Shown in pieces: positions 1-64,000 of a stretch of DNA of 64,000 nucleotides. A program made the translations under genes and the position numbers. The stretch comes from an uncultured delta proteobacterium (lineage in GTDB: Bacteria > Desulfobacterota > Binatia > Binatales > Binataceae), in assembly GCA_963794325.1 (NCBI GenBank), contig CAWCDG010000002.1, positions 512,001-576,000 of the forward strand, written 5' to 3'. Position 1 is the first letter of the stretch. Every line of letters starts with the position of its first letter. Under the pieces are notes generated by a model. That model searched no databases. It saw only the letters and a list, made by a program, of their open reading frames with translations, and had not been told where the DNA came from.

Positions 1-2133
1 ACGCTCGCCAGCTTGTGTATCGGGGGATTTTTCGGAGTGGGGATTGCGGTCGATGGCGGCGACAATCTTTATATTGGAGACACGCTGAACAATCGGGCGC
101 TCGAATACAACGGGCCGTTCGGTTATGGGCAGACCAATAACGTCACGGCGGATTTGGTTTTCGAGGGCAATAACCTGGCGCAGCCGTCGGGGGTCGCGGC
201 GGACTCGAATCAGAACTTTTATGTTTCGTCGGAAGCGCACAATCAGGTGTACGAGTACACGCAGCCGGTGCCGCTGAGGCGGACGGACCTGCTCAACCTT
301 GAAATTGGACCCGGGGCGCAGAATCCGAATGCGGCATCGCTGCAATTCCCGATGGGGCTGGCGATCGACGGGGTCAACAATCTCTACGTCGCCGATCAGG
401 CGAACAATCGGGTGCTCGAGTTCAACGAATTCGGAGCGCCGGGCAACAAGGTCGCTAACGGCGCGGGCGGGCAGATCGATCGGGCGCACAACGGGCAGAA
501 CTTCGTCGATGCGGTCGGAGAGAATTCGCCGGGCGGGATTGCGATCGACGCGACGTCACAACCGCCGCGGCGGCATCTGTACGTCGCCGACACCGTGAAC
601 AATCGCGTGCTCGGATGGCGAGACGTGACGGCGTTCGCGGCACAGCCGGCGGATATTGTGATCGGGCAGCCCGACCTTTTCTCGAACAAGTGCAATAACG
701 GTAGGGCGGCGGGGGACGTTGTTGGACTCGGCGCGGACAGTCTGTGCGGACCGGCGCGGATGGCGGTCGATCAGCTGGGGAATCTGTACGTCGCGGACTC
801 GGGCAATAATCGGGTGCTGGTGTACAACACGCCGTTCAACGCGGCAAGTGGAGAGCCGGGCGCGGGCGACGCCTCGGCGGATTTCGTCTACGGGCAAGCG
901 GACAGTTTCACGACTTGGAGCTGCAATCCGAGCGGCGCGAATGCGACAACCTTGTGCAATCCGTCGGCGGCGGCGATCGACGGTGCCGGCAACATCTATA
1001 TAGCGGACGCGGGGAACAGTCGCGTGCTGGAGTTCGCAAAGGCAGGTAATCCGCCAAGTGCGTCGGATGCGATCGCGAGTCGAGTGTATGGGCAGGGGTC
1101 GGTGGCTGATTTCTCGGACCGGCAATGCGCCGACGGCGTCGGTGGAGATCCGCCAGCGAGCGATCACGCAATGTGCAATCCGGGCGGCGTCGCGATGGAC
1201 GCGTCGGGGAATCTGTTTGTGGCCGATACCGGCAACAACCGGGTGATTGAAATCGACGCGCCGCTCGAAGGCACGCAGAATGCTTCGCGGGTGTTCGGCC
1301 AGGCCCGCGATTTCACGGCGTCGGGATGCAATCGGCATGCGATGGCACCGAGCGGGTCCACGTTATGCGCGCCGGCGGGATTGATGCTCGACGTGCTCGG
1401 CAACCTGTGGGTCGCGGATGCGAGCAACCATCGCGTACTCGAATACGCGGCGCCGTTCAGCTCGGATAATCCGGCAACGATGGTGATCGGGCAAGGCGAT
1501 AGCGGCAACTTCACGACGGCGGGATGCGACGCGGGAATCGCGCCGGGGGACCTGTTCGGGCTGGGCGCGGACAGTTTGTGCGCGCCGTCCGCGGTGGCGG
1601 TCGATGCGAACATCGATCTCTACGTCGCGGACACTCAAAACAATCGATCGATGGTCTATGACGGGATCCTCGCGACGCCCACCGCGAGCGTGACTCCGAC
1701 TGCTACGGCTACCGCGACAGCAACCCCGACTGTGACGGCAACTATGACCGCCACCGCGACCACCACGGCGACCTCGACGCCTACCGCATCGCCGAGCGCG
1801 ACACCAACGCGGACGCCCGAGCCTGGCGGCAAACTCAAGCTGCGTCCGAAGTCGATAAAATTCGGCAGCGTTCCGGTCGGGAGCCATTCGAAGGTGCACA
1901 TCCTGAAAATCAGGAACGCCAGTTCCGCTACGATGGATGCTGCAGTGCCGACGCAGGGTGCGCCGTTCGTCGTGAGCGGCGGGGACTTTATCGTCAGTCC
2001 GCATGGCACGATGGCGGTGGCGATCGAGTTTGCGCCGACGGCGAAGGGATCCATGCACGGCGTGCTCATCATACAGAGCAGCGATCCGAAGCATCGGTCA
2101 GTAAAGGTCAAGGTCAGCGGGAGCGGGAAATAA
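1..2133 (+). CDS. NHL-repeat beta-propeller surface protein with Thr/Pro linker and C-terminal Ig-like (ASH/choice-of-anchor D) domain; 5'-partial
   Basis: Repeated LCxPxxxAxDxxGNLYVADxxNNRVL units, TPTATAT linker, C-terminal 'PKSIKFGSVPVG...VSGSGK'. Frame is open from base 1. Confidence 0.85.
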   Translation, partial: TLASLCIGGFFGVGIAVDGGDNLYIGDTLNNRALEYNGPFGYGQTNNVTADLVFEGNNLAQPSGVAADSNQNFYVSSEAHNQVYEYTQPVPLRRTDLLNLEIGPGAQNPNAASLQFPMGLAIDGVNNLYVADQANNRVLEFNEFGAPGNKVANGAGGQIDRAHNGQNFVDAVGENSPGGIAIDATSQPPRRHLYVADTVNNRVLGWRDVTAFAAQPADIVIGQPDLFSNKCNNGRAAGDVVGLGADSLCGPARMAVDQLGNLYVADSGNNRVLVYNTPFNAASGEPGAGDASADFVYGQADSFTTWSCNPSGANATTLCNPSAAAIDGAGNIYIADAGNSRVLEFAKAGNPPSASDAIASRVYGQGSVADFSDRQCADGVGGDPPASDHAMCNPGGVAMDASGNLFVADTGNNRVIEIDAPLEGTQNASRVFGQARDFTASGCNRHAMAPSGSTLCAPAGLMLDVLGNLWVADASNHRVLEYAAPFSSDNPATMVIGQGDSGNFTTAGCDAGIAPGDLFGLGADSLCAPSAVAVDANIDLYVADTQNNRSMVYDGILATPTASVTPTATATATATPTVTATMTATATTTATSTPTASPSATPTRTPEPGGKLKLRPKSIKFGSVPVGSHSKVHILKIRNASSATMDAAVPTQGAPFVVSGGDFIVSPHGTMAVAIEFAPTAKGSMHGVLIIQSSDPKHRSVKVKVSGSGK

Positions 2134-2153
2134 TCATTTATCGTCGACCGCGC

Positions 2154-3056
2154 TTACTTCTTGCCGATGTCGATGTCGAAGCCGCCGGCTTCCGGGTGGT
2201 GACCGTACACGTCTTCGGCGAAGTATTCGGACTGATAGGTCGCAGGACGCGCGCCCCAGCCGTATTCGAACATCCAGCCCGACGGGTTGCGGAAATAGAA
2301 TGAGTACATGTGATCGTTCGAATGCTTGCCGGGAGTGATGGTTACGGGAACATTGTTCTTGCGGATGAGATCGTAGGTCATCCCCACGTCGTCGAGATTG
2401 TCCACTTCGAGCATGATGTGATTGAGCCGGCGATCGCCGCCCGGGATTCCGAAGGCGACCGTGTGGTCGCGGTCGTTGCAATGCATGAAGACCAGCCCGA
2501 TGGTCCGCTTGCCGCCACGAAATTTGTACTCGACGCCGCCGCGCATTCCGAGGTGTGCATAGAAGCGCTGGGCCGCATCGACGTCGCGCTCGCGCACGAT
2601 GCAATGGCCGAGACCGCCGGTGCCGGTTTTGAATCGCCCATGCATCGGGCGGCCCGGATGGAACGGCTTGCTGAACTGCATAAAAGGACCGTGAAAGATC
2701 TCGACGGGATTGCCGTCGGGGTCGTTCAGCTTGAGAACTTCGAGCACGCGGCGCTCGTCGGCTTCGTCCTCGGATCCGACGCGGAACTTTATCCCGGCTT
2801 CGGACAGTTGACGCTGCATCTGCGCGAATTCGTCGGCGCCTGCGACGCGGAGTCCCAGGTATGCCAGGTCGTCGCTACCGTCGGCATGCAGGACGAGGCG
2901 GTGATGCAGGTAATCCATCCGCAGGTAGCATCGATCGGACTCGCCTTCGTCGGTCAGCTCGAACCCAACGATGTTAGTCGCGAAATTTTTCCACGCGTCG
3001 AGATCTTTAACCCCGAGTCCCATGTAGCCTAATTCTGTTACCTGGATCATTTGCAT
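2154..3056 (-). CDS. Extradiol ring-cleavage dioxygenase (BphC/HsaC-like, VOC fold)
   Basis: Motifs ELGYMGLGV, LRMDYLHHRL, GLGH, FMHCNDRDH, HIMLEV, GKHSND, SFYFRNPSGWMFEYGW. GGAGG precedes ATG at 3056 (3050 also possible). Confidence 0.9.
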   Translation of the reverse strand: MQMIQVTELGYMGLGVKDLDAWKNFATNIVGFELTDEGESDRCYLRMDYLHHRLVLHADGSDDLAYLGLRVAGADEFAQMQRQLSEAGIKFRVGSEDEADERRVLEVLKLNDPDGNPVEIFHGPFMQFSKPFHPGRPMHGRFKTGTGGLGHCIVRERDVDAAQRFYAHLGMRGGVEYKFRGGKRTIGLVFMHCNDRDHTVAFGIPGGDRRLNHIMLEVDNLDDVGMTYDLIRKNNVPVTITPGKHSNDHMYSFYFRNPSGWMFEYGWGARPATYQSEYFAEDVYGHHPEAGGFDIDIGKK

Positions 3057-3067
3057 TTCCTCCGAAT

Positions 3068-3934
3068 TCATCGAGCGTCAGTGCGAACCCAATCAGAACC
3101 CAACGCGACGCGGCGCACCGAATCGGTGTCCGTCGGCTGATGACCAACTTTATGCACGGGCGCGGGGGCTTCGACAACCTTGTTCGACAGGCGTCCCAGG
3201 CCGGTGACCTCGACTTCGACGAGGTCGCCGATGTTCATCGGGCGCGAATTCTTCGGAGTGCCGGACAGTATGATGTCGCCGGGCAGCAGGGTGATGAATC
3301 GCGACAGGTCGGCGATTATATAGTCTATTGGAAATAGCATTTCGGAGATGGCGCCTTCCTGGACCATCTTACTATTGATGTAAGTACGCAAAGTTGATTT
3401 GCGAATATCTACTCCACTGACTATTCCCGGACCGATCGGACAGAAGCCGTCCTGGCCCTTCACGCGGAGCATCGAGCCCGCGTCGGTCTCGCGATAGTCC
3501 TGGCATCCGACGTCGTTGGCAGGCGCGAACCCCGCGATATAGTCCCAACTCTCTTCGCGACTGATGTTGCGCGCGGGCTTGCCGATGATCACGCCTACTT
3601 CGCCTTCATAGTTCAGATACTTGTGCCCACTGGGGCGGCATAGCACGCCGCGATGAGAATTGAGCGCGGTGACAGGCTTCTGGAAGTAGGTTGGCGTCTC
3701 GAGCATCGGCGCTTTGAACTCGACGCGGCGCGAGTCGTAGTTCAAATGGATGCATAGAATCTTGGCGGGATCGCATGGCGGCAGGTAAGTCGCCTCTGAA
3801 TCGGCGATCGTGCGGCCGTCGCCGAGGATGAGGCGATCGCGATCGGGGCGGACCCATTTGGGCTGTCCTTCGTGGAGGATTCGGCGCCATTCTTCGCGCG
3901 GGCCATCGAGTACATTCACTGGGTATTCCTCCAA
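3068..3934 (-). CDS. Fumarylacetoacetate hydrolase family protein (HpaG-like)
   Basis: Motifs KILCIHLNY, YEGEVGVIIG, NDV, KGQDGFCPIGP, LLPGDIILSGTP. Confidence 0.9.
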   Translation of the reverse strand: MEEYPVNVLDGPREEWRRILHEGQPKWVRPDRDRLILGDGRTIADSEATYLPPCDPAKILCIHLNYDSRRVEFKAPMLETPTYFQKPVTALNSHRGVLCRPSGHKYLNYEGEVGVIIGKPARNISREESWDYIAGFAPANDVGCQDYRETDAGSMLRVKGQDGFCPIGPGIVSGVDIRKSTLRTYINSKMVQEGAISEMLFPIDYIIADLSRFITLLPGDIILSGTPKNSRPMNIGDLVEVEVTGLGRLSNKVVEAPAPVHKVGHQPTDTDSVRRVALGSDWVRTDAR

Positions 3935-3950
3935 TAGTCAGTTGAGTACG

Positions 3951-3996
3951 AGAACCTAACCCCTAACCCCTTCCCGAGCGGGAAGGGGGACCGGAT
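3951..3996. repeat. REP-like palindromic element, family A copy 1
   Basis: agaacctaacccctaaccccttcccgagcgggaagggggaccggat; 45/46 identical to the reverse complement of 58992-59037; internal hairpin ccccttccc-gagc-gggaagggg. Confidence 0.85.
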
Positions 3997-4009
3997 CAAG
4001 AAAAAGATT

Positions 4010-5464
4010 TCATGCGAATGAGCCTTTCAGGGCGGCGATGTTTTTTACGTCGCAATAGAAGTCGAAGCTCCAGTTGCCGCCTTCGCGGCCGATGCCGGAG
4101 TCGCGACTGCCGCCGAATGGGGCTGCGAGCTCGCGTACGAAGTAGCAATTGACCCACACCGTACCGGCGGTGATGCGACTTGCGATGCGCATCGCGCGTT
4201 CCTGATTCTTGCTGAAGACCACCGCGGCGAGTCCGTAGTGAGTGCCGTTGGCCAGCGCGATCAGCTCGTCTTCGTCGCGAAATGTCTGCCACGTGAGCAC
4301 CGGGCCGAATACTTCGCGTTGCACGATCTCCATGTCCTGCCGCGCTCCTTCGAGCAGCGTGGGCTCGAAGTATAGTTCGCCGACGCTGGAACGCTTGCCG
4401 CCCCAGAGCGGTTTGACGCCGGACTTCAGCGCGCGATCGACGAATCCCTCGACGCGCCGAAAATGTTCCTCCGTGATTAGCGGGCCGACACGCGTGCTCT
4501 TCTCGCGCGGATCGCCGACCGTCATGTGCGTTGCAGCCGCGCGTAACTTGGTCTGGAATTCGTCGGCAATCGACGCGTCAACCAACAGGCGAGTGCCCGC
4601 GAGGCACACCTGGCCCGCATTAATGTACTGGCCGGCGGCGGTCTGCGCGGCGGCGTCGAGGTCGGCGTCGGCGCACACTATGTACGGAGATTTGCCGCCG
4701 AGCTCGAAACTGATCGGGGTGAGCGAGCGCGCGGTGGACTGGCCGATCAATTTCGCGGTGTCGGTCGAGCCGGTAAAACTCAGGCGGTCGATGTCGGGAT
4801 GAGCCGCGAGCGCGGCGCCGGCTTCTTCGCCGATACCTTGGACGACATTCAGCACGCCGGCCGGGAGGCCGGCCTCGGTGGCGAGATCGGCCATCATCGA
4901 GCAGGTGAGCGGCGCCCATTCGGGCGGCTTGACGACGACGGTGTCGCCGGCCGCCAGAGCCGGTCCGACCTTCCACGTAGTGAGCATGAAGGGGGCGTTC
5001 CACGGCGTGATCAGCGCGGCCACCCCGGCAGGATCGAAGCGCACGTGGTTCACAACCTCGGGCGAATCGATTTGATCGTGATCCAATTTCAGCGCGCGGT
5101 CGGCGAAGAACTCGATGTTGAGCGCGGCGCGCGGAATCACGCGCGCGAGATTGCCCATCAGCAGCGATCCGTTATCGGCAGTCTCGACGGCGGAGAGTTC
5201 CTTCGCGTGATCGAGGATGTTCTGTGCGAACTCTTTCAGAATGCGATGACGTCCCTCGGGTCCGAGCGCCGCCCATTTCGGAAACGCGCGGCGAGCGGCT
5301 GCGACGGCCGAATCGATTTCCGCGGCACCGCCGCTGCTCACATCGGCGAGGTGTTTGCCGTCGATCGGCGAGCAATCTTGAAATGTGCGCTTCGACCCGA
5401 CACGCTTGCCGTCGATAAAGTGATCGGTAGATACGTCAACGCCGGCGACTTTCGCGGTGCTCAT
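4010..5464 (-). CDS. Aldehyde dehydrogenase, 2-hydroxymuconic semialdehyde/HpaE type
   Basis: Motifs ITPWNAP, FTGST, FELGGKSP, GQVCLAGTR, EVFGPV, PFGGSRDSGIGREGG; lies in a meta-cleavage cluster. Confidence 0.9.
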   Translation of the reverse strand: MSTAKVAGVDVSTDHFIDGKRVGSKRTFQDCSPIDGKHLADVSSGGAAEIDSAVAAARRAFPKWAALGPEGRHRILKEFAQNILDHAKELSAVETADNGSLLMGNLARVIPRAALNIEFFADRALKLDHDQIDSPEVVNHVRFDPAGVAALITPWNAPFMLTTWKVGPALAAGDTVVVKPPEWAPLTCSMMADLATEAGLPAGVLNVVQGIGEEAGAALAAHPDIDRLSFTGSTDTAKLIGQSTARSLTPISFELGGKSPYIVCADADLDAAAQTAAGQYINAGQVCLAGTRLLVDASIADEFQTKLRAAATHMTVGDPREKSTRVGPLITEEHFRRVEGFVDRALKSGVKPLWGGKRSSVGELYFEPTLLEGARQDMEIVQREVFGPVLTWQTFRDEDELIALANGTHYGLAAVVFSKNQERAMRIASRITAGTVWVNCYFVRELAAPFGGSRDSGIGREGGNWSFDFYCDVKNIAALKGSFA

Positions 5465-6967
5465 CTGCGAATCTCCCTGGGTAGATTGATTTTCCGTTTC
5501 TCCAGAATTGCCTGCTCATCAACCGTCCGCGCCGGCTCATCAAGGATGCCGTCCACCAACCGCCGGGCGCGTTCCTTGGGCGCGAGCAGGTGTGCCAACT
5601 GATAATTTCGCGCACCCGATGCCAAATAGAAGCGCTCGTACAATTCGTTGCGGCCGGCCAGCGCGCTGCCGACGAAGTCCCAGGCCAGCCGGAAGATTCG
5701 CGCACGCTCCTGCGCTTTCATTTCGCCCGCGCCGCGCAGATAGCGGTCGATGAGCGGGCGGAGTGTTGGATCGTTAAGCTGCGCCTCGGTCGGTGCGGCG
5801 AGCAGGTTGTGCGAGCCGAGCAGCGTGATGATTTCGCCGACCCGCGGAAACCAGGTCGGCAGCGCGGCGCGCAACGCGGCCAGCGGACCGCCGTTGGGAA
5901 ACCATACGCCGTTGCCGTACTCGAAGGCCTCGACCTCCGCACTTTGAATAGCGGCGCGCGCGAACTCCGCGTACGTCCAGATCTCGCCGAGCATCTGTTT
6001 TGTGGCCGGCGAAGAGTCGTTGATCGCTTCCGCCATCCGGCTCGCCAGCCCGTAGGCGAATTCGAGCTTGGTCTGCGCGCGAATCATCGTCTGCTGCATG
6101 ATGTTCGGATACCAGCCTGTCGCCATCACGGTGTTGTAGGCGGCGAGGTTGGCGTTGATGAAGACGCGATCGCGCGGGACTTCGACGTCGTCGAAAATCA
6201 CGAAGGCGTCCTGCTCGTCGAAGCGGCTCGACAGCGGATGGTCGAAGCGATTGGGCGCAGTCGCGCAACTGTCGCGGCAGAGGAATTTCAGGCCCGGCGT
6301 GTCCATCGGCACACAGAACGAAAGCGCGTACGCGTCGGTACCCTCGAGCAGCGGCACGGCAGGATAGACCGCGATTTCGTCGGCAAACGGCGCCAGCGTC
6401 GCGAGGATTCTCGAGCCCCGCACGACGATTCCGTGCGCGGTGTCGGCGACCTTGTGCAGCGCGACCTCGTTGCCGGGCTCGGGCACATCACCCTTGGCCT
6501 TGTCGATAGTGGGGTGGATGATCGTATGGGTCAGCGCGATGTCGTTGCGCGCGAGGGACTTCTGGTATGCGACGAGGTTCGCCGCGCCGCGATCGTTGCC
6601 GTTCACGGGCCCATTCGTCAGCGCGTCCTGCGAAGCCCGCGAACGTGACGTTCATATAGTCGGGCGTGCGGCCCATCAAACCGACGGTGAATTCGGCGAT
6701 GGTCTGCAGGCACGCGTGACGGCGCTTGAGGTCGTCGAGCGAGCGCGGAATCATGTGGCTCAGGTTGATCGGCTCGCCGGTCTCGGGATCCGGCATCAGG
6801 CAGACGTCGCGCGCCTGATGCTGAAGATCGAAAATCTGCGCTAGCGTATTCGCGGCTCCTGCGAAAGCAGGATGCGACACGATGTCCGACACCTTGTCGT
6901 CGCCGACCCAGAGTTGCCGCGGCTTGGACAGTCCCGCGAGAAATTCGCGACCGGTGCGTGCTCCCAT
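5461..6967 (-). CDS. 4-hydroxyphenylacetate 3-monooxygenase oxygenase family (HpaB-like), frameshifted near 6610
   Basis: N-part 'GARTGREFLAGL...MGRTPDYMN' (6488-6967) and C-part 'HPLSSRFDEQDA...RNELYERFY' (5461-6606). Removing one C in gggcccgtg joins them. Confidence 0.85.
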
Positions 6968-7669
6968 TTAGCGACCTCTCCGTCCGTTCCGGCTGGTCGC
7001 GACGGTAGAGGCGGCGCGCCGGACTGGATTGGATTTTCTGGTTGCAAGAATTTTCGACGACTCGCTTCGGAGACCGTCGAGCTGCAGTTTGAGTGCGACG
7101 CGCAGGCCTTCGTCGCGCTGCCGGCTGGTTATCGGATCGCCGCCCAGCCATCGTTGCAACTGAGCGAAGTAGAGGGCGAACAGGCTATGTGTGAGGTGCG
7201 CCGCCGGGACGTCGGCGCGAAGCTCGCCGCGCGACTTCGCTTGCTCGATCAGGTTGGCAATTCCGGCAAACATCGAAGCCATCATTTCCGCAATGCCGTG
7301 ACGACGATCTTCGACGAAAGGCAGCTCTCTCACGAATACACGCGCCAAGCCGCGATCCCGCTCGTGCAGCGCGATCATCGCTCCGAAGAGATGCAGCATC
7401 TGATCGAGCAGCGGCCGCGCCGGCATCGTGGCGAGGGCATCGGCGACCACGCGACCGATTTCCTCGCGGAAAAGGAGCACGAGCAGGTCCTCTTTGGTGC
7501 CTGCATAGAGGAACAGGGTGCCTGCGCCGATATCCGCGGCCGCGGCGATTTCGCGAGTGGTGGTGGCCTCGAAGCCCTTGCGGCCGAATAGTTTTCGCGC
7601 GGCGCGTTTAATCCGCTCGAGCTTATCGCGCTTGCTGCGTTCGATGCGGCCTGGACTGTCGTTCAGCAT
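6968..7669 (-). CDS. TetR/AcrR family transcriptional regulator
   Basis: HTH 'AARKLFGRKGFEATTTREIAAAADIGAGTLFLY'. Confidence 0.9.
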   Translation of the reverse strand: MLNDSPGRIERSKRDKLERIKRAARKLFGRKGFEATTTREIAAAADIGAGTLFLYAGTKEDLLVLLFREEIGRVVADALATMPARPLLDQMLHLFGAMIALHERDRGLARVFVRELPFVEDRRHGIAEMMASMFAGIANLIEQAKSRGELRADVPAAHLTHSLFALYFAQLQRWLGGDPITSRQRDEGLRVALKLQLDGLRSESSKILATRKSNPVRRAASTVATSRNGRRGR

Positions 7670-7680
7670 TTGTGCTTTTG

Positions 7681-7712
7681 AAACTGAGCGCGCTCAGTTT
7701 TGAGCGTGCTCA
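7681..7712. promoter_or_regulatory. Palindromic operator, probably bound by the adjacent TetR
   Basis: Perfect 20-bp palindrome aaactgagcgcgctcagttt followed by a second site tgagcgtgctca, 12 bp upstream of the tetR start in a divergent promoter region. Confidence 0.7.
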
Positions 7713-7823
7713 TTATTTAGTAAAAACCCGGTCACTTGTCAAACGCCTGGATGAATTTCGGACTCGCAGATTTGCGAAGCTGCTACGTGCTGATTAGTCT
7801 GCGATCTCGATCGGAGGACAATC

Positions 7824-8579
7824 ATGGCTGGATTAGTACTTCGCGAAGACCGGGACGGTCTCGCAACGCTGACGCTGAATCGTCCCGAAAAACTCAACTC
7901 GCTTAACGTCGAGATGTTCGTCGAATTGCGCGCGCACGTCGATCAGATCGCAGGCGAAACCGATCGCGTCGGCCTGGTAGTCGTGCGCGGCGCGGGTAAG
8001 TGCTTCTCTGCAGGGCACGACCTTGGCGACATCGCGAAGGGCGAGCGTCCGCCCAAGCCGAACTTCCAGTCCGAGACGATCGAGCATCTGGCGAATCTGC
8101 CGCAACCGGTTATCTCCGCGGTGCATGGACATTGCTACACCGGCGCGCTCGAGCTGGCGCTGGCGGGGGATCTGATCGTCGCCGCGGAGTCCGCGAAGTT
8201 CGCCGACACGCATGCGCGATGGGCGCTGACTCCCATCTGGGGGATGAGCCAGCGGCTGCCGCGACGGGTCGGTCCGTCGAAGGCGCGCGAGATGATGCTC
8301 ACCTGCCGCACCTACTCAGGCGTCGAAGCGGCTGCGATGGGCCTCGCGAACATCTGCGTGCCTGACGATTCGTTCGACCAGGAACTGCGCGCGCTGGCTG
8401 ACACGATCCTCGCCAATTCCTGGTTCAGTCATCGCGCCAACAAACGCCTGTTGATCGAGACCGACGGCCTGTCGATCGGCGCGGGCCTCGCGCACGAGGT
8501 CTATCGAAACCCCGGCGTCGGTCCCGACATGCGCGAGCGTATCAGTGCGTTTAACAGCAAGTCGGCGCGCCGTGCCTGA
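7824..8579 (+). CDS. Enoyl-CoA hydratase/isomerase family protein
   Basis: Motifs LTLNRPEKLNSL, FSAGHDL, GALELALAGD, GMSQRLPRRVG; GGAGG RBS. Confidence 0.9.
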   Translation: MAGLVLREDRDGLATLTLNRPEKLNSLNVEMFVELRAHVDQIAGETDRVGLVVVRGAGKCFSAGHDLGDIAKGERPPKPNFQSETIEHLANLPQPVISAVHGHCYTGALELALAGDLIVAAESAKFADTHARWALTPIWGMSQRLPRRVGPSKAREMMLTCRTYSGVEAAAMGLANICVPDDSFDQELRALADTILANSWFSHRANKRLLIETDGLSIGAGLAHEVYRNPGVGPDMRERISAFNSKSARRA

Positions 8580-9870
8580 GAGCGACGGCGCGCCTGCGGT
8601 GGAGACTGGTCAGCCCGACCAGCTTCAACCGCCCGATGATGATTCGAGTGCGAGCCGCGGCGCATTTCGCGCCTTGCGCCATCGTAACTATCGCCTTTAT
8701 TTCTTCGGCCAGCTCATTTCGCTCGCCGGCACCTGGATGCAAAGTGCGGCGCAGGCGTGGCTGGTGTTGAAGCTGACCAACTCGGCGACGATGCTCGGCG
8801 TGGTATCGTTCGCGCAGTTCACGCCAATCCTGCTGGTCGGTTTGTTCGCCGGCGTGCTGGTCGATCGGGTCGATCGCCGCCGCCTGATAATCACGACGCA
8901 AATCCTGTTGATGCTGAGCGCCTTCACGCTGGCGGTGCTGACCTGGACCGGTGCGGTCCGCGTCGAGTACGTGATCCTGCTCGCCGCTTTCAACGGCACT
9001 GTCGGATCGTTTGACATGCCCGGGCGCCAATCGTTCGTGGTCGAGATGGTAGGTTACGACGATCTCGCCAATGCGATCGCGCTCAACTCGATGATGTTCA
9101 ACAGCGCGCGGATGCTCGGTCCCGCAGCCGCCGGATTGCTGATCGCATGGCTCGGCATCGGCACCTGTTTTTTCCTGAACGGGGTTAGCTTTCTCGCCGT
9201 CATTTGGAGCCTGACCCAGATGGATATCCCCGCGCGGGTGATCTCCGGGGTCGGCGCGCGCATGATTCATCAACTGCGCGAGGGCCTTGCGTACGTATGG
9301 AGCAATCGGCCGCTGTTCTACCAGATGGCGTTGGCCGCGGTGACCAACGGCTTCGGCTACCAGTACCTGGTGCTGGTTCCGCTGTTCGCAAAACAGGTGC
9401 TGCATGGCGATGCGCGCACCTACGGATTCCTGGTCGCGATACAGGGACTCGGCTCAGTGGTAGGCGCGGTCACGCTCGCGTCGCGCGTGTCGACGCGGGG
9501 GATGAGGAACAATCTGCTGGCCGGGCTTTTTCTCTCCGCGATTGGAATCGTCGTTTTCGGGATGTCGCGATCGTTCGCACTCTCTCTCGCCGCGCAATTC
9601 GTAATCGGCGCGGGACTGACCAACTTCAGGGCGAGCAACAATACGCTGGTGCAGATGTTCGTCAACGACGACTTGCGCGGCCGCGTGATGAGCACCTATC
9701 AGCTTGCCGCGGTCGGGATGACCCCGATCGGCGCGCTCGAAGTCGGCTACATGGGCTCGCATGTGGGTCCGATGGAGACGGTCGTCATATGCGGAGCGAT
9801 CATTCTGATCTCGGGGATCGTGCTGCTGACCAGCCTTAAGTCGGTCGGTATGGACGAGGAACCGTCCTAG
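8572..9870 (+). CDS. MFS transporter
   Basis: 'FRALRHRNYRLYFFGQLISLAGTWMQ', DRVDRRR loop, about 12 hydrophobic segments; start uncertain. Confidence 0.9.
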   Translation: MPESDGAPAVETGQPDQLQPPDDDSSASRGAFRALRHRNYRLYFFGQLISLAGTWMQSAAQAWLVLKLTNSATMLGVVSFAQFTPILLVGLFAGVLVDRVDRRRLIITTQILLMLSAFTLAVLTWTGAVRVEYVILLAAFNGTVGSFDMPGRQSFVVEMVGYDDLANAIALNSMMFNSARMLGPAAAGLLIAWLGIGTCFFLNGVSFLAVIWSLTQMDIPARVISGVGARMIHQLREGLAYVWSNRPLFYQMALAAVTNGFGYQYLVLVPLFAKQVLHGDARTYGFLVAIQGLGSVVGAVTLASRVSTRGMRNNLLAGLFLSAIGIVVFGMSRSFALSLAAQFVIGAGLTNFRASNNTLVQMFVNDDLRGRVMSTYQLAAVGMTPIGALEVGYMGSHVGPMETVVICGAIILISGIVLLTSLKSVGMDEEPS

Positions 9871-9939
9871 TTTCGAGCTTGCCAGACAGCCACTTGGTGT
9901 GTTCAATGCTCGCAAACTGTTTGAACTCAAGGAGCCCCG

Positions 9940-10539
9940 TTGATGAAATCCTGGATCTCGAAAGCTGCAATCACGATCGCGCTGCTCGTCGCGCTGCCGG
10001 TCCTTGCGAATGCGGACACGTGGCAAATCGATCCCATGCATACCAACGTCGAGTTCACGGTGCGGCACATGATGATCTCGAACGTGAAGGGGCAGTTTCA
10101 GAAAACCTCGGGCACGATCACAGGCAACGGCAACGATCCAGGTTCGGCGAAGATTGATGTGACTATCGACGCGTCGTCAATCGACACTCGAGTCGAGAAG
10201 CGCGACATGCATCTGAAGAGTCCGGACTTTCTCGACGTCGCGAAGTACCCGACGATCACCTTCAAATCGAATAAGGTCGAAGACGCCGGCCCGGGCAAGT
10301 GGAAGGTGACGGGCGATCTTACGCTACATGGCGTGACCAAGCCGGTGGTGCTGGAGGTTGAGCAAAGCGCGGCGCCGATTCACGATCCGATGGGCAACAC
10401 GCGAGCGGGCGCGTCGGCGACGGCGAAAATCAAACGCAGTGATTTCGGGCTCACCTGGAATAAGGTGCTCGAATCGGGCGGCGTGATGGTCGGCGACGAG
10501 ATCGCGATTTCAATCGACGTCGAGGTGATCAAGAAGTAG
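9940..10539 (+). CDS. YceI family protein
   Basis: Signal peptide; WQIDPMHTNVEF, RDMHLKSPDFLD, GDLTLHGVTKPV, RSDFGL. Confidence 0.92.
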   Translation: MMKSWISKAAITIALLVALPVLANADTWQIDPMHTNVEFTVRHMMISNVKGQFQKTSGTITGNGNDPGSAKIDVTIDASSIDTRVEKRDMHLKSPDFLDVAKYPTITFKSNKVEDAGPGKWKVTGDLTLHGVTKPVVLEVEQSAAPIHDPMGNTRAGASATAKIKRSDFGLTWNKVLESGGVMVGDEIAISIDVEVIKK

Positions 10540-10618
10540 AAATTTGTTTGCCTTTAACTCTGCTCCGCGATAGCCCTGAGTCGGATCTAACGTCTCAGGG
10601 TTCTCGGGGAGAGTCGCC

Positions 10619-11359
10619 ATGAGCATGTCGCGGCGTTTCACAGCGGAGTTGATCGGCACCTTCTGGCTGGTTTTCGGAGGATGCGGCAGCGCGGTGCTGG
10701 CAGCGGGCTTCCCGAAGACTGGAATCGGATTTCTGGGAGTTGCATTCGCGTTCGGCCTGACTCTGCTGACGATGGCGTTCACGATCGGCTCGATCTCGGG
10801 ATGCCATATCAATCCTGCGGTCACGATCGGGCTCTGGGCCGGCAAGCGATTCCCCGCCCGCGAGGTTCCAGCGTACATCGTCGCGCAACTGATCGGCGCA
10901 ATTCTCGCGTCAACTGTGCTGTACGTGATCGCGAGCGGCGCTGCGGGATTCGACCTTAGCGGCGGCTTCGCCTCCAACGGATACGGCGCGCATTCGCCGG
11001 GCGGCTACAGTATGAGCGCGGCCTTCGTCGCTGAATTCGTGCTGACCTTCATGTTTCTGATCGTGATCCTCGGCTCGACCGACAAGCGTGCCACCGTCGG
11101 CTTCGCGCCAATTCCCATCGGGCTGGTTCTCACGCTGATTCATCTGATCAGCATCCCGGTCGACAACACTTCGGTGAATCCCGCGCGCAGCACCGGCCCC
11201 GCGCTGTTCGTCGGCGGATGGGCGCTTGGGCAGCTATGGCTTTTCTGGGTCGCGCCAATCATGGGCGCAGCAGTCGGCGGTTTCTTCTACAACTGGCTCG
11301 GCGTCGAGCAAAAGACCAACGAGCAGCTAGCCCGCGAAACCGGCCCAGCTAAGGCTTGA
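10619..11359 (+). CDS. aqpZ: Aquaporin Z
   Basis: Two NPA motifs ([14 protein letters not shown]); GCGSAVLAA; [13 protein letters not shown]. Confidence 0.95.
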
Positions 11360-11510
11360 CGCGTCGGTGATCGACGCGACCGCGCGATTCGCGCGTTCAC
11401 TTCGATTACCCGAGATCAGTTTTCGGCTCTTTGGCAGAGCTATCGCCAGCGCGCATTATTGTAGTAGCGTCACACGACACTTTCTGCGTTCGAGCCGCGC
11501 AATCCCGGTC

Positions 11511-11547
11511 TTAAAATGGATTCGACTCTTTAAAATGGATTCGACTC
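11511..11547. repeat. Tandem direct repeat (2 x ttaaaatggattcgactc, 19-bp period)
   Basis: Read directly; lies just upstream of the RBS of the 11561 gene. Confidence 0.85.
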
Positions 11548-11560
11548 CTGGGAGGGATAG

Positions 11561-13060
11561 ATGAGGACTACTCGATGTAGTTTGATCGTGGCAGGCTGCC
11601 TCGTGATAGCTTCGGCGCCGATAGCAAGGGCTGCGGTGCCCGGCGAGTGCGGCAAGAGCTATGCGATGCTGATGAACGGGGCTCAGGTCAGCCGCGTTCA
11701 GGCGGACGGCACCTCCTCATTGCCCGGCGCGCTGACGGCTGCCGTGGGAGTCGGCACGATCTCCTTCAGCCCGGACTGCAGCACGATTACTGGCGAACTG
11801 ATTTTCAACGACGGCGATCTTCAAACGTTTCCCACCTTTGGCGGGTCTTTCGGACCTGCCGCGTGTCCCGATGCTTCGCTGATAGCGTTTCCGTGTTTCG
11901 ACGGCGCCAATCACTTTACTGCGGCATCGATTACAAGCCCGGGACCCAACGGCAACGGATCGCTCGATCTGAAGTTCGCCGCAGGCTACACGTGGCTAAA
12001 CCGAACCAACTCTATCGGGAGCATGCCCTTTGAATTCACCCTACAAAACGGGCTCGGCGCGGCGACGGTGTTCGGCACCAGCACGCCGAGCGTGGCCGGG
12101 GAATCGGGTCCGTCGCCGATCCTGACGCTTACGATGCAGAGGATTGGCACGACCACCACCGGGATACCCAACGTCCCGATTGTCTATGGTGCGCTGCCGT
12201 ACCTCGGTGATTCTGTCATCAGCTGCAATTCCTACAGCGCCAATCTGAGCGACCGTTACGCGATGATCGACAATTCGCTGGAAGTCCTGGGTTCGTTCGG
12301 CTCCGCCGTTGGCGCCCTTCAAATCTTCCCGATCAACATCGACCCTACAGCGAACGCCGGCGGCGGAAGCATAAGCTTCAACAGCAACGACAACTTAGTG
12401 CCGGGAGGAGCCGGGGCTGGACACCCGGTGGCTTTCCGTAACGACTGTCCGATCCTGCTTGCGCCACTATCGCAGTTTTTTGAAAGCCCGCAGTCGCAGT
12501 TTGCAGATGGCGCCAGCAATGCGGTTCTCTTGATCAGCGGAAGCTCGGCGACGTGCACCGATCAATACCCACTCGGCTATTTTACCAGCAGCGTGGCGTG
12601 GGGTAGCACCGAGAAGAACGCATACTCAATAATTACTGACGCGATCGGGCCTAATCAGCTGGCGCACACCGGTACCGGCCCCGTGCCCGCAGGCAGCATG
12701 GCAACCTGCACCTTGCTCTCTAACGGGCTGACGGGCTCACTGACAAACATCGTCGCGCCGGCCACCGCGGTATCGCGAGGAGCGACCGTGCCGATACTTA
12801 TCAAAGTGGCCAGCACCAGCCCCGCTACCTGCGAGGTGCAGTTCGGACCAGGGGGTAACGTGAACACCGATGGGATCTGCTCGCTCGGCATAACGAACAC
12901 CGTCGCCTTTGTTCCGGGCAATAGTGTGTCGGCGGTATATTCCAATTTCATGTGCACCTGCAGCCCTGGGGCACTGGATAGCATCACGGAAACGGCAACC
13001 CTGACGTCGGCGTGTCCGATGATCGGTGTGACCACGCACGTGATCACGTGCCGCAATTAG
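11561..13060 (+). CDS. Hypothetical secreted Cys/Gly/Ser/Thr-rich protein
   Basis: 499-aa ORF with GGAGG RBS, signal peptide and many Cys; no family recognised. Confidence 0.7.
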   Translation: MRTTRCSLIVAGCLVIASAPIARAAVPGECGKSYAMLMNGAQVSRVQADGTSSLPGALTAAVGVGTISFSPDCSTITGELIFNDGDLQTFPTFGGSFGPAACPDASLIAFPCFDGANHFTAASITSPGPNGNGSLDLKFAAGYTWLNRTNSIGSMPFEFTLQNGLGAATVFGTSTPSVAGESGPSPILTLTMQRIGTTTTGIPNVPIVYGALPYLGDSVISCNSYSANLSDRYAMIDNSLEVLGSFGSAVGALQIFPINIDPTANAGGGSISFNSNDNLVPGGAGAGHPVAFRNDCPILLAPLSQFFESPQSQFADGASNAVLLISGSSATCTDQYPLGYFTSSVAWGSTEKNAYSIITDAIGPNQLAHTGTGPVPAGSMATCTLLSNGLTGSLTNIVAPATAVSRGATVPILIKVASTSPATCEVQFGPGGNVNTDGICSLGITNTVAFVPGNSVSAVYSNFMCTCSPGALDSITETATLTSACPMIGVTTHVITCRN

Positions 13061-13144
13061 GGCGAGTCGAAAACTGACAAAGTCGTGACTGGGCGGCGGA
13101 CCAGCAATGGGCCGCCGTCCGCATTTTGCGCGGACATAGAAGTG

Positions 13145-15527
13145 CTACGGTTTCGCGCTTCTGTGATGTTCGATGGTGCGGGCGCCTAGTCTGGCGGGGG
13201 CGGTTTCGGAGCCCTGGACTACTACGACGCATCGCTTCGGGTCGGTGAAATCTTCGGGCGAGAGGCCGACTCTGTCGGCCAGGTTGGTCGCGACGATCAC
13301 CAGACCGCCGGGGGTTTGGCGGGCGAGTTGAGCGGCGGTAGGCGCGCTTAGCACGTCGGTATGCAGGCGGCGTCCGAGCGCCCGGCCGGCATCGCGAATC
13401 AATTCGAGCAGTTCGGTAGTCTTCCGCGTTGCCGTCCTGCGGTACCAGCACTGCGTGCAAGCCGGACTTCTTGCGCAGTGCCACTCGCAGCGCGAGGTCG
13501 AGCGCCGCGCGGCCATGGGTGCCTCGATCGACCACCGCGAACACCCGGTCGAGCGGACGCTCGCCGCCGTGAATCACTACCGCGACGTGAACCGGAAGCG
13601 CGCGGGCTTTGTCGAGAATCTCGCGGACGACGCCGCCCATGAAGTCGGAGCCGAAGACTGCGCGATGCGATCCCAACAGCAGCCATCCGATTTGCGGCTC
13701 GCTGGCGAAGGCCAGGATGTCGGCCGCGGGATTGGTCGTCCACACCGCCTGCGGCGTGATGATGCTGCCGCGCTCGAGTGCGAGATCCAGCGCCGCAGAC
13801 AGAGCGGGAGAGCGGGGCGGCACGCGCTGTTCGGCCTCGCGCAGTCCCGAGCGCACACCGCCCGGCGGAGTCTTCACCAATGCGAGCACGCGCGGCGGCG
13901 GTGCGTCGTGCGGGGTGGCCGCCAGCGCAAGCTCGACCAGCACACCGACGCCTTCGGGGTTGGATACCGGCACCAGGATCGCGCTGTGCTCCGTTCCCAC
14001 GAGCATCGGGCGCTGGGGCGGCTGCACTCGCGGAGTAGAATGCGGCGCGGGATGCGGTGCGCGAACCGGGGCTTGGGGCGCGACAGCCGGCTCCGGCGAG
14101 AAGGTGCCGATTTCCGGAAACGGCTCGATCTCTCCGGGTTGGCGGCGCGTGATCAGATGCAGAATCGGCGTGGTCGCGAAAGTCGTAACCAGCGCCATGA
14201 TCACCAGCATCGCGAATAGGGTCGGCGAGATAACGTTCATCTCGAGGCCGATATTCAGGACGATCAGTTCCATCAGGCCGCGCGTGTTCATCAGCACGCC
14301 GAGCGCCGACGAGTCGCGCCAGTTGAGTCCGGTAAATCGCGCCGCGATTGCGCTGCCGCCGAATTTGCCGAGCGATGCGACGATCACGATCAACGCGCAC
14401 ATCAGCCATTGCTCGGATCCGTTGACCAGCCCAATTTGCGTGCGCAGTCCGGTGTACGCGAAGAAGGCTGGCAGCAACAGGACGATCACGAAATCTTCAA
14501 GGCGGTCGGTGAGCTCGCGCGCCATCCCGCTGTCGTGCGGAATAACAGCGCCGAGCGCGAACGCGCCAAACACGGCGTGGATTCCGATGAGTTCAGTGGC
14601 TGACGCGGAGATCAGCAGCGCGATGAATATCGAGGCCATCACGCCCTGGGTCAGCCGCCCGCGATTTCCGTAGAGCAGCGACAGCCGCACCATGGCCGGC
14701 CGTATCACGAGGATCATCAGGAGAATAAAGCCGAGCGCCATCGCGATCGTCGCGAGCGCGCCAGAGGTCTCCGCCCGCGCCACGCTGACCACGAAGGCCA
14801 GCATGCACCACGCAGTCACGTCGTTCACGGCGGCGCAGGTCAGCGCGATCGCACCCATCCGGGTTTTATGAATTCCTCGATCAGTCAGGATTCGCGCGAG
14901 CACCGGAAACGCCGTCACTGACATCGACACGCCCAAAAACAGCGAGAAGTACGTGAACGGCACATCGCTGGTGGAGAGGCTCGGATAAAGATAAAGCGCA
15001 ATCGTCGCGCCGAGCAGGAACGGAGCGATGATGCTCGCGGTCGAGATCACGACCGTTGCGTGGCCGCGATTATGCAGCAGCGCGGGATCGAGCTCGAGCC
15101 CGACCAGGAACATATAAAGGATGACACCGACCTGGGAGATGATATTTAGAAATGGCCCCACTGCCGCCGGAAACAGGTATCCTTCGGCGCCCGGCGCGAG
15201 ACGTCCGAGCAGCGAAGGCCCGAGCACGATCCCGGCGAGAATTTCGCCGATCACCTGCGGTTGCCGGGCGCTGCGGAAGACCCAGCCCATCGCGCGCGCC
15301 GTCGCGATAACCACCACCAGCGCGAGCAGCACGTGCAGCAGGTCGCCTTCGCTGGTGCGCGATGCGGGCGAGCCGAAAACATTAGTCCCCAATTGAGGCG
15401 GGGCGCCGAGCGTGTCGCCGTACGAGCGGATCCACAGGTACAGCAGCACCAGCGCGCCGAACATCAATGCGTAAACGGCGGCGGCGCGGGTACCGGCGTT
15501 GGTAATTCGCGGCTGGCTTTCAGCCAT
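13145..15527 (-). CDS. Cation:proton antiporter (CPA2/CHX-like) with C-terminal USP-like domains; frameshift near 13418
   Basis: QPQVIGEILAGIVLGPSLLG, SVTAFPVLARIL, MNTRGLMELIVLNIG. A plausible C-terminus 'ELLELIRDAGRALGRR' continues in the frame ending at 13145. Confidence 0.85.
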
Positions 15528-15573
15528 TGGCGGATTCTACCAGAGTGCGAGCTTAATGCGCAGTGTTGGTGTC

Positions 15574-16137
15574 TTACCGGGGATCGGCGGAAGATTTCGT
15601 GGTGCGCGGGCGTTTTCTCTTTGGCGGTTTCGATTCGCGCGGAGCGTTTCCGTTGTGCGCGTCGCCGTTCGATGAAGCGGCGGCGCTAATGGCGCGTTCG
15701 CGGCGGCGGCGAATCGCCAAGAAGGTTGCTGCTATCTCGACTGCCTGCTCGGCGGCGCGATCCCCGTGCCAATGATTTATGACGTCGCTTAGCGACAGAA
15801 TCCCGATCGGCCGGCTGCGGGAATCGACCACCGGGATACGGTGAATCTCATGCGTGCGCATCAGGCGATGCGCGGTGTCGAGATCGTCGGTGCGCGAACA
15901 CGAGATCACCTTCGGGGACATCACGCGCTCCACGGGAATCGATCCGAGCGAAACGCCTTGCGTGTATGCTGCCATGCAGATGTCGCGGTCGGTGACTATT
16001 CCGACGAGTTTGCCTTGCGCGTCGACCACCGGCGCGCACCCGCAATCGTGATCCCACATTACCCGGGCGGCGCCGTTCAACGAGTCATGTATCGTGCACG
16101 TTTTAACGTCGGGGGTCATCAAATCAGCGACTTTCAC
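15574..16137 (-). CDS. CBS domain protein
   Basis: VKVADLMT, GIVTDRDI, RIPVVD..GILSLSD; GAGGAG before GTG at 16137. Confidence 0.88.
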   Translation of the reverse strand: MKVADLMTPDVKTCTIHDSLNGAARVMWDHDCGCAPVVDAQGKLVGIVTDRDICMAAYTQGVSLGSIPVERVMSPKVISCSRTDDLDTAHRLMRTHEIHRIPVVDSRSRPIGILSLSDVINHWHGDRAAEQAVEIAATFLAIRRRRERAISAAASSNGDAHNGNAPRESKPPKRKRPRTTKSSADPR

Positions 16138-16172
16138 TGAGTTATACTCCTCACAGCGGTATTCGATTGAAA

Positions 16173-16640
16173 TTATTTCCAGGTGGAAAACGGCTTGGTC
16201 GACAGGTTCGAATTGTAGTAGCGCGGGTCGCCGCTCACTTCGCGATCGATCCAATCCGGCAGCTCGACCTGTTCCTTGGCATTCTTGAGTTCTACTTCTG
16301 CAACAGTCAATCCGCGATTCTCGCCGGTGAACTCATCAACCTCCCAGGTATGGCCCTTGAACACAATTCGATAGCGCGTCTTTTCGATTGGCGGGTGTTC
16401 GCAGAGGTTTGCCAGCATCTCGTTCGCGTCGTTGATAGGAATCTCGTATTCGTATTCGTCGCGCGTGATGCCTGAGGTCGATCCTTTAATCGTCAAGAAG
16501 GCCTTGTCTCCGTAGGTGCGGACGCGCACCGAGGACTGCTTCGAGGCGCACAGGTAACCCTGTCGAATCGCGAGGCCGGGTTCGAGATCGCTCCATTTGC
16601 GCGGATGCACCAGGAATTTTCGTTCAATCTCTTTCGCCAT
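16173..16640 (-). CDS. CYTH domain protein (triphosphate tunnel metalloenzyme)
   Basis: EIERKFLV, IRQGYL, VRVR, EYEYEIP, IEKTRY, WEVDEF, AEVEL. Confidence 0.93.
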   Translation of the reverse strand: MAKEIERKFLVHPRKWSDLEPGLAIRQGYLCASKQSSVRVRTYGDKAFLTIKGSTSGITRDEYEYEIPINDANEMLANLCEHPPIEKTRYRIVFKGHTWEVDEFTGENRGLTVAEVELKNAKEQVELPDWIDREVSGDPRYYNSNLSTKPFSTWK

Positions 16641-16699
16641 CTCTATTTAGTATCACCCACCCCGCAGACAACCGAACGTCGCCGACGTAAATCGCGCGG

Positions 16700-17317
16700 T
16701 CAGGTTGCCGTCGCGGCGGCGCGCGGCGTCATCCCGGTCATCAGCTTCAGATGACGAACATAGTTTATATTCGCGTGAGAGTTCAGGCCAAGTTTGGCGA
16801 TCGCTCGAAGAACGGCGGCGGGGTCGTCCGATTCGATCGCGACTGTTTCGGAAGTTGCGCCGGCGCCGATTCGAACTTCGGCAAATTCCGCCGTGAACCT
16901 TTCGGACGCATACTGGATGCGCATTTTTACCGCCTCGACCAATGCGAGGTCGCGATTGGGCCGTACAAGATCGCGGATTAATTCGCCGTGGGTATACGAC
17001 GGTTGCGTGATTTGAGGGGCCGCAACGCCTAGATTGGGGAACACCTGCTCGACGATCGTCCGCGAGTCCAGCGGGAACCCCGATTTCAGTACGGGGCGCC
17101 ATCGCTCGAGCCGGCCGACCTGCTCGTTCATCAGCTTGATGTCGAGTAGTTCGTCACGAATCTTGACGTTGGCGGCGTCGGTCGCGCGCGAGAGGATGTA
17201 GGTCTCCGCGCTTTCGCGTGGATCGGACGGCGTCGCGATTGCAGCCAGCCGATCTTGATATGGGCTAAGGTGATTTCCCCAAATTCGGAATTCGAATCTT
17301 CCCAGCGCGTTGCTCAT
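16700..17317 (-). CDS. Hypothetical protein, probable divergent CYTH-like fold
   Basis: RFEFRIW (ExExK-like), ETYILS, NVKIR..LDIK, AIESDD; adjacent to the CYTH gene. Confidence 0.65.
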   Translation of the reverse strand: MSNALGRFEFRIWGNHLSPYQDRLAAIATPSDPRESAETYILSRATDAANVKIRDELLDIKLMNEQVGRLERWRPVLKSGFPLDSRTIVEQVFPNLGVAAPQITQPSYTHGELIRDLVRPNRDLALVEAVKMRIQYASERFTAEFAEVRIGAGATSETVAIESDDPAAVLRAIAKLGLNSHANINYVRHLKLMTGMTPRAAATAT

Positions 17318-17412
17318 CGCCGTCGCAGCGAAGCACTATCGAGACTTCGCATCACGATAACATTTCCGCGAAACTCGGAGAAATCAGACTGCGCGATTTT
17401 GTGTTCAGGATC

Positions 17413-17946
17413 TTAGAAACCCGCACCCTCCCGCATTCCCGCCGCTCGTGCGGACGAACCGGGATCGCCGCCACTGGAGCGTTTGCGCGAGGAGCGCCCG
17501 GCGCGCACCACCTGCCGACGGCCGACCGAGCGCATCTGCTTGGTCGGCAGATCATCGACGCTCAGCAGTCCGAGCCGCGACCGCAACGACGCCGGCTCGA
17601 TTCCAAGAACGTCGCATACGTACTCGAAGGAAAACGGACTGTGGATCCCCGCCTCGGCATGGAACCATCGCTGAACCTCGTCGTATTGCTCACGATCGCA
17701 TCGCCGCGACGAGTTCACGGTCTTGACGTAGCATCGGACCGCGTCTTCGAGCACTGCGAAGACCAGCCGGGTCTCGCCGTCGAGCATCGAGCGGCGCCGG
17801 GTCAGGTCGAAAAACTGAACCGGAACGAGAAAATCGGGCTCGAAGCGCGCGCTCAACCAAGGGTCTGGCCCTGCGCATTCGTCGATTACCCGGGTCTGAG
17901 TCGAAGGTCCGTATTGAAGAACCTGTTCTGATGCTGCCACAGACAT
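17413..17946 (-). CDS. Hypothetical protein
   Basis: AAGGAGG RBS; globular segment 'GETRLVFAVLEDAVRCY...FSFEYVCDVLGIEP'. Confidence 0.75.
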   Translation of the reverse strand: MSVAASEQVLQYGPSTQTRVIDECAGPDPWLSARFEPDFLVPVQFFDLTRRRSMLDGETRLVFAVLEDAVRCYVKTVNSSRRCDREQYDEVQRWFHAEAGIHSPFSFEYVCDVLGIEPASLRSRLGLLSVDDLPTKQMRSVGRRQVVRAGRSSRKRSSGGDPGSSARAAGMREGAGF

Positions 17947-17986
17947 AACTGGACCCTCCTTGCGCCGAACTGAACTCTTGCCAGCC

Positions 17987-18002
17987 AGCATGGTCTGTGC
18001 CA
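17987..18002 (-). promoter_or_regulatory. Putative sigma54 (-24/-12) promoter
   Basis: TGGCACAGACCATGCT with correct GG-N10-GC spacing, upstream of the 17946 start. Confidence 0.6.
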
Positions 18003-18319
18003 ACTCGTCTTTGGCACGCTAAAGCAGGAAATCAGCGGGTAAATGAGAGTTTTTGCGATGCGGACGATGGCGGATGCTGCTCAATTATGCGGCATCAATG
18101 CGGTCGCCGGTTGTGCAATAGGGATTCAGCGGAGCCTCTCGAAATCTTTATAAGGCTCTCGCGCACGGCCTTGGATCCGGCTAGACTGCCGCGGTCCGGG
18201 AGTCGGTAACCCTCCATGGAGGCAACCAAATTGAAACAATTTCCGTATATGGAACTACTGGACTCGAAGCGCGCGCGGAAAGAGTATTGAGTCCGCTCGA
18301 TCTCTTGCAGAGTGGCGCG

Positions 18320-18335
18320 AGGCACGATCAATGCT
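18320..18335 (+). promoter_or_regulatory. Putative sigma54 promoter
   Basis: AGGCACGATCAATGCT upstream of the DksA-family gene. Confidence 0.55.
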
Positions 18336-18377
18336 GATATTAAAAATTGGCTCGAGGCGCTTGAACAGCGCGAACCT

Positions 18378-19052
18378 ATGAAAACTCTCAAAACTCGAAC
18401 AAAAACTCGACCTACGAAAAACAGCAAGAGGCAGAAGACCAAGATGGTATCCGCAGTTAACACCGGCGGACGGAGGATCGACGCACTCAAGCGCCTGCTT
18501 ACCAAAGAGCGTGCCGAGACACTTGCCCGGGTGAAAGAATTGATGCGCGAGCAGGCTCGCAACGGCGGACAGCCGCCGGCTGACGAGATGGATGTGGCGC
18601 GGTCGTTGTCGGAAGTCGAGACGCATGCGGCGCTGTTCGATCGTGCGCAGGAACGCCTCAGCGCGATCGACGCGGCTATCGCGCGGCTCGGCGCAGGAGT
18701 CTATGGAGTCTGCGCGCGATGCGGCGACGAAATCCCGCTGGCGCGGCTCCAGGTAATCCCGTTCGCGCAATATTGCGTCGATTGTCAGAACGAAGCGAAC
18801 ACCGAAGCTCGCAGCGGTCAAAGCGGAATGGCCAAGCCATTTGGCGGCCGATGGACCGGACCGGAAGAGCTGACCAACCCCGACGATGCCGAAGAGCACG
18901 TCGAGCGAGCGCCCGTCTCCGACGACGACGTACAGGTGGACAGCGCATTCGGCCCCGATGAAGACGAGCTGGAAGCGACCGGCGTCGAGAAGCGTCGTCG
19001 CGGACGTCCGCCAAAGGCAAAGAAGCCGCTGGTGCAGAAAAAGGCGCACTAG
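18378..19052 (+). CDS. TraR/DksA family zinc-finger regulator with acidic + AT-hook C-terminal extension
   Basis: DEMDVA (DxxDxA), CARC...CVDC zinc finger, tail KRRRGRPPK; start uncertain. Confidence 0.85.
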   Translation: MKTLKTRTKTRPTKNSKRQKTKMVSAVNTGGRRIDALKRLLTKERAETLARVKELMREQARNGGQPPADEMDVARSLSEVETHAALFDRAQERLSAIDAAIARLGAGVYGVCARCGDEIPLARLQVIPFAQYCVDCQNEANTEARSGQSGMAKPFGGRWTGPEELTNPDDAEEHVERAPVSDDDVQVDSAFGPDEDELEATGVEKRRRGRPPKAKKPLVQKKAH

Positions 19053-19072
19053 AGGCCAGGAACTGACTGTAC

Positions 19073-19131
19073 TGAAACCCACCGTGGGTTTCATTTTCAC
19101 GGCTTCCTTGGGCAGGGGTAACCCCTGCACC
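19073..19131. repeat. Double-hairpin repeat, family B copy 1
   Basis: tgaaaccca-ccg-tgggtttca ... gcagggg-taa-cccctgc; homologous to 58929-58980. Confidence 0.8.
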
Positions 19132-19296
19132 TTAGTAACAAGCTTCGTCACGTTGTCCGCGAAGTGTTTCATATTGGGACGCGGCTGCGTTGCTTTCGGT
19201 ACGAATCGATTGGCGCCCGCACGCTTTCGATTGTCTTACGTTCCTGATTCATAGCCTTCTCGCGTTTTTTGGAATCGGCCAAGATTACATGTGCCT

Positions 19297-19312
19297 CGGC
19301 ATGTTGATTGCT
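19297..19312 (+). promoter_or_regulatory. Putative sigma54 promoter
   Basis: CGGCATGTTGATTGCT upstream of the receiver-PAS gene. Confidence 0.6.
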
Positions 19313-19352
19313 CCTTCGCTAGATGGCTGGGCGGAGGCGGCAGGACAATCAC

Positions 19353-20159
19353 ATGCATTTGTTGCTGGTCGAAGACAATCCTACCGATCGGATGGTAATC
19401 CAGGCGCGGCTGCGGCGGGCGTTTCCGAGCGCGCAGGTCATGACCGCTGACGATCCGATCGCGATGAATGAGCATCTCCGGCGCGACGATTGCGATGTCG
19501 TGATCACCGACTATTGGCTGGGGTGGAGCGACGGCTTATCGATTCTCCAGCGGGTGCGCGACCGATGGCCGCGGAGCCGCGTCATCATGCTCACCGGCAA
19601 CGGCGGCGAAGAGGTGGTGGCCGACGCGTTCAAGCACGGGCTGTATCACTACCTGCTCAAGCCCGACGGATTCGACGAGCTCGCGGCCGTGACCGGGGCC
19701 GCGATGAAGAGTAAGCAGCGCGAAGATTTCGAGCAGCTCATGGCTTTGATCGTCGACTCGCTTCCCGATGGCGTTCACTGCGTCGATGCCTCCGGAAGGA
19801 TCATCGCAATTAACGCGGCGGCCCGGCGGATGTACGGCTGCGCCGACCTCGAGATCATCGGACGCACCAACGAGATCCTGCTACCGGTCGGAAGGCGCGA
19901 CGATATCCGACGATTGCATGAGCGGGCGCTCGGCGGGGAAATCGTGCCTCGATTCACGACAGTGCTGGTCCGGATCGATGGCGCAGAAGTTCCCGTCTCG
20001 ATGACGATACTGCCGATGCGTCGGAGCGACGGCCCGGTATCCAGCGTCGCGTTCATCGCGACGGAGATCGGCAGACAGATTCGCGAGTCGGGGGTGTCGA
20101 GTGTGCGTGATGAATCGCATCCGCCGCGGCACGCGTTGGCTTCGAGCAGCATCCACTAG
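19353..20159 (+). CDS. Response regulator receiver + PAS domain protein
   Basis: LLLVEDN, VITDYWL, MLTG, YLLKP, followed by PAS 'DGVHCVDASGRIIAINAAARRMYG'. Confidence 0.87.
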   Translation: MHLLLVEDNPTDRMVIQARLRRAFPSAQVMTADDPIAMNEHLRRDDCDVVITDYWLGWSDGLSILQRVRDRWPRSRVIMLTGNGGEEVVADAFKHGLYHYLLKPDGFDELAAVTGAAMKSKQREDFEQLMALIVDSLPDGVHCVDASGRIIAINAAARRMYGCADLEIIGRTNEILLPVGRRDDIRRLHERALGGEIVPRFTTVLVRIDGAEVPVSMTILPMRRSDGPVSSVAFIATEIGRQIRESGVSSVRDESHPPRHALASSSIH

Positions 20160-20288
20160 CCATCCAGATTCAACACTGACCATTTGAGCGGTTTTGGGTG
20201 TTGCATCAACGAAGAAATTGCTTCGTAATGATGAGCCTCATTATCTCTGAATGCGTAGTTTTTGTTTTTTGCAGTCTGGAGGGGGTTC

Positions 20289-22181
20289 ATGCGCCAACGG
20301 GGTATCCGTTCGACCGTTCTCTCGTTTCTGATTGCAGCGGCCGCCGCGCTGCTTATTTCGCCACCGGCGCGCGCCGATAATGCGAAGAATCAGTTCGCCG
20401 GTTACACCAAGTACCAGTGGTATCGCGCGCACTACGACGTGAACGCCGACGGCACCCATGTCGAGAAGCAGGCGTGGTCGCTCAAGGTGCTGACGGAGCA
20501 GGGAGTGGCCGAGGCGCAGCAGGCGTCGGTGAGTTTCAGCGATCGCCTGCAGACCCTGGAAATTCTCTCGGCCTACACGCTCAAGAGCGACGGACGCAAA
20601 ATTGACGTCCCGAAGACCAACTTCCAGGACGAGGCGAACGTCGGAAAGGGCGACCAGGCGCCGATCTTCTCGGATATCAGGACCAGGACCGTGGCGTTTC
20701 CGGACGTCGCGGTCGGCGACTCGGTGGTGTTGTCGTATCGGTTGACGCAAAAGGAGGCGACGTTCCCCGGGAATTTCTCGTTGCTCGAGTCGTTTTCGAA
20801 GTTCGAGGTTTACGACGCGGTGGAGATAAGCGTCAGCGCGCCCAAGTCGTTGGGCCTGCGCGTTTACGCGCGAGGCGTCGAGGGAGGCGAGGCGCCGTCG
20901 TCAGACGGTCGCAGCAACTGGGCGTGGTCGTACAAAAACCAGAATGTAGCGACGCCCGAGACCGCTTCCGTCTCACCGCTCGACTACGGCCCCTTGATCG
21001 TCGTCACGACGTTTAAGGATTACGGGGCATTGGCCGACGCTTACAATGCCCGTGCGAAAGTTAAAGCAGAGCCGACCGATGGCATCAGGAAGTTGGCGGA
21101 CGATCTGACGAAGAATGCGCATACGCCGCGCCAACAGGCCAAAGCGCTCTACGAGTGGGTGTCGCACAATATCAAGTATGTCGACAATGAGGTTGGGGTC
21201 GGTTCGGTGGTGCCGCACGCCGCCGATCAGGTGCGTCAGAACAGGATGGGCGACTGCAAGGATCACACGACCTTGCTGCAGGCGCTGCTGGCCGCCAAAG
21301 GTATCGCGAGCATACCTGCCCTGATCAATTCAGGCTCCTCATACACGCTGCCCGACGTGCCGTCGATTGAAGTGTTCGATCACGTGATCAGCTACATTCC
21401 TTCGCTCGATCTATTTGCGGATTCGACGTCTGAGATTACGCCGTTCGGATCAATTCCAGTCGCAGAAGCGGGCAAACCCGTCCTGCTGACCGCCAATTTC
21501 CCCGGTATTCGGCATACCCCGAAGGAGAATTGGAAAGAGAACGGGTCGTACAGCAAGACGGTGATGAATTTCCATTCGGACGGCTCCTCGGAGGGCGAAA
21601 CGCAGGTCGATGCCAAGGGCGAGTATGCGGACGAAACCCGGTACCGGATGACCTATATACAGCCGAACATGGAAGACTCGCTGATGCGTTCGGCGCTGAC
21701 GCGGAACGGCTTTTCGGGAACCGGGACGCTTATCAAGGGCAATATCAAGGACATCAGCCCGTCGTATCGATTCGGCAGCGATTACAAGTTGATCGATGCG
21801 ATCGACCTGCCGGGGCCGGGCGCGATATCTCTCCGCTCGCCAATCGAATGGCAAGGCGGCGTCGGAAGTTTCCTGCGCGGCAGCAATGACCCGGATCCGA
21901 CCGTCAATTTCGTGTGCGGCGGCGGCTATTCAAGAGAGGAGTTCATCTACAACCTGCCCAAGGACGTGAAGGTGCTCGCCATACCGCGGAACGTCGAGAT
22001 CAAAGGCATGTACCAGACATACAAAGCGACCTATCAGCAGAAAGACGGCACGGTAACCGCGATGCGGGAAATCGAGGATCGCACGCCGGGGCCGGTCTGC
22101 AGGCCGGAGGTCGCGGCCGAGTACAAGAAATTCGCCAAGAGTGTCAGGAAGGACCTTCACGCGCAGCTCTTGTACGAATGA
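20289..22181 (+). CDS. Secreted DUF3857 + transglutaminase-like domain protein
   Basis: Signal peptide; FPDVAVGD; GDCKDH...FDHVI...DST catalytic triad. Confidence 0.85.
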   Translation: MRQRGIRSTVLSFLIAAAAALLISPPARADNAKNQFAGYTKYQWYRAHYDVNADGTHVEKQAWSLKVLTEQGVAEAQQASVSFSDRLQTLEILSAYTLKSDGRKIDVPKTNFQDEANVGKGDQAPIFSDIRTRTVAFPDVAVGDSVVLSYRLTQKEATFPGNFSLLESFSKFEVYDAVEISVSAPKSLGLRVYARGVEGGEAPSSDGRSNWAWSYKNQNVATPETASVSPLDYGPLIVVTTFKDYGALADAYNARAKVKAEPTDGIRKLADDLTKNAHTPRQQAKALYEWVSHNIKYVDNEVGVGSVVPHAADQVRQNRMGDCKDHTTLLQALLAAKGIASIPALINSGSSYTLPDVPSIEVFDHVISYIPSLDLFADSTSEITPFGSIPVAEAGKPVLLTANFPGIRHTPKENWKENGSYSKTVMNFHSDGSSEGETQVDAKGEYADETRYRMTYIQPNMEDSLMRSALTRNGFSGTGTLIKGNIKDISPSYRFGSDYKLIDAIDLPGPGAISLRSPIEWQGGVGSFLRGSNDPDPTVNFVCGGGYSREEFIYNLPKDVKVLAIPRNVEIKGMYQTYKATYQQKDGTVTAMREIEDRTPGPVCRPEVAAEYKKFAKSVRKDLHAQLLYE

Positions 22182-22247
22182 ACATATCGGCGTCAGCGTT
22201 GAGGCGCACTGCGGACGACTAGCGGGCGCTCGCAGTGTCCTGGTTTC

Positions 22248-22413
22248 AGTGGGGCGGGCCGCCGTGCCCGCCCCTTCCTCAAGGTTGCGGCTACGTCCAG
22301 CGATGCTCCCTATTACGGCCGGCGCCTGCGGTAGAAGTAAAATGAGTCACTCATCGGTAAGCGTGGGTGCGGACGCCCGCGCGTCGATGGCGGGCACGGC
22401 GGCCCGCCCCACT
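22248..22413. repeat. REPIN/MITE-like element with 25-bp perfect inverted repeats
   Basis: agtggggcgggccgccgtgcccgcc (22248-22272) and its exact reverse complement (22389-22413). Confidence 0.8.
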
Positions 22414-22547
22414 ATAAAACCAGAAGCTCTGATTCATGGTAACTGCGCTATTTTTGTACCGGCCGTAGCGATTTTGAAACCAGGACACCACGCCGGTGCT
22501 TGACCCGCTACCTTGGCGCACTGCGGTGGACTAAAGTAGCCGTTCTG

Positions 22548-23963
22548 ATGGCTCGCGATAACGGCACTCACCAATTCACCGAGCACGGCGCATTGAATCA
22601 TGTGCCGTTCTACGCCAGCCGGCCGGTGCGGATCGCGCTCTACTACGCGCTCGGCGGACTGATTTGGGTGGCAATGTCGGATCGGGTGCTGTCGCTCATG
22701 CCGGCGCATTCGTACACCCTCAACCGGCTGATGTTCGTGTGCGTGAACGCGCTGCTGCTCTACCTGGTCGCCGCCCGTTACATGAAGACAATTCGCATCT
22801 CGGTTGCCGCGCGAGAGGAAGCCCTGGTGCGTGCGCGCGGTTATTTCGAGTCGTCGGTCGAGGGAATTATTTCAACCGACAGCAACGGGATGATTCGCCA
22901 GCTCAATCCGCGCGGTCAGGAGATGTTCGGCTACCATGAAATGGAGCTGGTGGGTCAGCCGATCGAAATCCTGGTGCCGCGGCGATTCCACTATCGTCAC
23001 GAGGCGCATCGTCAGGCATTTTTCGGTGCGCCGAGATCGCGCGCGATGGGCCGCGGGATGGAGATTGCGGGACGCCGAAAAGACGGCAGCGAATTTCCCG
23101 TCGAGATCAGTCTCAACGTCGTGCATATGCATAAGGGAAAGCTGGTGATCGCGTTCATCTCGGACATCACCGAGCGCCGCGCGATGGAGCGGGAGGCGCG
23201 CCGCAATGAAACCGTCGACGCGCTCGCCGCGGTGGCAGCCGGAATCGCGCACGAACTCAATAATCCGCTGGCCGTGATGGCCTCGCGAATCGAGCTGATG
23301 CTGGCCTCGGATCAGGACCTCAGCATTCAGACCCGCAACGACCTGCTGGTCCTGCAAAAGAACATCGAGCGCGCCAGCCGCATCTCGCACAACATGCTGT
23401 CGCTCGCGCGTCAGCGCCCCGGCTCACGCCAGACCGTCGACATGAACGTCGCGGTCGAGGAGGCGATGCTGATTGTCGGCGCCGAGCCCAAGGGTGTCAT
23501 GCTGCGCTACGAAACCAGCCTCGATCGGTCGCTGCCGCCAATAATGGCCGAGCCCACCGGCATCGAGCAGGTGCTGATCAACTTTGTTCTGAATGCGCGC
23601 GACGCGGGCGCGCACCTGATTCGAATCGAGACGGGGCCGGCGCCCGGACGTGCCGCGAGTCTTCGGTTGTCGATCTCGGACGACGGCGCGGGAATCCCAA
23701 GCGACGTGCTCGGCAAACTGTTCCAGCCTTTTTTCACGACCAAGGCAAAGGGGACTGGCTTGGGTCTATGGCTGAGCCAGCGGATCATCCAGGACCACGG
23801 CGGCAATGTCGCGGTCGAGTCCGAGGTCGGCAAAGGCACTACCTTTACGATAACTCTGCCGACGATGGGCGAGTCGTCGTCGGAGCGTGTACCGCCTGCG
23901 CGTGAAGAACGGCCAGAGCCGATACAAATCGCCGCGGCGCGAACCAGTCGATCGGGTCGCTAG
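22548..23963 (+). CDS. PAS domain sensor histidine kinase
   Basis: Two TM segments, PAS, H-box AHELNNPL, N-box, FFTTKAKGTGLGL. Confidence 0.92.
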   Translation: MARDNGTHQFTEHGALNHVPFYASRPVRIALYYALGGLIWVAMSDRVLSLMPAHSYTLNRLMFVCVNALLLYLVAARYMKTIRISVAAREEALVRARGYFESSVEGIISTDSNGMIRQLNPRGQEMFGYHEMELVGQPIEILVPRRFHYRHEAHRQAFFGAPRSRAMGRGMEIAGRRKDGSEFPVEISLNVVHMHKGKLVIAFISDITERRAMEREARRNETVDALAAVAAGIAHELNNPLAVMASRIELMLASDQDLSIQTRNDLLVLQKNIERASRISHNMLSLARQRPGSRQTVDMNVAVEEAMLIVGAEPKGVMLRYETSLDRSLPPIMAEPTGIEQVLINFVLNARDAGAHLIRIETGPAPGRAASLRLSISDDGAGIPSDVLGKLFQPFFTTKAKGTGLGLWLSQRIIQDHGGNVAVESEVGKGTTFTITLPTMGESSSERVPPAREERPEPIQIAAARTSRSGR

Positions 23964-23970
23964 CTAGCCG

Positions 23971-24345
23971 GTGGCTGCGCAAACAAAAATTCTGATTGTT
24001 GACGACGAGCGCGACCTGGTGGACGCATACGTCAGGCTCCTCCAGCGCGCCGGTCACATATGCATCGCCGCATTCGATGCAAATGAAGCAATCCAGCTAA
24101 TCGACGAGCAGTCGCCCGACCTGGTGATAACCGACCTGAGTCTGCCCGACACCAGCGGCATCGAGATCATTCGTCACATCCGCGCGAAGTCGCAGACCAC
24201 GCCGATCATCGTGATGTCGGGCCATAACACCCCCGAACTGAACAACGCCGCCCACGCCGCAGGAGCAAACTTCTCACTCCTGAAACCAGTGTCAATCGCG
24301 GAGCTGCAGCGTGTGATCGTCGAAGCACTCGCACTAGCGCACTGA
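23971..24345 (+). CDS. Single-domain response regulator
   Basis: ILIVDDE, PDLVITD, IIVMSG, LLKP. Confidence 0.92.
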   Translation: MAAQTKILIVDDERDLVDAYVRLLQRAGHICIAAFDANEAIQLIDEQSPDLVITDLSLPDTSGIEIIRHIRAKSQTTPIIVMSGHNTPELNNAAHAAGANFSLLKPVSIAELQRVIVEALALAH

Positions 24346-24401
24346 CCGACGCGCACGAGGGATTCCTAACTGTCCCGGCTGATTCCGCTACGATTCCAGC
24401 G

Positions 24402-24962
24402 ATGGCACGTGAACGGACTACCGCCGCTTTCGGTAAAGTTACGATCGTGGGCAGCATCTAACGACCTGTCGCATCTTAACCCATTCACTTTCGAGTTCGT
24501 GTGCTTGAAAAGGGCGGAAGGCCGCAGCAACGATATGCAATCGACGTCCTTTTCAGCTGGCACTGTTTCACCCGCGGAATCGCACCAGGTGAAAACTTCT
24601 CCAGGGCACTGACTTACAGTCGCGGCCGCGAGACTCGCCTGTTCGACGAGCGCCGTTATCATCTCTCAAAGAAATTACCAGGCATCCTCGGAGGTATCGG
24701 CTCGCGAAAGTGCTTCCACACGGGTAGAGGCAACTTCTTCACGGTCGAACTGCTGGACGAGGAAGGAAACCGGATCGAATATACGATCTTTTTCAAAGTG
24801 TCGCGGCGTTCGAAGCCTCGCGAGCTTACTCTGCGAGTTGAGAGCGCTTACGTCCGTGGCGGTCGCGTGCCGCTTAGGCGGTCGCATCCGCCGCGTCCGA
24901 TTCGCTTCTCGGTCATCGCGTACAACACGGCCACAGGAAAGCGAATCAAGGAGCCAAAATGA
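24402..24962 (+). CDS. Hypothetical protein, putative RelE/BECR-like RNase; 5' part disrupted by two indels (~24460, ~24500)
   Basis: Main ORF 24501-24962 has FSWHCFTR, YTIFF, LRVESAY. Upstream pieces 'MARERTT...GSI' (same frame, TAA at 24459) and 'DLSHLNPFTFEFV' (shifted frame). Fold is inferred. Confidence 0.6.
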
Positions 24963-24990
24963 AAAAGGCCCTTCTCAGAAGGACCTTTTT
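24962..24990. terminator. Bidirectional intrinsic terminator
   Basis: aaaaaggcccttctcagaaggaccttttt hairpin flanked by A and T runs. Confidence 0.75.
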
Positions 24991-25092
24991 CCAAATCCGC
25001 TGGGAACCTCTTGGCTATCACCACACTTGGGTGGAAACCGGAACCGGAATTCCGGCGGGCGAGCGCTTGCACCCAGCTTGGGCGCTCTTACA
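24962..25092 (-). ncRNA. Candidate ~130-nt structured small RNA
   Basis: Own promoter (TTGTTT-N17-TATCGT with extended TG), several stems, three CCAAG motifs, ends at the terminator. Confidence 0.45.
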
Positions 25093-25098
25093 CTCGAA

Positions 25099-25127
25099 AC
25101 GATACCAAATGTAGCCACCGCAAACAA
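25099..25127 (-). promoter_or_regulatory. Putative sigma70 promoter for the candidate sRNA
   Basis: -35 TTGTTT (25127-25122), 17-bp spacer ending in TGG, -10 TATCGT (25104-25099). Confidence 0.45.
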
Positions 25128-25139
25128 ACGAGGACTGAG

Positions 25140-26265
25140 TTAGAGGGTGCGTTTGAACGAGACGCTCGCCAGGACCAGCATCAGGACCATGAAAATCAGC
25201 AGGAATCCTATGTCGCCGCTTACGGCGGTGAAGTCGGCGCCTTTGAACAGGATTTGTTTGATGGCGCTCACCGAATGAGTTTCGGGATTGAAGTGGGCGA
25301 AGGTTCGGAGCCATGGCGGGAAGCTTTCAACCGGATAGATCGCACCGCTTGGGAAGAACAGGATTACGTTCAGAAATCCTGAGAATGTTCCGACGAGGCG
25401 CGGATGGCCGGCGCGGCCGAGCATCGAGAACGTCATCGCGAGCAGGCCGGCCGCAGCTGATGATGATTATTCCGATCAGCATCAGTAGCGCCGTCGGGCC
25501 GCCGATGAGATGGCCGCGGGTGATCAGCAGTCCCAGGAACAAGACCAGCACGCCGCCGATGCTGGTGACGGTTACGCCGCTGGCGAGGATGCCGCCGGCG
25601 ATGTCCCATCGTGAGAGCGGAGTCACCAGGTAGCATTCGGTGACGCCCATGAATTTGTCCATCACCCAGTTGAACACGCCCGACATCAGCGAGCCCATGA
25701 AGATGGCCATCACGATGACGCCGGGGATGAGCGAGCGATCGTAGTCGACGTACGGGAACAGCCAGCCCGGGCGCAGCGAGATGTCGTTGAGCTTGGGCTC
25801 GCGCGCGGTGACGAACGCGACTCTCACGGTGGCGGCGGCCTGATCGAGCACGCCTTCGAGCGTCTGCGAGCTGATGCTGTCGACGTTGTCGGTGAACAGA
25901 CCGATCTGCGCGATGCGGCCTTCGGCGACGTCGTGGCTGAAGTCGGGCGGGATGACGACGACGCCTTTGTAGATCCCGTCGCGCACTTCGTTGACGGCGC
26001 TGCCCGGGTCGGTCTCGAAGGTGACGTCGACGGTCTTCGGTCCGGCCTGCAGCGCGAGCAACTGTTCGACGATCCGGCGCGCGTAGAGTCCGTGATCCTG
26101 CTCGACGACGACAATCGGCAGATGCTTGAGCTGGCCCTGGAAGGAGTTGCCGATGATCACGAGATAGACGATCGGCATCAGGATGACCGAGACGAGCGTG
26201 ATCGGATTGCGCGACAGCTTCTTCAAGTCGCGCCGCATGATGGCGAGGAATTTCAGCCCGAACAT
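25140..26265 (-). CDS. ABC-2 type transporter permease; frameshift near 25456
   Basis: N-part 25327-26265 plus C-part 'FFPSGAIYPVESFPPWLR..NP' ending at 25140. Confidence 0.85.
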
Positions 26266-26275
26266 CGCATTGTCC

Positions 26276-27283
26276 TCAGCGCTGCTGCGGCATCCCGGCG
26301 CCGACGAACAAGCTGACCTTCTTGGCCGGCTCGTCGCGGAGCGTGCGCCCAGTGAAGTGGATGAAGACGTCTTCGAGCGAAAGTTTCTGCACGGTGATCG
26401 AGGTCACGCGATCGCCGGCTTTTTCGACGGCGTCGAGAACCATCGGAATCGCGTGAGCACCGTCGTTGGCGGAAAGCTGGAGTCGGTTGCCGCCGTCGAG
26501 ATTCACCTCGCGCAGATACGGCATAGGCTTCAGCATCTCGGCGATCGCCGCAGGATTTTTTTCGACGACCAGATCGATCCGATCCGCACCCGGCACCATC
26601 GATTTGAGTCCGACCGGCGTATCCATCGCGATTATCTTGCCGCCGTCAACGATTGCGATCCGATCGCACAGCGACTCTGCCTCGTCCATGTAATGCGTCG
26701 TGAGCGAGATGGTGATCTCGCTTTCCTTGCGCAGCGTCTCGAGCAGGTCCCACACGGCGCGCCGGCTTTGCGGGTCGAGGCCGATAGTCGGCTCGTCCAG
26801 GAACAATACGTCGGGCGAGTGAATGAGGCCGCGCGCGATTTCGAGCCGGCGGCGCATCCCGCCTGAATAAGTGGCGACCAGATCGTTGGCGCGCTCGGTC
26901 AACCCGACCAGGTGCAGCAGGCGATGCCCGCGTTCGCGGCGCTCGCGGCGTGACAGGCCGAAGAACTCGCCGTAGATATCGACGTTCTCCCATCCGGTGA
27001 GATCAAGGTCCGAGGTGAGCGCCTGCGGTATAACGCCGATGTTCTCGCGCACCTGGCGCGGGTGGCGCGCGACGTCGAAGCCCATGACGAATGCCTGGCC
27101 ACCGCTGGGCGTGACAAGCGTCGTGAGCATCCGCACGATTGTCGTCTTGCCGGCGCCATTGGGCCCGAGCAGTCCGAAGACCTCGCCGCGGCGGACTTCG
27201 AAGTTGACCTTGTCGACCGCGGTGAACGCGCCGAAGCGCTTAGTCAGGTCTTTGGTTTGTATTGCTGGTGAGTCGGGTTCCAT
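26276..27283 (-). CDS. ABC transporter ATP-binding protein (DrrA-like)
   Basis: GPNGAGKTT, YSGGMRRR, LDEPT, SLEDVF. Confidence 0.95.
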   Translation of the reverse strand: MEPDSPAIQTKDLTKRFGAFTAVDKVNFEVRRGEVFGLLGPNGAGKTTIVRMLTTLVTPSGGQAFVMGFDVARHPRQVRENIGVIPQALTSDLDLTGWENVDIYGEFFGLSRRERRERGHRLLHLVGLTERANDLVATYSGGMRRRLEIARGLIHSPDVLFLDEPTIGLDPQSRRAVWDLLETLRKESEITISLTTHYMDEAESLCDRIAIVDGGKIIAMDTPVGLKSMVPGADRIDLVVEKNPAAIAEMLKPMPYLREVNLDGGNRLQLSANDGAHAIPMVLDAVEKAGDRVTSITVQKLSLEDVFIHFTGRTLRDEPAKKVSLFVGAGMPQQR

Positions 27284-28127
27284 CGTTGCGCGGAAAAGTG
27301 ACTTCCGCGGTCATCCCCGGTTTGAGTTCGCCTTCGGCCTGCAGCACCTGGACTTTGACGTAGAAGGTGCGAATGTCCTGTCGTCCGCGGCGCACGTCGC
27401 GCTCGGTCGCAAACTGGCCTTCTTGTCCGATCGCCATCACGCGGCCGGTGAAAATCTGCGGTGGCGTCGTCGGCAGTTCGACCTGCGCCGACTTGCCGAT
27501 GTACAGCGAGCCCAGGTCAGTCTCCTCGACGTCGACGCGCGCCCAAATCGTCGACAGGTCATCGACGGTCAGAATCGGCACACCGGGCGTCACCCATTCG
27601 CCGACTTCGAGCGCCTTGCTGACGATAACGCCGTCGACCGGTGCTTTTATCTCGGTGTCCACGATCTGATCCGAGTAGTACTTTGCGTTGGCCTGCGCGC
27701 TGAGCACGTCGGCCTCGTCCTGCTGGACGGTGGTGATAGCATCGTCGCGAACCTTGGTCGCAACCACGTTGGCTTTGGCCAGTGCTTCGTCCCGCACGAG
27801 GTCGCGCCGCGCCTGCGCCAGGTTGGCTTGCGCATGAGCGAGGTCGGCTTTCGACTTCGCCAGCTGATTTCTCAGATCGATATCTTCGATCAGCGCTACG
27901 ACTTGTCCTTTCTTGACGTGATCGCCTTCGATCAGATCGAGCTGCTTGATGCGTCCGGCGATTCGGCTGGTGATATTTACTTCGGGCGCCTCGATCATCC
28001 CGACGACTTTGATCGTCGAACGATCCTCAGGCGGCCACAGGTAGGCGCGTCCGAAAAAATAAAATCCGAAGATGACGCCGGCCAGGATTGCCAGCCGAAT
28101 GATCCGGCGAACCAGGGTTCGGATCAT
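27240..28127 (-). CDS. HlyD family membrane fusion protein
   Basis: N-terminal TM, SRIAGRI..EGD.VKKGQ, IKAPVDG, LKPGMTAEV. Confidence 0.92.
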   Translation of the reverse strand: MIRTLVRRIIRLAILAGVIFGFYFFGRAYLWPPEDRSTIKVVGMIEAPEVNITSRIAGRIKQLDLIEGDHVKKGQVVALIEDIDLRNQLAKSKADLAHAQANLAQARRDLVRDEALAKANVVATKVRDDAITTVQQDEADVLSAQANAKYYSDQIVDTEIKAPVDGVIVSKALEVGEWVTPGVPILTVDDLSTIWARVDVEETDLGSLYIGKSAQVELPTTPPQIFTGRVMAIGQEGQFATERDVRRGRQDIRTFYVKVQVLQAEGELKPGMTAEVTFPRNDGTRLTSNTNQRPD

Positions 28128-28786
28128 TGCGGATGCACCGGCTTGAAAGTCTGTGCCGGGTCCGCGCCGAGCGATCGTAAAATCAGGTTGCCCAGCTCGC
28201 GGCTTATTTCTGATACCGGGCGGCTGGGTCCGTAGTAGAGCAGCAGCGATCGAATCGCACCCTGGATGGTTAGCGTTGCAAGCCGCGGATCGACGCGGGT
28301 GAACACGCCGATGCGGATTCCTTCTTCAATCAGCGATGCGAAGAAGTTGAAGCCGCGCTCGCGCGAACCCTCGATGATGCGATTGCGCGCCTCGGACAGG
28401 CGCGGTTCCTCCATCGCGAAGAACTGAAGAAAATCACGCCGCTGATCGTAGAACTCCACCGTCACCGCGATCGAACGGCGCATCCTTTCGACCACCGGTA
28501 ACTTCGGATCGGCGCTCGCCTGATAGGTGCGGTAGGCGGTGTCGAGGCCGTCGTTGAGCACGCCGAGGTAGAGGGCGTCCTTCGACGGAAAGTAGAGATA
28601 TAACGTCCCTTTGGCGACCCCGGCAGCCTCCGCCACGCGGTCCATCGTGACGGCCTGGTAGGCTTGATGGGCAAACAGCTTGAGCGCAGCGGCGAGGATC
28701 CGCTGGCGCTTGGCAGACTGCTCGTCGTGAGGTTGAAAGGGGTGACCATTGGAGATTCCAGCCGAATTTGTTTGTATTCTATTCAT
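28124..28786 (-). CDS. TetR/AcrR family regulator
   Basis: HTH 'TMDRVAEAAGVAKGTLYLYFPSK'. Confidence 0.93.
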   Translation of the reverse strand: MNRIQTNSAGISNGHPFQPHDEQSAKRQRILAAALKLFAHQAYQAVTMDRVAEAAGVAKGTLYLYFPSKDALYLGVLNDGLDTAYRTYQASADPKLPVVERMRRSIAVTVEFYDQRRDFLQFFAMEEPRLSEARNRIIEGSRERGFNFFASLIEEGIRIGVFTRVDPRLATLTIQGAIRSLLLYYGPSRPVSEISRELGNLILRSLGADPAQTFKPVHPQ

Positions 28787-28790
28787 AAAC

Positions 28791-28804
28791 TGACCAGTCA
28801 GTCA
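28791..28804. promoter_or_regulatory. Probable TetR operator (TGAC-N6-GTCA)
   Basis: tgaccagtcagtca immediately upstream of the tetR start. Confidence 0.6.
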
Positions 28805-28930
28805 TAATATGAATGGCCGACAGGAGCGAGTCAACGGCCTCTGAAGATGGTACCGTTCATTCGGACTCTACGAGCTGCGGAGCCGAGCTGGCTGTAGAGT
28901 GGGGCCGACATATCGGCGGGGGAAATACAA

Positions 28931-30169
28931 ATGTCCGATCGGAGGGGAGGCGCACCGATCCGGTTCGCGCCGCGAGAGGGTTACGAGTCAGGGCGAGAGG
29001 GAATCGACGAGTATCGCCGCGCTTGGCGATATCGTGCGGCGCTCTCGATGCTCGCGTTCGTTCTACTGATTGCAAGTCCGGCGCGGCCGGCGAGTACCGA
29101 CAACCAGGACAACGACAACGACTTCGCGGCACCGCTCGCGGCCAACAAAATCGAGTACTCGTTCGTGTTCATGGGATGTAACCGGATCTTGAAGGGCGAC
29201 ATATCGCCTGACAATCCGAGCACTGCGAATCTGGCCCAACTCGAGCGCAGCTTCACGGAAATCGCGGCGCTCAGGCCGCGCCCCAAGTTTGTCGTTTTCA
29301 CCGGCGACCTGGTGGTTGGACTGACCACCGACCTGAACGTGCTGCGCAGTCAATTGGCGAGCTGGACCGACGTGTACCAAAACTCCGACCTCGGCCGGGA
29401 CCGGAAGATTCGACTGATCGCGCTCCCCGGAAATCACGAATCGCTGTTCGGCGTGAAGGGTTCGCAGCAATCGAATCCCGGCGCCGAAGCGGTATGGCTC
29501 AGCCTGATGCAACCGTATATCGCCGGCAACAATGGTCCCCCAGCCGGCGGCCCCGACAATCTGCAAACCGATCAGGCTCAGCTCACCTACTCGTTCGACT
29601 TTCGCGATTCACATTTCGTGATTCTGAACACAGATCCGTTTGGAGCAGTGGCGACGGTCCCACTTAACTGGCTCCATGGGGATTTGATGGCGGCGGTCGA
29701 GCCGACAATCACTTGAAGCATATGTTCGTGCTGGGTCATAAGCAGGCTTTTAGTCCCGCCGATTCGAACTCGGAGCAGGCGCTGGATTCCAATCCCGACA
29801 ATCGCAACCAGTTCTGGGACGAGTTGAATAATGCCGGCGTCGGCTATTACCTGGTCGCCCACGCCCACCTCTGGCACTTCAGCACGCCAGTCTCTCCGAT
29901 CTCGATGCATGCAGCACACCGTGCAAATCATCGCGGGCAACGGCGGCTCGAAGGAAGACCCGATATGGGAGGCGGCCGGCAAGGATTTCTATTACGGATT
30001 CACCCTGGTGCAAGTGCTCAAGAACGGCAAAGTGGTGATGAAGAGTTACGGCCGCGATTTCGATGCGACGAATTATCTGGCGCCGTCACCGCCGTCCCTG
30101 TTCCCAACCACGATTCGCGAGATGCTGGAGTTTCCCCAGGCCAGTAGCGGCATCTGTTCGGGACTTTAA
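28931..30169 (+). CDS. Secreted metallophosphoesterase (calcineurin-like); frameshifts near 29700 and 29910
   Basis: Motifs FTGDLV, PGNHE, LGH and AHAH are spread over three consecutive frames. Confidence 0.75.
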
Positions 30170-30214
30170 AGCCGCACTCGATCTGCTAATTTAGGGCGTG
30201 CCGCAAAAGCACTC

Positions 30215-30291
30215 GCGCCCGTAGCTCAACTGGATAGAGCATCAGACTTCGGATCTGAGGGTTGGGGGTTCGAATCCCTCCGGGCGCGCCA
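30215..30291 (+). tRNA. tRNA-Arg(TCG)
   Basis: Acceptor stem gcgcccg/cgggcgc, D-arm, anticodon arm tcaga-ctTCGga-tctga, T-loop ttcgaat, encoded CCA. Confidence 0.95.
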
Positions 30292-30494
30292 CACTCCGAC
30301 GCGGGTTTCCCGCACTGCGAATATCTCGCGTATGCCTAGTGACTCCCGGAGACTCCCCGGAGGTCATCCAGCGCCGAGGTCGCTATCCTCTGGATACCGA
30401 AAGGATAGCGGGCGCGACTGTGTCATCGCCGGACCCTGTGGTGACTTGAAGTTTTGTTGTGCATGGGTAAGCCTTTCAGCAACGAGGAGGGGAA

Positions 30495-31055
30495 ATGTCA
30501 GAAAAGCAAGATGACCTTGAAGCGGTGCGCGTCGTCACAGCAGCCCTAGAACCGTTCAACACAGAGGACCGCCATAGAATCATTCGGTGGGCGTCGGAAA
30601 AGCTTGGACTTACTAAACCGCCTGTTCAAGCGATCACACCCGCACATATGACACCGCCAGCGCCGAGTTCAACTGGTTCAGGGTCTCGCGGGGGGACTAT
30701 TAAACAGTTCATTGAGCAGAAAGACCCGAAGAGCGAGAATCAATTTGCCGCCACCGTTGCCTATTACTATCAATTCGAGGCGCCTGAGAATCAAAAGAAA
30801 GAAACGATAACGAGAGAAAATCTCCTAGAAGCCTGCCGACTCGCAGACCGGCCTCGGCTGAAGAACCCGGCACAAACGCTGGTCAACGCACACGGGGCTG
30901 GGCTTCTCGATAGGGGGGAAAAAGGAACGTACAGCATCAACACGGTCGGAGAAAACCTTGTCGCAATGACTCTTCCGGCTGGCGCGGCTGTTTCCGGTAA
31001 GACCAATATGAAGCGCCCTCGCCGTGCATCCAAGCCGAAGGTCCGCCGCAAATAG
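30495..31055 (+). CDS. Hypothetical protein (short helical N-domain, linker, wHTH-like C-domain)
   Basis: GGAGG RBS; AT-richer than flanks; 'NPAQTLVNA..GLLDRGEKGTYSINTVGE' suggests a winged helix. Confidence 0.75.
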   Translation: MSEKQDDLEAVRVVTAALEPFNTEDRHRIIRWASEKLGLTKPPVQAITPAHMTPPAPSSTGSGSRGGTIKQFIEQKDPKSENQFAATVAYYYQFEAPENQKKETITRENLLEACRLADRPRLKNPAQTLVNAHGAGLLDRGEKGTYSINTVGENLVAMTLPAGAAVSGKTNMKRPRRASKPKVRRK

Positions 31056-31084
31056 GGTAAGCGTTAAGGTCCTCTGGATGCTGC

Positions 31085-31873
31085 ATGTCTGATCTGATCG
31101 AATCGATTGAGAATGCAATCTCGGAATCGAAACGTTTGCGAGCTCGTATTACAAAACTTAAATCCGCGCAGGTCCGTAATTCCGAGGACAAAGCGGTTAT
31201 CAAGGCCACCGCGTACGCTTGGTTCAGAAATCACCGTCCGGTTCTGCTAGCCGGGACTGACGAGGATTCTCTTGTTCAGTTAGATGCAGAATACAATTTC
31301 CTCGCGGACTCCTCAGAGCGCGCCACTTCGAAACTGATCTACATTCGCCAACTCAAAACGATGGTAGAGTTGCTCGTAGCACTGCGGCCCGCACTGCTGG
31401 CATGGCGCGCCAAACCGGCAAGCCCAGACGTACCACCGAACTTCGCTCCTCTAGTTCCCGATAAAGCTATGCAGGCCATTCTGGAACGGCGATGGGCGGA
31501 GTGCATAGCTTGCATCGAAGCTTCGGCTCCAATGGCCGCAACCGTAATGATGGGCGGCCTTCTTGAAACGTTACTTCTGGCCCGCATTCTTCGTGAAAGA
31601 GATAAGGACCCAATCTTCAAGGCCAACACTGCTCCAAAAGTTGCGGGTAAAGCTCTCCCACTCAAAGAATGGGGACTGCGAAATTTCATAGATGTCGCCC
31701 ACGAATTCGGTTGGATTTCGCAGGGGGCGAAGGACGTGGGTGAAGTGCTTCGCGACTATCGAAACTACGTTCACCCGCAGAAGGAATACTCACACGGCAT
31801 CAAGTTGACCGCTGAGGACGCGATAATGTTTTGGGAGATCTCTAAAAGCATTTCACGCCAGGTCATTCGCTAA
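31085..31873 (+). CDS. Hypothetical protein with C-terminal HEPN-like domain
   Basis: AATVMMGGLLE helix and RDYRNYVH motif. Confidence 0.75.
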   Translation: MSDLIESIENAISESKRLRARITKLKSAQVRNSEDKAVIKATAYAWFRNHRPVLLAGTDEDSLVQLDAEYNFLADSSERATSKLIYIRQLKTMVELLVALRPALLAWRAKPASPDVPPNFAPLVPDKAMQAILERRWAECIACIEASAPMAATVMMGGLLETLLLARILRERDKDPIFKANTAPKVAGKALPLKEWGLRNFIDVAHEFGWISQGAKDVGEVLRDYRNYVHPQKEYSHGIKLTAEDAIMFWEISKSISRQVIR

Positions 31874-31917
31874 ATGATAGCTCGCCGGGGCGCGGACACG
31901 GTTACTTAGTTCTTGAG

Positions 31918-32754
31918 TCAGAGCGGGATTGCGGTGCGGAACATTATGAAGCGGCCTAGCATTTCGCCGACCAGGACCGACATTACTGCGATGTAGAGCA
32001 GGCCCGTTGCCGCCATTGTTTGCGGGATCTTTAGCGTCTGCCAGCACATCCAGACCAGTACGATCGTTGCGATTGGGCCGAGGATCAGGCGGACTGCGAG
32101 TAGTCCGAGATGCGAGGTGAATAGATCGTGCACGGCGGCGGCTGCGCTGGCGCTGCCGAGAATCGCGGGGAGTCCGATCGCGAGGCCGAGTGCGATCAGG
32201 TCCGTGACCAGCACGATTCCCAGTAGTCGGACGAAGGTGCGCAAGTAATCGACCGGCATATCGAGATCGATCAGGTACCAATGGCCGAACAGCATCGCGC
32301 CGCTCACCAGCCCCAATACCAGCGACGACGTGATTGCGGTCATCGCGTACGCCAGCGCCGCGACTGCGCCGAAGCCCGGCGGCATCAAGAGCATCACGTT
32401 GGCAATCAGGGCGATGAGGCCGAGGACGAGGCCCGCCGCGTACGCTCGCGATCGCAGCAGACCGTTCTCGGTCCATAGCGTGTAGAGATAGACGGCGACG
32501 GCGGCGCTCGACAACGTCCACATTGCAGCCGCGGTCCACAACGCGCCCGCGCCCGGCCCTGTGGATGCGCCGCCGCGCAACGCCAGCAGTCCCAATCCGA
32601 TCGCAGTCGTCAACGATGCGGCCAAATAGACCGAAGCGCTCGATTTGTAGAAGCCACGCTCGACGTTGAAGAACGGCGGAATCGACAGCGCGAAGAGCCC
32701 GCCCCAGGCGAGCTCTCCGAATACCAGGATAAAGCAGGCGGCAAATCTGGTCAC
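31918..32754 (-). CDS. Integral membrane protein of unknown function
   Basis: About 8 TM helices; AMLFGHWYL and ATGLLY motifs. Confidence 0.8.
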   Translation of the reverse strand: MTRFAACFILVFGELAWGGLFALSIPPFFNVERGFYKSSASVYLAASLTTAIGLGLLALRGGASTGPGAGALWTAAAMWTLSSAAVAVYLYTLWTENGLLRSRAYAAGLVLGLIALIANVMLLMPPGFGAVAALAYAMTAITSSLVLGLVSGAMLFGHWYLIDLDMPVDYLRTFVRLLGIVLVTDLIALGLAIGLPAILGSASAAAAVHDLFTSHLGLLAVRLILGPIATIVLVWMCWQTLKIPQTMAATGLLYIAVMSVLVGEMLGRFIMFRTAIPL

Positions 32755-32921
32755 GCGGGAATACTACCGGTCGCGGCGCATCGCGGACACCGTACCGCTT
32801 GCCCGGTTGTGCCCTTCGGTGGAATAAAGTGTCAGTTGGGGATGCGACGAGATACGATTAGACATCCGCCGCGGCGCGACTATAATTGAACTGAGACAGA
32901 CAGGACTTACGGGGATAGAAC

Positions 32922-33365
32922 ATGCGGTCATCGAAAATTCTGGCATTGTTGGCAATCGGGTTGGCGTTCGCGCTTTCCGCCTGCGGCGCGATGGAAGCAG
33001 CTCGCCAGGAGCAAGTGCAAAAGCAGCAGGTGTTCGAGCATCGCGTCGATATGGCGCATATCTGGGTCACGACCGAAGCACCGGCGGCCGGCAAGCCGTA
33101 CTCGGAGCTTGGCGAACTGACGTACACGGAACCGTTCTCGCCTGACGCGATCGACGAGGCGAAGATCAGCGACAAGCTGAAGGCGATGGCGTTTGCGAAA
33201 TGGCCCGATACCATCGACGCGATCGTCGATGAGAATCAGACCACCTCGGCCGACGGCTCGCAGATCACGGTCACGGCGAAGGCGATCAAATACGACTCGT
33301 CGGTTGACCGCGAAGCCTTGCATCACATGAACGAGGGAATGGTCGCGTCGCCCAACGGCAACTAG
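32922..33365 (+). CDS. Hypothetical lipoprotein
   Basis: Lipobox LSAC. Confidence 0.75.
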   Translation: MRSSKILALLAIGLAFALSACGAMEAARQEQVQKQQVFEHRVDMAHIWVTTEAPAAGKPYSELGELTYTEPFSPDAIDEAKISDKLKAMAFAKWPDTIDAIVDENQTTSADGSQITVTAKAIKYDSSVDREALHHMNEGMVASPNGN

Positions 33366-33448
33366 CGGCTCGCGTACAACTGGACCTGAAGCGGGCGCGT
33401 CGCGGAAACAATTCCGCGATGCGCCCTTTTTTTGAAGGAGGGTTGCCG

Positions 33449-33799
33449 ATGATGAAGCGAATGGTGCCGAACATCTTTTACAGCAGGTTGAGCGACGGGC
33501 TCGACCTTTTCGTCACTTGCCTCGGCTTCAAGGTGCTCCACCTGAACGCGACGCTCGCGGTGATCGAACGCGACGGCGCCAAGGCGCATCTGATCGAAAA
33601 TGCGGAGTTTGCTGCGAAGGATCGCCCGCAGATCACTATCGAGACCGATGATATCGACGAGCTGTATCGCGAGATTCAATCACGAGCGCCCGAGATGCTT
33701 CATCCCAATTCGAAAACGGTCGAGAAGAAGCCGTGGGGCGCGCGCGAGTTTGGCGTCCTCGACAAGACCGACGTCTGCGTGGTGTTTCAGCAGTTCTAA
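33449..33799 (+). CDS. VOC/glyoxalase family protein
   Basis: KPWGAREF..LD motif; AAGGAGG RBS. Confidence 0.8.
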   Translation: MMKRMVPNIFYSRLSDGLDLFVTCLGFKVLHLNATLAVIERDGAKAHLIENAEFAAKDRPQITIETDDIDELYREIQSRAPEMLHPNSKTVEKKPWGAREFGVLDKTDVCVVFQQF

Positions 33800-33810
33800 C
33801 TGTTGGAGAT

Positions 33811-34080
33811 TCAGGCGGGCGCCGACTCGGCCAGCAGACCGTCGAGCTTGCCGGCGTCGTTGAGCGCCTTCAATTCATCGAAACCGCCGACAATTTTGCC
33901 GTTGATGAAAATTTCGGGGACCGACCGGCGTCCGCCGGACAGCTCGATCATCTTCGCGCGCAACGCGTCATCATCGGTCACGTCGATTTCGACGAACGGG
34001 ATATTCTTGCTCTTGAGCAGGCTCTTGGCCCGCGTGCAGAACGGGCAGTAGGTGGTGGTATAGACTTCGACTTTCGCCAC
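33811..34080 (-). CDS. grxC: Glutaredoxin 3
   Basis: CPFC, SVPEIFING, GGFD. Confidence 0.9.
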   Translation of the reverse strand: MAKVEVYTTTYCPFCTRAKSLLKSKNIPFVEIDVTDDDALRAKMIELSGGRRSVPEIFINGKIVGGFDELKALNDAGKLDGLLAESAPA

Positions 34081-34143
34081 GGCGTACCTCGCTGGAATCA
34101 TTGTTATCCGCGCGCGAAAGCCTGTCCAGTATCTTTCGGATTG

Positions 34144-34839
34144 CTAGCGGGTGTCGGAGTATATGCGTTTGAGGCGGGCGGGCGGCACGCCCATCAGGTA
34201 CATCGAGCGAATCAACCACATCCGGACGACGGTGCGTGCGATGCCGTCGCGAGTCCATCGCCGCGCCGACGTGGTCACTCGGCAGCGCAGGCATGCGACG
34301 CGTCCAGCGCGCTTGAGGCGTCGCGAGAACTCGAGGTCCTCGCACAGATCGAACTCAGGAAATCCGCCGAGACGATCGAAGACGCCGCGCCGCACGAAAA
34401 TAGCCTGATCGCCGGTGGCAGTGCGGCTGATTCGTGAGCGTAGGCTGATCATCGTACCAATGATTCGATAGGGCAGGGCATTCGCATCGAGCTTCACGTC
34501 AAAGCGCCCGCCGACCACCGAGGGATCGGATAGCGCCGACGCGATGTCAGCGACGAATGTCATCGGCACGATCGTATCTGCATGTACGAACACCAATGCG
34601 TCGCCGTGCGATGCGCGCGCGCCCGCGTTCATCTGAAGCGCCCGGCCGCGCGATCCTGCTAGCAGCACATCGCACATCGGCCGTGCGATGTCGACGCTCG
34701 CGTCGGCGCTGCCGCCATCAACGACTACAATTTCCGCTTCGCGAGCGCCGCGGCGAATTGCTTGCAGCGTGCGCGCGATAGTCGCCGCCTCGTTGAGCAT
34801 CGGCACGATTACCGAAAGCGTTTTCAATTTCCGAATCAA
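34144..34839 (-). CDS. GT2 glycosyltransferase, TIGR04283-like
   Basis: VVDGGS, GRALQMNAGA, FVHAD, GDQAIFVRR, TSARRW. Confidence 0.88.
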   Translation of the reverse strand: MIRKLKTLSVIVPMLNEAATIARTLQAIRRGAREAEIVVVDGGSADASVDIARPMCDVLLAGSRGRALQMNAGARASHGDALVFVHADTIVPMTFVADIASALSDPSVVGGRFDVKLDANALPYRIIGTMISLRSRISRTATGDQAIFVRRGVFDRLGGFPEFDLCEDLEFSRRLKRAGRVACLRCRVTTSARRWTRDGIARTVVRMWLIRSMYLMGVPPARLKRIYSDTR

Positions 34840-35504
34840 TCCACCGGAGGATTTACCAATGGCGGAGAATTCGACGTCGAGGAGTCGCCCTTGATGATCA
34901 CGCGGCGCCCCTGAATTTCGAGACGGCCCTGCTGGAACAGAGAGATCGCGTGCGGGAAGATGCGATGCTCCTGCTGCAGGATGCGCGCGGCGAGACGATC
35001 CTCATCGTCGCCCTGCAACACGGGCACCGCAGCTTGCACGATCACCGGCCCGACATCGACGCCGGGAGTGACGAAGAAAACCGTGCATCCAGCGATCTTG
35101 ACGCCGTATTCAAGAGCGTCCTTTGGACCGTGGATTCCGGGAAACGACGGCAGCAGGCTGTTGTGAATATTCATGATGCGGCCGGGGAACGCGTCGAGCA
35201 TCACGGACGACAGCAGGCGCATGAAGCCGGCGAGCGCGACCAGCTCGACGGAACGATCGCGCAGTGCGGCAAGGAGCGCGCGGTCGAAATCTTCGCGCGA
35301 CGGAAACTTGCGATGCTCGATGACGGCGGTCTCGATTCCATGGCGGCGGGCACGCTCGAGTCCCTGCGCGTCCGGACGATTGGAGATGACGAGACGGATT
35401 TCGGCTTTGAGCTCGCCGCGCAGAATCGCATCGATTATCGCTTGCAGGTTGGAGCCGGTACCGGAAATCAGAACGCCGAGTTTGACCGTCGAATTTTCCG
35501 CCAT
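34836..35504 (-). CDS. purN: Phosphoribosylglycinamide formyltransferase
   Basis: SGTGSNLQA, LAGFMR, NIHNSLLPSFPG, EHRIFP. Confidence 0.95.
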   Translation of the reverse strand: MAENSTVKLGVLISGTGSNLQAIIDAILRGELKAEIRLVISNRPDAQGLERARRHGIETAVIEHRKFPSREDFDRALLAALRDRSVELVALAGFMRLLSSVMLDAFPGRIMNIHNSLLPSFPGIHGPKDALEYGVKIAGCTVFFVTPGVDVGPVIVQAAVPVLQGDDEDRLAARILQQEHRIFPHAISLFQQGRLEIQGRRVIIKGDSSTSNSPPLVNPPVD

Positions 35505-35533
35505 CGAATTAGCTTTTGCTGTTGCTCACTGGC

Positions 35534-36568
35534 TCAGCGAATCGACACTCCGCGCTTGCCGCGCGTTACTTCGCCGACAACATAGGCCGCGTATGTTCGC
35601 CGGAGCAGGTGAGCGACCACGCGGTCGGCCTCGCGTGCCGGCACAATCGCGACCATCCCGAGGCCGTTGTTGAAGGTTCGATCCATTTCGGCGCGTGAGA
35701 TTTTGCCGAGGCGCTGGATCAAGCTGAAAATCGGTGGCGTCGGCCAGCTGCCCCGCTCGATTATTGCTCGAGTATCCTTCGGCATCACGCGCGGCAGGTT
35801 TTCGAGCACGCCGCCGCCGGTGATGTTGGCGAGGCCGTTTATTTTGAAGCGCTCGAACAGTTCGCCGACGACTTTCGCGTAGATAAGTGTAGGGCGCAGG
35901 AGTTCTTCGCCGAGCGTGCATCCGAGCTCGTCGATGTGCGACGCGAGCTTGAGTTTCGCGCGCTGCACAACGCGGCGCACCAGTGAAAAGCCGTTGGAGT
36001 GAAGTCCGCTCGAAGCGATTCCGATCAGCACGTCGCCGGCGCGGACGCTCGACGGCTCGGGGATTCGCGCGCGCTCGACGATCCCGACCGCGAAGCCGGC
36101 CAAATCGTACTCGCCGGGCTTGTAGAGTCCGCTGAGTTGCGCGGTCTCGCCGCCGACCAGGCTCATCCCGGCTTGATCGCATCCGCGGGCGACGCCCTTG
36201 ACGATATCGACCGCAGTCTTCTTTTCGAGCTTTCCCGAGCCGATGTAATCGAGAAAGAACATCGGGCGCGCGGCGTGACAGATGATGTCGTTGACGCACA
36301 TCGCGACGCAGTCGATGCCGACGGTGTCGTGACGGCCGGTCGCGAACGCGATCATCAGCTTGGTGCCGACGCTGTCGGTGCCCGCGACCAGCACCGGCGC
36401 GCGCATCTTGCGGGCGCCGTTGAGTCCGATCAGCGCGCCGAAGCCGCCGACGCCGCCGATGACGTGCGCGCCGGAGGTGGTCTTCGCGATCGAGCCGAAC
36501 AGCGGAATCAGGCTCTGTTTCAACGCGATATCGACGCCGGCCTCTTTGTAAGTCATCGCGGTCGCCAT
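35534..36568 (-). CDS. purM: Phosphoribosylformylglycinamidine cyclo-ligase
   Basis: YKEAGVDI, GGFG, GIDCVAMCVND, GGETA, SSGLHSNGFSL. Confidence 0.95.
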   Translation of the reverse strand: MATAMTYKEAGVDIALKQSLIPLFGSIAKTTSGAHVIGGVGGFGALIGLNGARKMRAPVLVAGTDSVGTKLMIAFATGRHDTVGIDCVAMCVNDIICHAARPMFFLDYIGSGKLEKKTAVDIVKGVARGCDQAGMSLVGGETAQLSGLYKPGEYDLAGFAVGIVERARIPEPSSVRAGDVLIGIASSGLHSNGFSLVRRVVQRAKLKLASHIDELGCTLGEELLRPTLIYAKVVGELFERFKINGLANITGGGVLENLPRVMPKDTRAIIERGSWPTPPIFSLIQRLGKISRAEMDRTFNNGLGMVAIVPAREADRVVAHLLRRTYAAYVVGEVTRGKRGVSIR

Positions 36569-37145
36569 CAGTTCGATTTCCTCCGCCGCGCGAGTATCGA
36601 CGCACGGAAACTGTGATCGCCGTTCGGGTAGGTTACGCGGCCTTCGCGGTATTCCTCGATATCGAGTCCGGCTGCCAGTGCGCGGAGCTCTCCGTGCGCG
36701 AGCAGAAAACGCGGATCGCGCGGATGGCCGATCGCGGCCTGGTCAATCAAGAAGGTGTCGGCGATAAGAACGCCGCCGGGCCGCAGTGCGCGCTGCAGAA
36801 ATTCGGGAACAGCGCGCGGTCGAGGAAATTTATATTCACGATAGCGTCGAAAGATTCGTCCTTGAGATGGAAGTTATCCAAGTTTGCGACCACGGGCCAG
36901 ATGCCGAGCCGGGCGTCGCGCGCCGTCGCGGCAAGCAGGCGCATCGCTTCGGCAGAATAATCAGCCGCGACGACCGTCATACCCGCTCGCGCGAGCGCGA
37001 ACGAGTTACGCCCGCGTCCGGCGGCAACGTCGAGCGCGACGCCGCGCGGGATTCGCGCGAGCATCTCGACCAGGAACGGCTCCGCGTCGCCAGCCGCTTT
37101 GCCGCGATGCCGCTCGTCCCACTTGGCCTGGCCCGCCTCGCTCAT
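36568..37145 (-). CDS. Class I SAM-dependent methyltransferase (TehB-like); frameshift near 36800
   Basis: ALDVAAGRGRNS, NFLDR; C-part 'RFLLAHGEL..YREG' lies in another frame. Confidence 0.8.
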
Positions 37146-37876
37146 AGCACGCGGGCGAGGGTGAAGACGTCCACGGATGCCGCGCCTGCGGCGATCAGCA
37201 CACGGGCGCATTCGTCGACGGTGGCGCCGGTGGTCATCACGTCGTCAACGATCAGTACGCGGCGATTTTTGATGGGATCGGGATTCGTCACGGCGAACGC
37301 GCGGCGGACGTTCTTGATGCGCTCGTCATGGTGGCGCGAGGTCTGCGGCGTGGTGAAGCGCCGGCGCGTCATCGCGGTGGTGTCGAGCGGGAGATTCAGA
37401 CGATGCGCGACTTCGGCGGCGAGCAGCGCGGCCTGGTTGAATCCGCGCCACCACAAGCGCCGCCAATGAAGCGGCACTGGAATCACCACGTCGTAATCGG
37501 CAGCCAGTACCGGCAGATCGTCGCCCAAATATTCCACCAGCGCGCGCCCGACCGACTGGTCGAGGCCGTACTTGTGACGGCGAATCAGTGCGGGCAGAGT
37601 GCCGGGCTCGTCCTCCGCGGTGGTGCGGTAGCGCGCGATAGTCCGTGCGATTCGGTAGTGCGGCGGATGCGCGAGGCATCGCGCGCAGCGGGTTGCGCCG
37701 CTGCTGGCGGACTCGAGCGGTCCGCCGCAAATTTCGCAGCGCGGATTCGGCACCAGCTCGACTCTCGCGACGCATCGCGCGCAAACCCGGCGTCCCGGCT
37801 CGCCGGCCAGCGGCGTCCCGCACGCGGCGCATCGGGGCGGGTAGAGAAAGTCCAGAACCTGGGCGAGCGCGGGCAT
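37142..37876 (-). CDS. comF: ComF family protein
   Basis: Double zinc ribbon, PVPLH..RGFNQA, LIVDDVMTTGAT. Confidence 0.92.
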   Translation of the reverse strand: MPALAQVLDFLYPPRCAACGTPLAGEPGRRVCARCVARVELVPNPRCEICGGPLESASSGATRCARCLAHPPHYRIARTIARYRTTAEDEPGTLPALIRRHKYGLDQSVGRALVEYLGDDLPVLAADYDVVIPVPLHWRRLWWRGFNQAALLAAEVAHRLNLPLDTTAMTRRRFTTPQTSRHHDERIKNVRRAFAVTNPDPIKNRRVLIVDDVMTTGATVDECARVLIAAGAASVDVFTLARVL

Positions 37877-37935
37877 ATATGATTGATCCGTCCGCCAGCG
37901 CCCAAACTCAAGAGGGTTGTGGTATAGAGAAATGC

Positions 37936-39150
37936 ATGAGCGGACCGCTTGACGGAATTCGAATTATCGACTGGACGATCTGGCAGCAGGGGCCGGTCGC
38001 CACGCAGATGCTCGCCGACCTGGGCGCCGAGGTTATCAAGATAGAAGAGCGCGAGCGGGGCGACCCGGGGCGCGGAATAACGGCGGTCGCGGGCAGTGCG
38101 ACCAACAAGGGCGGGCGCAATTATTATTTCGAGGCCAACAACAAGCACAAGAAGAGTATCGCGCTGAATCTCAAGCAGCCCGAGGCGCGCGAGATCGTGC
38201 ATCGACTGGCGCGCCACAGCGACGTCTTCGTGCAGAATTTTCGCAAGGGCGTCGCGCATCGACTCGGACTCGGCTATGCGGACCTCGTGACGATTAACCC
38301 GCGAATCATTTATGCGAGCGCGTCGGGCTACGGCCCCGAGGGACCCGACAGCGGCGAGCCGTCGTTCGATTACCTGGGGCAGGCGCGATCGGGAATCATG
38401 AACGCAGTCGGCAGCGGGAGCACGACGCCGACCTACGTATACGGCGGAATCGCCGATCAGATGGGCGCGATAATGCTCGCATACGGCGTGCTGGCGGCAT
38501 TGTTCGCGCGCGAGCGCACCAACCTCGGGCAGGAAGTTGACGCGTCGCATCTGGGATCGATGATGGCGCTGCAGGGACTCAACGTCGTCGCGCGAACGAT
38601 CATGGGCAAGGAGTTTCCGCGCAACACGCGGGCCAACGCGTACAATCCGCTGTGGAATCACTATCGATGCGCCGACGACAAATGGATTTCATTGGCGATG
38701 CTTCAGCCGGACCGCTACTGGAAAGAGTTCTGCGAAGTTATCGGAAAGCCGGAATTGATCGAGGATCCGCGCTTCGCCGAAGTCAAAACTCGGGGCAAGA
38801 ACTCGGCCGCGGTGGTGGCGATATTCGACGAGGTGTTTGCGACGCGCCCGCGCCACGAGTGGATGGGAATTCTCAAGGGCCGCGGCGACTTCATCTATAC
38901 GATAGTCAATTCGGTGACTGATCTGCCCGACGATCCACAGGTCAGGGCCAACGATTACGTGGTCGATTACGATCATCCCGCGCTCGGAAATCTGACGCTG
39001 CTCGGGATGCCGGTGAAGTTGAGCGCGACGCCGGGCGAGCCGCGCGGGCATGCGCCGGAACTCGGCGAGCATACCGAGCTGCTGCTGACCGAGATGCTTG
39101 GTTACTCGTGGGACGATGTCGCGCGGCTGCGCGAAGCCAACGTGATTTGA
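37936..39150 (+). CDS. CaiB/BaiF family III CoA transferase
   Basis: PLDGIRIID, LADLGAEVIKIE, APELGEHT. Confidence 0.93.
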   Translation: MSGPLDGIRIIDWTIWQQGPVATQMLADLGAEVIKIEERERGDPGRGITAVAGSATNKGGRNYYFEANNKHKKSIALNLKQPEAREIVHRLARHSDVFVQNFRKGVAHRLGLGYADLVTINPRIIYASASGYGPEGPDSGEPSFDYLGQARSGIMNAVGSGSTTPTYVYGGIADQMGAIMLAYGVLAALFARERTNLGQEVDASHLGSMMALQGLNVVARTIMGKEFPRNTRANAYNPLWNHYRCADDKWISLAMLQPDRYWKEFCEVIGKPELIEDPRFAEVKTRGKNSAAVVAIFDEVFATRPRHEWMGILKGRGDFIYTIVNSVTDLPDDPQVRANDYVVDYDHPALGNLTLLGMPVKLSATPGEPRGHAPELGEHTELLLTEMLGYSWDDVARLREANVI

Positions 39151-39169
39151 ACCTTGAGGAGCTGACGCA

Positions 39170-39580
39170 ATGGCGATCACAGGATCAATCGAAGACCGCG
39201 AAGAAGTCCGCGTGCTGCATGCGCGCTACTGCCTGATGCTGGACACCGGCCGCTTCGACGAGTGGATCGATTGCTTCACCGAGGACGGCGTGTTCGAGAG
39301 TCCGCGCTTCGGCCGGCACGCTGGACGCGACGGGCTCAAGCGATTCACCGCGATGTACAAGGAGTCGCTCGGCGGCGCGCAGATTCTGCACGTGGTCGCG
39401 AATCCCGCTTTCGATCTCGACGGCCAAAGCGGCAGTGGCATCTCCTACCTGCTGTACTACCACTGCAAGGAAGGCAGGGTGCAGCAATCGACGGTAGGCT
39501 ACTACACCGACCAGTTGCGTAAGATTCCCGCGGGATGGCGCTTTGCGAGCCGCCAGGTTACGATCCTCGGGCACCATTGA
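39170..39580 (+). CDS. SnoaL-like/NTF2 family protein
   Basis: ARYC..LD, FTEDG, GYYTD, GWRFASR. Confidence 0.85.
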   Translation: MAITGSIEDREEVRVLHARYCLMLDTGRFDEWIDCFTEDGVFESPRFGRHAGRDGLKRFTAMYKESLGGAQILHVVANPAFDLDGQSGSGISYLLYYHCKEGRVQQSTVGYYTDQLRKIPAGWRFASRQVTILGHH

Positions 39581-39722
39581 GGCGCAGGCGCGCGACCTGA
39601 ATTTTTCGCTGGACCCACTTTCCCACTCTGATAGCATTTTCATAGTGTCCCGTTTCTTCGGAAGAGGGCATCGGAGCGCAAGCCCGCGCGTGACCTTTCA
39701 AACCGCAGGTTGAGGACAAATT

Positions 39723-40229
39723 ATGGATCAATCGACAGGTGAGCTGATCAGCCGGCTATCACGGCTGGAGTCGCAACAGGCCAGTCTCCAGCGCAGCAAC
39801 AAGCATCTGCGGATGATGACCGGCGCGCTGATGCTGCTATGCGGCGCGCTGTTCACGATGGCGGAGACGAGCTCCACGGTGCCGGACACCCTGGAAGCGC
39901 AACAGTTCCTGCTGCGCGACAGTAGCGGCAAGTTGCGCGGCTCGATGGGCGTCCTGTCCGACGGCGCAGTGGGACTTAATCTTTCCGACCCCAGCGGCCG
40001 CACCCGAGTGACTGTTGATCTCGCTTCGAACGGTACTCCCGGTGTGGACCTCTACGATCAGGACGGCAAGGTCCGCGCAACTATGGCGCTTGGGGATGCC
40101 GGCCAACCCGGAGTCGGTCTCTACGGTCCCGACGGCCATCTGCGAACCGCGCTGGATATCCCGAAGAAGGGCACTCCGGGCTTGTCGTTCTATCACGACG
40201 ACGGCAAGCCGGGGTGGGGAGCTCCCTAA
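39723..40229 (+). CDS. Hypothetical membrane-anchored protein with beta-hairpin repeats
   Basis: Coiled coil, TM segment, repeated LxDxxGKxR units. Confidence 0.75.
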   Translation: MDQSTGELISRLSRLESQQASLQRSNKHLRMMTGALMLLCGALFTMAETSSTVPDTLEAQQFLLRDSSGKLRGSMGVLSDGAVGLNLSDPSGRTRVTVDLASNGTPGVDLYDQDGKVRATMALGDAGQPGVGLYGPDGHLRTALDIPKKGTPGLSFYHDDGKPGWGAP

Positions 40230-40230
40230 C

Positions 40231-40575
40231 ATGTATGCACAGGGAAGATATTTCAGGCCGGGTCGTGTAATTGGAGCGGCCGTATTGCTCGGAGTGATCG
40301 CATTGAGCGGCTGCTATGACGAAGGCGGCTACTACGGCGGCGGTTACCCTTCGTATGGCTATGCGCCGTACTCATATGGTTGGGGCGGGGGTTGGGGAAA
40401 TGGCTGGGGCTATCGTCCTGACTTCGACGAGCACCATTCGTGGGAGGGACATTCCGGCTACGGCGGCCATCATACGGAGTTTTACCACGGCGGCGGTGAG
40501 GTTGGTCATGAGGGCGGCGGAGGCTTTCACGGTGGAGGTGGAGGAGGACACGGCGGTGGTGGCGGCCATCGTTGA
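40231..40575 (+). CDS. Gly/Tyr/His-rich lipoprotein
   Basis: Lipobox LSGC; low-complexity tail. Confidence 0.65.
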   Translation: MYAQGRYFRPGRVIGAAVLLGVIALSGCYDEGGYYGGGYPSYGYAPYSYGWGGGWGNGWGYRPDFDEHHSWEGHSGYGGHHTEFYHGGGEVGHEGGGGFHGGGGGGHGGGGGHR

Positions 40576-40609
40576 ATGACACGCGACCTCTCCCCTAAAC
40601 AGAAACGAA

Positions 40610-40651
40610 GCGGCGCCGGATCGCGAATACGATCCGGCGCCGCATTCTTTT
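40610..40651 (+). terminator. Intrinsic terminator between convergent genes
   Basis: 14-bp stem gcggcgccggatcg/cgatccggcgccgc followed by a T-rich tail. Confidence 0.8.
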
Positions 40652-40665
40652 CAGTGACTACGTCC

Positions 40666-42609
40666 CTAGAAGGCGGCGTACCATGGGACTTCGTGCGGAT
40701 TCTGAACTTCCCAATTTATATTGAACGCCTGTAATAGCGTGCCGTCGGAGTGCTCAAGCGCGAGCTTGGCGTTCTCGAGATCGACCTCGGCCTGCACCTG
40801 GTTGCCCTCGGCGCTCACTTCCTCTTCCTGGAATTGGAGCAGATCGTGGGTGGTCGCCATCCCGACGCGGAATCGGATCTGCTCATCATGCAGCGACTGT
40901 CGAGCATAGAACGTCGCCGACGCGGTCGCGGAAGCGCGCTTATAGTCCGCATACAGGTTAGCGAGCGCGCTCTGCACATTGACCACCGTCTGGGAAAGCG
41001 CTGCTCGATAGAGCACGCGCTGCTGTTCGTATTGCACCCGCGCCTGCGCGAGAGCCGCGCGCGGCACCGCGTTATCCAGCGGCATCTGGAACGTCAGCAC
41101 GGCGGCGTAGTTGTAGTAGGTGAAGCCCCACAGGCGATCGAGCGCGTCGCCGTAGATTCCGCCGAACGGCAGTCTGTTGCCGGGGACGTTCGTAGGGGGC
41201 GGAGTCGGATTCGGAATAAAGCAGTTCGGGTTCGCGACGGTCTTGCTGAAGCTTGCCTGGCACGGCGTGGTTCCAGCTGTCGAAGTCAGGCCGAACTGCG
41301 CGCCGAGGTTGAGCTGCGGCAGCACCTGGTTCTCCGAGAACTTGACCTGCAACAATGCATCGCGAATCGCCTCGCGCATACTGCCGAGTGACGGTACGTA
41401 CTGGACGGCCAGCTCGAGCGCCCGCTCCTCATCGACGCCCACCTGCTCCTGCGGATTCGGCCGCGTGAGCGGCTGGATTTCCTCGGGCAGGAAGGTGCCG
41501 TACGGATTCAGCATCACGTCCTGCCGAAGCTGGGTGCGCGAATTTTTCAGGTTGGCCTCGGCGGTATAGACGTTAGCCTCCGAAGTCGCCGCCGCCGATT
41601 GCGCTTCCTGCAGATCGATCGGCGCCAGCGTGCCTACCTTAACGCTGATTGCGTTCTGCCGGACGAGGTCAAGATTGAAGCGCAGCGCGGCGCGTGCGAC
41701 CTGGAGATTTTCTTCGGACAGCACGACGTTCCAGTAATCGCCGCCGATTTTCTGCACGAAATCCTGCAGCGCCTGCCCATAATTCCATTGCGCCTGCTTC
41801 TGACCCGACTCTGCTATCCGCACGTTGATTGTCGCGAACTGCCAGCCGAAGTTCTGCAGCAATGGCTGTGAGAGCGAGAGTGCCAAGTTCGGCGCGTACG
41901 AAGGATTCACTCCTGCAAAAGTCGAATTCGAGAGCGCGCGATCGTTGTTGAACGTCACGCCCCAGGTCCCGTTGGTGACCGAGGAGACTTTGTTGAGGCC
42001 GAAGTTCCAATCGTAAAATTTCTGCACGAACGCGGTGCTGCCACCGGTCTGCAAGGCGGAAGTGACCGGCACGACGCTCTTCTCGATATCTCCCTGCGCG
42101 GTGAGATTGGGATCGAAAGTCCCGTTCGCCTCGCGCACCGTTTCCATCGAGGCGACCGGGTCAAGTTCGGAGGCCTTCAGCGACGGATTATTCTGCATCG
42201 CGATGTAGATGGCTTCCTTGAGTGTCAGACCGCGCGCGGAGGAATCTTCCGAGTGCAGGTAGCGCTCGCTGATCACGTCGTCGGGCGCGATTTGTTTGGT
42301 CAGCGACCACTGATGCGCGAAGATGCGCGGCAGATTCAACAAGTCGTCGTGATGCTCGAACTGGTTGGACGCGCTCGGCGGCACACTGGCATGCGGCGGC
42401 GTCTGCGGCCCATTCCACGGCACCGACTGCATCTGGATCGGTCCGTTGAGATCCGGCGGCGGCAATGGCGTGGTCGGCAGCGATCCCCTGACTGCGAGTG
42501 GATTCGGACTCGGATTAGCACTTGGGACCTGCGCGTGCCCCGGCGAGGCACCGATCGTGAGCACCGAAACGATCAACATTGCAAGAGAGATGAATTTACT
42601 TCTCGACAT
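40666..42609 (-). CDS. TolC family outer membrane protein
   Basis: Signal peptide; LTLKEAI..A..NNP, LSQPLLQNFG, RFRVGMATT. Confidence 0.88.
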   Translation of the reverse strand: MSRSKFISLAMLIVSVLTIGASPGHAQVPSANPSPNPLAVRGSLPTTPLPPPDLNGPIQMQSVPWNGPQTPPHASVPPSASNQFEHHDDLLNLPRIFAHQWSLTKQIAPDDVISERYLHSEDSSARGLTLKEAIYIAMQNNPSLKASELDPVASMETVREANGTFDPNLTAQGDIEKSVVPVTSALQTGGSTAFVQKFYDWNFGLNKVSSVTNGTWGVTFNNDRALSNSTFAGVNPSYAPNLALSLSQPLLQNFGWQFATINVRIAESGQKQAQWNYGQALQDFVQKIGGDYWNVVLSEENLQVARAALRFNLDLVRQNAISVKVGTLAPIDLQEAQSAAATSEANVYTAEANLKNSRTQLRQDVMLNPYGTFLPEEIQPLTRPNPQEQVGVDEERALELAVQYVPSLGSMREAIRDALLQVKFSENQVLPQLNLGAQFGLTSTAGTTPCQASFSKTVANPNCFIPNPTPPPTNVPGNRLPFGGIYGDALDRLWGFTYYNYAAVLTFQMPLDNAVPRAALAQARVQYEQQRVLYRAALSQTVVNVQSALANLYADYKRASATASATFYARQSLHDEQIRFRVGMATTHDLLQFQEEEVSAEGNQVQAEVDLENAKLALEHSDGTLLQAFNINWEVQNPHEVPWYAAF

Positions 42610-42826
42610 TCTAACGGACCTCCTTGTACCTGTTGCCATCACCGGCGATGGCCCGCCACTTTCCGCACACGCCGATTACGCGGTTGGACTCCGCAGTTGC
42701 GATCGAACTGCCGGCACCGAATCGAAGCGAAGCGCTTGCGCGGCGCCAATCAGGTCGCGATTATAGCCAAGGCGGTCAGCCTTGTCTTGCGGTATTGAGC
42801 CGAGCCGAGCCGCATCTGGAGATGGC

Positions 42827-43387
42827 ATGCGCGGATTCAGATTTCTCGTCGTAGTACTCATCCTGTCGCCGATCATTATGCTCGCGCTGGGCGAGCCGAA
42901 ACTCGCGCGGCAACCCTTCGCGCAAGTTACCGCGGCGCCCGGACCCGCGCCACTGACTGCACCGGTGGCTCCGGGTCAGCCGCAGCCATTCTCGACGATC
43001 GGAGCGCTGCCCTCTCTAGCAGCGGCACCGGGGTTCACTCCGGCGGCCGTCGCGAGCATAGCCGCGACGCCGCGCGCGTTTCGATGTACTTGCGGGGCGC
43101 CGGGAACCTGGACCGAGTGGGCCGGTATCGTGTCGTCGTCCAGCTATGTCCTCGCGAGTCAGTCCGCGCGCGGGCAGTGCGCCAACTATCTGCTGAACGC
43201 GAACGCGCCGTCGCCGTACATCAATCAAAACGGATCTACGCTGAACCAGCAAAGGCCGACGATCTACAACGGCACCGCGTTCACGCAGCGCGCGCAGGTA
43301 AACACCTCGGTGGGCCAATCCTTCCTGCAGCAACGCTCTACGACCACGTCGTTGACGAGCGAATGCTCGCGATGCGCCTGCAACTAA
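42827..43387 (+). CDS. Hypothetical exported protein with Cys motifs
   Basis: Signal peptide; CTC, C and terminal CSRCACN. Confidence 0.65.
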   Translation: MRGFRFLVVVLILSPIIMLALGEPKLARQPFAQVTAAPGPAPLTAPVAPGQPQPFSTIGALPSLAAAPGFTPAAVASIAATPRAFRCTCGAPGTWTEWAGIVSSSSYVLASQSARGQCANYLLNANAPSPYINQNGSTLNQQRPTIYNGTAFTQRAQVNTSVGQSFLQQRSTTTSLTSECSRCACN

Positions 43388-43388
43388 C

Positions 43389-44285
43389 TTAGTCGATTAA
43401 TTTTTTCAGATCTTCGGGAAGCGGCGCAGTCACCTTGGCGTGACCGACTGCCGGCGAGTCGAAAGCGATGTCGCAAAGATGCAGCCAGAAGCGTCCGTGC
43501 GCGAGCGATTCGCTCGCCGGACCGCCGTACAGAGTGTCGCCAACAATAGGCAGCCCGATGCTCGCGAGATGCACGCGGATCTGATGGCGGCTGCCGGTCT
43601 TCGGCGCAATTGATAGCAGGGTGAACGCTCCGACGCGGCGAATTGGATCGACGACAGTGCTCGCGGGACGGCCGGCGCGTTTCGGATTCGCGCTCGACGG
43701 ATCGCCGACGATCATCTTGCGCGCGTTCTTCGCATGATGCGCGATCGGCGCGTCAATCTCCGTCTTGCTTTCGAGCACGCCGGCGACCAGCGCCTCATAG
43801 CGGCGCGCGATTTTTCCCGCACGAATTGCATCGCGCAGTTTGTCGAACGTGCCGCGATTGCGCGCAATCAGCAGCGCGCCCGAAGTGCCGTTGTCCAGCC
43901 GATGCACCAATCCGCCTTCGAGCGGCTTCTCGCCAACCGTCGCAATTTCGGGAAACCGCGCGACGACCGCATTCATGACGGTGTCGCGCTCGTCAGCATT
44001 CAGCGGATGGCACGGCATGCCGCCGGCTTTATTCACGACGATCACGCTCGCATCTTCATGGACAACTTCGAGCGGTAGATCGGCGTTAGGCTCGATCACG
44101 GCGCGTCGATTGGTCGAAGCAACTTCGATGCGATCGTCGGCGCCGACGATTTCACTCTTCTTCGAGCGCCGCCCGTTGATCCGCACCAACCCGCGCTCGA
44201 CCAGCTCTTGCGCAACCCGCCGCGACGACGCGAACCCAGTGCGCACCAGGTAATGATCGAGCCGTTCTTTTGCTATGTCGGGCAA
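43389..44285 (-). CDS. RluA family pseudouridine synthase with S4 domain
   Basis: RLDHYL, VNKAGG, VHRLD..TSG, TGSRHQIRVH, GDTLYG. Confidence 0.93.
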   Translation of the reverse strand: MPDIAKERLDHYLVRTGFASSRRVAQELVERGLVRINGRRSKKSEIVGADDRIEVASTNRRAVIEPNADLPLEVVHEDASVIVVNKAGGMPCHPLNADERDTVMNAVVARFPEIATVGEKPLEGGLVHRLDNGTSGALLIARNRGTFDKLRDAIRAGKIARRYEALVAGVLESKTEIDAPIAHHAKNARKMIVGDPSSANPKRAGRPASTVVDPIRRVGAFTLLSIAPKTGSRHQIRVHLASIGLPIVGDTLYGGPASESLAHGRFWLHLCDIAFDSPAVGHAKVTAPLPEDLKKLID

Positions 44286-44290
44286 ACTAC

Positions 44291-44458
44291 TTAGTGGCTC
44301 GCGGCGGCGCTTGTGGGAGTTGCTGCTGGCGGACGGTTGTACACCGAAAATTGTATGGTCGCAGCGTAGAGCAGAATGCCGAGCAGGATTGCTACGGTGA
44401 GAATATCCACGAAGCCGAGTTGGGTTGCGCCGCGCGCATGACGATTGAATCGCCGCAT
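44291..44458 (-). CDS. 55-aa small membrane protein (absent from ORF track)
   Basis: MRRFNRHARGATQLGFVDILTVAILLGILLYAATIQFSVYNRPPAATPTSAAASH; TAAGGAG RBS. Confidence 0.7.
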   Translation of the reverse strand: MRRFNRHARGATQLGFVDILTVAILLGILLYAATIQFSVYNRPPAATPTSAAASH

Positions 44459-44481
44459 TCGTTCTCCTTACCGATGCACCA

Positions 44482-47421
44482 CTATACTCCCGCCGCTGTG
44501 CGCAATGCCGAACGGACTTGACGGCCTCGCTCAGGCAATCCGAACAATCGCCGCAACTCGCGACCGGTCTCCGATTTCTCGCACGCCGCGATATCGAGCG
44601 GGGAACCAGTCGCGACGACGCGCCCGCCGTCGCCGCCGCCGCCGGGTCCGAGATCGATCACATAGTCGGCGTTCGCGATGAACTCGAGGTTGTGCTCGAT
44701 CACCACCAGCGTGTTGCCTTCGGTGACCAGCCGATTGAGCACTTTGATCAGGCGCTTGATGTCGGTCGAGCTGAGCCCGGTGGTCGGCTCGTCGAGGATG
44801 AACATCCGCGGCAAGTGCTTCCCGTCCTCGCCCGCAGGAGCCGGTTCGAGGTCGGCCAGCAGGAAGCGCGCGAGCTTGAGCCGCTGCGCCTCGCCGCCGG
44901 ACAGCGTCGAGGTGGTCTGGCCGAGCCGGATGTACCCGAGGCCGACCGCGATTAGCGCGTCGAGCCGCTTGACGATCGCCGGGTGATGGATGAAAAACGC
45001 GCGCGCGTCTTCGACAGTCAGATCGAGCACCTGGTTGATGCTGTAGTTGCGCAGCTTGATCGCGAGAATATGGCTCTGGAAGCGGCGGCCGTCGCACGCG
45101 TCGCATTTCACTTCGAGGTCCGCCATGAAATGCATCTCGATCGTGACGGTGCCCGTGCCGCTGCATTTTTCGCATCGCCCGCCGGTGACGTTGAACGAAA
45201 AATGCCGCGCTTGCACGCCCAGCCGGCGCGCCTCGGGACTGGCGGCGAACAGCTTGCGGATGTCGTCGTAGATTTTCAGATAGGTCGCGGGATTCGATCG
45301 CATCGATCGCGTCGGCAATTCCTGCCCCATATGCACCATCTCGCCGATCAGCTCGAGGCCGTCGATACGCTCACATTCACCAGCCTCTGCCGACGTATTG
45401 CCGGAGTGGCGCAAATAATTGTTGTAGAGAACGTCCTCGACCAGCGTCGATTTTCCTGATCCGGAAACGCCTGTCACGCAAATCATCCGGCCGGCCGGGA
45501 GCGCGACGTCTATACCGGCAAGATTGTGCTCGCGCGCTCCGACGATTCGAATCGCGGGATCGCGCTTTGAAAATTTGCGCTGCTTGGCCAGCGCGCGCAT
45601 CAGCAGCACGCGCCCCGGCGACGACGCCATGCTGTCGAGCGTCGCCTTGGCCGGCACTCCCGAATACGTGAGCTCGCCGCCTTCGCTGCCACCGCCGGGG
45701 CCAAGCTCGACGACGTGATCTGCGCCCGCGATCATCGCAGGATCGTGCTCGACGACGACGACGGTGTTGCCGAAGTCGCGCAGGCTGTACAGCACCGCGA
45801 GCAGCCGCCGCGCGTCTGCCGCATGAAGGCCGACGGTAGGCTCGTCGAGCGCGTAGAGCGTCCCGACCAGCACGCTGCCGAGTGCGCTCGCGAGATGTAT
45901 CCGCTGCGCCTCGCCGCCCGACAGCGTGCGCGCCTGCCGCTCGACCGTCAGGTAGCCGAGCCCGACTTCGAGCAGGTAGTTGACGCGATTGCGCAGCTCG
46001 CGCATCACGACCGCGGCGCGCGTCGCGACTTCAGGTATCGTTCCGATTTTGTCGAGCCATTCGACGAGGTCGCGAATCGAGAGCCGCCCGGCGTCGGCGA
46101 TCGATTTGCCGTCCACCAGCACGTTCAGCGCCTCGGCCTTGAGCTTGGCGCCGCCGCATGCGGGGCAGGTGACGAAGCGCCGATACTTCGCGAGCAGAAT
46201 CCGCACGTGAGTCTTGTAGCGGCGTCCTTCGAGCCACTTGAAGAAGCCGTGCACGCCCGGCCACTTGTCTTCGTCCCACTTCGCACGAGGACCTTCATCG
46301 CCGTCGAGCAGCCACGTGCGCTCCTCGTCGGTCATCTCGCGGAACGGCGCCGACGTGCGAATTTTTCTGCGGCGCGCCAGCTTGAGCATCCAGTCGTTCA
46401 TCTCGCGATACGCCGGCGTGCGCCACGGCGCGACCAGCCCGTTGCGCATCGAGCGACTGTGATCCGGAAGCACCTTGTCGAGATCGAGTTCGACGGTGCG
46501 GCCGAAGCCTTCGCATTCGGGACACGCTCCGATTGGGCTATTCGACGAAAACAGCGCCGTGGTCGGCTCGGCGAACGCCGTCGCGCATCGCGAGCAATTG
46601 AAGCGCCGATCGAAATCGATCGCGTCGATGCTATGCGTATTGCCGTTATCCCGCTCGACGCGTACCGCCCGCGCACGTCCACTGCCTAGATAGAAGGCTT
46701 TCTCTAGCGCCTCGCGCACGCGCTCGATCTCGCCCTCACCATTCACCGAAATACGATCGACGACGACCATCATCGTGTTGTCGATCGGCGGCTGCGGCGT
46801 CGGCGCAGTACCGTTCAGCGCCTCAGCCGCGATTGCGCGCGCCGCAAACTCCGCCGTCTCGGTGATCGCGTCGTTAGCGTACAGTCGATGGTACCCGTTC
46901 TGAATCAGATAGCCGGCCGCGTCGGGAATCGATCGCGATCCCGCCTCGAACGGCGCCAGGATGACGTACAGCCCCACTGTCTCGAGGATTCGCGCGCCCG
47001 CACTCTCGACACTGTCGCGGCTAACCTCGCCGCCACATTTCGGACAAATGGTATGCCCGACCGTCGCGAACAGCAGACGCAGGTAGTCGCTGATTTCCGT
47101 GACGGTGCCGACCGTCGAGCGCGCATTCTTGATCGTGTTTTTCTGGCGCAGCGCAAGCGCCGGCGGAATCTCCGAGATCGCATCGACATCCGGCCGTTCC
47201 ATCCGCTCGAGGAACAAGCGCGCGTAGGTCGACAGACTCTGCACGTAGCGCCGCTGCCCCTCGGCATAAACGGTATCGAAGACCAGGCTCGATTTGCCCG
47301 AGCCCGAGACTCCGGTGACGACGGTCAGCTTCTCGCGGGGAATTTCGAGCGAGATATTGGCCAGGTTGTGAGTGCGCGCGCCCCGGATACTGATTGAGCG
47401 ATCCAAGCTTCTCCCAGCCAC
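44482..47421 (-). CDS. uvrA: Excinuclease ABC subunit A (probable paralog)
   Basis: Two GVSGSGKS and LSGGEAQR ATPase modules with zinc fingers; [11 protein letters not shown]. Confidence 0.92.
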
Positions 47422-47643
47422 TTACCGAGGGTCTGCGATGGGTCGCGCTTTCTTTTTGCGCTCGCCCGGATATTCGTCGGCGACTTTTGCGTATAACTCG
47501 GCGAGCTGGACGTCGAATTTCGCCTGGAGGCGGCGGGTTTCGGCCTCGCGTTCGGCGACCGGCATCGGAGCGATCCGGGCCAGTTCCTCTTCGAGCCGCT
47601 GCATCAGGCGATTTCGCGCCACCAGGTATTCGTAGCCATTCAT
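47422..47643 (-). CDS. Small hypothetical protein
   Basis: Helical 73-aa ORF abutting uvrA. Confidence 0.65.
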   Translation of the reverse strand: MNGYEYLVARNRLMQRLEEELARIAPMPVAEREAETRRLQAKFDVQLAELYAKVADEYPGERKKKARPIADPR

Positions 47644-47726
47644 AGGCGCTAAAACCTCAAATTCCAAAGATCAGAATTATAGGTTATCCTGCGACGAGCG
47701 AATAGCCCGCGACCTCGTCGAGCACC

Positions 47727-48524
47727 TTGCCTGTGGAAACTCATACTGAATCGTCACGCAAATCCGCCAACCTGGAAATCGTGCGCGCGTGGCCCGATAC
47801 TGCGATCTGCCACGGATTCATCGGGCGCGCGGGTGGCGTCAGCAAGGGCGCGTTCGCGTCGATGAATCTTTCTTATTGGGTCGGCGACGACGAGCGCGCG
47901 GTCGATACCAACTGGAAGCGTCTCCGTCGCGAGGTGCCGGAGCTCGAAATGGTCGCGCGGCTGAACCAGGTCCATGGCAACGTCGTTCACGCCGCGACTC
48001 GCGACACTGAGGGGTTGCGGCCGGCGGGCGACGGGATCGTCACTGCCGAGCCCGGCGTGATGCTGGGGATATTCACCGCCGACTGCGTGCCGATCCTGAT
48101 GGTCGATTCGAAACACAAAATAGCCGGCGCATTGCACGCGGGATGGCGCGGCGTTATCTCGGATATCGCCGATGCGGGCATGCGCGCGATGGTCCATCTC
48201 GGCGCCGTCGCGTCCGACATTAGCGCTGCGATGGGGCCATCGATTGGCCAGTGCTGTTTCGAAGTGGACGCCGATCTTGGCGATCGCTTTGGCCGTGAGA
48301 TCGCCGGCGCATCAAATCACACGAGGGCAGGGCGTCCGGGCAAGGCCTTCATCGATTTGCGCGGCGTCGTGAGCGACCAGCTCGAACGCGCAGGACTCGC
48401 GCCCACAAACATCACAAGTGTTGGCCCATGCACTCGATGCTCATCTGATCGTTTCTTCTCGCGTCGTGCGGCCGGCGGAACAGTCACCGGCCTTCAGATG
48501 AGCTTCGTCGGCTTTGCCGCGTAG
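47727..48524 (+). CDS. pgeF: PgeF/YfiH family protein
   Basis: QVHG, TADCVP, HAGWRG, GPSIG.CCFEV, FFSRR. Confidence 0.92.
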   Translation: MPVETHTESSRKSANLEIVRAWPDTAICHGFIGRAGGVSKGAFASMNLSYWVGDDERAVDTNWKRLRREVPELEMVARLNQVHGNVVHAATRDTEGLRPAGDGIVTAEPGVMLGIFTADCVPILMVDSKHKIAGALHAGWRGVISDIADAGMRAMVHLGAVASDISAAMGPSIGQCCFEVDADLGDRFGREIAGASNHTRAGRPGKAFIDLRGVVSDQLERAGLAPTNITSVGPCTRCSSDRFFSRRAAGGTVTGLQMSFVGFAA

Positions 48525-48528
48525 CAAC

Positions 48529-48687
48529 ATGCCTCAACGCAAGCCAAAGAAACTTCGCCCGGGCGATTTGATCGCGAAAATTCGCAAGCCGATGGCGCCG
48601 CCGTCGAAAACCATTGAGGATCCGACCAAGTACAAGCGCGAGCGCGAGCTGGAAAGACTCCGCCGCGAGCGAGATTTGAATGAGTAA
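48529..48687 (+). CDS. 52-aa basic small protein (absent from ORF track)
   Basis: MPQRKPKKLRPGDLIAKIRKPMAPPSKTIEDPTKYKRERELERLRRERDLNE, directly after pgeF. Confidence 0.65.
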   Translation: MPQRKPKKLRPGDLIAKIRKPMAPPSKTIEDPTKYKRERELERLRRERDLNE

Positions 48688-48742
48688 CGTGCGCGTTGGG
48701 ACGGAGGCAGAATCTTGAATCGCGCAGGGCGCTGTATTCGGA

Positions 48743-48777
48743 CCCTCACCTTAATCCTCTCCCTTACAGGGAGAGGA
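48743..48777. repeat. REP-like palindrome related to family A
   Basis: ccctcaccttaa-tcctctccct-tac-agggagagga. Confidence 0.6.
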
Positions 48778-48788
48778 GACAGACACTG

Positions 48789-49889
48789 ATGCCGACTCCT
48801 ATCACTGGACAGATTCGCGTCGGGATCATCGGCGCCGGCCTCATCGGCCAGTTGCATTCGATGATGCTCCGATACGTCGCCGATCGCACCGAGCAAAGCG
48901 TGCGCGTGGTCTCCGTCGCCGACCTGTCGCATGCAGCGGCTGAGAGTCTGGCCGCGAGATGGCAGGGCGCCCGCGCGTTCGAGTCGGCTGAGGAGATAAT
49001 CGCCGATCCGTCGATCGACGCGGTATGGATCTGCACGCCGACTTCGATGCATCGCAAGGTCTGCATTGCCGCCGCTGAAGCGGGCAAGCATATCTTCTGC
49101 GAGAAGCCGCTCGCGATGACCGCGGCGGAAGCATCCGCGATGGCGGCTGCTATCAAAGCGTCTGGCGTGATTAGCCAGGTCGGACTCGTGCTGCGATTTT
49201 CGCCGGTGTACAACGTGATCAAGACGATGTTCGAAGCGCCGGATGTCGGCGGATTGCTCAGCGTCACGATGCGCGACGATCAGGATTTTCCGACGCGCGG
49301 TGCGCATGCGAGCGCATGGCGTAACGATCCGTCGCTGACCGCGGGCGGCACTCTTATCGAGCACAGCGTCCACGACTTCGATCTGCTGACGTGGATGTTC
49401 GGTCCCGTCACCAGCCTCTATTGCCGCACCCGCAACCTGAACGGCGCCGACGGCGTCGAAGACTTCGGCGCGACCTCGATGGAATTTGCCGGCGGCTGGC
49501 ACGGACAGCTCACTTCGATCTGGCATCGGATGATTGCGCGCGCCAGCAATCGACGACTTGAAGTGTTCGCCGAGAACTTGTTTGTTGGCTGCGACGCCGA
49601 TACGCTCGGTCCGATCGTTTTTCAGCGCGGATCCGGCGCCCAGGAAGAGACGATCACTGCCGACGAAGTGATGGCGAGATTCACCGACCAAATATTGCGC
49701 GAGCGGCCGTACCTCGCGCCGATTAAGGATCGCCTGATGATCCCGTACGCCGCCGAGGATGCGACATTTGTCGCCGCGCTCAAGGGCGCGTGTGAGCCCG
49801 ATCCCGAATTTGCCGCCGGGGTATCGGCGCAGCGCATGGTCGAAGCGGCCTATGAATCCGCGCGCACCGGCGCTACGGTGAAACTCTAA
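48789..49889 (+). CDS. Gfo/Idh/MocA family oxidoreductase
   Basis: GIIGAGLIG, ICTPT..H, GKHIFCEKP, GGTLIEHSVH. Confidence 0.92.
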   Translation: MPTPITGQIRVGIIGAGLIGQLHSMMLRYVADRTEQSVRVVSVADLSHAAAESLAARWQGARAFESAEEIIADPSIDAVWICTPTSMHRKVCIAAAEAGKHIFCEKPLAMTAAEASAMAAAIKASGVISQVGLVLRFSPVYNVIKTMFEAPDVGGLLSVTMRDDQDFPTRGAHASAWRNDPSLTAGGTLIEHSVHDFDLLTWMFGPVTSLYCRTRNLNGADGVEDFGATSMEFAGGWHGQLTSIWHRMIARASNRRLEVFAENLFVGCDADTLGPIVFQRGSGAQEETITADEVMARFTDQILRERPYLAPIKDRLMIPYAAEDATFVAALKGACEPDPEFAAGVSAQRMVEAAYESARTGATVKL

Positions 49890-49931
49890 ACTTAAAGCGT
49901 TACTTTAATCCAAAGGGATGCCTCCTCACTT

Positions 49932-51041
49932 ATGATCGATTTTGAACTCAGCGAAGAACAACAGATGATCCGCGACAGCGTCGGTGCATTCGCGCGCGAG
50001 GAGATTCGTCCCGCGGCGCGGCCCGCCGACGAAAGCGGTACGATTCCCGCCGCACTGGTCACCAAGGCGTGGCAATTCGGATTCGTCAGCGGCAGTATCC
50101 CCGAGAAGTTCGGCGGCGGTGGCGATGCGCGCTCGGCAGTGACCGGCGCAATCGTCGCGGAGGAGCTCGGCTTCGGCGACATCTCGATCGGACTGCACAT
50201 CCTCGCGCCGCGCCTGTTCGCATTTCCGATCGTCGAAATGGGTACCGACGACCAACGCGCCAAGTACTTGAAAAAATTCGCCGGCGCGGACTTCGCCGCA
50301 GCAACCGCGGCCGTGATGGAGCCGCGCTTCGATTTCGACTTGTCGGCGCAGCAGATGACGGCCAAACGCGACGGTGCTGGATACGTCCTGAATGGCGGCA
50401 AGTGCTACGTGCCGCTCGCAGCCGAATCCGATTCGATTCTGATCTATGCGACGACCGACGCGTCGAAGGGTTATGCAGGCGTCGACGGTTTCATCGTTCA
50501 GCGCAATTCGGCAGGGGTCACGATTTCCGAACGCGAGAAGAACATGGGGCTCAAGCCGCTCGCGACTTATGAACTCACGCTGAAAGATTGCCGCGTCGGC
50601 GCCGACGCGCGACTGGGCGGCGACAAGGGTATCGACTTTTCGCGTTTGATGAGCGAGTCGCGAGTAGCGTTTGCCGCGATGGGCGTTGGCGTGATGAATG
50701 GCGCGTTCGAATACGCCCGCGATTACGCCAAGGAACGCAAGGCGTTCGGGGTGCCAATCGCGACCAAGCAGGCGATCGCGTTTATCCTCGCCGACATGGC
50801 GATTGAAATCGACGCGGCGCGCCTGCTGGTGTGGGAAGCGGCGTACGAACTCGACAAGGGCCGGGACGCGCTGAAGGCAAGTTACCTCGCGAAAAATTAC
50901 GTCGCTCAGAGCGCGCTCAAAGTGACTGACAACGGCGTGCAGGTGCTCGGCGGCCACGGTTACATCCGCGAGCATCCGGTCGAGATGTGGCTGCGCAACG
51001 CGCGTGGGTTTTCCGCAATCGAAGGAATCGCAACGGTCTGA
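49932..51041 (+). CDS. Acyl-CoA dehydrogenase
   Basis: MIDFELSEEQ, YAKERKAFG, QVLGGHGY. Confidence 0.93.
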   Translation: MIDFELSEEQQMIRDSVGAFAREEIRPAARPADESGTIPAALVTKAWQFGFVSGSIPEKFGGGGDARSAVTGAIVAEELGFGDISIGLHILAPRLFAFPIVEMGTDDQRAKYLKKFAGADFAAATAAVMEPRFDFDLSAQQMTAKRDGAGYVLNGGKCYVPLAAESDSILIYATTDASKGYAGVDGFIVQRNSAGVTISEREKNMGLKPLATYELTLKDCRVGADARLGGDKGIDFSRLMSESRVAFAAMGVGVMNGAFEYARDYAKERKAFGVPIATKQAIAFILADMAIEIDAARLLVWEAAYELDKGRDALKASYLAKNYVAQSALKVTDNGVQVLGGHGYIREHPVEMWLRNARGFSAIEGIATV

Positions 51042-51063
51042 CGGGCCGCGACGGAGATAAATC

Positions 51064-52293
51064 ATGATCGATTTTGAACTCGAACCACAAATTCTCAGCC
51101 GGCTGCAGATGTACCACGCCGTCTCGGAGCACATGATGCGGCCGATCTCGCGCGACTGCGACGAGCATGAGCACACCAAGCCCACGCAGTTTTACGATTC
51201 GATGTGGTCGGCATCAGCCGCCGCCGATATCCAGGTCGGCAACGACAAGAGCAAGAAGCCCGATGCCGCCGGAGCGCCACCGCGACGCGCCAACCTGTTG
51301 TCCGTCCTCAGCACCGAGGAACTGTGCTGGGGCGACGCCGGGCTGTACCTCTCGACCCCCAACTCGGGACTCGGCGGCGCAGCCGTCATGGCAGCGGGAA
51401 CGCCGGAACAGAAAGAGCGGTTTCTCAAGCGCTTCAAGGAAGGCAAGCCGAAGTGGGGCGCGATGGCGATCACCGAGCCGGGCTTCGGTTCCGATTCGTC
51501 GCAAGTCACGACCACCGCCGCGCGCGACGGCGACCATTGGGTGATCAACGGCACCAAGATTTTCTGCACCGCCGGCGAGATGGCGGCCCAGAAGTCCGAC
51601 GGCTTCGTCGTCGTGTGGGCGACGGTCGATAAGAGCGCGGGACGCCCCGGCATCAAGCCGTTCGTCGTCGAGCACAACACGCCCGGCATGACGGTGGCGC
51701 GAGTCGAGAACAAGCTCGGCATCCGCGCGTCAGATACGGCCGCGCTCATCTTCGACAACTGCCGGATTCCGCTGGACGCCCTGCTGGGCAGCGCCGAGGT
51801 TCGCAAGGAAGGCGGCTTCAAGGACGTGATGGCGACGTTCGACGCGACCCGTCCGATCGTCGCGGCGATGGCAATCGGAGTAGGGCGCGCCGCGCTCGAT
51901 TTCGTCCGCGACTTCCTCAAGGAACAGAACGTGCCGGTTCGCTACGGTATCTCGCCGCGGCGTCTGACCGCCATCGAGCGCGATTTCATGGAGATGGAAG
52001 TGCAACTGCAGGCCGCGCGATTGCTCACGTGGCGCGCCGCATGGATGCTCGATACCGGCAAGCGCAACAGCCTCGAAGCCTCGATGGCGAAGGCGAAAGC
52101 GGGCCTCGCGGTCACGCTGATCACGCAGAAAGCGGTCGAGCTACTCGGACCGCTGGGCTACTCGCGCAAAATCCTGGTCGAGAAATGGATGCGCGACGCG
52201 AAGATCAACGACATCTTCGAGGGCACCCAGCAGATCAACATGATAATTATCGCGCGTAGGATCCTGAACTACAGCAGCAAGGAACTGAATTGA
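51064..52293 (+). CDS. Acyl-CoA dehydrogenase
   Basis: AITEPGFGSD, NGTKIF, KLGIRASDT, DIFEGTQQI. Confidence 0.93.
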   Translation: MIDFELEPQILSRLQMYHAVSEHMMRPISRDCDEHEHTKPTQFYDSMWSASAAADIQVGNDKSKKPDAAGAPPRRANLLSVLSTEELCWGDAGLYLSTPNSGLGGAAVMAAGTPEQKERFLKRFKEGKPKWGAMAITEPGFGSDSSQVTTTAARDGDHWVINGTKIFCTAGEMAAQKSDGFVVVWATVDKSAGRPGIKPFVVEHNTPGMTVARVENKLGIRASDTAALIFDNCRIPLDALLGSAEVRKEGGFKDVMATFDATRPIVAAMAIGVGRAALDFVRDFLKEQNVPVRYGISPRRLTAIERDFMEMEVQLQAARLLTWRAAWMLDTGKRNSLEASMAKAKAGLAVTLITQKAVELLGPLGYSRKILVEKWMRDAKINDIFEGTQQINMIIIARRILNYSSKELN

Positions 52294-52331
52294 AATGCGG
52301 GGCGCGCAGCCCCGCGCTTAATTCGCGCTGC

Positions 52332-52916
52332 TTAGTAGAACCACTTGCCGTTGTCCCATCGGAAGATCTCCGTGGTGTGGGTATCGCTGACGGTCTTGCG
52401 CTCCGAGCGCCGAGCCTCGTCCTGTGACTTGCCCGCGATGTAGTACTCGAATTCCTCGTAGGTAATCTTGCCGATCGAGTAGCCGTCCTTCGATTGATGC
52501 GATTCGCAGGCCGCGATCTTGCCGTAGCCGGTGTAGGTCGCGGTCTCGTAGCCTTCCTTGGGAACGAATTTCAAGTTCGACAGATTGTTCGTCTCGCGGT
52601 CGTGCAGATCCTGCTCCCAGTGTTTGCAAAAATCCGGGAACAGCGCCGATGCTTTCCTGAATTCGATATCGCGCTTAATGCGGTCGGGTGTGAGGTCCGC
52701 GACCAGCGCTTTGACCTTCTGACCCAGCGTCTTCTTGTTCGCCGGTGATATGGCTGCGGCGGTAAGCGCCGTGCTATCGGGCGGCGATGCGGACGTCGTC
52801 GATGTGGCCTCGTTTGGAGGCCCCGATTGCGCGTACACCGGCGATGTTCCCATCAGCACGGCGAATGCGATTACACTGACAGCAGCCCCCGCCACTACAG
52901 TCCGTACAAAGTTCAT
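52332..52916 (-). CDS. Hypothetical secreted protein
   Basis: Signal peptide; C-terminal 'TTEIFRWDNGKWFY'. Confidence 0.75.
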   Translation of the reverse strand: MNFVRTVVAGAAVSVIAFAVLMGTSPVYAQSGPPNEATSTTSASPPDSTALTAAAISPANKKTLGQKVKALVADLTPDRIKRDIEFRKASALFPDFCKHWEQDLHDRETNNLSNLKFVPKEGYETATYTGYGKIAACESHQSKDGYSIGKITYEEFEYYIAGKSQDEARRSERKTVSDTHTTEIFRWDNGKWFY

Positions 52917-52976
52917 AGCGATGGTTTCTATAGCAGAAATGCATCCTGCCGTCAGCACCTCGAGAGGCGGATGTGG

Positions 52977-53013
52977 AAAAAAGCGGCCGCAGCCCGGTGA
53001 GGGACTGCGGCCG
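52977..53013 (-). terminator. Terminator after OmpA copy 3
   Basis: cggccgcag...ctgcggccg stem with U run on the minus strand; homologous to 53848-53890 and 54729-54768. Confidence 0.75.
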
Positions 53014-53040
53014 GTTAAGGACCCCTAGCTCTGGCTCGAC

Positions 53041-53718
53041 TTAATCGTTAGGCACCAGCTCGACGCGCCGGTTCTGAGCGCGACCCTCAGCCGTGTCGTT
53101 GGGGGCGACGAAGTCGGTCTTGCCGTAACCGTGCGGAATCAACTGGCTCGACGGGATTCCCGCCTTGGCCAGGTAATCCACGACCGCATCGGAACGCCGA
53201 TCGGACAGCTTGAGGTTGTACTCTTCGCCGCCGATAGCGTCGCAGTATCCGTTGACGTTGATCGTCACGTTCGGATTGGCCTTCAGAGTAGTCGCGGCCT
53301 CATCTAGAACTGCGGCGTCACCCGGACGGATCTTCGACTTGTTGAAATCGAAATGCACGCCACGCAGCACCAGCTTCTGCCTGACCGGAGGCGGCGGAGG
53401 CGGTGGCGGTGGGGGCGGCGGAGGAGGCGGTGGCGGAGGAGGCGGCGGTAGGGGCTTCGGCGCCAGCAGGTAGCCGGCGATTCCGCCGACGACCGCGCCA
53501 GTCAGCACTCCTATTCCGCATCCAAGACCAACCGTCTGTGCGTCATCCTCGTCACTTTCAAGACCGATTGCGCAGCCCGCGCCTCCGCCGATGAGCGCGC
53601 CGCCGGTGGCTCCGATTGCGGTGTACTCCTTCTGCTCAGGCGTCCATGACGAGCACGACGAGACCGTCAAAAGCACGACGGTCGCAAACACGCCTATCCA
53701 ACTTTTCCACTTATGCAC
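53041..53718 (-). CDS. OmpA family lipoprotein (glycine zipper, poly-Pro linker, OmpA_C)
   Basis: Lipobox VSSC; 21 consecutive Pro; VHFDFNKS, YNLKLSDRR, GRAQNRRVE. Confidence 0.93.
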   Translation of the reverse strand: MHKWKSWIGVFATVVLLTVSSCSSWTPEQKEYTAIGATGGALIGGGAGCAIGLESDEDDAQTVGLGCGIGVLTGAVVGGIAGYLLAPKPLPPPPPPPPPPPPPPPPPPPPPVRQKLVLRGVHFDFNKSKIRPGDAAVLDEAATTLKANPNVTINVNGYCDAIGGEEYNLKLSDRRSDAVVDYLAKAGIPSSQLIPHGYGKTDFVAPNDTAEGRAQNRRVELVPND

Positions 53719-53847
53719 TAGGTAACCCTCCCTGGGTTTCTGATCCTGCCGCTAACGAACTTCGTGAATTCTGCCATTTTCCGCGAGTCAGGTCCATTCG
53801 GGATGAGAATCCGCCCAATAGCGTGAATTCCGTAATGGTTCGTTTAC

Positions 53848-53890
53848 AAAAGAACGGGCCGCAGCCCGTTTGAGGGACTGCGGCCCCGTT
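53848..53890 (-). terminator. Terminator after OmpA copy 2
   Basis: Same hairpin family. Confidence 0.75.
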
Positions 53891-53918
53891 GCCAAACGTT
53901 TCAGTCTCGGCCGGGCCT

Positions 53919-54587
53919 CTAGTCGTTAGGCACCAGCTCAACCCGCCGGTTCTGAGCGCGACCCTCAGCCGTGTCGTTGGGGGCGACGAAGTCGGTCTTG
54001 CCGTAACCGTGCGGAATCAACTGGCTCGACGGGATTCCCGCCTTGGCCAGGTAATCCACGACCGCATCGGAACGCCGATCGGACAGCTTGAGGTTGTACT
54101 CTTCGCCGCCGATAGCGTCGCAGTATCCGTTGACGTTGATCGTCACGTTCGGATTGGCCTTCAGAGTGGTTGCGGCCTCATCCAGAACTGCTGCGTCACC
54201 CGGACGAATCTTCGACTTGTTGAAATCGAAATGCACGCCACGCAGCACCAGCTTCTGCCTGACCGGTGGGGGCGGTGGTGGAGGCGGCGGCGGTGGAGGA
54301 GGAGGTGGCGGCGGAGGCGGTGCCGGTTTCGGCGCCAGCAAGTAGCCGTTAACTGCGCCGATCAGAGCGCCGACGACGACGCCAGTCGGGCATCCGATTT
54401 CATAGCTCTCCTTCGAGCCGCTTACGCCCGCGGCGATTCCACATCCCAGGCCACCGCCAATCAGCGCTCCAGCGGCGGCTCCCCCTGCGGTATATTCCCT
54501 TTGCGCGGGCGTCCATGACGCGCATGACGATACCGTCAGTAGTACGACGGTCGCTCCCGCGCCAATCCAAGTTTTCCAGCTAGTCAC
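53919..54587 (-). CDS. OmpA family lipoprotein
   Basis: Same architecture; 19 consecutive Pro; OmpA domain identical in protein sequence to that of 53041-53718. Confidence 0.93.
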   Translation of the reverse strand: MTSWKTWIGAGATVVLLTVSSCASWTPAQREYTAGGAAAGALIGGGLGCGIAAGVSGSKESYEIGCPTGVVVGALIGAVNGYLLAPKPAPPPPPPPPPPPPPPPPPPPVRQKLVLRGVHFDFNKSKIRPGDAAVLDEAATTLKANPNVTINVNGYCDAIGGEEYNLKLSDRRSDAVVDYLAKAGIPSSQLIPHGYGKTDFVAPNDTAEGRAQNRRVELVPND

Positions 54588-54728
54588 TAGTACCCCTCCA
54601 TAAAGTTTGAGCTATTCCGGAATCAAGTCTCAGCAATTCTGCCTTTTTTTGGAAGCTGGGTCTATTGGAAGTCGAATGCATCCTGAACAGCAGGATTCGT
54701 AACAGTTCCGCAACAAGAGAATCGATAC

Positions 54729-54768
54729 AAAAAGGCGGCCGCAGCCCGTTTAAGGGGCTGCGGCCGCC
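54729..54768 (-). terminator. Terminator after OmpA copy 1
   Basis: ggcggccgcagccc/gggctgcggccgcc stem with U run. Confidence 0.78.
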
Positions 54769-54795
54769 GGCGGACAATCTCAGTCGCGGTCCGAT

Positions 54796-55512
54796 CTACT
54801 CATTCGGTACCAGTTCGACGCGGCGGTTCTGAGCGCGACCCTCAGCCGTGTCGTTGGTGGCAACGAAGTCGGTCTTGCCGTAGCCGTGCGGAATCAACTG
54901 ACTCGACGGAATACCCGCCTTCACCAGGTAATCCACGACGGCGTCCGAACGCCGATCGGACAGCTTGAGGTTGTACTCCTCGCCACCGATCGCGTCGCAA
55001 TAGCCGTTGACGTTGATCGTCACGTTCGGATTGGCCTTCAGAGTCGTCGCGGCCTCATCCAGAACTGCGGCGTCACCCGGACGGATCTTCGACTTGTTGA
55101 AATCGAAATGCACCCCGCGTAGCACCAGCTTCTCCTTGACCGGCGGCGGCGGAGGAGGCGGTGGAGGCGGCGGCGGTGGAGGTGGCGGAGCCGGCGGAGG
55201 CGGCGGCGGAATCACCTCATCACATAGGTAATGGCCAGCCAACGTGCCGACCAGGGCACCGGCAGCTGCTCCACCCAGACCGCCCCAAGCTCGGGCGTCA
55301 TGGTTACTGGATCTGTTATCGCTGGTGGCGTTGTCGACGATGACAATGCCAGAGGCTGCACCGATGCCTGCGCCTAGCAACCCTCCGATGAGCGCGCAGG
55401 ATCCCCAATGGCGCGGCTGCTGCAAATATGCGCAACCGCTCACGCCGGATGCGAGCAATGCTAAACCCGCGATGCCGGCTACTGCATTTAGAAGCCTGGA
55501 TTTCAGTCTCAT
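54796..55512 (-). CDS. OmpA family lipoprotein
   Basis: Lipobox VSGC, glycine zipper, poly-Pro, OmpA_C; GAGGAG RBS. Confidence 0.93.
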   Translation of the reverse strand: MRLKSRLLNAVAGIAGLALLASGVSGCAYLQQPRHWGSCALIGGLLGAGIGAASGIVIVDNATSDNRSSNHDARAWGGLGGAAAGALVGTLAGHYLCDEVIPPPPPPAPPPPPPPPPPPPPPPPVKEKLVLRGVHFDFNKSKIRPGDAAVLDEAATTLKANPNVTINVNGYCDAIGGEEYNLKLSDRRSDAVVDYLVKAGIPSSQLIPHGYGKTDFVATNDTAEGRAQNRRVELVPNE

Positions 55513-55827
55513 GAACTCCTCCTCACCCAAGTGCGTCTATGCGCGAGGCGTACTCCTCACTTGGCCCCCGAGCCTAGATCATGTCCAAACGCCTGCTACC
55601 CACCCAATTGACGGGGAAATATAGTTATATTTGTAACAAGAATGCAACACGTCCCGGCTGAAATCGGTGAGATTTTTTGCGGGTTCATCGGGGGTTCCTC
55701 CGCCGAATCCCGGCCTAACCTGTGGATAACTGTCGGTTAATTGCCCCGGTTATGCGGTCAGGCACGACTAATAAAGACGCGCCGGACTTGCATGGAGGCA
55801 CAGTCCGGCGCGGTCCTGAGAGTCGAT

Positions 55828-56418
55828 TTAGTGGTGGTCGTGGCCCGGTCCGCCGGATCCGTGGTGCTCCTTCTCCACTTCGTGCTTTTCCACTTCGTGC
55901 TTGTGCTCTTCGGCAGCGATCGGATGCTCGTACGGATGCTTGTACCAATCCGGATGATGCGCATTTACCCAATCGGGGTGATGATCGTTCCACCAGCTGC
56001 GATCGTGCCATTCGTGATGTTCGTCGAAGTCGCCGTCGGCATCACGTTTCCAATCAGGATGAGCCTCGGCCCATTCGGGATGGTTCTTGTACATCCAACC
56101 GGGATCGTTCTGATGCCACCAGTCAGACTCGTGCCACGCATGGTCGGGTCCGTACGCGCCATATCGGTTGCTGCCCTCGAGCTTTCCCCAGGTGTTGGGG
56201 TGTTGCTGCATGAACGATTCGAGGTCAGGATGCCGTTCCCGCCATGCCTTGTTGTAAATCAGGTTGGGATTGTGCTGGAGCTGGTTCCTCAAGTCGGGAC
56301 GTGAATCAATAAAGTGGTCCAGGCGCTCTTCGTGGTAGAACTGGGCCGCCGAAATCGACGGCATCGCCATCGCGAAGATAACGACAGCGAGGGCCAGCGT
56401 GCTTCTGAGATGCTTCAT
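55828..56418 (-). CDS. Secreted His/Trp/Asp-rich repeat protein
   Basis: Signal peptide; repeated HP(D/E/N)(W/L) and WHDxxWW units; His-rich tail; AGGAG RBS. Confidence 0.75.
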   Translation of the reverse strand: MKHLRSTLALAVVIFAMAMPSISAAQFYHEERLDHFIDSRPDLRNQLQHNPNLIYNKAWRERHPDLESFMQQHPNTWGKLEGSNRYGAYGPDHAWHESDWWHQNDPGWMYKNHPEWAEAHPDWKRDADGDFDEHHEWHDRSWWNDHHPDWVNAHHPDWYKHPYEHPIAAEEHKHEVEKHEVEKEHHGSGGPGHDHH

Positions 56419-56457
56419 ATGTGATTTCTCCTGAGATTCGAACAGTTGGTATCGGGG

Positions 56458-56473
56458 AGCAATCGATATGCCA
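56458..56473 (-). promoter_or_regulatory. Putative sigma54 promoter
   Basis: TGGCATATCGATTGCT, near consensus, 40 bp upstream of the start. Confidence 0.7.
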
Positions 56474-56673
56474 CGTTTCACTAGCGGCGAATCCTAGCAA
56501 ATCTGCGGGATGCATACCTATCCTCTCCCGCGTCAGGGTTCGCGTCTCCCGAAAAGGTGCATGAGCCGCCAGATTTCGGTTAAGAGGCGGTGTCAGCGGT
56601 TGTCCTGAGCGACCGCAAGGCGCGGCGGCCAATTCCGCGAAAAGCGGAACCCTGCTACACTGGATTTTTCATC

Positions 56674-58854
56674 ATGCTTTCATTGGCGCGCGGTAAAGAG
56701 GGAAGTTTCAAGCTGGTCTCGGGCTACAAGCCTGAGGGCGACCAGCCGGCTGCGATCGAATCGATCGTCGCCAATCTCAACGACAAAGTGCCGCATCAGG
56801 TGCTGCTCGGCGTCACCGGCTCGGGCAAGACGTTCACGATGGCCAACGTGATCGCGCGCGTGAATCGGCCGACGCTCGTAATGGCGCCGAACAAGACGCT
56901 CGCCGCGCAGCTTTACAACGAGTTCAAGAGCCTGTTCCCGGAAAACGCGGTCCGTTACTTCGTCTCGTACTACGACTACTACCAGCCCGAAGCATACGTG
57001 CCTTCGACCGACACGTTTATCGAGAAAGACGCGAGCATCAACGACGAGATCGACAAGCTGCGCCATTCCGCGACCAAGGCGCTGCTCGAGCGCAACGACG
57101 TGCTGATAGTGGCGTCGGTCTCGTGCATCTACGGCCTGGGCGAGCCCGAAGTGTACTTCGAGATGCTGGTGTTCCTCGAAGAGGGGCAGACTATCGACCG
57201 CGACAAGATGCTGCGCAAGCTGGTCGATATCCAGTATCAGCGGAACGATTACGATTTTCATCGCGGGACGTTTCGGGTGCGCGGCGACACCGTCGAGATT
57301 TTCCCGGCGTACGAAGAGCAGCGTGCGGTGCGGGTCGAGTTTTTCGGCGACCAGGTCGAGGCGATGTACGAAATCGACGCGCTGCGCGGCAAGGTCATTC
57401 GCAAGCTGCAGAGCATCGCGATCTATCCGGCGTCGCATTACGTGACCACCTCCGATCGGATGGAAATCGCGGTGCGCAATATCCGCACCGAGCTGAAGGA
57501 GCGCCTCGAGTTTTTTCGCACCGAGAATCGGCTGCTGGAAGCGCAGCGCCTCGAGCAGCGCACGATGTACGACCTCGAGCTGCTGGCCGAGATGGGCTTC
57601 TGCCCCGGAATCGAGAACTACTCGCGTCATCTGACGGGCCGGCTCCCCGGACAGGCGCCGCCGACCCTGCTCGATTACTTCCCGAACAATTCGCTGTTCT
57701 TCATCGACGAGAGCCACGTGACGATTCCACAAATCGGCGGGATGTATCGAGGCGACCGCTCGCGCAAATCAGTGCTGGTCGATTTCGGATTCCGGCTGCC
57801 GTCCGCACTCGACAATCGGCCCTTGAATTTCGAGGAATGGGAATCGCATGTCGTGCAGGCGGTTTACGTTTCAGCGACACCCAGCGACTACGAGCAGCAG
57901 AAATCGTCGGGGCTTATCGTCGAGCAGTTGATTCGGCCGACCGGACTTATCGATCCACAGATCGAAGTGCGCAAGGCGGGCACGCAGGTCGACGACCTGC
58001 TCGAGGAGATTCACAAACGCGTCGCAGTGAACGAGCGCGTGCTGGTCACCTGTCTCACCAAGAAAATGGCTGAGGACTTGACCGACTACTACCACGACCT
58101 CGGCATCCGCGTGCGCTACCTGCATTCGGACATCGAGACAATCGAGCGCGTCGAGATTATCCGCAGCCTGCGCAAGGGGGACTTCGACGTGCTGGTCGGA
58201 ATCAACCTGCTGCGCGAAGGCCTTGACCTGCCCGAAGTGTCGCTGGTCGCGATTCTCGATGCTGATAAGGAAGGCTTCCTGCGTTCAGCGCGCTCGCTGA
58301 TCCAGACGACGGGCCGAGCCGCGCGCCATATCAACGGCCGCGTCATCATGTATGCGGACACGATCACCAAATCGATGGAACAGGCGATCGGCGAGACCAA
58401 CCGCAGGCGTGCAAAACAGGTCGCCTACAACGAGCAGCACGGCATCACGCCCACCTCGATCATAAAGGCGATCGACGCATCGCTGGTCGAGATGTACTCG
58501 CCGGAATGGGCGGTGGTGCCGGAAATCGGCGACGACAAGCACGAGGAAGAGTTCATTCCGGCGCACGAGCTGCCCGATCGAATCACCGCACTTCGCCATC
58601 AGATGATGGAGGCCGCAGAGAAACTCGACTACGAACGCGCCGCCGACCTGCGCGATCAGATCAAGAAGTTGGAGCGTCACGCATTCGGAATGGATCAGCC
58701 ACGCCATCCAGTGCAGCCGTCACAACCACCCGGCTCAGCGCATCAGCCGCGGTACGAAGGCCAAAGAAAGATACCGCCGAGAAAGGTATCCCGACGAAAA
58801 CCCGCGGCCGCCGCGGCGCAGGCGCAGCAACGGGCGCCGCAGCCGGCGCGATAG
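56674..58854 (+). CDS. uvrB: Excinuclease ABC subunit B
   Basis: [42 protein letters not shown] domain; tail may shift into the frame ending at 58904. Confidence 0.97.
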
Positions 58855-58928
58855 GTCCAACCAAACAAACCAAGCTCAAGCTGATCCCGGACGCGCCGAA
58901 GTAAGGGAAGGGAACACTTGATTGAATG

Positions 58929-58980
58929 TGAAACCCTCCGCGGGTTTCACGCTTCCGCGGCAGGGGTGACCCCTGCACCC
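58929..58980. repeat. Double-hairpin repeat, family B copy 2
   Basis: tgaaaccc-tccgc-gggtttca ... gcagggg-tga-cccctgc. Confidence 0.8.
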
Positions 58981-58991
58981 AATATTTATAA

Positions 58992-59037
58992 ATCCGGTTC
59001 CCCTTCCCGCTCGGGAAGGGGTTAGGGGTTAGGTTCT
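58992..59037. repeat. REP-like element, family A copy 2 (inverted relative to copy 1)
   Basis: Reverse complement of 3951-3996 with one mismatch. Confidence 0.85.
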
Positions 59038-59100
59038 TCGCGCGTGCGCACGCCTCCGGTTCCGCGACTCAAGATGCAAGCGAGCAACGTCGCGCTCGAT

Positions 59101-60192
59101 TTATTTGATCGCCGGGCCGAACCTGATCGGACCGGGAATGAACAAGTTCGTCTTCCTGCCATTCTGGCCGATGATCACTGCCGGATCGAGATTTCCACCC
59201 ATGGTTAATTGGGTCTCGCTGAATTCGACGAGTTGGTCTCCCACCTTACCGGAGCCACAGTCGTCGGTTCCTACCGATACCCAGAGATCACCCGAATGGT
59301 CGAAATCGATTCCACCGATGCAATCGTACGAGGAACCGAATGCAGCCGATGTAATGATAACAGCCGCCTGAGGAGAGATTTGTCCCGAACCGCTGAGATC
59401 GCTCGCTGCGATCATCTCGATCTCATCGCTGTTGGAGGCTGTGCCTGCTAACCACATATTCCCTGCATCATCGAAGGCGAAATCAACAGGGTCCAGCATT
59501 TCGGGCAGATTCACGGTCAGACTCGGATTCGGTGCGCTAACTGCACGATCGCTTGGGGTGAACCGCCAGATCATCGGACGCGAGGGATCGAAAGGCAGCG
59601 GGAACTCGACCACCCAGAGGTTGTCGGATCTGTCGAAACGCAACTTCGTGGGGCTGGCGACTTGCGAGGCGATAGATACGGCGGTGCTTTGTGTGCTGGT
59701 CTTTTTTAGCTGATCGGCAAGAAGCTCAACGACTCGCCTTCCATCGTCGACGACCCAAAGATTTCCCTTCGGGTCAAAGTCTATACTCACGGGTATTACG
59801 AACTGATCGGTCTGACCTCCACTGATCGTGATGAGCTTAGCCTTTGCGCGCCCACGGCTTGCGAGCGCGGCGAGATCGCCCTTAGTGATATCGAGCGCTG
59901 GTGGGGGGAGATTATTGTTGATGCTATAGAATACGGCCCAGAGGTCCCCGTGCCGATCGAAGGCGATTGAAAATGGTCCGTTGTAAACTTGGCTCCCGAA
60001 GGCAACGCGGGCCTTAGGTGTGCCGCTTTTCAAAAGCGCGTTTCCCTGGAATTCCGAGAAGTATTTGTATCCGCCAACCCACAATCCCTGCGCGTCCGAT
60101 GGAGGTTTGGCCGCCGCGATTTGAATCGTGCAGGCAATTGACCAGATCGCAGCGAGGACTAACGAGCCAATCGTGGTGCGCTTTTGTAGAAT
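59101..60192 (-). CDS. Secreted beta-propeller (Vgb/NHL-like) protein
   Basis: Repeated PxxxxFDxxGNLWV; an in-frame signal peptide extends upstream of 60084 to about 60192; start uncertain. Confidence 0.7.
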   Translation of the reverse strand: MLQKRTTIGSLVLAAIWSIACTIQIAAAKPPSDAQGLWVGGYKYFSEFQGNALLKSGTPKARVAFGSQVYNGPFSIAFDRHGDLWAVFYSINNNLPPPALDITKGDLAALASRGRAKAKLITISGGQTDQFVIPVSIDFDPKGNLWVVDDGRRVVELLADQLKKTSTQSTAVSIASQVASPTKLRFDRSDNLWVVEFPLPFDPSRPMIWRFTPSDRAVSAPNPSLTVNLPEMLDPVDFAFDDAGNMWLAGTASNSDEIEMIAASDLSGSGQISPQAAVIITSAAFGSSYDCIGGIDFDHSGDLWVSVGTDDCGSGKVGDQLVEFSETQLTMGGNLDPAVIIGQNGRKTNLFIPGPIRFGPAIK

Positions 60193-60375
60193 GTTCCCGA
60201 CCCCCCTAAATGACCGCTGCGTTGGATGCTAGTTCATACGCGCGGCCAACTGCCAGTCCAGCGAAGGAAGGCGCGAAGGTTTCTCACCATTTGCCAAGGT
60301 AATTGTTTCCGAGAACACAACCAGCCTTCGCGAAAAACCTTAATCGAGGAGCGAAAAACCCTGATATTCATTGGA

Positions 60376-60391
60376 TGGAACAGTTATTGCT
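60376..60391 (+). promoter_or_regulatory. Putative sigma54 promoter
   Basis: TGGAACAGTTATTGCT upstream of 60422. Confidence 0.6.
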
Positions 60392-60421
60392 GCTCCCTTG
60401 GTAGAGCCAAGGAGGCTGCAT

Positions 60422-60808
60422 ATGAAAATTTTAAACGGAAAAATTGTTGTTGGCGCGGCGCTGGCGATTTCTCTTGGCGCTTTTACTATTCCAGCGGGCG
60501 CGTCGGTGCCACCGATGAATACTGGCAACACCGTGATCAGACCGGTCGCCGGTATCCAGATCGCGCAGGTCGCGCGAGATATCGATCAGAAAACCGACGA
60601 GGTTCGCGATGGCACTGAAGGCGCAGTGAACGCCGTCGACGCCGCGCATCGCCGGCACGAGGCCACCGAGTACCGGCATCGCACGATCGGCAGCAAGATC
60701 GACAGCAAGGTGCACGAGATGAAGAGCGAGGCCCGAGGCGCTGGAAACGCGGTCGAGCGCGCGCATGAGCGGCATGAAGCGGTCGAGCAGTCGGAAGGTC
60801 GCGACTAG
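60422..60808 (+). CDS. Hypothetical secreted hydrophilic protein with internal duplication
   Basis: AAGGAGG RBS; signal peptide; two GAxNAVxxAHxRHEA repeats. Confidence 0.75.
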   Translation: MKILNGKIVVGAALAISLGAFTIPAGASVPPMNTGNTVIRPVAGIQIAQVARDIDQKTDEVRDGTEGAVNAVDAAHRRHEATEYRHRTIGSKIDSKVHEMKSEARGAGNAVERAHERHEAVEQSEGRD

Positions 60809-60841
60809 TCAGATCGATCGACGACAGTTCGAAAAATAAAG

Positions 60842-60871
60842 AGGGCCGCCAAAATCTGGCGGCCCTTTTTT
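60842..60871. terminator. Bidirectional terminator
   Basis: agggccgcca/tggcggccct stem with flanking A and T runs. Confidence 0.8.
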
Positions 60872-60895
60872 GTGTCTCGCCTTTCGCGATCAGGG

Positions 60896-61357
60896 CTAGA
60901 AGGGGATGTCCTCGTCGTCCATCGGCGCGACGTCGTCGCCTCCACCGCCGCCGCCCGCGGGTGCGCGACGCGCACCGCCGCCGCCGAAACCACCGGCATC
61001 GTCGCCGGCGGGAGCGCCGCCGCGCGAGCTCAGGAACTGTACCCGCATCGCGACAATATCCGTGGCCTTGCGCTTCCCGCTGCCGTCCTTGGCTTCATAC
61101 TCGCGGTAAGTAATTCGTCCTTCGATATAAGCCGAGCTGCCCTTCTTCAGGTATTGAGCGCAGGCCTCGCCTTGCTTGCCCCATACAGTGATGTTGTGCC
61201 ACTCGGTGCGTTCCTGCCGCGTGCCACTCTTGTCGGCGAACGACTCTGTGGTCGCGATTGAAAAACTCGTGACCGACGAGCCCGAGTTGGTGAAGCGAGT
61301 TTCAGGATCGCGCCCGAGATTTCCGATGAGAATTACCTTATTTACCGACGCCGACAT
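60896..61357 (-). CDS. ssb: Single-stranded DNA-binding protein
   Basis: SVNKVILIGNLGRDPE, ERTEWH, terminal DEDIPF. Confidence 0.97.
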   Translation of the reverse strand: MSASVNKVILIGNLGRDPETRFTNSGSSVTSFSIATTESFADKSGTRQERTEWHNITVWGKQGEACAQYLKKGSSAYIEGRITYREYEAKDGSGKRKATDIVAMRVQFLSSRGGAPAGDDAGGFGGGGARRAPAGGGGGGDDVAPMDDEDIPF

Positions 61358-61514
61358 CTTCGCCACCTCGTGATCGAAAAGTAGTCCCGCCCCGTTCGCA
61401 AGGCAAACCCCCACGCGGACGGCCCTGTGGATAGCTTTCTCACGGCGAGGATTGGCTTTCGCATCCAAACTGTGACCGATATAATCCGCCTCGGTGCGGA
61501 GGCAGGGATAGGCG

Positions 61515-63188
61515 ATGGCGGCAAGCACTTCCACGACCGCGCCGGTCAGAATCGTAGCCCTCGGCGGGCTCGGCGAGATCGGCCTCAATCTGATGGCGAT
61601 CGAATGCGCCGGGCGCGCGATCGTGATCGATTGCGGCGTTATGTTCCCCGACGAGCCCGGGCTCGGATTGGGGACTTACATCCCCGAGATGGCGTGGTTC
61701 GACCGCAGCCACGTCGCAGTCGAGGCGGTGGTACTCACCCACGCCCACGAGGATCATATCGGCGCGCTTGCGCATCTGCTGTGCCGCTTCAACGTTCCCG
61801 TTTATGGCACCGACGTTACGCTCGCGTTCACTCGACGGCGTCTCGCCGATGAGGAGTTCGACGATCCCGTCGACTTGCGGACAATCGAGCCGCGCAAGGC
61901 GTTCGCGGCGGGGCCGTTCACGGTCGAGCCGATTCGCGTCACGCACTCGACGCCTAACTCGACCGCGCTCGCGATTCGCACTCCGGCGGGAATCATCATT
62001 CATAGCGGCGACTTCAAGATCGATGACGCCCCGGTCGACGGCCAGATGTTCGATCGCGAGCGCTTTGCCGAACTCGGCGCCGAGGGCGTCGCGCTGTTGC
62101 TCTCGGACTCAACCAACGTCGAACGTCCCGGCCGCTCGGGATCGGAGAGCTCGCTCAAGCCGGTGTTGCGCGAGTTGACCTCGCGTGCGCGTGGCAGATT
62201 CTTCCTGTCGGCCTTTTCGTCGCATCTGCATCGGATTCGCCAGGTGGTCGAGGTCTCGCACGAGTTCGGACGCCGCGTGGTTCCGCTCGGCCGCGCGATG
62301 GCTGAAAGCGTCCGGCTCGGACTCGAGACTGGTCAGCTTCCATTCAAGCAGGCGATGTTCGTCGATCCCGGTGAGGCCGAGTTTCTCGACGGCAACCGGC
62401 TGAGCTACCTGACCAGCGGGAGCCAGGGCGAGCCGCTCTCCGCGCTGGCGAAGATCGCTGGCGACGCGCATCCGCGCGTGCGTATCGAGCATGGCGACGT
62501 GGTGGTGCTGTCGTCGCGCTTCATCCCGGGCAACGAGCGCACCATCAACACGCTGGTCAACCGTCTCTACAAGCAGGGCGCGGATGTCGTTTACGACGCG
62601 GTCGCTCCGGTGCACGTTTCAGGGCATGCCAGCCAGGACGAGCTCACGGAGATGATCACGCTGACGCGGCCGCGGCACTTCGTCCCGATTCATGGCGAGT
62701 ATCGTCATCTGAGCCGTCACGTCGCACTGGCAATCGCGGCGGGAATTCCCGAGCACAACTGCTTTCTGCTCGAAGACGGCGACTCGCTGATTCTGAGCGC
62801 CAGTGGTGAGGCGCGTCGCGGCTCGACGGTCGAGGCGGGTCGCGTCGCGCTCGACGTTATGGACGGCGGCGATCCCGAGGTGATCGGCGAGCGGCGGGTG
62901 CTCGCGCGCGACGGCACCGTGACGGCGATCATCGTGTTGTCGTCGAAGACCGGACGGATCATTGCGGGTCCGGATCTCCTGTCGCGAGGCCTCGTCAGCG
63001 GCGATGGAACTTCCGCGCATATGCGGCGCGCGAAAGAAGAATTAACCCGGCGCATCAATGCGCTCGGCGGCCCGCTGCATGCCAACGATTCGCGCCTGAA
63101 GGAAGAAATCGTGCGCGCGATTCGGCGCTACTTCAGCGACGAGCTCGGCAAGCGGCCGCTGGTAGTTCCGTACGTGACGGAGGTGTGA
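61515..63188 (+). CDS. rnj: Ribonuclease J
   Basis: LGGLGEIGLN, THAHEDHIG, GSQGEP, HVSGHA, PIHGEYR. Confidence 0.95.
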   Translation: MAASTSTTAPVRIVALGGLGEIGLNLMAIECAGRAIVIDCGVMFPDEPGLGLGTYIPEMAWFDRSHVAVEAVVLTHAHEDHIGALAHLLCRFNVPVYGTDVTLAFTRRRLADEEFDDPVDLRTIEPRKAFAAGPFTVEPIRVTHSTPNSTALAIRTPAGIIIHSGDFKIDDAPVDGQMFDRERFAELGAEGVALLLSDSTNVERPGRSGSESSLKPVLRELTSRARGRFFLSAFSSHLHRIRQVVEVSHEFGRRVVPLGRAMAESVRLGLETGQLPFKQAMFVDPGEAEFLDGNRLSYLTSGSQGEPLSALAKIAGDAHPRVRIEHGDVVVLSSRFIPGNERTINTLVNRLYKQGADVVYDAVAPVHVSGHASQDELTEMITLTRPRHFVPIHGEYRHLSRHVALAIAAGIPEHNCFLLEDGDSLILSASGEARRGSTVEAGRVALDVMDGGDPEVIGERRVLARDGTVTAIIVLSSKTGRIIAGPDLLSRGLVSGDGTSAHMRRAKEELTRRINALGGPLHANDSRLKEEIVRAIRRYFSDELGKRPLVVPYVTEV

Positions 63189-64000
63189 AACCCATCGCGC
63201 GCAAGGAGAAAACGGTTATCGAATTGCCTCCACCGGCGGTGGTCGAGGAGGTTTCGATTGCGCCGTCGGCGAGCAGCCGGATCGCGCGCGAGCTTTTTTC
63301 ACTGGCGCTGCTGGCGTTCGCTGCGTTCGGCACGGTGAGCCTGATTAGCGTCGATATCGGACGTAGTCCCAACCTCGGCGGCCCGGTCGGCGCGGCGATC
63401 GCGGCGATGCTCGGCGGCCTGGTCGGATACCAATCGTACACTGCGATGATACTGGTCGGGTGGCTGGCGCAGCGCGTATGGACCGGCGCGAGAGTCGTCA
63501 CCATCGCGCGCGAGATTGGCGGCGGCGCGCTTTTGATTCTCGCGCTCGCGACCGCCAGTGCATTGTGGGATCTGCACGATGCCGCTATGGGCGGTGAAGT
63601 CGGCGCGAGTATCGCGACTTTGCTCAATGACTCGATCAACGTCGCAGGAGGCTTGATCGCCGTCGCGCTGGGATTCATCTGCGGGCTTGCGCTGATGCTT
63701 AAGAGGGCGCCGACCGAATTACTCGCGGGAATCGCCGGTAAGATTCGCCCACGCTCACGCCGCGACGCGTTCGAACCCGGCGACAGATCGCGAATCCCTT
63801 TTTCACTTAGCGAAGGCGACGAAGTCGAGATGGATTCGGAAAACATCAACGGCAAACCGTCACCGCTGAAAGTCAGGTTGCTCGACATTCGCGAGAAGCG
63901 CGATAAGGTGGCGGCGGCGAAGCCTCGGCAAAAGGGCGCATTCAAGCTTCCTCCGCAGTCGCTGCTGGATTTGCCGCCCGCCGAGCATGCGCAAGTGGAC
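63185..64000 (+). CDS. ftsK: DNA translocase FtsK, N-terminal part (3'-partial)
   Basis: GTGA overlap with rnj; 4TM region with 'NLGGPVGAAIA'; window ends in 'FKLPPQSLLD'. Confidence 0.8.
   Translation, partial: MKPIARKEKTVIELPPPAVVEEVSIAPSASSRIARELFSLALLAFAAFGTVSLISVDIGRSPNLGGPVGAAIAAMLGGLVGYQSYTAMILVGWLAQRVWTGARVVTIAREIGGGALLILALATASALWDLHDAAMGGEVGASIATLLNDSINVAGGLIAVALGFICGLALMLKRAPTELLAGIAGKIRPRSRRDAFEPGDRSRIPFSLSEGDEVEMDSENINGKPSPLKVRLLDIREKRDKVAAAKPRQKGAFKLPPQSLLDLPPAEHAQVD

What the first reader, a model, noticed from the sequence alone, without database searches (positions are those of the whole stretch)
30495..31873. tRNA-linked two-gene islet: wHTH-like protein + HEPN-like RNase, candidate anti-phage/TA system
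Seen: two tightly linked, visibly AT-richer genes right after a tRNA, with no integrase. Gene 2 has the HEPN-type E-helix (MGGLLE) and RDYRNYVH after a helical N-terminal domain. Gene 1 has a wHTH-like domain and a basic tail. Known: HEPN domains are RNase effectors in many defence and TA systems, and tRNA 3' ends are integration hotspots. The partner is not an MNT antitoxin. Inference: an unnamed two-component defence system.
Basis: partly seen in the sequence, partly recalled or inferred. Interest (0 to 1): 0.7.

Follow-up and report, generated by a model that had tools for sequence, protein, structure and literature searches.

The report
Winged-helix plus HEPN RNase defence pair
Two foreign-looking genes after a tRNA gene form a widespread pair that almost always travels together, a predicted DNA-binding protein and a predicted RNA-cutting toxin, likely an untested anti-phage switch and likely a single-copy form of a class of defence systems predicted in a recent preprint.

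Summary
Gene 1 (186 aa) has a helical hairpin, a linker, a winged helix and a basic tail. Gene 2 (262 aa) has a four-helix bundle and a HEPN-like domain with conserved E161, R226, N227 and H230. Gene 1 lies directly upstream in 79 of 80 genome loci, and gene 2 is adjacent in 74 of 80 reciprocal loci; no third gene is conserved. Adjacent genes are enriched for defence/TA families (20/150 vs 4/150 distal), and some copies have attC-like sites. Neither protein matches Pfam, PADLOC, NCBIfam or PHROGs. Gene 1 is homologous over its full length to the wHTH of a wHTH-ParA-RelA-like operon, the context that defines the PRA-wHTH/'poly-wHTH' systems predicted in an October 2026 preprint, where HEPN is the commonest effector. 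So the class is predicted but untested. New here: the bundle stays with gene 1 while the nuclease is swapped (pP_pnuc_1, 3 loci), and a jumbo phage carries the hairpin alone. Best model: the wHTH protein docks on the bundle and holds the RNase off until infection. The scan had not found this pair before.

The parts
30215..30291 (+). tRNA-Arg(TCG); its 3' side is a variable cargo site in the genus
   Evidence: ARAGORN. Inserts of 0.64-14.6 kb between this tRNA and the conserved downstream gene in 16 relatives, none matching the pair by blastn
30292..30494 (+). 203-bp leader: tandem GACTCCC(C)GGA at 30341-30361, a 9-bp inverted repeat at 30381-30410, RBS at 30484-30492. Possibly a relic of an integrative element or a regulatory site (inference)
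   Evidence: Sequence; inverted repeat I19; no sigma-70 match. A similar tandem follows tRNA-Arg in L069 (by eye)
30495..31055 (+). Gene 1, 186 aa: hairpin-linker-wHTH-basic tail; homologous to the wHTH of a wHTH-ParA-RelA-like operon (PRA-wHTH-like)
   Evidence: 1430 homologs; model pLDDT 76.5; hhalign prob 97.2, E 3.7e-11 to L242
30513..30602 (+). Gene 1 residues 7-36: conserved two-helix hairpin; candidate oligomerisation or effector-docking module (inference)
   Evidence: Helices H7-18 and H23-36; R28, R31, W32, E35 at least 96% conserved in 130 pairs; occurs without the wHTH in a jumbo phage
30699..30968 (+). Gene 1 residues 69-158: winged helix-turn-helix domain
   Evidence: VIA-align Z 9.1, rmsd 2.3 A over 80 residues to 1stz; Z 7-8.4 to many PadR/MarR-type wHTH domains
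30975..31052 (+). Gene 1 residues 161-186: disordered Lys/Arg-rich tail, likely a nucleic-acid contact
   Evidence: 10 K/R here; median net charge +10 over the last 30 residues in 130 homologs; pLDDT below 55
31085..31873 (+). Gene 2, 262 aa: four-helix bundle plus HEPN-like predicted RNase
   Evidence: 1395 homologs; model pLDDT 90.9; weak DUF4145 match in 33 of 119 homologs
31085..31408 (+). Gene 2 residues 1-108: four-helix bundle, kept when the nuclease domain is swapped; candidate docking site for gene 1 (inference)
   Evidence: Generic bundle matches only. The bundle profile hits L228, L229 and L234 (E 1e-8 to 2e-12), whose C-terminal domain is pP_pnuc_1-type
31439..31870 (+). Gene 2 residues 119-262: HEPN-like domain
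   Evidence: Z 11.1, rmsd 2.7, 113 aligned to 2hsb; Z 10.0-10.3 to sacsin HEPN 3o10; Z 9.8-10.2 to HepT (5yep, 6m6w, 7bxo); Z 9.7 to Csm6'
31565..31567 (+). E161, the conserved acidic residue of the predicted active site
   Evidence: Invariant in 53 of 53 intact loci that were selected through gene 1
31751..31774 (+). R223-D-Y-R226-N227-Y-V-H230, predicted catalytic motif (Rx3H from R226, Rx6H from R223)
   Evidence: R226, N227, H230 and P231 in 53 of 53; R223 in 52 of 53

Best explanation
The two genes are a co-inherited, horizontally acquired pair that likely works as an anti-phage toxin switch: the predicted winged-helix protein would bind DNA and dock on the four-helix bundle of the predicted HEPN RNase, holding it inactive until infection releases it to cut host RNA and arrest the cell. 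Shown by my calls: gene order, strict coupling, tree congruence, foreign composition, patchy spread, predicted folds, conserved E/R/N/H residues, defence-enriched neighbours, and retention of the bundle when the nuclease is swapped. Inferred: physical docking (weak model support only), RNase activity on tRNA/rRNA (from HEPN precedent), inhibitory rather than activating polarity, and the trigger (phage DNA, host DNA damage or loss of a labile partner).
For: Coupling: gene 1 lies directly upstream in 79 of 80 loci found through gene 2, median gap 6 bp in the 75 measured. Gene 2 is adjacent in 74 of 80 loci found through gene 1; of the six misses one has gene 2 at 169 bp and five end within 250 bp of the contig edge, two of them with a clear start of gene 2. 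No third conserved gene. Trees of 130 pairs share 53 of 127 splits, including 26 of 30 strong gene-1 splits. Spread is patchy: full pairs in 4 of 47 genus genomes at four different sites, and full-length gene 1 in 3 of 401 genomes of the phylum. Adjacent genes match defence/TA Pfam families in 20 of 150 cases against 4 of 150 for genes at least 5 kb away (Fisher p=0.001; my own unblinded classification). attC-like sites follow gene 2 in 9 of 133 loci against 2 of 236 control stops. Modularity: gene 1 plus the bundle occur with a pP_pnuc_1 domain in L228, L229 and L234, while 9 HEPN-only matches in the genus lack both the bundle and gene 1 within about 1.5 kb. Complex prediction gave weak support: 0.56 against a best control of 0.01; that mark was reached by 116 of 157 solved and 2 of 215 mismatched pairs, but at 0.60 or under by only 18 of 157 solved pairs and by both mismatches; the runs agreed in at least 52% of contacts and partner pLDDT was at least 72. 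Precedent: in the type IX retron the WH protein alone mitigates HEPN toxicity and the HEPN cuts rRNA and tRNA (bioRxiv 10.64898/2026.07.14.738597, parts 1-3 of 7 read).
Against: No experiment exists. Decay is symmetric rather than toxin-first: gene 2 is intact while gene 1 is lost or broken in 3 of 78 evaluable loci (L025, L027, L034), and gene 2 is broken or oddly started in 3 of 56 evaluable loci found through gene 1. A strict antitoxin would make the first class rarer, though assembly errors or loss of expression could explain it. The invariant motif is Rx3H, outside the Rx4-6H of PMC3710099 (section 6 read), and the Ex3[KR] basic residue is absent. HEPN Z-scores near 10-11 lie in the range the tool says helical bundles can reach by common arrangement. 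I saw no conserved operator upstream by eye. Most neighbours (130 of 150) match no defence/TA family, and several copies sit between housekeeping genes.
Confidence: 0.45

Rival explanations
1. Sensor-activator: the wHTH protein binds or coats invader DNA as the primary defence and switches on an otherwise dormant HEPN by clustering it through the bundle. This is the model proposed for poly-wHTH systems.
For: Section 37 of bioRxiv 10.64898/2026.10.19.760177 proposes coating of invader nucleic acid with the effector as backup. Intact gene 2 persists without an intact gene 1 in 3 of 78 loci. Distant gene-1 homologs stand before several different effectors or alone. HepS and RAZR are non-toxic HEPN proteins activated by phage assemblies (PMC13434031, passages).
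Against: This wHTH is conserved (about 58% mean identity) and single-copy, not a rapidly diverging array. The gene order matches antitoxin-toxin operons. The closest tested HEPN+WH case has the WH as inhibitor.
Confidence: 0.3
2. Selfish addiction module: a type II toxin-antitoxin pair that stabilises cassettes and islets, or responds to stress, with no real anti-phage role.
For: About half of the 20 flagged neighbours are TA genes. attC-flanked copies exist. Copies sit between housekeeping genes with no mobility gene.
Against: The other flagged neighbours are restriction-type genes (GmrSD, HsdM, Eco57I, methylases, DUF499). No match to either gene covers the pair among 72,556 plasmid records, where addiction modules would be expected.
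Confidence: 0.15
3. Gene 2 is not an active RNase: it is an RNA- or nucleotide-binding HEPN-like regulator, or an unrelated helical enzyme, paired with a transcription factor.
For: Rx3H spacing; no Pfam HEPN hit at the gathering score; Foldseek gave no match at E 0.001 or better.
Against: E161, R226, N227, H230 and P231 are invariant in 53 of 53 independently selected loci. Several HEPN structures align over the same residues 119-262. The domain is exchanged for another predicted nuclease.
Confidence: 0.1

Closest known systems
PRA-wHTH / 'poly-wHTH' systems (Li, Burroughs, Aravind, bioRxiv 10.64898/2026.10.19.760177; computational prediction; abstract, section 16 and passages including section 37 read; supplements closed)
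   Same: An uncharacterised wHTH gene with an N-terminal extension upstream of a variable effector, most commonly HEPN. Gene 1 is homologous to the wHTH of a wHTH-ParA-RelA-like operon.
   Different: One wHTH, not an array. It is well conserved, not fast-diverging. The effector carries a four-helix bundle that is kept across nuclease swaps. The text I read does not describe this subfamily, the bundle or pP_pnuc_1; its figure and supplements might.
Type IX retron (Retron-Kva2) HEPN + WH effectors (bioRxiv 10.64898/2026.07.14.738597; parts 1-3 of 7 read)
   Same: A HEPN RNase paired with a winged-helix protein; the WH binds DNA and alone dampens HEPN toxicity; abortive infection through rRNA/tRNA cleavage.
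   Different: No reverse transcriptase or ncRNA travels with this pair. The retron WH is 245 aa with two alpha/beta HEPN-binding domains, and the retron HEPN lacks the R-H motif and the N-terminal bundle. An analogue, not shown to be a homologue.
HEPN-MNT (HepT/MntA) toxin-antitoxin
   Same: Two-gene operon with a HEPN fold (Z 9.8-10.2 to HepT).
   Different: The partner is a wHTH, not a nucleotidyltransferase; the toxin has an extra N-terminal bundle.
AbiJ-type NTD-HEPN proteins and Taranis; DUF4145 HEPN (RAZR) (PMC3710099, bioRxiv 10.1101/2024.07.02.601686 and PMC13434031, passages read)
   Same: A helical N-terminal domain fused to HEPN; Taranis is an integron cassette. ESM Atlas neighbours of a homolog include DUF4145 (36% of members) and AbiJ_NTD5 (45%) clusters.
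   Different: Those are single-gene systems; this one has an obligate partner gene. AbiJ_NTD5 is not among the 25 families listed for 119 homologs.
RnlAB / LsoAB with T4 Dmd (PMC8266594, passages read)
   Same: Anti-phage HEPN toxin with a protein antitoxin and a phage-encoded inhibitor, a precedent for the hairpin-only phage protein.
   Different: RnlA has TBP-like N-terminal domains and RnlB is an alpha/beta protein, not a wHTH; no sequence similarity was shown.

Membership tests
PRA-wHTH / poly-wHTH systems | wHTH homologous to the one encoded upstream of ParA and Tox-RelA | tested here: met
   L242 holds wHTH, ParA and a RelA-like gene in tandem. Gene-1 profile against that wHTH: hhalign prob 97.2, E 3.7e-11, 161 columns; HMM E 2.7e-16. 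RelA-like call rests on phmmer E 2e-4 to 2be3; ParA by eye. One such operon seen.
PRA-wHTH / poly-wHTH systems | Downstream effector gene, most commonly HEPN | tested here: met
   HEPN-like gene directly downstream in 79 of 80 and 74 of 80 loci; other effectors in distant homologs.
PRA-wHTH / poly-wHTH systems | Multiple wHTH copies (stated for 'several' of these systems, not all) | tested here: not met
   One gene-1 match per locus in 79 of 80 loci (L034's two hits are pieces of one broken gene). Hence filed as a single-copy variant, not as a poly-wHTH array.
PRA-wHTH / poly-wHTH systems | Match to the authors' own alignment of the domain | not testable with these tools
HEPN superfamily RNases | HEPN four-helix fold | tested here: met
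   Residues 119-262 align to 2hsb (Z 11.1, rmsd 2.7, 113), 1ufb (10.3), 3o10 (10.0-10.3), HepT (9.8-10.2) and Csm6' (9.7). Z values are moderate.
HEPN superfamily RNases | Rx4-6H motif with a polar residue after R | tested here: inconclusive
   R223-D...H230 fits Rx6H (R223 in 52 of 53), but the invariant R226-N227 gives Rx3H, and R223 is not kept in more distant relatives.
HEPN superfamily RNases | Upstream conserved acidic residue | tested here: met
   E161 invariant in 53 of 53; the typical Ex3[KR] basic residue is absent.
HEPN superfamily RNases | RNase activity as a homodimer | not testable with these tools
DUF4145 (PF13643) | Pfam gathering score | tested here: not met
   No hit for the window protein; 33 of 119 homologs at E 0.1 or better, best 6.5e-4.
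HEPN-MNT | Adjacent minimal nucleotidyltransferase | tested here: not met
   The partner is a wHTH; no other conserved neighbour.
Type IX retron | Linked reverse transcriptase and ncRNA | tested here: not met
   No conserved third gene in 80 loci. One RVT_1 hit among 300 scanned neighbours, about 6 kb away on the other strand (L072).
Type II toxin-antitoxin | Bicistron with the DNA-binding gene upstream of the toxin | tested here: met
   Median gap 6 bp; order constant.
Type II toxin-antitoxin | Direct protein-protein binding | tested here: inconclusive
   Weak support, 0.56 against best control 0.01 (calibration counts in Best explanation).
Type II toxin-antitoxin | Toxicity neutralised by the partner | not testable with these tools
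   Needs an experiment. Decay pattern is symmetric.
Systems in PADLOC-DB 2.0 | HMM match to a named system | tested here: not met
   No hit for either protein; only scattered weak hits among 119 and 120 homologs. The library dates from 2023; DefenseFinder was not available.

The most novel reading that the evidence does not exclude
The hairpin-wHTH protein and the four-helix bundle form a dedicated plug-and-socket control module that keeps interchangeable nucleases (this Rx3H HEPN, or pP_pnuc_1) off while bound to DNA. It would be a retron-free, DNA-sensing abortive-infection system, and the hairpin-only protein in a jumbo phage's CRISPR operon would be a stolen antitoxin decoy against it.
Probability: 0.2. 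Interest if true: 0.78.

Novelty: new variant of a known kind. Interest (0 to 1): 0.52.

Why it matters
This is a large family (about 1400 clusters at 90% identity for each gene, across many phyla) that Pfam, PADLOC, NCBIfam and PHROGs do not see. It is the smallest and most strictly coupled form I found of a wHTH-effector class that so far exists only as a prediction. A 1.4-kb cassette makes the open question directly testable: is the wHTH an antitoxin, as in type IX retrons, or an invader-DNA sensor, as the preprint proposes? The effector swap gives a built-in control and would give pP_pnuc_1 a testable role outside pPIWI operons. A shortened Rx3H motif would widen the HEPN active-site rule if the protein proves active.

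Tried and rejected
Family libraries: Pfam, PADLOC, NCBIfam and PHROGs gave nothing for the window proteins, apart from a spurious NCBIfam E 0.14. Sequence searches of PDB with three profiles gave nothing below E 0.02. Foldseek gave no match at E 0.001 or better in PDB or BFVD; Rok wHTH appeared only weakly (5zuz prob 0.60; a phage Rok-domain protein E 0.015), so a Rok-like silencer reading was considered and not adopted. The bundle matched only generic four-helix bundles. A search for longer, fused forms of gene 1 found one protein among 7991 candidates, which is weak evidence against fusions. Neither gene was found intact on mobile collections: plasmids gave five partial HEPN matches and no gene 1; phages gave no gene 2; IMG/VR gave one gene-2 fragment and one hairpin-only protein. 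Inter-protein covariation on 130 pairs was uninformative: top z 5.4 against 5.0-5.4 in shuffles. No conserved operator was seen by eye in the leaders; the window has no sigma-70 match and no attC-like site. A tRNA link as a family trait was rejected: most loci have no tRNA next to the pair. An integrase-mobilised island in this genome was not supported: no duplicate of the tRNA end. Expression: no RNA holder listed. Literature: seven searches found no paper describing this subfamily; 'Rx3H' with HEPN returned 0 papers; subscription journals are not covered. Earlier scan findings: none by sequence or place; the word search returned unrelated systems.

Full report
Observation. The pair is 53.0% GC in a 60.4% genome, among the lowest 0.7% of equal-length windows, with GC3 of 0.55 against 0.72-0.81 in five neighbouring genes. 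I saw no integrase nearby (by eye), and the tRNA 3' end is not duplicated in the genome.

The site. In 16 relatives of the genus the stretch between this tRNA and the conserved downstream gene is 0.64 to 14.6 kb long (one is inverted, so its length is uncertain). It holds different cargo, by eye HicB-like, HigA-like and methylase/restriction genes, and never matched the pair by blastn. Some relatives have a duplicated tRNA 3' end. The site is therefore a hotspot and the pair is one passenger. A profile search of 47 genus genomes found full-length gene 2 in four, each with gene 1, at four different sites. Full-length gene 1 was found in 3 of 401 genomes of the phylum.

Anatomy. Gene 1 folds as a two-helix hairpin (7-36), a disordered linker, a winged helix (69-158; Z 9.1 to 1stz, then PadR/MarR types) and a basic tail. 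Gene 2 folds with pLDDT 90.9 as a four-helix bundle (1-108) and a second helical domain (119-262) that aligns to HEPN structures at Z 9.7-11.1. These Z-scores are moderate, but several independent HEPN entries cover the same residues. E161, R226, N227, H230 and P231 are invariant in the 53 intact loci selected through gene 1, so the conservation does not come from my search patterns. The invariant spacing is Rx3H. The canonical motif is Rx4-6H (PMC3710099, section 6), which R223 would satisfy as Rx6H, but R223 is not kept in more distant relatives.

Coupling. Each gene has about 1400 homolog clusters. Gene 1 lies directly upstream in 79 of the 80 best of 154 genome loci. Gene 2 is adjacent in 74 of the 80 best of 169 metagenome loci, and five of the six misses are contig ends. 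All-against-all clustering of the genome loci found no third conserved gene. Trees of 130 intact pairs share 53 of 127 splits, including 26 of 30 strong gene-1 splits and 30 of 44 strong gene-2 splits. Hosts named span Acidobacteriota, Verrucomicrobiota, Planctomycetota, Bacteroidota, Pseudomonadota, Nitrospirota, Chloroflexota and others.

Context. The nearest called gene on each side matched a defence or TA Pfam family in 20 of 150 cases, against 4 of 150 for genes at least 5 kb away, drawn from 173 in 59 loci (p=0.001, or 25 against 6 with ambiguous families). Gene calling was a heuristic of mine and the classification was not blinded. attC-like sites follow gene 2 in 9 of 133 loci with enough flank, against 2 of 236 control stops, and flank both sides in two; an earlier version of the test gave 8 of 80 against 1 of 400. 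Many copies sit alone between housekeeping genes.

Modularity. Searches of three further phyla (401, 331 and 331 genomes) reached distant gene-1 homologs. Three (L228, L229, L234) are followed by proteins that match only the bundle of gene 2 (E 1e-8 to 2e-12; hhalign prob 81-88 for the two tested) and carry a different C-terminal domain: pP_pnuc_1 by Pfam for L228 and L229, and the same PADLOC nuclease model for all three. Conversely, nine HEPN-only matches in the genus lack the bundle and have no gene 1 within about 1.5 kb. So gene 1 tracks the bundle, not the nuclease. I infer that the bundle is where gene 1 acts. More distant homologs precede HEPN-wHTH or wHTH-HEPN fusions (L236, L237, L241; by eye, one weak PD-T7-3 hit), ParA plus a RelA-like gene (L242), or nothing related (L217, L238).

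Complex. The predicted pair scored 0.56 against a best control of 0.01. The tool calls this weak support: 116 of 157 solved and 2 of 215 mismatched pairs reached the mark, but at 0.60 or under only 18 solved pairs did, along with both mismatches. Runs agreed in at least 52% of contacts and partner pLDDT was at least 72. No interface was given, and covariation was uninformative.

Comparison with what is known. The wHTH of L242 aligns to gene 1 over 161 columns, hairpin included (prob 97.2), and its operon is wHTH-ParA-RelA-like. That is the context in which Li, Burroughs and Aravind define PRA-wHTH; they add that the ParA-RelA pair is often replaced by other effectors, most commonly HEPN (bioRxiv 10.64898/2026.10.19.760177; abstract, section 16 and passages including section 37). 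I could not see their figure or supplements, which may or may not include this subfamily. The class is a prediction with no experiment in the text I read. The closest tested analogue is the type IX retron, whose WH protein binds DNA and by itself dampens HEPN toxicity (bioRxiv 10.64898/2026.07.14.738597, parts 1-3 of 7), but that WH has a different architecture and needs a reverse transcriptase. Passages read in PMC13434031, PMC8266594, 10.1101/2024.07.02.601686 and 10.1101/2024.01.29.577857 describe other HEPN systems, none with this partner.

Mechanism. I commit to the toxin-switch model at 0.45: a DNA-bound wHTH protein holds the HEPN RNase off through the bundle, and infection releases it. 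Against it, decay is symmetric (3 of 78 loci with gene 1 lost or broken and gene 2 intact; 3 of 56 with gene 2 broken or oddly started), which keeps the activator model at 0.3. Two of the three broken gene-1 copies keep most of the hairpin (L025 by an in-frame deletion, L034 up to a stop), which would fit the hairpin being the neutralising part, but these could be assembly errors.

Phage hairpin. A 497-kb IMG/VR record (three contigs identical over the 2 kb compared, so one event) encodes a 112-aa protein with the gene-1 hairpin (53% identity over 43 columns, prob 98.5) fused to basic repeats. It is the last gene of a Cas7-Cas5-Csd1-helicase operon, just before a CRISPR array, and no gene 2 was found in that record. 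A decoy role is possible, by analogy to T4 Dmd (PMC8266594, passages), but hairpin-only proteins also occur in bacterial genomes (L231, L232), so a general oligomerisation module is as likely.

Verdict. A real, widespread, strictly coupled two-gene module; likely anti-phage; likely a single-copy variant of a recently predicted class; untested. Interest 0.52.

Noticed in passing
L219:1883-10100 (same in L218, L220; record G454, 497 kb): Jumbo-phage type I-C-like CRISPR operon (Cas7, Cas5, Csd1 and a helicase by Pfam, then an unknown 210-aa ORF) ending in a 112-aa protein with the gene-1 hairpin and basic repeats, followed by an array with several repeat variants. No gene 2 in the record.
   Followed up: partly
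L228:1468-2875, L229:669-2085, L234:1483-2893: Sister system: gene-1 homolog plus the same N-terminal bundle fused to pP_pnuc_1 (PF18165) with an R-x5-H-like motif, as a two-gene unit; I saw no pPIWI gene among the flanking ORFs (by eye).
   Followed up: partly
L242:691-3038: wHTH-ParA-RelA-like three-gene operon between unrelated genes.
   Followed up: yes
L236:1483-2831, L237:599-1887, L241:1150-2540, L246:5364-6721: Distant gene-1 homologs next to HEPN-wHTH or wHTH-HEPN fusions (assigned by eye); in L246 the partner is divergent and sits at the head of a cluster of TA genes.
   Followed up: partly
window 30292-31917 and L101-L118: The tRNA-Arg(TCG) 3' side is a genus-wide variable site (0.64-14.6 kb, about 19 kb in one genome) carrying TA-like, restriction-like and metabolic cargo; some genomes have a duplicated tRNA 3' end.
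   Followed up: partly
L125-L133: A wider family of HEPN-like domains with the same R-N-x-x-H-P spacing, fused to varied N-terminal domains and lacking gene 1; no Pfam or PADLOC name for those scanned.
   Followed up: partly
L231:1234-1632, L232:1495-1905: Bacterial proteins with only the gene-1-like hairpin followed by a low-complexity tail, with no wHTH and no HEPN neighbour.
   Followed up: no
window 28931-30169: The calcineurin-like phosphoesterase upstream of the tRNA appears split over three frames (28931-29716, 29713-30147, 29831-30169): possible frameshifts or sequencing errors.
   Followed up: no
window 24501-24962 and 33419-33799: A 153-aa ORF after the ABC operon and a 126-aa glyoxalase-like ORF (by eye) lie in slightly lower-GC stretches and look like further small inserted genes.
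   Followed up: no
L024:6827-7297: A second small unknown gene directly upstream of gene 1 whose start resembles other N-extension wHTH proteins (by eye); a possible two-wHTH version.
   Followed up: no
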